Source of the DNA: a virus | Taxonomy: Duplodnaviria; Heunggongvirae; Uroviricota; Caudoviricetes | Direction: 5' to 3' (one strand) | Virus record (IMG/VR): IMGVR_UViG_3300031577_000046 | Length of the DNA: 9,002 nt | In this document: in pieces, positions 1-9,002 of the stretch | Layout: the number at the start of each line of letters is the position of its first letter | Numbering within the stretch: the stretch's first letter is position 1 | Position numbers and translations under genes: made by a program | Notes under the pieces: model-generated | Told to the model about the DNA's origin: nothing | Seen by the model: only the letters and a program-made list of their open reading frames with translations | The model's database searches: none

Positions 1-63
1 CGTCTGTTGAGCACATCCTGTAATAAGCATTGCCAGAGCGGCAGAAAACAACATTTTTTTCAT
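1..63 (-). CDS. iss: Bor/Iss-family outer-membrane lipoprotein (serum-resistance, lysogenic-conversion protein); N-terminal 21 codons only, gene runs off the left edge
   Basis: Reverse complement of 1-63 translates to MKKMLFSAALAMLITGCAQQT: basic n-region, hydrophobic core and lipobox ITG|C, as in lambda Bor / E. coli Iss recalled from memory. AGGA Shine-Dalgarno 7 nt upstream (plus coords 71-74 as TCCT). An in-frame upstream ATG at 76-78 would add MQDNK but has no SD. Confidence 0.8.
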   Translation of the reverse strand, partial: MKKMLFSAALAMLITGCAQQT

Positions 64-79
64 CTTATTATCCTGCATT

Positions 80-108
80 GTTAAAAACGGCAGAATCCTA
101 TGTGACAA
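80..108 (-). promoter_or_regulatory. Candidate sigma70 promoter for bor/iss (-35 TTGTCA, 17-bp spacer, -10 TTTAAC on the minus strand)
   Basis: On the plus strand TGACAA sits at 103-108 and GTTAAA at 80-85, 17 bp apart, just upstream of the bor/iss SD. The hexamers are imperfect (5/6 and 4/6 to consensus); this is pattern matching only. Confidence 0.25.
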
Positions 109-555
109 CAATTAAACGATGGTTAAATGGATTGATGAAAATTAAAACAATATAGGTGGACGCTCAGACTATTGGAGGGAGTCGGAGACACTCAGAATTA
201 TGTGAATGAAATAAACCGCTCTATCTGTCCATTACCCTTTTAGCTGCGCTGTATCGTCGCCGTATTCCCGCATTAACCATAACCGTAGCCCGACGGGGAA
301 TTCCTTCTGCGTGAGTGTGCGGGAATAATCAAAAACGATGCACACCGGGTTTTTACCGCGTTTATGGTTCGCGGGTTTGTCCCTCATGCTCGCCAGTCCT
401 GTGCGGGGGTGGAAGAAACAGGACACTCACTCAGATTCTTGTGGGCACGATGCTATGCCTTTCTGGATTATCCCGATGCCATTCATGCAAGGCGCTGTAT
501 CAGACGTTCGTCAGAGCTGTCAGGCTGACGGGTCCTCCCGGTGGGGTGGCCTGCC

Positions 556-575
556 ACGGGGCGGTAGCGGCGCGG
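556..575. other. Candidate cosN (terminase nicking site); predicted 12-nt cohesive end GGGCGGTAGCGG at 559-570
   Basis: ACGGGGCGGTAGCGGCGCGG aligns with lambda cosN ACG|GGGCGGCGACCT|CGCGG recalled from memory: identical flanks (ACG, CGCGG) and 7/12 identity in the overhang. It lies about 180 bp upstream of the small-terminase start, the same distance as cosN to Nu1 in lambda. Confidence 0.5.
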
Positions 576-580
576 AAAAA

Positions 581-745
581 GGCTAGTTTTTGAAATTTCA
601 TCCGTCATCACCACCAATGCAACTAATTGATATTCCAGATATTTTATTTTTTCTGGTGTCGATTTTGATTGTTTTTTGTTCATCACTAACGCCGTTTATC
701 TAAAGTTGTTCGCAAGATGCATGTTTAAAACATTCTGGAGCGGGT
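581..745. other. Candidate cosB-like region (small-terminase / IHF binding) between cosN and the small terminase gene
   Basis: AT-rich non-coding stretch with short repeats (GATAT twice at ~630-645, GATTTTGATTG at ~661-671) and an inverted repeat CCAGA-N12-TCTGG (~635-656). Position matches lambda cosB; individual binding sites cannot be assigned from sequence. Confidence 0.35.
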
Positions 746-1240
746 ATGGATCGGGAGTTGAAAAATCTGACGCTGAATATCAGTCAACTGGCGGCACTGT
801 CAGGAGTACATCGCCAGACTGCTGCGGCAAGGCTGCAAAATCTACCCGTTGCAGGGGGGCATGAAAGCAACCTCAAGCTTTATCGGGTGGTTGATATTGT
901 GTCGGCATTTCTGGCATTACCACCGCCGGTTGCAGAAGGCGAAATGGACGCGCATGAGCGCAAAGCCTGGTATCAGTCTGAACGTGAGCGTCTTAAGTTC
1001 GAACAGGAAACGGCACAACTCATTCCGGCCAGTGATGTCAGACGGGAGTTTGCCATCTGGGCAAAAGCGGTCGTGCAGGTGCTGGAGACATTACCGGATA
1101 TTCTGGAACGCGACTGCGGTCTGCAGCCTGCCGCTGTGAGCCGTGTTCAGTCCATTATTGATGATCTGCGCGATCAGATAGCCCTGCGGGTGACCGAAGC
1201 AGGTGCGGATGATGAGGAGGAATTACAGCAGGAGGAGTAA
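746..1240 (+). CDS. nu1: Terminase small subunit, lambda Nu1 family (164 aa)
   Basis: ATG at 746 with GGAG at 737-740 (5-nt spacer). N-terminal HTH-like segment LNISQLAALSGVHRQTAAARLQ and overall resemblance to lambda gpNu1, acidic C-terminus. Sits immediately upstream of and overlapping (TAATG) the large terminase. Confidence 0.85.
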   Translation: MDRELKNLTLNISQLAALSGVHRQTAAARLQNLPVAGGHESNLKLYRVVDIVSAFLALPPPVAEGEMDAHERKAWYQSERERLKFEQETAQLIPASDVRREFAIWAKAVVQVLETLPDILERDCGLQPAAVSRVQSIIDDLRDQIALRVTEAGADDEEELQQEE

Positions 1241-3342
1241 TGCTGAATCAGGAAACCGCAAAGGCAGCACGAACCGATTCAGGTTATATCCTTCGCGCAC
1301 CGAGACGAATGCGGGTTGCTGATGCCGTCGCTCAGTATATGCGGGTACCCATGGGAGCCGGGAACTCAGTCCCGTGGGATCCGCTGGTGGCACCGTATGT
1401 TATTGAACCGATGAACTGTCTGGCCTCGCGTGAATACGACGCAGTGATATTTGTTGGCCCGGCACGAACCGGCAAGACTATCGGCCTGATTGACGGCTGG
1501 GTGATTTACAACGTGATTTGCGATCCTGCGGATATGCTGATCATTCAGATGACGGAGGAAAAAGCCCGCGAACACTCCAAAAAACGACTCGCCAGAACGT
1601 TTCGCGTCAGCCCGGAAGTGGTCAGTCGCCTGAGTCCGAACAAAAATGACAACAACGTTTATGACAGAACATTCCTTACTGGCAACTACCTGAAAATCGG
1701 CTGGCCGTCAGTCAATATCATGTCCTCATCAGATTATAAATGCGTGGCGCTGACGGATTATGATCGTTTCCCGGAAGATATTGATGGTGAGGGGGATGCC
1801 TTCTCTCTTGCCTCAAAACGTACCACCACATTTATGTCCAGTGGTATGACGCTGGTGGAGAGTTCCCCCGGCAGGGATGTGAAGGATGTGAAATGGCGAC
1901 GGACTTCACCACATGAGGCTCCACCAACCACGGGGATCCTGTCGCTCTATAATCGTGGCGATCGCCGTCGCTGGTACTGGCCCTGTCCACACTGTGGTGA
2001 GTATTTTCAGCCCTGCGGCGATGTGGTTGCTGGTTTCCGTGATATTGCCGATCCCGTGCTGGCAAGTGAGGCGGCTTATATTCAGTGTCCTTCCTGTTCC
2101 GGACGGATTATGCCTGAACAAAAACGTGAGCTGAACGGACGTGGGGTCTGGTTGCGGGATGGTGAATCCATCAATGCGGATGGCAGTCGTTATGGTGATC
2201 CCCGACGCTCACGTATTGCGTCATTCTGGATGGAGGGTCCGGCTGCTGCTTACCAGACACTCTCGCAACTCGTTTACAAACTGCTTACTGCAGAACAGGA
2301 ATACGAGACAACCGGAAGTGAAGAAACACTCAAGACGGTTATCAATACCGACTGGGGATTACCTTATCTTCCCCGCGCCAGCATGGAGCAACGAAAAAGT
2401 GAACTGCTTGAGCAGCGGGCAGAGCCAGTTCCTTCCCGCAGTGTGCCGGATGGCGTTAATTTCCTTGTGGCGACAGTGGATGTGCAGGCGGGACGTCATC
2501 GCCGTTTTGTGGTTCAGGTAACGGGCTATGGCAGCCGTGGCGAACGCTGGATTATTGATCGTTACAACATCACGCAGTCATTGCGCGGTGACAGCGACGG
2601 GGAGAGCCAGCGAATTGATCCGGCCAGCTATCCGGAAGACTGGGATGTCCTGCTGACGGATGTTTTTCATAAAAGCTGGCCGCTGGCCTCCGATCCTTCT
2701 CAACAAATGCGACTGATGGCAATGGCGGTGGACTCCGGTGGTGAAGACGGGGTCACTGATAATGCCTATAAATTCTGGCGTCGTTGCCGTCGTGATGGCC
2801 TTGGTAAACGTATTTACCTGTTTAAGGGCGACAGCATCCGGCGCGCAAAACTGATCACCCGTACATTCCCTGATAACACCGGACGAACGGGCCGACGGGC
2901 GCAGGCCGCAGGTGATGTGCCGCTCTGGCTTCTTCAGACGGATGCCCTGAAAGACCGGGTGAATAACGCGTTATGGCGTGACTCGCCAGGTCCCGGCTAT
3001 GTGCATTTCCCTGACTGGCTGGGGAGCTGGTTTTACGACGAACTGACGTATGAAGAGCGTAGCAGTGACGGAAAATGGAGTAAGCCGGGTCGCGGTGCCA
3101 ACGAAGCCTTTGACCTGATGGTGTATGCCGAGGCTCTGGTCATTCTGCATGGATACGAAAAGATCCGCTGGCCGGATGCACCGGAATGGGCGAGCCGGGA
3201 AACCTGGCTGGAGTGTGTCCCGGACAGTACCGAACCGTCACTCTCACCGGAACCGGTATCCACGCCTGTTAAAAAACAAAAACGGAAGAAAACAGTAACT
3301 GACGATGTTAACCCCTGGCTGACTTCCGGAGGATGGTTATGA
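1240..3342 (+). CDS. A: Terminase large subunit, lambda gpA family (700 aa)
   Basis: Walker-A-like VGPARTGKT at aa 72-80 (nt 1453-1479). Motifs CPHCGEYFQPCGD, WIIDRYNI and C-terminal GYVHFPDW...EAFDLMVYAEAL parallel lambda gpA (CPHCGEE, WLIDRQII, GAVHFP...EALDCFVYALAA). Start overlaps the Nu1-like stop. Confidence 0.95.
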   Translation: MLNQETAKAARTDSGYILRAPRRMRVADAVAQYMRVPMGAGNSVPWDPLVAPYVIEPMNCLASREYDAVIFVGPARTGKTIGLIDGWVIYNVICDPADMLIIQMTEEKAREHSKKRLARTFRVSPEVVSRLSPNKNDNNVYDRTFLTGNYLKIGWPSVNIMSSSDYKCVALTDYDRFPEDIDGEGDAFSLASKRTTTFMSSGMTLVESSPGRDVKDVKWRRTSPHEAPPTTGILSLYNRGDRRRWYWPCPHCGEYFQPCGDVVAGFRDIADPVLASEAAYIQCPSCSGRIMPEQKRELNGRGVWLRDGESINADGSRYGDPRRSRIASFWMEGPAAAYQTLSQLVYKLLTAEQEYETTGSEETLKTVINTDWGLPYLPRASMEQRKSELLEQRAEPVPSRSVPDGVNFLVATVDVQAGRHRRFVVQVTGYGSRGERWIIDRYNITQSLRGDSDGESQRIDPASYPEDWDVLLTDVFHKSWPLASDPSQQMRLMAMAVDSGGEDGVTDNAYKFWRRCRRDGLGKRIYLFKGDSIRRAKLITRTFPDNTGRTGRRAQAAGDVPLWLLQTDALKDRVNNALWRDSPGPGYVHFPDWLGSWFYDELTYEERSSDGKWSKPGRGANEAFDLMVYAEALVILHGYEKIRWPDAPEWASRETWLECVPDSTEPSLSPEPVSTPVKKQKRKKTVTDDVNPWLTSGGWL

Positions 3343-3551
3343 ACCAGAATGATATTGAAGCCATGATTCAGCGTTATACGGAAGCTGAAATGGCGGTGCT
3401 GGACGGAAAATCCGTCACCTTTAATGGTCAGCAGATGACCATGGAAAACTTATCTGAGATCCGACAGGGGCGGCAGGAGTGGGAGCGCCGCCTTGCGGCT
3501 CTGATTACACGACGACGGGGGCATCCCGGGTACCGGCTGGCGAGGTTCTGA
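3339..3551 (+). CDS. W: Head-tail joining protein, lambda gpW family (70 aa)
   Basis: Small protein between terminase and portal with a C-terminal RRRGHPG motif like lambda gpW (RRRGPAG). ATG 3339 overlaps the terminase TGA (ATGA, 3339-3342) and has GGAGG at 3328-3332 (6-nt spacer). The ATG at 3333 in the ORF track has no spacer to the SD. Confidence 0.85.
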   Translation: MNQNDIEAMIQRYTEAEMAVLDGKSVTFNGQQMTMENLSEIRQGRQEWERRLAALITRRRGHPGYRLARF

Positions 3552-5059
3552 TGGCAATTCTTGATGATGTGATTGGCGTTTTTTCTCCAGGATGGAAAGC
3601 GGCAAGGCTGCGTTCCCGTGCGGTGATCCAGGCTTATGAGGCCGTAAAAACGACGCGGACACACAAAGCCCGACGGGAGAACCGAACTGCCGACCAGTTA
3701 AGCCAGTACGGGGCCGTGTCGTTACGTGAGCAGGCCCGTTACCTTGATAACAACCACGATCTGGTTATTGGTGTATTTGACAAGCTGGAAGAACGGGTGG
3801 TGGGGAAAAACGGGATTATTGTCGAGCCACATCCGGTATTACGCAATGGGGCCATTGCCCGTGATCTGGCAGCGGAGATACGCACCCGATGGAGTGAATG
3901 GTCTGTCAGTCCGGAAGTCACCGGGCAGTTTACCCGTCCGATGCTGGAACGTCTGATGCTGCGTACCTGGCTGCGCGATGGTGAGGTGTTTGCCCAGATG
4001 GTTTCCGGGCGCATAAACAGCCTGACGCCTTCTGCCGGTGTTCATTTCTGGCTGGAGGCACTCGAGCCAGACTTTATTCCCATGATCAGTGATGAGAGCA
4101 ACAGGCTGAATCAGGGCGTGTTTGTTGATGACTGGGGGCGTCCCGAAAAATATCTGGTGTATAAAAGCCGTCCCGTATCCGGACGGCAGATGGAAACCAA
4201 AGAAGTGGATGCAGAGCGAATGCTGCATCTTAAATTTGTTCGCCGTCTGCACCAGATGCGCGGGACGTCTTTATTGTCCGGTGTACTGATCCGCCTCAGT
4301 GCCCTGAAAGAGTATGAAGATTCTGAGCTGATTGCAGCAAGGATCGCCGCTGCTCTGGGGATGTACATCCGGAAAGGCGACGGGCAGAGCTATGAACCGG
4401 ATGGTAATGGCAGCAAGGAGAATGAACGCGAGCTTACCATTCAGCCAGGCATTATTTACGACGATCTGAAACCCGGCGAAGAAATCGGAATGGTGAAGTC
4501 AGATCGCCCCAATCCTAACCTTGAAACTTTTCGTAATGGTCAGTTGCGTGCCGTGGCGGCGGGCAGTCGTCTGAGTTTTTCCAGTACGGCGCGCAACTAT
4601 AACGGCACTTACAGCGCCCAGCGTCAGGAGCTGGTTGAGTCTACTGATGGCTACCTGATCCTGCAGGACTGGTTTATTGGTGCCGTCACCCGCCCGATGT
4701 ACCGTGCCTGGCTGAAACAGGCTGTGGCATTCGGTGTTATCAGGCTACCCCGCGATCTTGACCGTTCTTCACTGTATACCGCGGTGTATTCCGGACCGGT
4801 GATGCCATGGATTGACCCTGTTAAGGAGGCTGAGGCCTGGAAAATTCAGATTCGTGGTGGAGCGGCGACAGAATCAGACTGGGTACGTGCAGGTGGTCGT
4901 AATCCGGATGATGTCAAACGTCGGCGCAAGGCCGAAATTGATGAAAACCGCAAGCTGGATCTGGTATTTGATACCGATCCGGCCAGTGATAAAGGAGGCA
5001 GCAGTGCCGCAACGAAACGACAGGATCCGCAGCACACCGACGACCAGTCCGAAGAATAA
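3551..5059 (+). CDS. B: Portal protein, lambda gpB family (502 aa)
   Basis: Large protein at the portal position between W and the protease/capsid gene. ATG 3551 overlaps the W stop (TGATG at 3549-3553); the upstream in-frame codons of the track ORF (from 3479) lie inside W. Family call is from size, synteny and a STAR(N/A)... motif, without a search. Confidence 0.85.
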   Translation: MAILDDVIGVFSPGWKAARLRSRAVIQAYEAVKTTRTHKARRENRTADQLSQYGAVSLREQARYLDNNHDLVIGVFDKLEERVVGKNGIIVEPHPVLRNGAIARDLAAEIRTRWSEWSVSPEVTGQFTRPMLERLMLRTWLRDGEVFAQMVSGRINSLTPSAGVHFWLEALEPDFIPMISDESNRLNQGVFVDDWGRPEKYLVYKSRPVSGRQMETKEVDAERMLHLKFVRRLHQMRGTSLLSGVLIRLSALKEYEDSELIAARIAAALGMYIRKGDGQSYEPDGNGSKENERELTIQPGIIYDDLKPGEEIGMVKSDRPNPNLETFRNGQLRAVAAGSRLSFSSTARNYNGTYSAQRQELVESTDGYLILQDWFIGAVTRPMYRAWLKQAVAFGVIRLPRDLDRSSLYTAVYSGPVMPWIDPVKEAEAWKIQIRGGAATESDWVRAGGRNPDDVKRRRKAEIDENRKLDLVFDTDPASDKGGSSAATKRQDPQHTDDQSEE

Positions 5060-5072
5060 TTCCTGGTTCAGG

Positions 5073-7031
5073 ATGCAGGCTGGTCACCAGAGTGACGCGG
5101 ATATTTATATTTATGACGAGATTGGTTTCTGGGGTGTTACGGCGAAGCAGTTTATCAGTGATCTGAATGCACTGGGCGATATCACCCACATTAATCTCCA
5201 TATCAATTCACCGGGTGGCGATGTCTTTGAAGGCATCGCCATTTTTAATGCGCTGAAAACACATAGTGCGTCCATTACCGTTTATGTCGACGGTGTGGCG
5301 GCATCAATGGCGTCGGTCATTGCGATGGTGGGAAACCCGGTCATTATGCCGGAAAACACCTTCATGATGATTCATAAACCATTTGGCTTTACGGGCGGTG
5401 ATGCGGAGGACATGCGCACCTATGCCGACCTGCTCGATAAAGTTGAGGCGGTTCTGTTACCCGCTTATGCACAGAAAACCGGGAAAACCACCGATGAAAT
5501 TGCTGCCATGCTGGCGGATGAGACCTGGATGTCCGGTGCCGAATGTCTGGCACATGGATTTGCTGATCAGGTGACGCCAGCCGTTAAGGCAATGGCATGT
5601 ATTCAGTCAAAACGTACAGAGGAATTTAAAAAGATGCCGGAATCCATTCGAAACATGATTACTCCGCCACGCAACAGTGCTCCACGCGTACAGGATGATG
5701 AACCTGCTGCCTCCCGGACACCAGTGCAGGCAGCAGCACCAGTGGTGGATGAAAACAGCATCCGTGTGCAGGTACTGGCAGAGCAAAAAGCGCGTGTAAA
5801 CGGTATTAATGATCTGTTTGCCATGTTTGGCGGGCGTTATCAGACGCTGCAGGCTCAGTGCCTTGCCGATCCTGAATGTTCGCTGGAGCAGGCCCGCGAA
5901 AAGCTGTTGAACGAGATGGGGCGCGAGTCCACGCCATCCAATAAAAATACCCAGGCTCATATTTATGCCGGGAACGGTAATTTTGTTGGGGACGGGATCC
6001 GCCAGGCGCTGATGTCGCGTGCCGGATTTGAAAAAACCGAACGTGATAATGTCTACAACGGAATGACCCTGCGTGAATATGCCCGTATGTCACTGACTGA
6101 ACGGGGTATTGTGGTTTCCAGTTATAACCCGATGCAGATGGTCGGTGCGGCGTTCACACACAGTACGTCTGACTTCGGTAATATTCTGCTGGATGTTGCG
6201 AACAAAGCCATTCTGCAGGGTTGGGAATATGCCCCTGAAACCTACGAACAGTGGACGCGGAAAGGTCAGTTGTCTGATTTTAAAATTGCCCATCGTGTGG
6301 GTATGGGGGGCTTCAGTGCTCTGCGTCAGGTGCGTGAAGGGGCGGAATATAAATACGTCACCACCGGAGATAAACAGGCCACTATTGCACTGGCGACCTA
6401 TGGCGAACTGTTCAGTATCACCCGTCAGGCCATTATCAACGATGATCTGAATATGCTGACCGATGTCCCGATGAAACTGGGTCGTGCGGCGAAATCCACT
6501 ATTGCCGATCTGGTTTATGCCATTCTGACGTCTAACCCGAAGATCTCCACAGATAATGTAAGCCTGTTCGATAAAGCGAAACATGCAAACGTACTGGAGA
6601 GCGCAGCAATGGACGTGGCATCGCTGGATAAAGCCCGCCAGTTGATGCGTGTTCAGAAAGAGGGTGAGCGTCATCTGAATATTCGTCCTGCGTTCGTACT
6701 GGTACCGACGGCGATGGAGTCTGTTGCTAACCAGGTCATTCGCTCCTCAAGTGTCAAGGGGGCTGACATTAACGCCGGTATTATTAACCCGGTGAAAGAT
6801 TTTGCGACCGTTATTGCAGAGCCTCGTCTTGATGATAACAGCCAGACCACCTTTTATCTGGCTGCGTCCAAAGGCTCCGATACGATTGAAGTGGCTTATC
6901 TCAACGGTGTGGATACGCCATATATTGATCAGATGGAGGGCTTCAGTGTGGATGGCGTGACAACTAAAGTGCGTATTGACGCCGGTGTTGCGCCAGTTGA
7001 TCACCGCGGTCTGGTGAAATGTACGGCGTAA
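5073..7031 (+). CDS. Tripartite head gene: ClpP-like (S14) prohead protease, scaffold-like linker and HK97-fold major capsid protein in one 652-aa ORF (Gifsy-2-type)
   Basis: ClpP catalytic motifs are present: GVAASMAS (Ser78, nt 5304-5306) and MMIHKPFG (His101, nt 5373-5375), matching E. coli ClpP AASMG / MIHQPLGG. A Pro/Ala-rich linker follows (~5655-5750), then a predicted helical segment, then ~350 aa of capsid-like sequence to the stop at 7029-7031. Start is ambiguous: ATG 5073 (weak SD, 14 nt after portal stop) or in-frame GTG 5004 with AAGGAGG at 4992-4998. Confidence 0.85.
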   Translation: MQAGHQSDADIYIYDEIGFWGVTAKQFISDLNALGDITHINLHINSPGGDVFEGIAIFNALKTHSASITVYVDGVAASMASVIAMVGNPVIMPENTFMMIHKPFGFTGGDAEDMRTYADLLDKVEAVLLPAYAQKTGKTTDEIAAMLADETWMSGAECLAHGFADQVTPAVKAMACIQSKRTEEFKKMPESIRNMITPPRNSAPRVQDDEPAASRTPVQAAAPVVDENSIRVQVLAEQKARVNGINDLFAMFGGRYQTLQAQCLADPECSLEQAREKLLNEMGRESTPSNKNTQAHIYAGNGNFVGDGIRQALMSRAGFEKTERDNVYNGMTLREYARMSLTERGIVVSSYNPMQMVGAAFTHSTSDFGNILLDVANKAILQGWEYAPETYEQWTRKGQLSDFKIAHRVGMGGFSALRQVREGAEYKYVTTGDKQATIALATYGELFSITRQAIINDDLNMLTDVPMKLGRAAKSTIADLVYAILTSNPKISTDNVSLFDKAKHANVLESAAMDVASLDKARQLMRVQKEGERHLNIRPAFVLVPTAMESVANQVIRSSSVKGADINAGIINPVKDFATVIAEPRLDDNSQTTFYLAASKGSDTIEVAYLNGVDTPYIDQMEGFSVDGVTTKVRIDAGVAPVDHRGLVKCTA

Positions 7032-7054
7032 ACGTTGCAGACAACAACTCTGAT

Positions 7055-7074
7055 GGCCCGTAAGGGCTTTTTTT
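7055..7074 (+). terminator. Candidate intrinsic terminator / mRNA-stabilising hairpin after the capsid gene
   Basis: Stem G7056CCC / GGGC7067 closed by GNRA tetraloop GTAA (7060-7063), followed by a run of seven T (7068-7074), 25 nt after the capsid stop. The stem is only 4-5 bp, so it is probably weak or leaky. Confidence 0.45.
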
Positions 7075-7085
7075 GTACCTGAAAT

Positions 7086-7104
7086 CAGCCCCTGAACGGG
7101 GCTG
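7086..7104 (+). promoter_or_regulatory. Stem-loop immediately upstream of the SD of the next gene (possible translational or stability element)
   Basis: Perfect 7-bp stem CAGCCCC (7086-7092) / GGGGCTG (7098-7104) with 5-nt loop TGAAC and no T-run. It ends 3 nt before the GGAG SD (7108-7111) of the 7118 CDS. Confidence 0.3.
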
Positions 7105-7117
7105 TGCGGAGACAGTT

Positions 7118-7441
7118 ATGGCAAAGAATTTTGTAGAAGAAGGAAAAACGGTGGCGATTGTTGCCAGTGCAGCCATCAGCAGCGGAGATCTGGTGCAGGT
7201 GGGTGATGTTTTTGCGGTGGCGCTGACCGATATTCCACAGGGTGAAACAGGCGACGGCATGACCGAAGGTGTGTTTATGCTGCCTAAGCTGAAAACGGAT
7301 GACATGAAAACGGGTAATAAGGTCTATCTGAAGTCCGGAAAAGTTCAGCTGACTAACAGCGGCTCTGATCCGCTGGTCGGGGTTGTCTGGGCAGATGCCG
7401 GAACCAGTGCAGAAGAAGTGCCGGTAAAACTCAATGTCTGA
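7118..7441 (+). CDS. Small head protein, probable decoration/cement protein (DUF2190-like by recollection); not similar to lambda gpD (107 aa)
   Basis: ATG 7118 with GGAG at 7108-7111 (6-nt spacer). Gly/Val/Ala-rich sequence of the DUF2190 phage-protein type as I recall it. Sits directly after the capsid gene and before FII, where lambda has FI; function is inferred from position and composition. Confidence 0.55.
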   Translation: MAKNFVEEGKTVAIVASAAISSGDLVQVGDVFAVALTDIPQGETGDGMTEGVFMLPKLKTDDMKTGNKVYLKSGKVQLTNSGSDPLVGVVWADAGTSAEEVPVKLNV

Positions 7442-7709
7442 TCCCTTTTCCCGGCTGGCAGCGCGTATGGATGCGATCACGGTCAGAAAGATGGGAAAGA
7501 CAGCCTCGATTAATGATGTCGATATGACTGTGATCCCGGGAGAAACACTGGCAGAGCTGAATGCTCTGTCCGGACCGTCGGTCTCTCTGGTGGTGTTTTC
7601 TTCGGGATACCGCCCACGGCGCGGGGATCGCGTTGTTTATGACGGACAACAATGGACGGTCACACGGCATGAACGCTTTAACGGTAAACCAATGATCTTT
7701 ATTGAGTAA
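7434..7709 (+). CDS. FII: Head-tail joining protein, lambda gpFII family (91 aa)
   Basis: N-terminus MSDPFSRLAARMDAITVRKMGKTASI parallels lambda FII MADFDNLFDAAIARADETIRGYMGTSATI, and RRGDRVVYDGQQWTV parallels RRGDTLTIGEENFWV. Start overlaps the preceding stop by 8 nt (ATGTCTGA). Confidence 0.75.
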   Translation: MSDPFSRLAARMDAITVRKMGKTASINDVDMTVIPGETLAELNALSGPSVSLVVFSSGYRPRRGDRVVYDGQQWTVTRHERFNGKPMIFIE

Positions 7710-7720
7710 AGAGGTGTGGG

Positions 7721-8299
7721 ATGAAGGGGCTTGAGAACGCCATCCGCAATCTGAACAGCCTTGATACCCGTATGGTACCGCAGGCCAGCGCATGGACGAT
7801 AAACCGTGTGGCACAGAAAGCGGTCTCGGTTGCCACGCATCAGGTCGCGCAGAATACCGTGGCGGGAGATAACCAGGTGAAGGGGATCCCTTTTCGGATT
7901 GTAAAAGAACGTGTCCGGGTACTGAAAGCCACCCCGACAGGAAAAATGTATGCTCGAATTCGCATTAACCGGGGCAACCTGCCCGCCATTAAGCTGGGGA
8001 CGGCCCGGGTCAGACTGGCCCGGCGTGGTGGAAAACTGCGGTACCGTGGCAGTGTGCTGAAGGTGGGTAAATATCTTTTCCGGGATGCGTTTATTCAACA
8101 ACTGGCGAATGGTCGCTGGCATGTGATGCGGCGTATTGACGGCAAAAATCGTTACCCCATTGATGTGGTGAACATCCCGATGGCCGGACCGCTGACACAG
8201 GCATTTGAAGATGCCCGCGACCGCATCATTGCTGCGGAGATGCCGAAACAGCTGGGGTATGCACTGAAACAACAACTGAGGTTATGGCTGACCCGATGA
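7721..8299 (+). CDS. Z: Tail completion protein, lambda gpZ family (192 aa)
   Basis: Same length as lambda gpZ, with near-identical blocks: FIQQLANGRWHVMRRIDGKNRYPIDVVNIPMAGPLTQAF versus lambda FIQQLKNGRWHVMQRVAGKNRYPIDVVKIPMAVPLTTAF (from memory). GAGG at 7711-7714, 6-nt spacer. Confidence 0.9.
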   Translation: MKGLENAIRNLNSLDTRMVPQASAWTINRVAQKAVSVATHQVAQNTVAGDNQVKGIPFRIVKERVRVLKATPTGKMYARIRINRGNLPAIKLGTARVRLARRGGKLRYRGSVLKVGKYLFRDAFIQQLANGRWHVMRRIDGKNRYPIDVVNIPMAGPLTQAFEDARDRIIAAEMPKQLGYALKQQLRLWLTR

Positions 8300-8697
8300 A
8301 CCGACATACACAAATCCGCCAGGTCGTACTGGCACGCCTTCGGGAACAGTGTGGAGACGGCGCCACGTTTTTTGACGGGCTTCCGGCATTTGTTGATGCG
8401 CAGGAACTGCCCGCCGTGGCGGTGTGGCTGAGTGATGCACAGTACACCGGAAAAATGACGGATGAAGATGACTGGCAGGCTGTTCTGCATATTGCCGTCT
8501 TCATCCGGGCACAGGCACCGGATTCAGAGCTGGATATGTGGATGGAGAGCACCATTGTCCCGGCCCTGAATGATATACCGGCACTTTCCGGACTCATCGA
8601 CACCCTGAGCCCACTCGGTTTTAACTATCAACGTGATAATGAGATGGCCACCTGGGCGATGGCGGAAATCACGTACCAGATCACGTACACGAATTAA
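8296..8697 (+). CDS. U: Tail terminator protein, lambda gpU family (133 aa)
   Basis: [12 protein letters not shown]...GATFFDG...[14 protein letters not shown]...[11 protein letters not shown]...DIPALSGLI closely parallels lambda gpU (MKHTELRAAVL...GATFFDG...PAVAVYLTGAEYTG...PDSELDAWMES). ATG 8296 overlaps the Z stop (ATGA, 8296-8299). The in-frame ATG at 8284 is possible but the homolog alignment favours 8296. Confidence 0.9.
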
Positions 8698-8707
8698 GGA
8701 GGTGGCA

Positions 8708-9002
8708 ATGACCACACCAAATCCACGGGCAAAAACGAAAGGTGCGGGGACGACGTTCTGGATGTATACCGGCAACGGCGACGCATTTGCGAACCCTTTA
8801 TCGGACACTGACTGGCTGCGTCTTGCGATGGTGAAGGATCTGCAACCTGGCGAAATGACCGCTGATGCAGAAGATGACACTTATCTCGATGATGAAGATG
8901 CAGACTGGAAAACGACAACTCAGGGGCAGAAATCCGTCGGTGATACTTCGGCGACGCTGGCCTGGCATCCGGTAAGAAAAAAACACGCGACCCCCGTAAT
9001 GA
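8708..9002 (+). CDS. V: Major tail protein, lambda gpV family; first 98 codons only, gene continues past the right edge
   Basis: AAGGAGG at 8696-8702, 5-nt spacer, ATG 8708. Translation [45 protein letters not shown]...YLDDEDADW matches lambda gpV ([41 protein letters not shown]...YLDDEDADW). No stop before the window end. Confidence 0.9.

Follow-up and report, generated by a model that had tools for sequence, protein, structure and literature searches.

What gene stands at the left edge of this phage DNA, and should it count as virulence cargo? The window (the whole stretch of 9,002 nucleotides analysed here) opens inside a minus-strand reading frame, which the initial annotation identified as iss/bor, a serum-resistance lipoprotein gene. 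Window 1-63, read on the minus strand, very probably holds the beginning of iss, here a lysogenic-conversion 'moron' of an E. coli prophage of the lambda/Gifsy cos type; the gene occupies the interval from the lysis cassette to cos, converges on Rz and runs antisense to the late transcript. As a finding this is already known, being textbook and database knowledge about a very common, ordinary gene.

Start of the gene and its signal peptide

The features at the left edge are:

1-63, minus strand: 5' end of iss (Bor-family lipoprotein), codons 1-21, called from the translation, the identity to Iss and to plasmid iss, the PGAP start and the lipobox check
64-78, minus strand: translation-initiation region, with a Shine-Dalgarno AGGA at 74-71 and an alternative in-frame ATG at 78-76
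79-244, minus strand: region upstream of iss, the presumed location of the promoter, delimited by alignments

The minus-strand translation of window 1-108 is LSHRILPFLTMQDNKMKKMLFSAALAMLITGCAQQT, and the ORF continues off the left edge, which cuts it after 21 codons, as stated at the outset. The ATG at 63-61 yields exactly the 21 residues that had been quoted, MKKMLFSAALAMLITGCAQQT (window 63..1, minus strand). They comprise the signal peptide MKKMLFSAALAMLITG, the lipobox, Cys17 and four mature residues, AQQT. The lipoprotein signal that the initial annotation had claimed is borne out by a PROSITE-type lipoprotein rule, which the peptide passes (K2, K3, an uncharged h-region, the lipobox ITG followed by Cys17, and Ala at +2); MKKMLFSAALAMLITG followed by Cys at position 17 is also what is expected of the Bor/Iss family.

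The AGGA at 74-71 and the downstream iss ATG (63-61) are separated by 7 nt. A second in-frame ATG at window 78-76 gives MQDNKMKKM..., the older 102-aa Iss annotation, and database Iss entries come in both lengths, 97 aa and 102 aa. This MQDNK ATG was rejected as the main start: it overlaps the Shine-Dalgarno sequence serving the iss ATG (63-61), and lambda has ATC at this codon. The MKKM... start appears to be the better supported one, because PGAP places the start of iss in homologous E. coli loci at the equivalent of window 63.

Identification as iss

Over its 21 residues the N-terminus agrees completely with Iss (21/21 aa), both with the ColV-type plasmid allele and with the PGAP chromosomal allele, and at 17/21 positions with lambda Bor, the differences being F6L, S7A, A8T and M12L. 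The plasmid reference allele used throughout is a ColV-type iss scored 100% by AMRFinder. Window 1-108 matches the ColV-plasmid iss locus at 106/108 nt, untranslated leader included, and the first 63 coding nucleotides match plasmid iss at 62/63 versus 53/63 for lambda bor; by this comparison, the part of the gene inside the window is Iss-type rather than Bor-type.

The 108-nt segment is widespread. It occurs at an identity of at least 99% in 2,380 complete E. coli records, many complete genomes of the species carry annotated iss that agrees with it at every position (100%), and the best ten matches listed are all annotated as iss (10/10). Some match was found in 3,415 of 5,426 complete E. coli genomes (~63%), with up to 4 places per genome and with 660 of the matching places on plasmids.

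Profile searches with the 26-aa window fragment alone gave no Pfam match, because the PF06291 (Lambda_Bor) profile does not start until residue 19, which leaves just 3 of its residues inside the window. NCBIfam is without an Iss/Bor model and returned no meaningful match for the fragment. A sequence search of the PDB found no relative, and a single-sequence AlphaFold model (mean pLDDT 52.6) was too poor to use.

An unrelated ORF or lipoprotein could in principle happen to start with a lipobox-type signal peptide. Taken by itself the lipobox rule is weak evidence, since it is also passed by 2 of the 177 arbitrary ATG-ORFs of the window (~1%), and the fragment by itself drew no match from Pfam or NCBIfam. 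Such a coincidence would have to account for near-identity to reference iss that runs on through the untranslated leader, for complete identity to annotated iss in many genomes, and for the conserved synteny described below. We regard its probability as negligible. Judged on sequence identity, which we take as the decisive ground for calling the gene iss, chance resemblance appears to be excluded and this reading effectively refuted.

The complete gene in near-identical contigs

Proxy contigs were picked by their encoding exactly the 700-aa large terminase of the window. Contig L002 (ENA ERZ27260890 k141_939, 93 kb) aligns to window 1-8972 with 3 mismatches (at 8173, 8557 and 8967) and is identical to the window over 1-8172. 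Its iss ORF (L002 4531-4824) is intact and encodes 97 aa, in line with the ~97-102 aa that the initial annotation had anticipated from a leftward extension. Residues 19-95 of the protein match Pfam Lambda_Bor (PF06291) at E 2.2e-30, with 105 bits where the cutoff is 25, and its whole length matches phrog_260 'Bor-like outer membrane protein' (6e-58). It is identical to plasmid Iss at 94/97 positions, to chromosomal Iss at 93/97 and to lambda Bor at 87/97. Assignment to the Bor/Iss family, proposed earlier from the N-terminus, thereby extends to the full frame in this contig, and neither an early stop nor a frameshift interrupts it.

The identical 97-aa protein is present on 12 contigs from at least 5 samples, every time between Rz and the DUF1441 small terminase. 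In NCBI it is MBS1204602.1, 'MAG: putative Bor protein', and belongs to a 90% cluster of 791 members, the named ones being labelled Iss or Bor. The predicted family membership of the mature domain rests on these near-identical proxies rather than on the source molecule.

A source gene truncated or disrupted just past the window edge would make the window's portion a dead 5' fragment of a remnant or pseudogene. The window does stop at codon 21, databases contain many partial Iss entries of 70-95 aa, and related prophages can be degraded, as at the EJN001 locus with its truncated large terminase. Against this, L002 bears the full ORF while being identical over 1-8172, all 12 of the 12 contigs with this protein keep it intact in the same context, and the partial database entries fit contig-end truncations. 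An independent JGI metagenome contig, L003 (Ga0316604_10004979, 8,624 bp), stops within iss, 1 nt past window position 1. Since iss/bor has several copies in E. coli populations and L003 ends at nearly the same base, the cut at the window edge is probably an assembly break inside a multi-copy gene, technical and not biological. We consider a remnant very unlikely; going by the near-identical contigs, iss is almost certainly intact in the source molecule.

Position between the lysis cassette and the late operon

Two genes to the right of iss define the start of the late operon:

746-1240, plus strand: terminase small subunit, DUF1441 family, the first gene of the head/packaging operon (PF07278; phrog_141 'terminase small subunit', 7e-74)
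1240-3342, plus strand: terminase large subunit, lambda GpA type, with ATPase and nuclease, 700 aa (PF05876, PF20454; phrog_15)

Large terminases of the lambda GpA type are the enzyme class that nicks lambda-like cosN. The further plus-strand genes in the window encode a portal, a ClpP-protease/major-capsid fusion, a decoration protein, a Gifsy-2-family protein, Z-like and U-like proteins and the start of a tail tube protein. Left of the window, L002 has plus-strand genes for a holin (PF04971), a lysozyme (PF00959) and Rz (PF03245), and the next gene is iss, on the minus strand. The series holin, lysozyme, Rz, opposite-strand iss, DUF1441 and GpA terminase is found in L002 and in L009-L013.

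The initial annotation had placed the gene opposite to the late operon and in the slot that bor occupies in lambda, between the lysis genes and cos. Both statements hold: the terminase and head genes are on the plus strand with iss on the minus strand, and the proxies show the order Rz, iss, DUF1441. Lambda likewise has Rz, then bor (minus strand), then cos, the same order as in the window together with L002. Thus the gene sits in the lambdoid slot between lysis cassette and cos and is directed against the late operon. PGAP gives the same layout for E. coli chromosomes that match the window at 97.4% identity over 9 kb. From these chromosomal prophages with the same layout, we predict the host to be E. 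coli or a very close relative.

The convergent stops of iss and Rz are separated by a 31-nt gap (L002 4500-4530) that contains a strong hairpin, with an 11-bp stem (GAGTTGCCCAT/ATGGGCAGCTC) and the loop CGAT. Lambda keeps this hairpin with one base change and with all 11 predicted stem pairs retained. Neither strand carries a T-tract, so the hairpin does not qualify as a canonical intrinsic terminator; it may stabilise 3' ends or act as a barrier where the two transcripts converge.

The window has two further peculiarities. One 675-aa ORF (window 5004-7031), which begins within the last part of the portal gene, combines a ClpP-like prohead protease and the major capsid protein in one polypeptide, and PGAP names it 'ClpP-like prohead protease/major capsid protein fusion protein'. 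This fusion is a known trait of the Gifsy/Sp-type head module and is unrelated to iss. At the right end, window 8973-9002 (GTAAGAAAAAAACACGCGACCCCCGTAATGA) departs from L002 and likewise from all E. coli prophages of ~97% identity, each of these alignments ending at 8972. It continues the reading frame of the tail tube gene (start at 8708). The exact 53-mer at this end was absent from IMG/VR, and the last 38 nt had no megablast match in complete E. coli genomes. These 30 nucleotides are either a mosaic junction inside the tail tube gene or an assembly-end artefact.

The predicted cos site

Alignment of window 430-760 to the circularised lambda junction gave the following candidates:

530-536, plus strand: cosQ-like heptamer GGGTCCT, identical to lambda 48473-48479, with a single occurrence in the window
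559-570, plus strand: predicted 12-nt cohesive end (cosN core) GGGCGGTAGCGG, from the lambda-junction alignment, in which lambda has GGGCGGCGACCT
571-745, plus strand: presumed cosB/small-terminase binding region and late packaging leader, assigned by position only

Lambda 48473-48479 is cosQ. The 7-bp cosQ is highly conserved among lambda-like phages (PMC4669245). Window 557-572 reads CG-GGGCGGTAGCGG-CG, against CG-GGGCGGCGACCT-CG in lambda, with the flanking CG dinucleotides kept. The predicted cohesive end equals that of lambda at bp 1-6 and 10 and differs only at bp 7, 8, 9, 11 and 12; natural variation in lambda-like cosN is found in bp 7-12, with Gifsy-1 differing at 8, 9 and 11 (Feiss et al., PMC4669245). 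The spacing from cosQ to the predicted nick is 29 nt in the window and 30 in lambda, and that from the nick to the ATG of the small terminase is 187 and 190 nt, respectively. All the hallmarks of a lambda-like cos are present, namely cosQ, bp 1-6, the flanking CG, variation in bp 7-12 and a GpA-type terminase, and window ~530-575 is predicted to be such a site.

The ends of related phage records were compared with this prediction. The linear record mEp460_4F5 starts 5 nt upstream of the predicted nick. In the mEp460 and Ayreon records the first base corresponds to window 721, a little before the terminase gene, and this choice of start looks like a convention of deposition. When the literature was searched for the 12-mer GGGCGGTAGCGG, only unrelated primer or linker matches came up. 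A dyad-symmetry score around the predicted cosN was dropped as evidence; even the true lambda cosN does not stand out by it.

Among close relatives, the centre and right part of the cohesive end vary, and cosQ and the flanks are fixed. Where the window has GGGCGGTAGCGG at 559-570, E. coli EJN001 (L001 3560-3571) has GGGCGGGAGCGT, and mEp460_4F5 (L006 6-16) has an end that is 3 nt shorter, GGGCGGGAGCG-CGG. If this shorter end is real, the overhang length or the position of the bottom-strand nick differs in that phage.

The claim that the gene lies immediately left of cos is fair, with one qualification. The predicted cos does lie to the right of iss, by homology, and the gap between them is ~0.5 kb and contains a small hypothetical ORF. 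From the iss ATG to cos there are 495 nt in the window, versus 1,750 nt from bor to cos in lambda; the distance is shorter because the lambdap78/lambdap79 segment is absent.

Mosaic structure of the locus and its upstream region

The limits of collinearity differ among relatives. Most E. coli iss loci have window 1-186 in common as a core. The match to lambda-like phages with Bor extends over window 1-419; in mEp460-type phages without bor, collinearity is confined to the part right of ~245. One of the more typical relatives in E. coli, the probiotic-product strain A0 34/86 (L014), matches 1-186 and 357-800; there, ~820 bp just upstream of cos (L014 1688-2507), including an HNH-endonuclease pseudogene, replace window 187-356. 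The short iss-to-cos arrangement, scored as contiguous window 1-760, is found in only 21 of the 5,426 complete E. coli genomes. Given these differing limits, iss appears to behave as a separately exchanged module.

Similar discontinuity is present inside the coding sequence. Positions 1-100 of the proxy CDS match plasmid iss at 98/100 and lambda bor at 85/100, and positions 160-294 match lambda bor at 133/135 and plasmid iss at 126/135. The iss CDS thus reads as a mosaic, iss-like at the 5' end and bor-like at the 3' end. N26H and Q70K are absent from the other nine aligned variants. The precise allele, with H26, K70 and L83, was found on no more than 6 contigs, and its database name, 'putative Bor protein', comes from a MAG.

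No sigma-70 consensus site was found in a scan of window 1-800. Manual inspection gave weak candidates only (TATATT at 154-149, CATAAT at 202-197, and TTGTCA-17-TTTAAC at 108-80), which are without a usable -35 and are not conserved in lambda. Because no consensus promoter was found upstream, lysogenic expression of iss is only assumed, by analogy. A search of window 1-800 against Rfam at a permissive E-value gave 0 matches.

The block at 245-345 is conserved upstream of iss/bor in lambda, ColV plasmids and chromosomal prophages, and is present in the bor-less mEp460-type phages too. A hypothetical 51-aa ORF without a family match is called across it on the minus strand (232-387). Within it is a perfect 10-bp inverted repeat with arms 45 nt apart (263-272/318-327; TATTCCCGCA / TGCGGGAATA). 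Lambda has a compensatory double change in this repeat (TATTCCCGGA / TCCGGGAATA), and in the EJN001 allele 2/10 pairs are broken. The RNA fold of 263-327 is unremarkable (plus-strand z = -1.8, minus-strand z = +0.4). The block may serve as a recombination linker or a binding site, or may have no role at all.

The allele, for its part, could be a functional iss/bor recombinant, combining an iss-type promoter-proximal region and signal peptide with a bor-type 3' half and with N26H and Q70K. If this is true, the recombinant allele may have properties unlike those of either parent. Two readings seem unlikely to us: that the allele is a functional recombinant, and that the block at ~245-345 has a function of its own, as a structured RNA, as a site for protein binding or as a linker mobilising the iss module among lambdoid phages.

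Predicted function and the virulence label

The export and lipidation steps that we infer follow established lipoprotein biology, and the function is taken from the Bor/Iss literature. The precursor would be exported by Sec, lipidated at Cys17 by Lgt, cleaved by signal peptidase II (LspA) and acylated by Lnt. With Ala instead of Asp at +2, the lipoprotein would then be sorted by Lol to the outer membrane. The expected product is an outer-membrane lipoprotein of ~81 residues in its mature form. Cys17, Cys58 and Cys95 are invariant in the alignment. Expressed from the prophage, the lipoprotein may modestly raise serum survival, and the routes proposed for this are interference with the action of the membrane-attack complex or support of O-antigen (group 4) capsule production. 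The size of any such effect would depend on the allele.

Lambda Bor, in work attributed to Barondess and Beckwith in 1990 and 1995, and plasmid Iss, in work attributed to Binns in 1979, are each said to have been first identified through increased serum survival. Iss and Bor are described as outer-membrane lipoproteins linked to increased serum survival that may hinder the membrane-attack complex (review PMC12846712). According to the same review, which cites Binns 1982 and Biran 2021, loss of iss in an O78 strain goes with less group 4 (O-antigen) capsule and with serum sensitivity (PMC12846712). In APEC O78-9, the chromosomal prophage iss allele is transcribed, yet it did not substitute for the deleted plasmid iss in serum, even when overexpressed, and bor likewise could not replace plasmid iss (PMC4313913). 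A secondary source calls the chromosomal type 2 iss 'apparently less virulent' (PMC8148099).

The same gene could have other biology, as a near-neutral passenger or as an envelope protein that serves capsule or O-antigen assembly, envelope integrity or a phage-centred function in the lysogen, with no meaningful complement resistance. We rate this as a serious possibility, somewhat short of even. The failure of chromosomal iss and bor to complement the loss of plasmid iss in APEC O78-9 favours it, as do the lowered group 4 capsule in the O78 strain, as cited in the review, and the weaker virulence ascribed to the type 2 chromosomal allele. It is also favoured by the presence of the 108-nt segment in 3,415/5,426 complete E. 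coli genomes, by the occurrence of iss in the same slot of a probiotic-product strain, and by the departure of the allele from reference plasmid Iss at N26H, Q70K and F83L. On the other side, the proteins of lambda and of the plasmids reportedly came to light through serum survival itself, the protein here is 94/97 identical to the plasmid allele, and an alternative function of iss/bor is not demonstrated.

The identification as prophage iss holds under either account of what the protein does. The label of virulence-associated cargo given in the initial annotation stands as the label that the literature applies to Bor/Iss, and becomes doubtful for prophage alleles. Although iss is widely used as an ExPEC/APEC virulence marker, a match to iss in a metagenome such as window 1-108 should not count as evidence of a pathogen, because the segment is present in ~63% of genomes and the gene in a probiotic-product strain, and because prophage alleles failed in complementation. 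The gene is useful in another way: iss at the left edge helps to call the element a prophage, to place cos and to orient the late operon.

Comparison with known alleles and cos sites

The predicted cos resembles those of lambda, 21, phi80, N15 and Gifsy-1 in that the cosQ heptamer is identical, the flanking CG is kept and the large terminase is of the GpA type. Compared with lambda cos in particular, spacings to cosQ and to the small-terminase gene are within 1-3 nt. Unlike the ends of lambda, those of the window are predicted from sequence, and the cosB region of the window is unrelated to that of lambda because the small terminase is DUF1441 and not Nu1.

Lambda Bor (lambdap77, NP_597780; 97 aa) shares with the proxy protein the PF06291 domain, the length, the lipobox ITGC and the invariant Cys17, Cys58 and Cys95. 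The genes share the slot after Rz and before cos, the antisense orientation to the late operon and the hairpin at the convergent Rz and bor stops, and over the 3' 135 nt of the proxy CDS they agree at 133/135 positions. They differ in the signal peptide (4/21 residues), in the full protein (87/97 identical), in an upstream region that is largely different, and in the flanking small terminase, which here is of the DUF1441 type and in lambda is Nu1.

Plasmid Iss (ColV/ColBM-type IncF, iss 'type 1') has the same N-terminal 21 residues and agrees at 106/108 nt, including the Shine-Dalgarno sequence and the MQDNK ATG. In contrast, its CDS agrees at 281/294 nt, with 9/13 of the differences in the 3' 135 nt, where the window allele follows lambda bor, and its protein at 94/97 aa (differences N26H, Q70K and F83L). 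Further upstream the two diverge, a typical plasmid match over the gene and upstream region being ~80-90%. Plasmid iss is carried on a conjugative plasmid, whereas the present gene has a prophage context, with lysis and terminase genes on both sides. By these measures the allele is not the plasmid 'type 1'.

Johnson and colleagues reportedly divided iss into types 1, 2 and 3 in 2008, with the chromosomal prophage alleles as types 2 and 3. The closest counterpart is the chromosomal prophage iss, which PGAP names 'increased serum survival lipoprotein Iss' (WP_021576768, WP_000738423). It is the same gene in the same position, in the order Rz/RzoD, iss, DUF1441 and GpA, next to a Gifsy/lambda-type head module, in prophages to which the window is 97.4% identical. 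We therefore assign the window gene, by its sequence, to the chromosomal/prophage iss alleles of the Bor family and not to the ColV-plasmid allele.

Follow-up and report, generated by a model that had tools for sequence, protein, structure and literature searches.

Positions 530 to 745 of the 9,002-bp stretch of DNA analysed here (referred to throughout as 'the window') very probably serve as the cos of a lambdoid E. coli prophage whose head module is of the Gifsy-2/mEp460 type, with a cohesive end that varies from the lambda sequence in its right half. Because the site found at 556-575 would be the prophage's cos, the window would span the junction between the two ends of the virion chromosome. 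The elements on which this reading draws are a cosQ, a cosN, an IHF site and a set of R-like elements, followed by genes for a Nu1-related small terminase subunit (TerS) and a gpA-family large subunit (TerL), and preceded by an iss/bor gene. The presence, position and conservation of these elements, and the family to which each terminase subunit belongs, are established directly, and they bear out the proposal, made in an initial annotation of this DNA, that the window spans the virion ends and that the phage packages by cos.

The cut site and its predicted ends

The core of the site (556-575, plus strand) reads ACGGGGCGGTAGCGGCGCGG, which divides into ACG (556-558), a 12-mer (559-570) and CGCGG (571-575), that is, ACG|GGGCGGTAGCGG|CGCGG, exactly as it was first described; its flanks and left half are those of both lambda and Gifsy-1. 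In its wider context it reads ...GACGGGTCCTCCCGGTGGGGTGGCCTGCCACG|GGGCGGTAGCGG|CGCGGAAAAAGGCTAG..., and the ends of the lambda record read ...GGTTACG / GGGCGGCGACCTCGCGGG... A degenerate pattern for such sites, ACGGGGCGGNNNNNNCGCGG, occurs a single time in the 9002-bp window, with 0 mismatches; shuffled windows yield a mean of 0.10 matches to the same pattern when two mismatches are tolerated. The cosQ, the spacing and the conservation of the surroundings rule out a chance match to GC-rich sequence, which was considered as an explanation.

To the left of the core lies the heptamer GGGTCCT (530-536, plus strand), which is identical to the cosQ of lambda, the packaging-termination signal of lambda-like phages. 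It is separated from the predicted top-strand nick by 22 nt (as compared with 23 nt in lambda), and its first base precedes bp 1 by 29 nt (30 nt in lambda), where base pairs are numbered starting with the overhang's first base. The conservation of these landmarks was followed in IMG/VR, using a scan in which the flanks were fixed and the right half was left free. Since such a scan (which also gave chance matches in unrelated GC-rich DNA) fixes the flanks by construction, loci were additionally fetched by means of their TerS protein, resulting in a set of 80 IMG/VR loci with a TerS 100% identical to that of the window. All but one of these (79/80) retain cosQ and cosN at the homologous place, with the same 12 nt between the conserved flanks (a spacing of sequence landmarks). 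The string CACG|GGGCGG is invariant in the 79 loci, and CGCGG forms the right flank throughout the set except in three cases (two with CGTGG and one with TGCGG).

By homology with lambda, a 12-nt 5' cohesive end, GGGCGGTAGCGG, is predicted at 559-570 (plus strand). The nicks that generate it would fall between 558 and 559 in the top strand and, in the bottom strand, opposite 570/571, and the right end of the chromosome would carry 5'-CCGCTACCGCCC; if the homology holds, the site would be active and its overhangs would have this polarity. The cosN displays two-fold symmetry about 564|565 at 14 of 26 positions (10 of 26 in lambda), and this is the centre that is required for nicks staggered by 12 bp. 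That symmetry, together with CG dinucleotides, a left half and a 12-bp spacing that are those of lambda and Gifsy-1, and with the invariance of the landmarks in the 79 loci, argues against the alternative in which a real cos site is nicked otherwise than at 558/559 and 570/571 with a 12-bp stagger, leaving an overhang that is shifted or of some other length. The alternative appears very unlikely, although TerL shares only 25% identity with lambda gpA across 623 aa (BLASTP E 4e-19) and although Gifsy-2, which has a related TerS and TerL, carries 14-15 nt between the corresponding flanks.

The boundaries of deposited genomes bear on the same question from both sides. The record of phage Tritos (OV696610) is linearised exactly at the homologous ACG|GGGCGG junction, as predicted for 12-bp nicks; however, the accompanying paper states no method for the ends and is silent on cos and termini, and the record boundary is for that reason not countable as experimental evidence. 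The mEp460_4F5 record (LR595868.1) begins CCACG|GGGCGG, 5 nt further left than the homologous nick, and could be taken to favour a different placement. The records of mEp460, Ayreon and ev081 have an arbitrary start, 25 bp before TerS. The cosN of mEp460_4F5, GGGCGGGAGCGCGG, is also 3 nt shorter than that of all other relatives, a shortening that probably arose in assembly at the virion ends, although a genuine deletion could also account for it.

The closest relatives of the region are mEp460, Tritos and prophages of the E. coli ST131 type (with GGGCGGGAGCGT or GGGCGGGAGCGG as the overhang), which are 95-97% identical to it and share its cosQ, flanks, cosB elements and IHF site. They differ in having G rather than T at bp 7, and the G of the window at bp 12 is a minority allele among them. 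In comparison with other cos sites, which the initial annotation had called for, the flanks and left half are identical in lambda and Gifsy-1; both the left half and the spacing differ in Gifsy-2. The cosN of Gifsy-1, read here as GGGCGGCAGCGT (in agreement with its published differences from lambda at bp 8, 9 and 11), has bp 8-11 (AGCG) in common with the window and differs from it in a C at bp 7 and a T at bp 12; unlike the window, Gifsy-1 combines a true TerS of the Nu1/phage-21 type with head genes of the lambda type. Gifsy-2, in contrast, is the studied phage with the closest head module, sharing the TerS family, a gpA TerL and the ClpP-capsid arrangement, but its cosN, CCACGGGTGGCTTCGGGCTCGCGGG, has a left half other than GGGCGG, and GGTACTCC replaces the cosQ GGGTCCT. 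Upstream of its TerS, the Gifsy-2 sequence (NC_010393.1, 17985-18060) reads GGTACTCCCGGGCAGGGGGCGCCACGGGTGGCTTCGGGCTCGCGGG. The 14-15 nt between its ACG and CGCGG flanks imply that overhang length is not uniform across phages of the DUF1441 type, and the cohesive end of Gifsy-2 may differ in length from that of the lambda type.

An 82-aa open reading frame (338-586, plus strand) crosses both cosQ and cosN and matches phrog_17397, a family with no assigned function (E 5e-47). The members of phrog_17397 are probably ORF calls over conserved cos DNA; it would be strange for the virion ends to split a gene.

The cosB region

Immediately to the right of cosN, and before the first R-like element, a conserved block (576-600, plus strand; AAAAAGGCTAGTTTTTGAAATTTCA) occupies the position of lambda I2, aligns with lambda GTTTTCGCTATTTATGAAAATTT, and is conserved in cos sites of both the Nu1 and the DUF1441 types. 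Beyond it the window is likely to contain a cosB with the architecture R3-I1-R2-R1, in agreement with the earlier description of a 'cosB-like' region following cosN: both a match to the IHF consensus and a series of R-like repeats are found in the position of cosB. The candidate TerS binding sites were identified by a search for direct/inverted/direct triples, which also recovers R3, R2 and R1 of lambda. Its best triple in the window comprises an R3-like element, TCATCACCA (605-613, bp 47-55, plus strand), an R2-like element, TCGACACCA (654-662, bp 96-104, minus strand, and so inverted relative to the other two), and an R1-like element, TCATCACTA (680-688, bp 122-130, plus strand); the exact boundaries assigned to these elements are tentative. 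The motif used to describe them, TC(A/G)NCAC, was defined after the sites had been seen. Between R3 and R2, as in lambda, lies an I1-like IHF site, TATCAATTAGTTG (620-632, minus strand), which matches the consensus WATCAANNNNTTR perfectly and is the sole match to it on either strand of the whole window, where 0.23 would be expected per 9 kb.

When the window is considered alone, the R-like triple only marginally beats shuffled sequences (12 of 300 shuffles for k=9; 39-59 of 300 for k=10-13). The assignment of this architecture is regarded as likely because of three comparisons. In a sister group of cos sites, TCATCATCAT, TCGACATCAT and TCACCATCAT form clearer triples at matching bp positions (about 46, 96 and 122), the first of these being found in Gifsy-like cos types at the position of the R3-like element. 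In an alignment to Gifsy-2, at roughly 50% identity, the conserved islands are exactly the three R-like elements: the Gifsy-2 sequences TCAGCACTGA, inverted TCGACACTGA and TCGACACTGA align with R3, R2 and R1 of the window, with TCAGCAC opposite R3 and with GTGTCGA of the R2-like element forming one of the islands, and the Gifsy-2 triple itself beats shuffles (0-14 of 300). In one relative (locus L118), moreover, the R1 site is TCGACACC, an exact inverted copy of R2.

A general repeat search did not report the R-like elements; conservation of cosB among close relatives was uninformative, nearly every column being conserved; and scans of positions 1-1300 against Rfam and for promoters and terminators returned nothing relevant. 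As compared with lambda, in which an IHF site likewise lies between the first and second R elements and the middle element is likewise inverted, the sequence of the elements is unrelated (CGTTTCC(T/G)TTC in lambda versus TC(A/G)NCAC in the window) and their spacing is tighter (bp 47/96/122 versus 53/109/155).

Two features of this region vary among related phages. Around the IHF core (614-640) the window carries private substitutions (ATGCAAC...TTCCAGA) that leave the perfect IHF consensus in place; in relatives, the core is bracketed by an inverted repeat (CTGTAAT...ATTACAG) that forms a palindrome, and this palindrome is broken in the window. In the cos group that carries TCATCATCAT (L053, L054, L101 and similar loci, bp 120-135 after cosN), the TerS gene begins near bp 130, with its ATG overlapped by the R1-like element; relative to that group, the window type (680-746 here) has about 58 bp inserted, with the TerS start at bp 188.

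The terminase and head genes

The gene for the small terminase (746-1240, plus strand) encodes a protein of 164 aa that belongs to DUF1441 (Pfam, E 2.7e-41) and phrog_141 (7e-74), with a predicted helix-turn-helix at about residues 12-31. Its start, at bp 188, lies 187 bp downstream of the first overhang base, closely matching both the distance of about 180 bp that had been proposed and the arrangement in lambda, where Nu1 starts at bp 191 and the TerS gene thus begins, in both cases, about 190 bp from the end. The accompanying description of this protein as 'Nu1-like' survives at the level of profiles and fails at the level of pairwise comparison. The TerS matches phrog_57, the family of Nu1, over its full length (8e-10), and Nu1 reciprocally matches the phrog_141 profile (5.6e-8). 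An hhalign comparison of TerS and Nu1, using small alignments built from cos-adjacent ORFs, aligned 136 colinear columns that include the N-terminal helix-turn-helix (probability 59.5%, E 8.9e-5). Pairwise BLASTP of TerS against Nu1, on the other hand, gave no match, and Pfam assigns DUF1441 and not Phage_Nu1. 'Nu1-like' therefore seems a reasonable term if it is taken to mean remote homology, as judged from these profiles, rather than membership of the Pfam family. A search of PDB sequences with TerS found no solved relative.

The large terminase gene (1240-3342, plus strand) encodes a protein of 700 aa in the gpA family, the family of the lambda enzyme, with both an ATPase and an endonuclease domain (Pfam GpA_ATPase, 8e-72; GpA_nuclease, 1e-85). 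Headful ('pac') packaging was also considered, and is ruled out by the gpA-family TerL; cosQ, cosN and the cosB elements are, in addition, all present. TerL is followed by genes for a head-tail adaptor, a lambda-family portal, a fusion of ClpP protease and major capsid protein, a cement protein, and tail proteins of the Z and U types, and all of the head-module ORFs in the window are intact. This head module is of the Gifsy-2/mEp460 lambdoid type, and the DUF1441 TerS and the Gifsy-2-type head with its ClpP-capsid fusion distinguish the window from lambda, with its Nu1.

At the opposite end of the window, positions 1-63 (minus strand) hold the 5' end of an iss/bor-type lipoprotein gene. The homologous coding sequence in E. 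coli prophages is annotated as 'increased serum survival lipoprotein Iss', and the gene is also identified as Pfam Lambda_Bor on an identical metagenome contig; it marks where the lysis/moron region, which comes before cos on the circular map, ends. The window accordingly opens inside a serum-resistance gene, a virulence-associated moron situated directly upstream of cos.

A scheme for the action of these elements can be proposed, each step being modelled by homology on lambda. After induction, the DUF1441-type TerS and the gpA-type TerL would act on concatemeric DNA, with TerS binding the R-like TC(A/G)NCAC elements at 605-613, 654-662 (inverted) and 680-688 and with IHF bending the DNA at 620-632. 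In this way a TerL dimer would be anchored some 47 bp further left, on cosN, where it would nick the top strand at 558/559 and the bottom strand opposite 570/571. Strand separation would then yield 12-nt 5' overhangs, with 5'-GGGCGGTAGCGG at the left end and its complement at the right. Packaging would proceed rightwards, taking up the terminase and head genes first, and would stop at the next cos in a reaction requiring cosQ (530-536); the ends would anneal and be ligated after injection.

Alleles of the cohesive end and their compatibility

The predicted overhang, GGGCGGTAGCGG, is not the end shared by lambda, 21, 434 and phi80 (GGGCGGCGACCT), from which it differs at 5 of 12 positions (bp 7, 8, 9, 11 and 12, with bases 1-6 and 10 the same). 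This difference had been pointed out in the initial annotation, and it was confirmed here against the ends of the lambda record. Differences of this kind have been described before. The lambda-like phages are defined by these ends, and differences at bp 7-12 are common among them (Feiss et al. 2015, PMC4669245). Natural variation is described for bp 7-12, with conservation of cosQ, the left half and the CG dinucleotides beside the nicks (PMC4669245, PMC12315714). The end of N15 departs from that of lambda at bp 9 and 12, and that of Gifsy-1 does so at bp 8, 9 and 11 (PMC4669245; Vahanian et al. 2017, as cited in PMC12315714); a further example is the putative GGGCGGCGCGCT of mEp213 and LLS (Vahanian et al. 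2017, as cited in PMC12315714). Since variation at bp 7-12 has already been described, a 'non-lambda cohesive end' is not unusual, and the overhang of the window is a new allele at a well-described kind of site, a natural right-half variant.

Close homologues of the region are abundant. The window is 97% identical to prophages of many E. coli genomes, and a homologue of its 65-bp cos core is found in 2,438 of 5,426 complete E. coli genomes. Relative to the common mEp460/Tritos allele, GGGCGGGAGCGT, the window differs at bp 7 and 12, and a single substitution (G to T at bp 7) separates it from GGGCGGGAGCGG, which is frequent in E. coli prophages. Among the right halves found behind cosQ in lambdoid contigs of IMG/VR, that of lambda, CGACCT, was the most numerous (51), followed by GAGCGT (13), CGCGCT (8), CAGCGG (6) and GAGCGG (4); CTGGCT, CGGACT, CGGCAT and AAGGCG were also encountered. 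Within the loci of identical TerS, the overhang varies solely at bp 7 (G/C), 11 (G/A) and 12 (T/G), giving at least five right-half alleles (GAGCGT, GAGCGG, GAGCAT, GAGCAG and CAGCGG), or six if the TAGCGG of the window is added. The occurrence of at least five alleles under one identical TerS indicates that the sticky end is polymorphic within what is presumably one packaging specificity. As C, G and A were already found at bp 7 behind cosQ, the T of the window completes the set of four bases at this position, which lies next to the dyad. The window contributes one more allele of cosN bp 7-12, and the occurrence of all four bases at bp 7 fits the published evidence for a right half that is not read by terminase.

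The exact allele is itself rare. With its flanks it has 0 matches in IMG/VR; in GTDB species representatives it has 9 matches, all of them chance occurrences in unrelated high-GC taxa; and in the 5,426 complete E. coli genomes it is absent, the best match (31/32) being to GGGCGGGAGCGG. The sole find, made through an exact-protein look-up, was on a 93-kb metagenome contig in ENA that is identical to the window over 4.8 kb (0 mismatches), the T at bp 7 included, and that is recorded for 2 samples. That contig may be the window's own assembly, and to that extent its agreement counts for less against the suggestion that the T is a sequencing or assembly error and that the true allele is GGGCGGGAGCGG, as might be imagined for a single substitution from a frequent allele that is unseen in large collections. 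With an identical TerL present on twelve contigs as well, such an error is exceedingly improbable.

The same rarity might instead be the mark of a decay mutation, in an inactive homologous relic belonging to a defective prophage or to one in which T at bp 7 impairs cutting, and only 9 kb of the prophage is visible in which to judge its condition. The genes within those 9 kb, however, are intact (TerS, TerL, adaptor, portal, protease-capsid fusion and tail genes), and many phage contigs in IMG/VR encode exactly this TerS (100% identity). Changes at bp 7-12 minimally affect lambda terminase (PMC4669245), and C, G and A all occur naturally at bp 7 behind cosQ. A relic is unlikely on this evidence, and the reading of the site as a prophage cos with a right-half variant overhang is preferred.

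Lambda and N15 terminases show no specificity for cosN, mutations in its right half have little effect on cutting by lambda terminase, and packaging specificity, including that of helpers and cosmids, resides in the TerS-cosB pair (PMC4669245). The annealing of ends was evaluated using DNA nearest-neighbour parameters. A duplex of the window's own ends is calculated at -18.3 kcal/mol (-19.0 for the ends of lambda), as compared with -9.7 kcal/mol for a window end with a lambda end, in which only GGGCGG (bases 1-6) pairs and nothing is paired beside the bottom-strand nick. Pairing with the GAGCGT or GAGCGG allele is intermediate, at -13.5 to -16.4 kcal/mol; with a 2-base mismatch between ends, cyclisation has been reported to persist with a loss of about four-fold (PMC4669245). 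On these calculated energies it is reasonable to conclude that the window's ends would not anneal productively with those of lambda, and the prediction to that effect in the initial annotation is supported in silico.

The further suggestion, that the overhang matters for helper and cosmid compatibility, holds for the annealing of mixed ends and not for recognition, which is set by cosB and TerS (PMC4669245). Given where specificity resides, the overhang would bear on hybrid chromosomes and in vitro joining rather than on recognition by a helper terminase. For work with helpers, cosmids or satellites, the relevant determinant would be the Gifsy-2/mEp460-type cosB/TerS pair, and the overhang would be of concern solely where a chromosome has two unlike ends or where ends are annealed to lambda arms in vitro. 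The accepted picture of cos packaging is unchanged. A more speculative idea, and a rather unlikely one, is that the right-half alleles are selected rather than neutral, limiting cross-packaging between co-resident lambdoid prophages. If so, chromosomes that start at the cos of one prophage and end at that of another could not cyclise, and the same bar would apply to satellites that use a foreign cos.

For purposes of annotation, the site indicates where the prophage genome should be linearised, with an expected virion left end of 5'-GGGCGGTAGCGG. A cos of this type, with GGGCGGGAGCGG, is also found together with spanin and terminase genes on a circular 'plasmid' of 44,611 bp (NZ_CP148393.1, E. 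coli Z1323HEC0010), whose length is that of a phage genome; it is probably a circular prophage that had excised and was assembled as a replicon.

Follow-up and report, generated by a model that had tools for sequence, protein, structure and literature searches.

The fused gene for a ClpP-like prohead protease, a scaffold linker and a major capsid protein is, judging from comparison of related loci, very probably translated from the GTG at position 5004, with the ATG at 5073 as the codon of an internal methionine. The two codons are in frame and 23 codons apart, and a GTG start adds the peptide VPQRNDRIRSTPTTSPKNNSWFR. In the window, i.e. the whole stretch of 9,002 nucleotides that was analysed, the following features describe this junction:

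3551..5059, + strand: portal gene, lambda-family (PF05136, 274.7 bits; list of open reading frames; annotated equivalents)
4991..4998, + strand: predicted Shine-Dalgarno (SD) sequence AAAGGAGG for the protease-capsid gene, inside the portal codons Lys-Gly-Gly (pairing energy, conservation)
5004..5006, + strand: GTG, most probable start of translation for the protease/scaffold/capsid fusion (SD, conservation, RefSeq CDS start)
5004..5059, + strand: 56-nt overlap of the two genes, encoding the portal C-terminal tail SAATKRQDPQHTDDQSEE plus protease residues 1-18
5004..7031, + strand: fusion gene of 675 codons and a stop, for ClpP-like prohead protease, scaffold linker and major capsid protein (NF045540, PF00574, PF25209)
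5057..5059, + strand: portal stop codon TAA (sequence, list of open reading frames, translation)
5061..5072, + strand: codons Ser-Trp-Phe-Arg, coding and no intergenic spacer (Trp conservation, codon-position pattern)
5073..5075, + strand: ATG, probable codon of internal Met24 in the first beta strand (pairing energy, homolog residues, AF2 model)
7055..7074, + strand: terminator-like hairpin and T-run, 3' of the fusion gene

An earlier sequence-only reading of this DNA had presented the GTG and the ATG as two competing starts. The GTG stands as a candidate, but the match is not an even one, as the GTG is strongly favoured by its SD and by the N-termini of homologs. That reading had the SD possibly driving a longer isoform; instead the GTG appears to be the gene's own start. 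Its coordinates for AAGGAGG, GTG 5004, the portal stop, ATG 5073 and the 23-residue extension were all correct when checked against the sequence, and its gene identities agree with our searches (a PF05136 portal followed by a ClpP-like protease/major capsid fusion with PF00574, PF25209 and NF045540).

We propose that AAAGGAGG at 4991-4998, 5 nt upstream, would drive initiation at GTG 5004, and that the portal C-terminal tail and the first ~18 protease residues would share one DNA in different frames, both appearing loosely constrained. The conserved protease fold would then open with Asn-Ser-Trp-Phe-Arg-Met, ATG 5073 encoding Met24 of the first beta strand. We infer that ribosomes actually initiate at 5004 and that this is the only significant start.

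Shine-Dalgarno sequence and start codon

The motif AAGGAGG at 4992-4998, which the A just before it extends to AAAGGAGG from 4991, is complementary to the 3' end of 16S rRNA and is separated from GTG 5004-5006 by the 5-nt spacer CAGCA, within the 4-9 nt found before canonical starts. The predicted anti-SD pairing energy of GTG 5004 was -11.6 kcal/mol, a value reached by 2 of the 546 ATG/GTG/TTG triplets on the + strand of the window, the other being ATG 8708 after the stop of the open reading frame 8284-8697. The window holds three copies of AAGGAGG versus 0.88 expected, and at least three were found in 11 of 200 shuffles; the count by itself is weak evidence, and the case for the GTG start is carried by conservation and not by the motif.

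AAAGGAGG was identical in 10 Enterobacteriaceae relatives, portal third-codon (synonymous) positions included, and the start that follows it was GTG in nine of them and ATG in one. In contrast, the control copy of AAGGAGG at 4823-4829, inside the portal gene and with no start codon downstream of it, was not conserved, and its synonymous sites vary freely among relatives. Measured against this control, the SD and start in the 10 relatives are conserved beyond the needs of the upstream coding frame. Across the Enterobacteriaceae loci L009-L023 and L079 the GTG is kept 19-21 codons upstream of a Trp codon. Locus L005 has ATG in place of the GTG (dG -16.1), and in L025 and L032 an ATG stands 24 and 22 codons ahead of the Trp, respectively, preceded by an SD of equal strength.

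Codons between the portal stop and the ATG

Thirteen nucleotides (5060-5072) lie between the portal stop and ATG 5073-5075, the A of the ATG being the 14th base past the stop. They include the Trp codon at 5064-5066, which is W21 in GTG numbering. W21 was invariant, down to 46% identity, in an unfiltered alignment of 23 homolog proteins. The Trp was also found in 79 of 80 loci (one locus per species), but the first motif filter for these loci demanded Trp and the count is therefore circular, so that "invariant" rests on the unfiltered 23-protein alignment. Hand inspection of the four loci not matched by the filter revealed the Trp in three; it was absent from L085, a distant Verrucomicrobiota locus.

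The sequence-only reading had also named homologs that start at MQAGHQSD, with the upstream codons unconserved, as evidence against its proposal. The opposite was seen: homologs conserve NSWFR directly upstream of the Met, and many have no Met there. Homologs with a short N-terminus begin MNHWYTIKA, MKQSWYSIKA, MRKSWYEIKA or MRRNWYDIKA, with the Trp 2-4 residues in and Ile in place of Met24; in some loci a stop lies just upstream and the sole ATG is 2-5 codons ahead of the Trp. Matches to PHROG profiles and in tblastn reach back to residues 16-22: profile matches start upstream of Met24, with phrog_13984 beginning exactly at the GTG, and the alignments to Fels-1, Vibrio, Staphylococcus and Mycobacterium phages begin at query residues 20-22.

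In the codons for S-W-F-R-M, differences at protease-frame positions 1/2/3 numbered 32/0/82 among 12 relatives, and in the 13 nt from portal stop to ATG the protease-frame changes were synonymous only. On this comparative evidence, the protease-frame periodicity within the supposed spacer 5061-5072 shows the stretch to be translated. It is consequently extremely unlikely that ATG 5073 is the sole real start and the upstream SD and GTG a by-product of portal coding. Such a start is used in three GenBank phage records, and the Pfam and NCBIfam profiles (the latter NF045540 and NF045542) do not separate the two candidates, since all of them start beyond Met24 and give the two versions equal scores. 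However, the invariant Trp and the purely synonymous variation speak for translation ahead of the ATG, many homologs are unable to start at the equivalent position, and the SD, unlike the control motif, does not vary at portal synonymous sites.

The ATG at 5073

Translation from GTG 5004 makes Met24 an internal residue, and its codon lacks the marks of a start. An AGG stands immediately 5' of ATG 5073 at zero spacing, leaving no usable SD; the predicted anti-SD energy of -2.7 was equalled or bettered by 63% of the 546 start triplets. This AGG (Arg) is not conserved, being replaced by CGC or CGT in relatives.

In the 79 loci with the Trp, the residue matching Met24 (W+3) was M in 43, I in 26, L in nine and V in one. 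None of the 36 non-Met loci had a start codon at this position, which therefore cannot be a start there. In the AF2 model, strand 23-26 pairs with strand 31-36, and a mixture of Met, Ile, Leu and Val would be expected of a buried position in a beta strand.

Both starts might still be used, the GTG for the full precursor and ATG 5073 for an isoform shorter by 23 residues, made by reinitiation after the portal stop or by leaky internal initiation. The short distance from the portal stop would suit this, as would the Met in 43 of 79 loci, including every locus passing the motif filter at >60% identity to the query, and the nested in-frame products C and Nu3 of the lambda head module. We nevertheless consider it very unlikely given the missing SD, the replaceable AGG, the 36 loci without a start codon and the fit to a buried strand position. 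The product would moreover lack the invariant Trp21 as well as Phe22, and a predicted hairpin at 5061-5073 takes in the AGG together with the first base of the ATG. A nested second start of the lambda C/Nu3 type has its own conserved ribosome-binding site, and we found none at ATG 5073. The suggestion of reinitiation at the ATG after portal translation was accordingly left unsupported, and we found no evidence for a second isoform.

The same hairpin (TCCTG-GTT-CAGGA) was considered as a regulatory element and rejected; it is unconserved, relatives reading TCGTGGTTCCGCATG.

Two reading frames in the overlap

The portal frame is open from GTG 3479, and in mEp460, Ayreon and RefSeq the portal start is the ATG at 3551. 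GTG 5004 lies 56 nt inside the portal gene, the SD and GTG both falling within the last 22 portal codons. Among 12 relatives, differences at protease-frame positions 1/2/3 were 183/1104/242 in the portal-only region, a portal-frame periodicity, and 284/314/1347 in the protease-only region. In the overlap, portal third-position differences amounted to 222, below the minimum of 307 in 258 equal-sized portal-only windows, and protease third-position differences to 259 versus a median of 378.5. First plus second position differences were above every background window in both frames. Suppressed third positions together with elevated first and second positions are the signature expected of two frames that are both read. 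The overlap thus carries the mark of selection on a second frame on approximate statistics, the sliding windows overlapping each other and the sequences being phylogenetically related, so that these values are indicative and not formal tests. The suppression at portal synonymous sites could partly come from RNA-level constraint.

The N-terminal tail reads RPKAS-K-NSWF in relatives and has a charge of +4/-1 in the window. Conservation is poor over residues 2-14 of the extension, which are also predicted to be disordered, AF2 pLDDT being below 50 for protease residues 1-14. That residues 2-14 are translated is indicated mainly by the substitution pattern, together with the conserved SD and start codon.

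These data also bear on a start upstream of SWF other than GTG 5004, such as GTG 4986, TTG 4968 or a non-canonical codon like ATC 5025. The frame is open back to 4812, and in the Sakai lineage RefSeq chose an additional ATG located 5 codons ahead of the Trp. Such a start is highly improbable, however, as the substitution pattern upstream of the SD is that of the portal frame only, the SDs of GTG 4986 and TTG 4968 are weak (-1.7 and -4.4) and relatives do not keep either codon as a start, and there is no ATG, GTG or TTG between 5007 and 5072 in the window.

The overlap itself might be functional. It might couple precursor synthesis to portal translation, with ribosomes opening the SD/GTG region, and provide the precursor with a basic disordered tail that maybe binds the acidic portal C-terminal tail or nucleic acid in procapsid nucleation; a minor isoform from the ATG, without the Trp, might then modulate the protease. 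We regard this as quite improbable.

The fusion protein

The product combines an N-terminal ClpP-related head maturation protease domain and a C-terminal HK97-type capsid domain in one polypeptide. NF045540 matched with 979.6 bits (curated cut-off 475) over profile positions 2-651 of 652, NF045542 with 216.8 bits (cut-off 120), PF00574 at residues 31-191 with 126.9 bits (cut-off 20.2) and PF25209 at residues 378-672 with 186.7 bits (cut-off 27). S101 in an AASM motif and H124 in a MIH-x-P motif (GTG numbering) were invariant in the 23 homologs and lie inside the stretch aligning to ClpP 1y7o. As in ClpP, they would be the catalytic Ser and His of a putative S14 serine protease. A sequence search of the PDB returned cellular ClpP only, with alignments from residue 34 or later, and gave no structural guide to the N-terminus.

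Internal starts for a Nu3-like scaffold-only or capsid-only product were sought. The sole ATG with a strong SD, at 5412 (dG -10.1), falls midway through the protease domain, and ATG 5634 (MPESIRNM) at the end of that domain has a weak SD (-6.0); neither was taken as such a start. The annotations of mEp460 and Ayreon place a rho-independent terminator behind the equivalent gene.

Comparison with known phages and annotation

The RefSeq fusion protein (NF045540) of the mEp460/cdtI-type lambdoid prophages of E. coli is the same gene, with no biological difference. Phages mEp460, cdtI and Ayreon match the junction at 98-99% identity, and it was found by megablast in 2055 of 5426 complete E. coli genomes, mostly at at least 95% identity. 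In Salmonella phage Gifsy-2, the gene directly following a lambda-type portal gene reportedly encodes, as here, a ClpP-like protease, a scaffold linker and an HK97-fold capsid protein all in one. The Fels-1 gene STM0912.1n shares this architecture, with all three parts in one gene right after a lambda-type portal gene and 62.5% identity in the protease domain. Its annotated start is 83 nt inside the portal gene, and a basic N-terminal tail precedes SWYTI. The Salmonella proteins differ in having Ile at the Met24 position, and hence no competing ATG, and in the length and sequence of the tail. For Gifsy-2, "tripartite capsid gene" is the wording of the title of Effantin et al. (2010, Virology 402:355; reference 20 in PMC8538268).

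Phage lambda shares the gene order of terminase, W, portal and protease/scaffold, and its protease gene likewise begins inside the portal 3' end, with a 20-nt overlap of B and C. In contrast to the gene described here, lambda C belongs to the S49 peptidases rather than to the ClpP-like ones (S14) and is separate from the capsid protein E; lambda also has a real nested in-frame product, Nu3, whereas ATG 5073 is without any marks of a second start. A long overlap of portal and protease genes is normal in this lineage, with 83 nt in Fels-1 and 20 nt in lambda B/C, and GTG 5004 is an ordinary overlapping start like that of lambda B/C.

RefSeq likewise begins the CDS at this GTG, so that 56 nt overlap the portal gene, an agreement that partly reflects gene-caller logic (longest open reading frame plus SD) and not experiment. 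In annotation, the choice between the two starts is in this way already made. The exact 675-aa product is present in a public cluster of 8230 proteins from which the 652-aa ATG version is absent. In the three older GenBank phage records that were checked (mEp460, Ayreon and VT1-Sakai) the gene begins at the ATG, and these records are probably 23 codons short. Our literature searches returned no paper on the start site of the protease-capsid fusion gene.

The arrangement brings no new biology, ribosome-binding sites in the 3' end of the upstream gene being routine in phage head operons. Its main value is in annotation hygiene, as an ATG start strips the conserved N-terminal Trp of this family, and for expression of the precursor in capsid-assembly or nanocage work the gene should be cloned from the GTG.

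Gene layout and start signals at the portal/protease junction

The window is a head-morphogenesis module of an mEp460/cdtI-type lambdoid E. coli phage, with the following genes:

746-1240, small terminase
1240-3342, large terminase
3333-3551, gpW-like protein
ending at 5059, + strand, lambda-family portal
after the portal, 2 kb, + strand, ClpP-like protease, linker and HK97-type capsid protein in one fused gene

Around the portal/protease junction (4700-5400), identity to mEp460, cdtI, Ayreon and others is 98-99%; of 5426 complete E. coli genomes, 2055 gave a megablast match to positions 4900-5200. Other operon genes in the window (3333-3551) likewise overlap or adjoin: the first 10 nt of the gpW-like gene lie within the large terminase gene (3333 vs 3342), and the portal ATG at 3551 has one base in common with the gpW stop. 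Because the open portal frame extends as far upstream as GTG 3479, the portal start is formally ambiguous too.

For the fused gene, the sequence-only reading had described two competing starts, and its coordinates were all correct when re-read from the window sequence and translations. AAGGAGG (4992-4998) is followed by a 5-nt spacer and GTG 5004; the portal TAA occupies 5057-5059, and 13 nt onward lies ATG 5073, in frame with the GTG and 23 codons further downstream. Predicted pairing of the Shine-Dalgarno (SD) sequence with the 16S 3' end was -11.6 kcal/mol for GTG 5004, a value reached by one other among 546 start-like triplets on the strand (ATG 8708, beyond the end of the preceding ORF). 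ATG 5073 had a value of -2.7, equalled or beaten by 63% of these triplets. The number of AAGGAGG copies in the window (3 vs 0.88 expected; 3 reached in 11 of 200 shuffles) is by itself unimpressive evidence. At 4991-4998, AAAGGAGG is unchanged in 10 relatives, portal synonymous sites included.

Within the portal gene, a further perfect AAGGAGG (4823-4829; Lys-Glu-Ala codons), without a start codon downstream, served as control and varies in relatives (AAGGAAG, AAAGAAG, AAAGAGG); since it is not conserved, it is probably fortuitous. The strongest SD of the window, AAGGAGGTGG (8695-8710, dG -16.6), overlaps the stop of ORF 8284-8697 ahead of ATG 8708 and seems to mark tight coupling of two genes further down the operon. 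Two internal in-frame ATGs, possible starts of a Nu3-like scaffold/capsid-only product, also carry SD-like signals: 5412 in the middle of the protease domain (window 5395-5414; SD-like GGAGGAC, dG -10.1), and 5634 at the domain end (Met-Pro-Glu-Ser-Ile-Arg-Asn-Met; dG -6.0), where Met-Pro is conserved in most homologs.

Homologous proteins and predicted fold

Matches of PHROG head-maturation protease profiles to the translated frame begin 9 (phrog_133) and 28 residues (phrog_94) ahead of ATG 5073, and exactly at GTG 5004 (phrog_13984). A database search found homologs in Citrobacter, Klebsiella, Morganella, Providencia, Salmonella, Pasteurella, Vibrio, Shewanella, Pseudomonas and metagenomes, with the N-terminal motif (Lys/Arg)-x-Trp-(Phe/Tyr)-x-(Ile/Met)-(Lys/Gln)-Ala ... 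Ala-Glu-Ile-x-Ile-Tyr-Asp-Glu-Ile-Gly. Several start 2-4 residues ahead of the Trp (MNHWYTIKA, MKQSWYSIKA, MRKSWYEIKA, MRRNWYDIKA) and have Ile at the Met position of the window. This Trp21 (numbered from GTG 5004; codon 5064-5066, between the portal stop and ATG 5073) was invariant down to 46% identity in a 23-sequence alignment, and tblastn alignments with Fels-1, Vibrio, Staphylococcus and Mycobacterium phages start at query residues 20-22.

In an AlphaFold2 model built from the homolog alignment (mean pLDDT 84.9), residues 1-14 were of low confidence and are probably disordered. The first modelled beta strand (residues 23-26, Arg-Met-Gln-Ala) pairs with 31-36, and Met24 is therefore predicted to lie within the protein fold.

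Comparison across loci and codon-position pattern

Among 80 homologous loci, one genome per species, the Trp was found in 79, the exception being L085, a distant Verrucomicrobiota MAG. In these 79 the Met24-equivalent residue is M in 43, I in 26, L in 9 and V in 1. The alternative that homologs begin at the ATG-equivalent Met is contradicted by the conserved Trp upstream of it and by the non-Met loci, 36 of 36 of which have no start codon at that position. In some loci a stop codon lies immediately upstream, leaving an ATG 2-5 codons ahead of the Trp as the sole one. Among the Enterobacteriaceae, loci L009-L023 and L079 (74-78% protein identity; Enterobacter, Yokenella, Phytobacter, Kosakonia, Buttiauxella, Ewingella, Klebsiella and others) have a GTG 19-21 codons before the Trp, preceded in most by AAGGAGG (-11.6) and in three by a weaker SD (-7.9 to -8.7). 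ATG replaces GTG, with a stronger SD (-16.1), in the E. coli variant L005. Locus L025 has an ATG 24 codons ahead of the Trp (SD -11.6), and L032 has one 22 codons ahead (SD -12.5).

Three loci (L007, L011, L080) are contigs from MAGs labelled Bacillota, Geobacteraceae and Geobacter that bear this enterobacterial-type prophage module, L007 being 98% identical to E. coli sequence, which suggests mis-binned or contaminant contigs.

The most direct test of the start is the distribution of differences over protease-frame codon positions 1/2/3 in 12 relatives that share the same geometry. Counts upstream of the SD were 183/1104/242, which is pure portal-frame periodicity because protease-frame position 2 is the portal third position; inside the protease domain they were 284/314/1347. 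Across the supposed 13-nt spacer, the five codons Ser-Trp-Phe-Arg-Met gave 32/0/82, with all changes synonymous in the protease frame. One of these, Arg AGG to CGC/CGT, removes in relatives the AGG adjoining ATG 5073 that had been proposed as a weak SD. Among the 17 codons that overlap fully, third positions of the portal frame showed 222 pairwise differences, below all 258 equal-sized portal windows (minimum 307, median 407.5), protease third positions showed 259 (median 378.5), and differences summed over positions 1 and 2 exceeded every background window in both frames; this is as would be expected for two weakly constrained tails that are both translated, and with overlapping windows and related sequences it is supportive rather than a formal test.

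The tails encoded by the overlap are oppositely charged in the window, the portal C-terminus being acidic (…QHTDDQSEE) and the protease N-terminus basic, strongly so in relatives L009-L020 (PKPKNRARHRPKASAK). Both frames conserve a PKAS/ESQ segment (overlap 5004-5059 and L009-L020). These features could have arisen as a by-product of dual coding, or the two tails could be functionally paired.

Annotation of the start in public records

In the two window-type genomes inspected, the RefSeq CDS starts at the GTG, 56 nt inside the portal gene, whereas the GenBank records of mEp460, Ayreon and VT1-Sakai start at the ATG, so the question raised by the sequence-only reading reflects a real discrepancy between databases. 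The exact 675-aa GTG product is public, in a cluster of 8230 members (675 aa in 15 of 15 members listed); the public protein collection searched did not contain the 652-aa ATG version. Comparative evidence shows the predicted RefSeq start to be right.

In the Sakai lineage (85% identical; L002 2730-2800 and L006 2349-2365, corresponding to window 5004-5075) AAAGGAGG and GTG are fully conserved. The RefSeq start there is nonetheless an ATG peculiar to this lineage, 5 codons ahead of the Trp (MKNKSWFRM); it shares bases with the portal stop (ATGAAGAATAA) and lacks an SD (dG -0.1). As this differs from both other starts, three are annotated for the same gene across databases and lineages. The VT1-Sakai fusion gene is broken by an IS629 insertion (L002 3650-4959), and because of this the prophage copy is probably unable to make heads; its annotated 'scaffolding protein' is a truncated protease fragment with the capsid part cut off.

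Start assignment

Translation almost certainly begins somewhere upstream of ATG 5073, and very probably at GTG 5004 specifically. The GTG thus stands as the start of the gene; the suggestion that it yields a longer isoform does not hold, given the conserved Trp and the homologs that lack Met at the ATG position. A short isoform from ATG 5073 is unlikely, with nothing to favour it: this ATG has no SD, is not conserved in position as a start, is covered by a small, non-conserved hairpin and would give a product without the invariant Trp. Initiation at GTG 5004 would be of an ordinary type, directed by an SD within the 3' end of the upstream portal gene, and ribosomes translating the portal would traverse the SD/GTG region and may help to keep it unfolded. 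Portal and protease genes are joined in the same way in phage lambda, where C starts at 4418 and B ends at 4437, giving 20 nt of overlap; in the Salmonella phage Fels-1 the overlap is 83 nt, with a basic tail ahead of SWYTI. The GTG start is already the current RefSeq annotation and the gene arrangement is routine; in practical terms, the older phage records checked (mEp460, Ayreon, VT1-Sakai) appear to be 23 codons short.

Follow-up and report, generated by a model that had tools for sequence, protein, structure and literature searches.

The head gene at positions 5073 to 7031 (plus strand) of the analyzed DNA, a viral stretch of 9,002 nucleotides referred to here as the window, is an already described Gifsy-2-type fusion of a ClpP-like protease, a putative scaffold, and a major capsid protein, and a very common one among E. 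coli prophages. Sequence comparison of an in-frame ATG at 5634 and its upstream nucleotides suggests that this "tripartite" gene may be a nested two-product gene, with a scaffold-capsid protein as the main building block and a minority of full-length chains that deliver the protease. We regard the two-product reading as evenly poised. Held jointly with it, and with considerably more confidence, is the view that the gene is orthologous to the tripartite capsid gene of Gifsy-2 and serves as head gene in a lambdoid cdtI/mEp460-like E. coli prophage.

Identity, neighbors, and start codon of the fusion gene

Bases 5073 to 7031 (+) form a single open frame of 652 aa that begins at ATG 5073 and stops at 7029 to 7031. 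These coordinates are the same as those annotated in phage cdtI, and residue numbers throughout are counted from ATG 5073. In an NCBIfam model search the product scored 979.8 bits (cutoff 475) with NF045540 ("ClpP-like prohead protease/major capsid protein fusion"), residues 9 to 651 being aligned to model positions 2 to 651 of 652. PHROG 133 was matched over the full length. The DNA is 98% identical to phages cdtI, mEp460, and phi458, and the NF045540 members (cdtI, mEp460, phi458, Tritos, Ayreon, and E. coli prophages) show 97.7 to 98.4% DNA identity over the whole gene. There is essentially no difference between the genes of these members and the window gene, which is another copy. Of 5426 complete E. 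coli genomes, 2125 (~39%) carry the gene, where its annotation reads [quoted passage not shown]. As a member of a curated, experimentally described family, the gene is in itself ordinary. Public annotations of NF045540 members disagree on both the start codon and the name, which is given as protease, Nu3, or major capsid protein.

The preliminary description had read the 652-aa ORF as a ClpP-like domain, a Pro/Ala-rich linker, and a capsid domain in one chain, and had classified it as a Gifsy-2-type tripartite head gene. The domain layout is borne out by the frame and by Pfam matches that far exceed what chance would give. The classification agrees with the NF045540 score (980 bits), with 69% full-length identity to the Gifsy-2 protein, and with the ClpP fold in the predicted structure. 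The score to NF045541 (scaf_prot_MCP2) fell below the cutoff (399.7 against 525 bits) and only residues 197 to 649 matched, so the window protein does not belong to that family.

The Gifsy-2 gene (STM1034.3n.Gifsy2) has the same order of ClpP-like protease, scaffold-like domain, and HK97-type capsid, and the same neighbors, with the portal gene upstream and the decoration-protein gene downstream. It shares Met188, the GAGGA upstream of it, Ser78, His101, and Glu150 with the window gene. Gifsy-2 is a Salmonella phage, of a different host and lineage from the E. coli cdtI/mEp460-like prophage in the window. A shorter linker is a further difference between the two genes, and Gifsy-2 has Ile at the position of ATG 5073 and starts upstream of it. 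The Gifsy-2 precursor is reportedly cleaved to a mature capsid protein that forms a T=7 shell with decoration trimers; to our knowledge, such processing and architecture have been reported for Gifsy-2 only.

A lambda-family portal gene lies directly upstream at 3551 to 5059 (+) (Pfam Phage_portal_2, E = 1.6e-81; synteny with phage cdtI and Gifsy-2) and shares 56 nt with the likely beginning of the head gene. The gene for a head decoration (cement) protein follows directly downstream at 7118 to 7441 (+) (Pfam Phage_cement_2, E = 1.4e-20; "head decoration" in phage cdtI). By Pfam, the order is terminase, portal, fusion gene, cement protein, gpZ, and gpU, the same as in phage cdtI and Gifsy-2. 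A search of the window for the lambda-type cos sequence GGGCGGCGACCT gave only matches with three mismatches, fewer than expected by chance.

The start first reported, ATG 5073, probably lies 69 nt downstream of the true one. The reading frame is open upstream as far as 4812, and a Shine-Dalgarno sequence, AAAGGAGG, is located at 4991 to 4998 (+), within the portal gene at its 3' end. It was scored as AGGAGG, and GTG 5004 sits 5 nt behind it. The equivalent of GTG 5004 is the RefSeq/PGAP start in a 98% identical prophage. In the homologues that have the aligned column, 52 of 63 carry a start codon there (32 GTG, 18 ATG, and 2 TTG), and motifs like AAAGGAGG are conserved upstream of it. Between 5004 and 5073 an SW[FY] motif is kept in all 76 homologues, whereas the codon aligned with ATG 5073 is a non-start codon, mostly Ile, in 24 of the 76. 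The true start is most likely GTG 5004, and the most likely full CDS is 5004 to 7031 (+), encoding a 675-aa, 73.8-kDa protease-scaffold-capsid precursor. The comparative evidence favors the upstream GTG among the conflicting start annotations of this prophage gene.

Domains of the precursor

The ClpP-like prohead protease domain covers residues 9 to 168 (5097 to 5576, +). It was matched by NCBIfam Clp_rel_HeadMat (residues 9 to 167, 217 bits), by Pfam CLP_protease (residues 23 to 168, E = 1.7e-36), and by the sequences of solved ClpP chains (E = 2e-16). A structure prediction of the N-terminal part had been proposed as a check, and it recovered a ClpP fold: a Foldseek search with the AlphaFold model gave a ClpP match with E of about 1e-10 and a TM-score of 0.65 to 0.73. 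Models of ClpP (S14) fit the protease far better than do those of the SppA/S49 type. The ClpP motifs noted earlier as intact (Ser in AASMAS, His in MIHKP) were located at Ser78 and His101, both aligned to the ClpP active site. Ser78 (codon 5304 to 5306, +) lies in AASMAS at residues 76 to 81, aligns with the active-site Ser in the ClpP AASM motif, and is invariant in 30 family members. His101 (codon 5373 to 5375, +) lies in MIHKP at residues 99 to 103, aligns with the His of the ClpP MIHQP motif, and is also invariant. Glu150 (codon 5520 to 5522, +) takes the place of the catalytic Asp of ClpP: all three ClpP alignments shown place "adEtwms" opposite "rDnwms", "rDyyls", and "rDyfms". In the family alignment E150, at the position of ClpP Asp171, is invariant and the adjacent D149 is not. 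By alignment, the third triad position is Glu150 and not Asp. The protein has a ClpP-like fold but it is not a cellular ATP-dependent ClpP (MEROPS S14), because the triad Asp is replaced by Glu150 and the scores are below the ClpP cutoffs (TIGR00493, 60.6 against 308.6 bits, and all other ClpP models far under cutoff).

A Pro/Ala-rich linker at residues 196 to 226 (5658 to 5750, +; 39% Pro+Ala, pLDDT below 50) varies in length and sequence among homologues. It is followed by a central scaffold-like region (5751 to 6134, +) with predicted helices between residues 227 and 285 and then a highly conserved segment at 293 to 354. The helices 227 to 250, 257 to 265, and 271 to 285 were predicted with pLDDT of 69 to 83, and the family alignment has many invariant residues within 301 to 356. 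We infer a scaffold role for this region from the analogous delta domain of HK97 and from the Gifsy-2 description. The major capsid protein domain, of the Mu gpT/HK97-fold type, occupies residues 355 to 649 (6135 to 7019, +). Pfam Phage_capsid_4 matched these residues with E = 1.1e-54 and Mu-like_gpT matched with E = 3.7e-8. The family profile also matched solved capsid proteins with a Mu-gpT domain (8rkx/8rkc, E = 6e-12; 9jod, 7e-10). The profile matches thus point to an HK97 fold in the C-terminal part. An AlphaFold2 model from the single sequence had a mean pLDDT of 38.7 and was unusable. A model from an alignment of 45 sequences had a mean pLDDT of 50; its ClpP domain and scaffold helices were usable, and its capsid part was below 50 and unusable.

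A candidate internal start at the protease/scaffold boundary

Met188 is encoded by an in-frame ATG at 5634 to 5636 (+), and a Shine-Dalgarno-like GAGGA at 5619 to 5623 (+) precedes this ATG by 10 nt. Translation from this candidate start would give a protease-free scaffold-capsid protein of 465 aa and 50.9 kDa. The ATG is present at the protease/scaffold boundary in all 76 homologues (53 to 99% identity) and is never replaced by a Leu or Ile codon. Codon 183, which forms part of the GAGGA motif, is GAG in 60 homologues, CAG in 10, AAG in five, and GGA in one; GAA, CAA, and AAA never occur. For comparison, the GAG fraction in nineteen other Glu-rich columns is 0.16 to 0.57. Since codon 183 is always xAG or GGA, the AGGA motif survives changes of the amino acid among E, Q, K, and G. 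Among 422 conserved codon columns, synonymous variation is absent only at K180 and E183. Both are located within 24 nt upstream of ATG 5634, and codon 180 is invariantly AAA. The predicted duplex with the anti-Shine-Dalgarno sequence is -5.5 kcal/mol or stronger in every homologue. Of the conserved stretches of the gene, the one around ATG 5634 is predicted to have the least mRNA structure (mean z +1.78, positive in 76 of 76), and the 16 columns ranked highest for low mRNA structure all fall within 183 to 200. Pro189 is also invariant and its third codon position varies freely, so that part of the local conservation is at the protein level, for example in a docking or cleavage motif.

Met114 was considered as an alternative internal start and served as a control. 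Its Shine-Dalgarno-like upstream sequence comes from Gly-Gly-Asp codons whose third positions vary freely, and it lies inside the protease fold; it was judged to be incidental. Shine-Dalgarno-like sequences within genes can come from amino-acid constraints, as at Met114. In a stand-alone protease of a Vibrio phage, the position of Met188 is occupied by Ala and the Glu-Glu is also absent. The separate capsid gene of Vibrio phages PhiPS02/K319 was examined as a natural "split" version of the fusion. This capsid is unrelated at the BLAST level and is uninformative on the boundary.

A second fusion family carries the same arrangement. The NF045541 (MCP2) proteins of Pseudomonas phages (LPPA33; possibly MD8 gp5, PMC8508860) have homologous scaffold and capsid parts, with 400 bits over residues 197 to 649 and about 27% overall identity to the window protein, and they are encoded by a single fused gene after the portal gene, as in the window. 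A Pfam search that admitted E-values up to 1 found no ClpP match in their N-terminal domain. At their own protease/scaffold junction, 60 distinct MCP2 sequences have an invariant GAGGA followed by 7 nt and ATG; the sequences in this set are 74 to 83% identical, so that the codon invariance weighs less here. The GAGGA and ATG solution appears in two fusion families, one ClpP-like and one without a detectable ClpP domain.

Nested genes of the lambda C/Nu3 and Mu I/Z type make their shorter product from an in-frame internal start. In the window gene, a candidate internal in-frame start codon and conserved sequence signals for ribosome binding are likewise located at the protease/scaffold boundary. 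It is suggested by the sequence that a start at 5634 would yield a nested 465-aa scaffold-capsid product in the manner of lambda C/Nu3. In the literature searched, the original Gifsy-2 paper excepted, no description of an internal start or of a fused-gene mechanism was found.

One product or two

Lambda C/Nu3/E and Mu I/Z/T resemble the window gene in that a clan-SK-type serine protease is in the same frame as the scaffold. The window shares a lambda-family portal, a gpA-type terminase, and a decoration protein with lambda, and its capsid domain is Mu gpT-like. In lambda and Mu, however, the capsid protein is encoded by a separate gene, whereas the window gene has no stop between scaffold and capsid, so that the nested product would be a scaffold-capsid fusion. 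HK97 gp5 likewise has a scaffold-like N-terminal extension, the delta domain, fused to an HK97-fold capsid protein, and its removal by the phage protease is presumed here. The 465-aa internal product proposed here would correspond directly to gp5. The HK97 gp4 protease is encoded by a separate gene and has a different (assemblin-like) fold. HK97 has chainmail crosslinks and no decoration protein; unlike in HK97, a cement-protein gene follows the fusion gene in the window.

With two products, the primary translation products would be the 675-aa precursor from GTG 5004 and, in the lambda C/Nu3 or Mu I/Z manner, the 465-aa scaffold-capsid protein from ATG 5634. Both would co-assemble via the capsid domain, so that the protease carried into the procapsid would be sub-stoichiometric. 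By cutting away itself and the scaffold, the protease would leave a mature capsid protein of roughly 300 to 360 aa; expansion of the shell and binding of the decoration protein would follow. We infer that the internal start is used, and likewise the ratio of the two products, the sites of cleavage, and the route of assembly, which is modeled on what is reported for Gifsy-2 and on HK97 and lambda precedents. It had been argued that the fusion forces 1:1 synthesis of protease and capsid. This is doubtful in view of the Met188 ATG in 76 of 76 homologues, the AGGA conserved at the nucleotide level, and the least-structured mRNA at this site. Such an internal-start signature would mean that the amounts of protease and capsid are uncoupled, as in lambda C/Nu3.

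The main alternative is that a single 652/675-aa polypeptide is the only product, each subunit having its own protease and scaffold in strict 1:1 and the head maturing by autoproteolysis of about 415 identical precursors. Met188 and the upstream nucleotides would in that case have another purpose, for instance as a protein motif, as a cleavage site, or in pausing translation. The frame is uninterrupted, with no stop between domains, in the window and all 76 homologues; Pro189 is conserved at the protein level; Shine-Dalgarno-like motifs can be incidental, as the Met114 control indicates; and the Gifsy-2 abstract is said to speak of a single composite gene. All of these agree with a sole full-length product. 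We nevertheless consider it unlikely, because it does not account for the selection on nucleotides at codons 180 and 183, for a Met188 that never changes to Leu or Ile in 76 homologues and is absent from the stand-alone protease homologue, for the low mRNA structure conserved precisely at this site, or for the same signal in the MCP2 family, which has no detectable ClpP domain.

It is far less probable that the Shine-Dalgarno-like element and the T-AAA-AAG at 5627 to 5633 constitute a dnaX-like programmed -1 frameshift site that ends a stand-alone protease. The window does have GAGGA and then TTT AAA AAG, resembling the dnaX Shine-Dalgarno-like element and A-AAA-AAG. However, the base preceding AAA-AAG is T and not A, and codons 186 and 187 (Lys-Lys) vary widely in the homologues (EK, DA, SS, EH, TN, and others) while the ATG is conserved. 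The frameshift was rejected on the lack of conservation of the Lys-Lys codons. Least credible of all, and hardly to be entertained, is an artefactual long ORF, whether from separate genes joined by faulty sequencing or assembly or by a frameshift of recent date (the outcome that the preliminary description would have taken as refuting) or from a decaying pseudogene in a defective prophage: nothing was found in its favor, and it is refuted by 1972 complete E. coli genomes in which the gene is uninterrupted over 80% or more of the query (DNA search), by coverage of at least 80% in 27 sequenced phages by DNA and in 80 phage records by protein search, by a frame open across the entire gene in 73 of 73 full-length loci from other species (80 loci were fetched and the 73 with a full-length match were used), by about 250 invariant positions in addition to the catalytic Ser and His, and by the intact flanking head and tail genes.

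The tripartite design poses an obvious puzzle, namely how a capsid of ~415 subunits escapes being loaded with 415 proteases and, by our own estimate, roughly 16 MDa of internal cargo. If the internal start of the two-product reading is used, this puzzle would be resolved. It would also give a simple and testable rule for setting the protease dose in a gene that encodes protease, scaffold, and capsid in a single frame. For studies of protease encapsidation the gene would be convenient, since the capsid protein itself would serve as the targeting signal.

The head gene, its start codon and its neighbors

The head gene matches NF045540 (NCBIfam, [quoted passage not shown], the MCP1 family) end to end with 979.8 bits against a cutoff of 475. 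An end-to-end match to PHROG 133 was also found. At the DNA level it is 97.7 to 98.4% identical to phages phi458, mEp460, cdtI, Tritos, and Ayreon. A DNA search gave matches in 2125 of 5426 complete E. coli genomes, 1972 of them with copies spanning at least 80% of the query; the E. coli copies listed carry the NF045540 family name in RefSeq. The Gifsy-2 gene STM1034.3n shows 69% aa sequence identity to the head protein over the whole length. From the family, DNA, genome-count and Gifsy-2 matches it was concluded that this is an already known and very common kind of gene, and its preliminary description as a Gifsy-2-type tripartite gene was correct. The arrangement is attributed to Gifsy-2 (Effantin et al., 2010, as cited by PMC12315714 and PMC8538268), and Pseudomonas phage MD8 has an analogous single gene (PMC8508860).

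Annotation of the same gene is inconsistent across databases. Its names include "putative protease", "head-tail preconnector protein Nu3", "Major head protein", "head maturation protease" and "Clp protease ClpP", and the annotated starts give lengths of 648 to 707 aa. Copies of the enterobacterial-type gene are also found in metagenome-assembled genomes labeled as Bacillota (L006, 99% identity to the window), Geobacteraceae (L011, 74%) and Phyllobacterium (L080, 54%). Mis-binning of prophage contigs is the probable reason, and the labels are unlikely to show true hosts.

The gene was first reported as running from ATG 5073 to a stop at 7029–7031 on the plus strand (652 aa); the true start probably lies 69 nt further upstream. 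The reading frame is open upstream as far as 4812. GTG 5004 lies 5 nt downstream of AAAGGAGG, and ATG 5073 has only a directly abutting CAGG. We fetched 80 loci from genomes of other species (53 to 99% identity to the window) and aligned 73 full-length loci with the window, Gifsy-2 and Providencia phage PSTCR8lys (n = 76). A SW[FY]x[MI] motif encoded between 5004 and 5073 is kept in 76/76. In 24/76, including sequences from Gifsy-2, Pasteurellaceae, Pseudomonas and Shewanella, the position of ATG 5073 holds a non-start codon, mostly for Ile, and therefore translation there must begin upstream. The 5004 column, present in 63 sequences, contains GTG (32), ATG (18) or TTG (2), and AAAGGAGG-like motifs precede this start column in homologs. 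PGAP annotation also starts at the position matching 5004. The head gene is most likely 5004–7031 (675 aa, 73.8 kDa), which creates a 56-nt overlap in a different frame with the 3' end of the portal gene (5004–5059). In a near-identical E. coli prophage the portal ORF stops 33 nt earlier; the portal C-terminus therefore varies between close relatives.

The plus strand of the window carries a lambdoid head-gene block of typical kind, with neighbors assigned by Pfam. A DUF1441 small-terminase-like gene (746–1240), a gpA-type large terminase (1240–3342), a small ORF in the gpW position (3333–3551) and a lambda-family portal (3551–5059) precede the head gene. A decoration protein (Phage_cement_2, 7118–7441), a PF13856 "Gifsy-2" family protein (7434–7709), gpZ (7721–8299) and gpU (8284–8697) follow it. 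Pfam describes PF13856 as "ATP-binding sugar transporter from pro-phage" and RefSeq names a homolog "DNA breaking-rejoining protein". The position of the gene, 3' of the decoration gene, suggests a head-completion or connector protein, and so the Pfam description looks misleading. An apparent HNH endonuclease gene remnant is found 5' of the terminase genes (228–426), and the 98% identical E. coli prophage has a truncated HNH endonuclease pseudogene annotated at the matching place. A lambda-type cos sequence was looked for in the window and not found. The minus strand of 1–63 encodes a lipoprotein N-terminus (MKKMLFSAALAMLITGCAQQT) with a lipobox, which we take to resemble the lambda Bor lipoprotein; the gene continues beyond the window edge.

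Protease and capsid domains

Residues are numbered from ATG 5073. The 652-aa ORF with both motifs and both domains was confirmed by its coordinates, by AASMAS at residues 76–81 and MIHKP at residues 99–103, and by Pfam matches to CLP_protease (residues 23–168, E = 1.7e-36) and Phage_capsid_4 (residues 355–649, E = 1.1e-54). Pro and Ala make up 39% of residues 196–226, where length and sequence differ among homologs. A single-sequence AlphaFold2 model was unusable. A 45-sequence alignment allowed the ClpP part to be modeled at pLDDT of about 70 to 78 and three helices (residues 227–285) at 69 to 83. Foldseek of this model against PDB found ClpP chains (E about 1e-10, target-normalized TM-score 0.65 to 0.73), and solved ClpPs were matched by sequence (E = 2e-16); the ClpP fold is supported by both. 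The capsid part was not modeled (pLDDT < 50), and here the HK97-type fold proposed earlier is supported by sequence profiles: a 51-sequence profile matched the solved Mu-gpT-domain capsid proteins 8rkx/8rkc (E = 6e-12) and 9jod (E = 7e-10).

The ClpP catalytic motifs had been called intact. This holds for Ser78 and His101, which align with the active-site Ser and His of ClpP and do not vary among 30 family members. In all three printed alignments the Asp position is occupied by Glu150, which is invariant across the family; the neighboring Asp149 varies (A/G/E/K-D/E/Q). The alignments point to a Ser-His-Glu triad for this prohead protease clade, and the triad is best written in this way. The head protein scores far under every cellular ClpP cutoff; it is therefore ClpP-like in fold without being a ClpP.

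A candidate internal start at ATG 5634

Among in-frame start codons with a Shine-Dalgarno (SD) motif, a scan found a single candidate that sits at a domain boundary: ATG 5634 (Met188, context SKRTEEFKK-M-PES). Met188 is ATG in 76/76 homologs, and AGGA is always present 11 to 14 nt upstream (with a few-nt shift in three sequences). Codon 183 is GAG in 60, CAG in 10, AAG in 5 and GGA in 1 (amino acid E/Q/K/G); GAA, CAA and AAA do not occur there among the 76. Across nineteen further Glu-rich columns in these genes, the GAG fraction is 0.16 to 0.57. Synonymous variation is absent in just two of 422 conserved codon columns, K180 (AAA 68/68) and E183 (GAG 60/60), both within 24 nt upstream of ATG 5634; the next-lowest column has a normalized entropy of 0.37. 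An anti-SD duplex of -5.5 kcal/mol or stronger is possible upstream in every homolog. The mRNA from -30 to +20 shows less structure than the average for the gene in 76/76 (mean z +1.78), and codons 183–200 contain all 16 of the alignment columns that rank as least structured over the whole gene. At the control Met114, the SD-like upstream stretch comes from Gly-Gly-Asp codons with freely variable third positions. In the stand-alone protease of Vibrio phage K319 (47% identical), Ala stands in place of Met188 and Gly-Arg in place of Glu-Glu. The adjoining Pro189 is invariant with a free third position, and thus some protein-level constraint acts on this site too.

Combined, these sequence signals are what a functional internal translation start would be expected to show, and we consider it rather probable that ATG 5634 is used. 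The earlier claim of 1:1 synthesis, with autoproteolysis of identical subunits, is not supported as stated given these signals. T-AAA-AAG at 5627–5633, 3' of the SD-like GAGGA, resembles the dnaX frameshift cassette; the likeness is probably a coincidence because the Lys-Lys codons are not kept in homologs. No mention of an internal start was found in the searchable literature, a search that Effantin et al. (2010) lay outside.

Related systems and proposed assembly

The MCP2 fusion family (NF045541; e.g., L005:1907–3895 and L097–L165, Pseudomonas-type phage contigs) may carry a different protease, since Pfam does not match its N-terminal domain to ClpP. At the protease/scaffold junction, immediately ahead of the helical scaffold region, it has a GAGGA + 7 nt + ATG (Met213) that is invariant across 60 distinct nucleotide sequences. 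The signal hints at a nested scaffold-capsid product arising in parallel in this family; as evidence for a start at ATG 5634 it has less weight, the MCP2 set being less diverged.

If used, ATG 5634 would give a 465-aa, 50.9-kDa scaffold-capsid protein without protease, an analog of HK97 gp5. Its counterparts would be lambda Nu3, nested within C, and Mu Z, nested within I. Full-length precursor and internal product would co-assemble around the portal via the common capsid domain, with the helical central region (residues 227–354) as internal scaffold. Full-length chains, in the minority, would carry the Ser78/His101/Glu150 protease inside, which would cut away itself and the scaffold. By homology with the Mu gpT proteins of ~300 aa, the mature capsid protein would start somewhere in residues 290–360 (about 32 to 39 kDa). 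Shell expansion would follow, and then binding of the cement protein encoded at 7118–7441. Gifsy-2 reportedly has T=7 geometry and gpD-like decoration. With lambda and Mu as precedents, a phage-assembly specialist would regard the internal start as plausible, not as a surprise, and its signal is a modest, testable addition to a known gene.

Follow-up and report, generated by a model that had tools for sequence, protein, structure and literature searches.

Leaky terminators have been documented in other phages as a device for balancing expression. In phage T7, the leaky terminator T-phi lies after the major capsid gene, gene 10, and read-through past it feeds the downstream structural genes. 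The locus described here resembles T-phi in that a terminator lies directly 3′ of the most abundant structural gene, but T-phi has a long, stable stem, is used by T7 RNA polymerase and is of measured efficiency, whereas here the polymerase is that of the host, with Q, and the stem is a predicted one of 4–5 bp. Stable hairpins located between cistrons or at the ends of an RNA may also set differential mRNA half-life inside an operon, as do the malE–malF REP, Rhodobacter puf, the papBA processing site and the ompA 5′ stem-loop. The effects of these stabilisers have been experimentally demonstrated; the second of the two hairpins described below (hairpin 2), together with the linker that precedes it, is proposed to have a similar geometry, but resembles none of them in sequence and does not belong to the REP elements. 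With the 5′ stabiliser of ompA, in particular, it is the geometry alone that fits, in that the linker ends 0–3 nt before hairpin 2.

A further comparison is with the prophage-encoded Hfq sRNAs AgvB/AsxR, PasA-D and HnrS, which are likewise short RNAs with an intrinsic terminator from lambdoid late regions, but which lie at other sites: AgvB/AsxR downstream of PR′ in the moron site, PasB antisense at tail genes I/J, and HnrS after the lysis cassette. Lambdoid late transcription is antiterminated by Q, and Q-modified polymerase reads through terminators. The P22-like phage L nevertheless has a predicted intrinsic terminator after its procapsid (coat) module, inside the antiterminated late operon; its authors, who restate the antitermination of P22 and phage L late transcription, note of such late-operon terminators that their ‘roles are not known’, and propose partial termination or the blocking of non-antiterminated transcription (Zaworski et al., bioRxiv 10.1101/2020.10.05.325894). 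The present locus is like that of phage L in having a terminator just past the capsid-assembly genes of a late operon with a single promoter, and differs from it in that the head module is unrelated, without sequence similarity, and in that no second hairpin beside a Shine–Dalgarno (SD) sequence has been described for phage L.

The late operon and the capsid–cement gap

The window, by which we mean the whole stretch of DNA that was analysed (9,002 nt), was identified as belonging to a lambdoid phage of the mEp460/Ayreon/cdtI type, in which it represents the left-hand end of the late operon. The DNA of Escherichia phages Ayreon, mEp460, cdtI and their relatives is 98–99% identical to it by megablast. 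Gene starts were borrowed from the Ayreon and mEp460 annotations, a window coordinate being equal to the Ayreon coordinate plus 720. The features are listed below, with the basis of each assignment in parentheses.

746–1240: small terminase gene (Pfam)
1240–3342: large terminase gene (Pfam)
Within the window: lambda-type portal gene (Pfam)
5073–7031, plus strand: gene for a ClpP-type head protease/scaffold/major capsid fusion (start as annotated in Ayreon and mEp460)
7032–7054, plus strand: spacer from the TAA to hairpin 1, G-poor and unstructured, ACGTTGCAGACAACAACTCTGAT (sequence)
7055–7068, plus strand: hairpin 1, GGCCC-GUAA-GGGCU (folding, terminator scan, GenBank annotation)
7068–7074, plus strand: tract of seven T, the terminator U-tract, which begins at the stem base (sequence)
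7075–7085, plus strand: A/U-rich single-stranded linker, GTACCTGAAAT, family consensus ATACCTGAAAT (conservation)
7086–7104, plus strand: hairpin 2, CAGCCCC-UGAAC-GGGGCUG (folding, conservation, covariation)
7108–7111, plus strand: SD sequence of the cement gene, GGAG (hairpin 2 is followed by TGC, then GGAG)
7118–7441, plus strand: head cement/decoration gene, 107 aa (Pfam Phage_cement_2, PF09956, E 1.4e-20)
After the cement gene: Gifsy-2/FII-like gene, and gpZ and gpU homologues (Pfam)

The protease–scaffold–capsid gene lies in a mechanically called ORF of 739 aa (4812–7031, stop codon TAA at 7029–7031) with a CLP_protease domain at residues 95–255 and a Phage_capsid_4 domain at residues 442–736 (Pfam); its annotated counterparts are at 4353–6311 in Ayreon and 4352–6310 in mEp460. 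Homologues of the cement gene are labelled ‘head decoration’ in NC_019716 and NC_009514. Between the two genes lies a gap of 86 nt (7032–7117), and because every other junction in the window either overlaps or spans at most 13 nt, the view taken in a preliminary description of this DNA, that this is the only sizeable gap, stands. The protease–scaffold–capsid gene itself has a weak-looking SD, so that the translation signals appear to differ between the capsid and cement genes. Among relatives, the spacer between the capsid stop codon and hairpin 1 is variable in sequence and contains just 12% G; from its length, a ribosome at the capsid stop codon would not be expected to cover hairpin 1.

The predicted terminator downstream of the capsid gene

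Hairpin 1 is built from GCCC (7056–7059), GTAA (7060–7063) and GGGC (7064–7067), with an optional G7055·U7068 pair. It begins 24 nt past the stop codon, and the terminator ends 44 nt ahead of the ATG at 7118. The preliminary description had recognized this stem-loop with its seven T (7055–7074) as well as hairpin 2, placed 3 nt before the SD, and the sequences and coordinates of both were found to be correct. Calculation of the folding energies, which had been suggested there, put hairpin 1 at −8.8 kcal/mol (z −2.3) and hairpin 2 at −13.9 kcal/mol (z −3.6).

Hairpin 1 has the general attributes of an intrinsic terminator, namely a G+C-rich stem, a loop of 3–8 nt and an adjacent U-run, in the sense orientation and in noncoding sequence; its stem, of four G-C pairs and a G·U, is at the short, weak end for terminators of this type. 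The pattern GCCCN4GGGCTTTTT occurs once in the window against an expectation of 0.01, and runs of seven T occur three times in the whole window, that at 7068–7074 included. A generic terminator scan also detected hairpin 1, the scan being a loose one that returned 23 sites compared with 8 in shuffled sequences.

The same nucleotides have been annotated before. The rho-independent terminator at 6334–6353 of mEp460 (JQ182728) corresponds exactly to window 7055–7074, that at 6325–6359 of Ayreon (MF807953) comprises the hairpin 1 nucleotides in DNA that is 98–99% identical, and that at 6294–6312 of mEp043 (JQ182734) is the homologous hairpin 1. These features are software or curator predictions, made by independent annotators, and cover hairpin 1 alone. 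The same records have a second annotated terminator, outside the window and 3′ of the major tail gene V, which consists of one 7-bp hairpin of −16.2 kcal/mol, compared with −8.8 kcal/mol for hairpin 1, with an SD directly next to it. That gap appears to work with a single strong terminator, which argues that an element such as hairpin 2 is not a general requirement.

Conservation of hairpin 1 and the linker across relatives

In order to compare the gap across relatives, three sets of sequences were used: phage records obtained by DNA and protein similarity, 80 loci in species-representative genomes located via the conserved C-terminus of the capsid protein, and at least 120 viral contigs located via the hairpin 1 and linker motif. 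The distance from capsid stop to cement start is 65–92 nt in nearly all of the approximately 75 loci, in taxa that include Escherichia, Salmonella, Klebsiella, Proteus, Yersinia and, further afield, Shewanella and Pseudomonas, and both hairpins are present in nearly all of the Enterobacterales members. The common layout is a variable G-poor spacer, GCCC-N4-GGGC with seven T, a linker ATA(C/T)CT(G/A)AAAT, a hairpin of 6–10 bp, approximately 0–3 nt, and GGAG. Among the 120 viral-contig matches listed, 117 have the capsid C-terminus on one side and a cement gene on the other, and the remaining three run off contig ends; among these matches, the two-hairpin module is thus specific to the capsid–cement junction and is neither mobile nor generic.

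The GCCC/GGGC stem of hairpin 1 is identical, with its seven T, in 48 of approximately 69 distinct relatives (about 70%), and the loop is variable. The 48 sequences were selected by the regular expression GCCC-N4-GGGC-T6+, so that the invariance of stem and T-tract within them arises partly by construction and the informative figure for hairpin 1 is 48 of approximately 69 gaps; the statistics for the linker and hairpin 2 are unaffected by this selection. Within the set, the T-run is of seven T in 46 sequences and eight in the other two. The loop has a mean pairwise identity of 0.55 and is a GNRA loop in 21 of the 48; the GNRA loop to which attention had been drawn is therefore present here but is not a general property. 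Inside the main clade the stem of hairpin 1 does not vary and no covariation was found in it; the distant clades have different stems. As a yardstick, third codon positions of the flanking genes have a mean pairwise identity of 0.46 in the 48 distinct sequences, and by this comparison hairpin 1 and its T-tract are conserved far above the neutral expectation. Its terminator-like character, as first described, is upheld both by this conservation and by the three annotations: hairpin 1 with its T-tract is a predicted signal of the terminator type, already annotated, of a well-known general kind, and weak. The boxB hairpin of lambda nut belongs to an early operon and has a conserved GNRA-like loop on a 5-bp stem, with a boxA close by. 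A reading of hairpin 1 as such a boxB, which its GCCC/GGGC stem presumably resembles, was rejected in view of the late-operon location, the U7 that follows and the presence of a GNRA loop in only 21 of 48 relatives.

The linker has a mean pairwise identity of 0.74, and five of its positions reach 0.84 or more. Its length is 8–13 nt, most commonly 10–11, and it ends 0–3 nt ahead of hairpin 2.

Hairpin 2 as a selected RNA structure

In the window, hairpin 2 is a perfect 7-bp stem (CAGCCCC, 7086–7092; GGGGCTG, 7098–7104) closing a 5-nt loop (TGAAC, 7093–7097), and the SD, 3 nt after it, is 6 nt ahead of the ATG. Perfect 7-bp inverted repeats with loops of 3–8 nt occur twice in the window, compared with approximately three expected by chance from a rough count (positions × loop sizes × 4^-7), so that hairpin 2 is not significant from the window sequence alone; it is the comparative data that lead us to accept it as real. 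A search of the whole window with the Rfam covariance models gave no match at the gathering threshold, and in 6800–7400, at E ≤ 10, two chance matches were obtained, both outside the gap.

The arms of hairpin 2 have a mean pairwise identity of 0.38 in the 48 distinct sequences, which is neutral as regards sequence, and yet stems of 6–10 bp are formed in 46 of the 48 genome-derived relatives and in 56 of the 57 distinct viral-contig modules among the matches listed. At least 44 distinct stem sequences occur in the genome-derived and viral sets. The loops are mainly tetraloops, with UUCG found 10 times and GCAA four times. Double changes are seen in six of the seven pairs, and the covariation score of 0.234, compared with 0.118 for shuffled alignments, was reached by none of 500 shuffles, slid controls being lower. 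Compensatory changes, the generic mark of a conserved structured cis-RNA, are thus present in hairpin 2. The alignment used for this test was supplied by a covariance model built from the common layout, which finds one match per locus; it is fitted to the structure and so biased towards it, and even so helix 2 is just 79% paired, because the register of the stem shifts between sequences. The same shift accounts for the recovery of just three hairpin 2 pairs when the gap was aligned with MAFFT and folded with RNAalifold. The folding of hairpin 2 sequence by sequence is independent of the covariance-model alignment.

The hairpin 2 stems contain 20 G·U or U·G pairs and a single C·A, which points to sense-strand RNA, rather than a DNA duplex or an antisense transcript, as the molecule selected. 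Comparison across relatives therefore clearly indicates an RNA structure under selection on the sense strand, and on these grounds we regard hairpin 2 with its linker as a robustly conserved, covariation-supported cis-RNA element. No annotation of hairpin 2 or the linker is present in the GenBank records examined, and no description of them was found in the literature.

The position of hairpin 2 is also kept. The distance to the SD is 0–3 nt in the 46 genome-derived sequences that were parsed and 1–5 nt in the viral set, among the matches listed, and the SD stays outside the stem except for a 1-nt overlap in 2 of the 46. The SD itself reads GGAG in all but two of the 48 relatives, those two having GAGG, and the start codon is 4–10 nt further on. 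The more distant members of the family differ. In Shewanella, Psychromonas, Pseudomonas and Pasteurella phage Pmp14, hairpin 2 is absent and a single terminator stem of 8–14 bp is found instead, and in a clade resembling Citrobacter phage Chris1 hairpin 1 has 6–8 bp and hairpin 2, which is 10–14 nt from the SD, has a U-run of its own, giving tandem terminators. A very short hairpin 1 is always accompanied by a strong second hairpin approximately 10 nt downstream, suggesting that the two work together.

Proposed function of the two hairpins

We consider it about an even prospect that the gap works in cis as an mRNA module of two parts, belonging to the head cluster of the Gifsy-2/mEp460 type, in which a weak terminator is followed by a hairpin that acts after transcription. 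Hairpin 1 with its U7 would be a deliberately weak intrinsic terminator approximately 24 nt past the capsid stop codon. It would halt polymerase that lacks the Q modification, such as that engaged in leaky or spurious transcription in the lysogen, and may halt a minority of late polymerases, giving capsid-only transcripts that end in the hairpin. Hairpin 2 would then work post-transcriptionally on the read-through mRNA, where it could block 3′-to-5′ exonucleases arriving from downstream and so protect the capsid cistron, and, if the linker were cut by an endonuclease, could become the protective 5′-terminal stem-loop of the mRNA for the cement protein and the genes downstream. It may, in addition, keep the cement SD single-stranded. 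We infer the termination efficiency, the cleavage of the linker and the effects on mRNA half-life and translation, the steps of mRNA decay being drawn from the geometry and from general knowledge of mRNA decay in E. coli. A conserved linker that ends 0–3 nt from hairpin 2 provides the geometry that a protected 5′ end would require once the linker had been cut. The action of RNase E depends on the 5′ end of its substrate; on our own reading, the linker matches the preferences of this enzyme just loosely.

Partial termination and protection of the 3′ end had both been suggested in the preliminary description, and the same roles have been proposed in the literature, but the suggestion is weakened by the Q antitermination of late transcription. 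Given that antitermination, a hairpin of −8.8 kcal/mol would be mostly read through and may be nearly silent in lytic growth. Moreover, a 4-bp hairpin is a poor barrier to exonucleases. The further idea that the gap keeps capsid mRNA high and downstream genes lower does not agree well with the identity of the next gene. Cement proteins are normally required in a copy number like that of the capsid protein, so that this one is probably needed at capsid-like abundance and attenuation at the capsid–cement gap would not be obviously useful; a boundary after the cement gene would fit such a scheme better.

Alternative explanations

The reading that comes next in plausibility, although we think it rather doubtful, is that hairpin 2 is mainly a translation element securing very high expression of the cement protein, hairpin 1 being an ordinary weak terminator. 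A rigid hairpin approximately 0–3 nt before GGAG would shield the ribosome-binding site from the U-tract and the capsid mRNA, and might also stack on the helix formed by the SD and anti-SD. The tight spacing of hairpin 2 to the SD in both sets, the presence of GGAG or GAGG in all 48 relatives, 4–10 nt before the start codon, the identity of the product as a cement protein and the difference from the weak-looking SD of the capsid gene are all consistent with it. Modelling of the SD gives a mean unpaired probability of 0.36 for the native sequences compared with 0.30 when hairpin 2 is disrupted or deleted (p 0.03–0.06), a shift in the expected direction but a small one, and one that is reversed in the window itself, where the probability is 0.30 for the native sequence and 0.55 with hairpin 2 deleted. 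A strong ‘SD-presenting’ effect of hairpin 2 is therefore not supported by the modelling. In addition, the Chris1-like hairpin 2 lies well away from the SD and precedes a U-run, the distant relatives express the same pair of genes without hairpin 2, and compaction alone could give the tight spacing.

A variant of the proposed two-part module, which we regard as unlikely, would make it a ‘punctuation’ module: Q-modified polymerase would pass hairpin 1 and the linker would then be cut, leaving two separately stable mRNAs. The capsid mRNA would carry a cap at the 3′ end, hairpin 2 would cap the cement and tail mRNA at the 5′ end, each mRNA would have a half-life of its own, and the ratio of head to tail proteins would be set by the module rather than by termination. 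If true, this would account for the persistence of weak terminators in late operons that are antiterminated.

The opposite effect on translation was also considered. In the predicted minimum free energy fold of 7025–7125, CUG at 7079–7081 pairs with CGG at 7107–7109 and UUGU at 7073–7076 with ACAG at 7112–7115, these pairs flanking hairpin 2, so that CCU/UCU of the linker (7078–7080) might clamp the purines of the SD and lower cement translation until opened. An analogous CCU/AGG closure can be drawn in Gifsy-2, the C and T positions of the linker concerned are conserved at 0.96 and 0.84, and the mean predicted unpaired probability of the SD is, as given above, just 0.36. The clamp, however, amounts to 2–3 bp over an asymmetric internal loop and is missing from the minimum free energy structures of many relatives, and the removal of hairpin 2 brings, on average, no gain in SD accessibility. 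We know of no trigger that would open it, and constitutive repression seems improbable for a protein required in many copies. The proposal made earlier, that the stem of hairpin 2 itself gates translation of the small head protein, fares no better, because the SD lies outside the stem proper, apart from the 1-nt overlap in two sequences, and disruption or deletion does not raise its mean predicted accessibility. Gating of either kind is, in our view, very unlikely.

It is highly improbable that the 3′ UTR of the capsid gene is released, with hairpin 1 and its U7, as an Hfq-binding sRNA or sponge, for example as a GcvB mimic that raises amino-acid uptake in late infection. Hfq usually binds through a terminator with a U7 tail, and Hfq sRNAs are indeed known from prophage late regions. 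GcvB was located through Rfam for a test of spacer complementarity, in which ACAACAAC of the spacer proved complementary to the R1 seed of GcvB with a duplex energy at the 4th percentile of windows of the locus, and the spacer of Sakai Sp15 was at the 0.4th percentile. Across 55 distinct relatives, however, complementarity to R1 is at background (median percentile 0.65, with 5% below 0.05), the sequence of the spacer is not conserved, and Hfq-CRAC peaks at the Sakai Sp15 gap (2911142–2911228) number 0 of 64; these last data are from uninduced lysogens, and an RNA made only late would be compatible with zero peaks. The known RNAs AgvB/AsxR, PasB and HnrS all map elsewhere, and each was discarded as a model for the gap: an AgvB-like anti-sRNA or GcvB sponge, prompted by the CA-rich ACAACAAC, because AgvB is in the moron site and the complementarity is not a property of the family; PasB because it lies on the antisense strand between tail genes I and J and the window lacks its probe sequence; and HnrS (EcOnc10-12) because it follows the lysis cassette and the prophages that carry it have a different head module.

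Just as improbable is a role for the hairpins at the level of DNA or of antisense RNA. If they were convergent terminators placed back-to-back, hairpin 2 with the A-run of the linker would terminate antisense transcripts; on the minus strand hairpin 2 has an energy of −15.2 kcal/mol and is followed by AUUUC here and by U4–U5 in some relatives, and antisense sRNAs such as PasB/EcOnc22 (tail genes I/J) are found elsewhere in these late operons. The 20 G·U pairs of the plus strand would, however, be C·A mismatches on the minus strand, with one pair of the opposite kind, the U-run of the minus strand has only three U in the window, and a promoter scan found no nearby promoter for antisense transcription. 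A recombination-promoting ‘linker’ at a module boundary, to which the end of megablast homology with Fels-1 at 7074 might point, is contradicted by blastn homology to Fels-1 and Gifsy-2 that extends through the cement gene and so leaves no mosaic breakpoint.

Significance

Predicted terminators are common inside antiterminated lambdoid late operons, and the capsid–cement junction offers a clean test case, in which a weak and almost invariant terminator stem stands beside a hairpin whose sequence has changed at least 44 times but whose fold and placement at the ribosome-binding site have stayed the same. From these comparisons, hairpin 2 with its linker appears new as a conserved cis-RNA motif, although of a known general kind, and we infer a function in mRNA stability or in framing the ribosome-binding site. 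The finding is a modest one, with nothing categorically new, but gives a good experimental handle on weak terminators in antiterminated operons. Should the module have no measurable effect, hairpin 1 would be one more annotated terminator and the gain would be a candidate cis-RNA family for annotation pipelines. If the relative amounts of the capsid, cement and tail proteins depend on the module, it would illustrate how stoichiometry is set post-transcriptionally in a phage, and it could provide a compact part for balancing engineered operons.

Terminator-like hairpins in the late operon

A terminator is predicted 3' of each of the two most abundant structural genes, those for the capsid and the tail protein V, the second lying just past the right end of the window and visible in the related phage Ayreon:

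Ayreon (L001), 8733–8789: predicted terminator after the major tail gene V, GCCCCGG-UUAU-CCGGGGC-U6, −16.2 kcal/mol

The Ayreon gap holds one hairpin, which is stronger than the first hairpin of the capsid–cement gap and is followed immediately on its 3' side by the next SD; a second hairpin is absent from this gap after gene V. In the clade resembling Citrobacter phage Chris1 (loci L011, L073, L074, L076, L085, L089 and L091), the second hairpin of the capsid–cement gap lies 10–14 nt from the SD and has its own U-rich run after it (for example, GGAGTGGCG...GCTGCTCC-TTTTTT), so that two terminator-like hairpins stand in tandem in this gap.

A loose scan of the window returned 23 terminator-like sites, compared with 8 in shuffled sequences, and these included sites within the portal gene. 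Besides the T7 of the first hairpin, the only T7/A7 runs in the window are the two listed last.

4167–4230, both strands: terminator-like hairpins within the portal gene
4187–4167, minus strand: portal-gene hairpin with a 7-bp stem (6 GC), GCCGTCC...GGACGGC then TTTTAT
54–60: T7/A7 run 5' of the terminase genes, close to the left end of the window
8977–8983, minus strand: T7/A7 run within the first part of the major tail gene

The capsid gene and the frame entering the cement gene

What is called here the capsid gene is a single long ORF containing both a protease and a capsid domain:

4812–7031: protease and capsid ORF; ClpP-type protease domain, residues 95–255; Phage_capsid_4 domain, residues 442–736

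The annotated ATG at 5073 has a weak and poorly spaced SD (CAGGATG). Public records name this ORF variously as protease, scaffold, Nu3 or major head protein.

On the 3' side of the gene, the TTG at 7073 starts a frame (7073–7441) that is continuous with the cement gene, which it extends by 15 stop-free codons in the window sequence, crossing the linker, the second hairpin and the SD before the cement gene; this open frame is probably a mechanical coincidence.

Complementarity of the capsid 3'UTR to GcvB

The capsid 3'UTR contains an 8-nt perfect complement to the R1 seed of the sRNA GcvB (ACAACAAC, 7041–7048), the duplex energy of which falls at the 4th percentile among windows of the same locus. 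The homologous 3'UTR of Sakai Sp15 reaches the 0.4th percentile, and most relatives do not score in this range.

Related loci and promoter content

Locus L015 is on a contig (JAEWTL010000010.1) that carries the label 'MAG: Bacillota bacterium'. The capsid C-terminus encoded there matches that of the Escherichia-type phage of the window at 100% identity, and the gap of this locus differs from the window gap by one base; the label probably reflects misbinning or contamination of the MAG.

A further conserved non-coding island of these late operons, outside the window, is the gap of approximately 240 nt between tail genes I and J, in which the published antisense Hfq sRNA PasB/EcOnc22 lies in related prophages:

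E2348/69 (L013), 2757–2996: I–J gap with PasB/EcOnc22
Sakai Sp15 (L014), 7692–7931: I–J gap with PasB/EcOnc22

Matches to sigma-70-like promoters are strongly depleted across the window (one in 1–9002, against 8.4 ± 2.5 in shuffled sequences), which is in agreement with a long operon transcribed from one upstream promoter.
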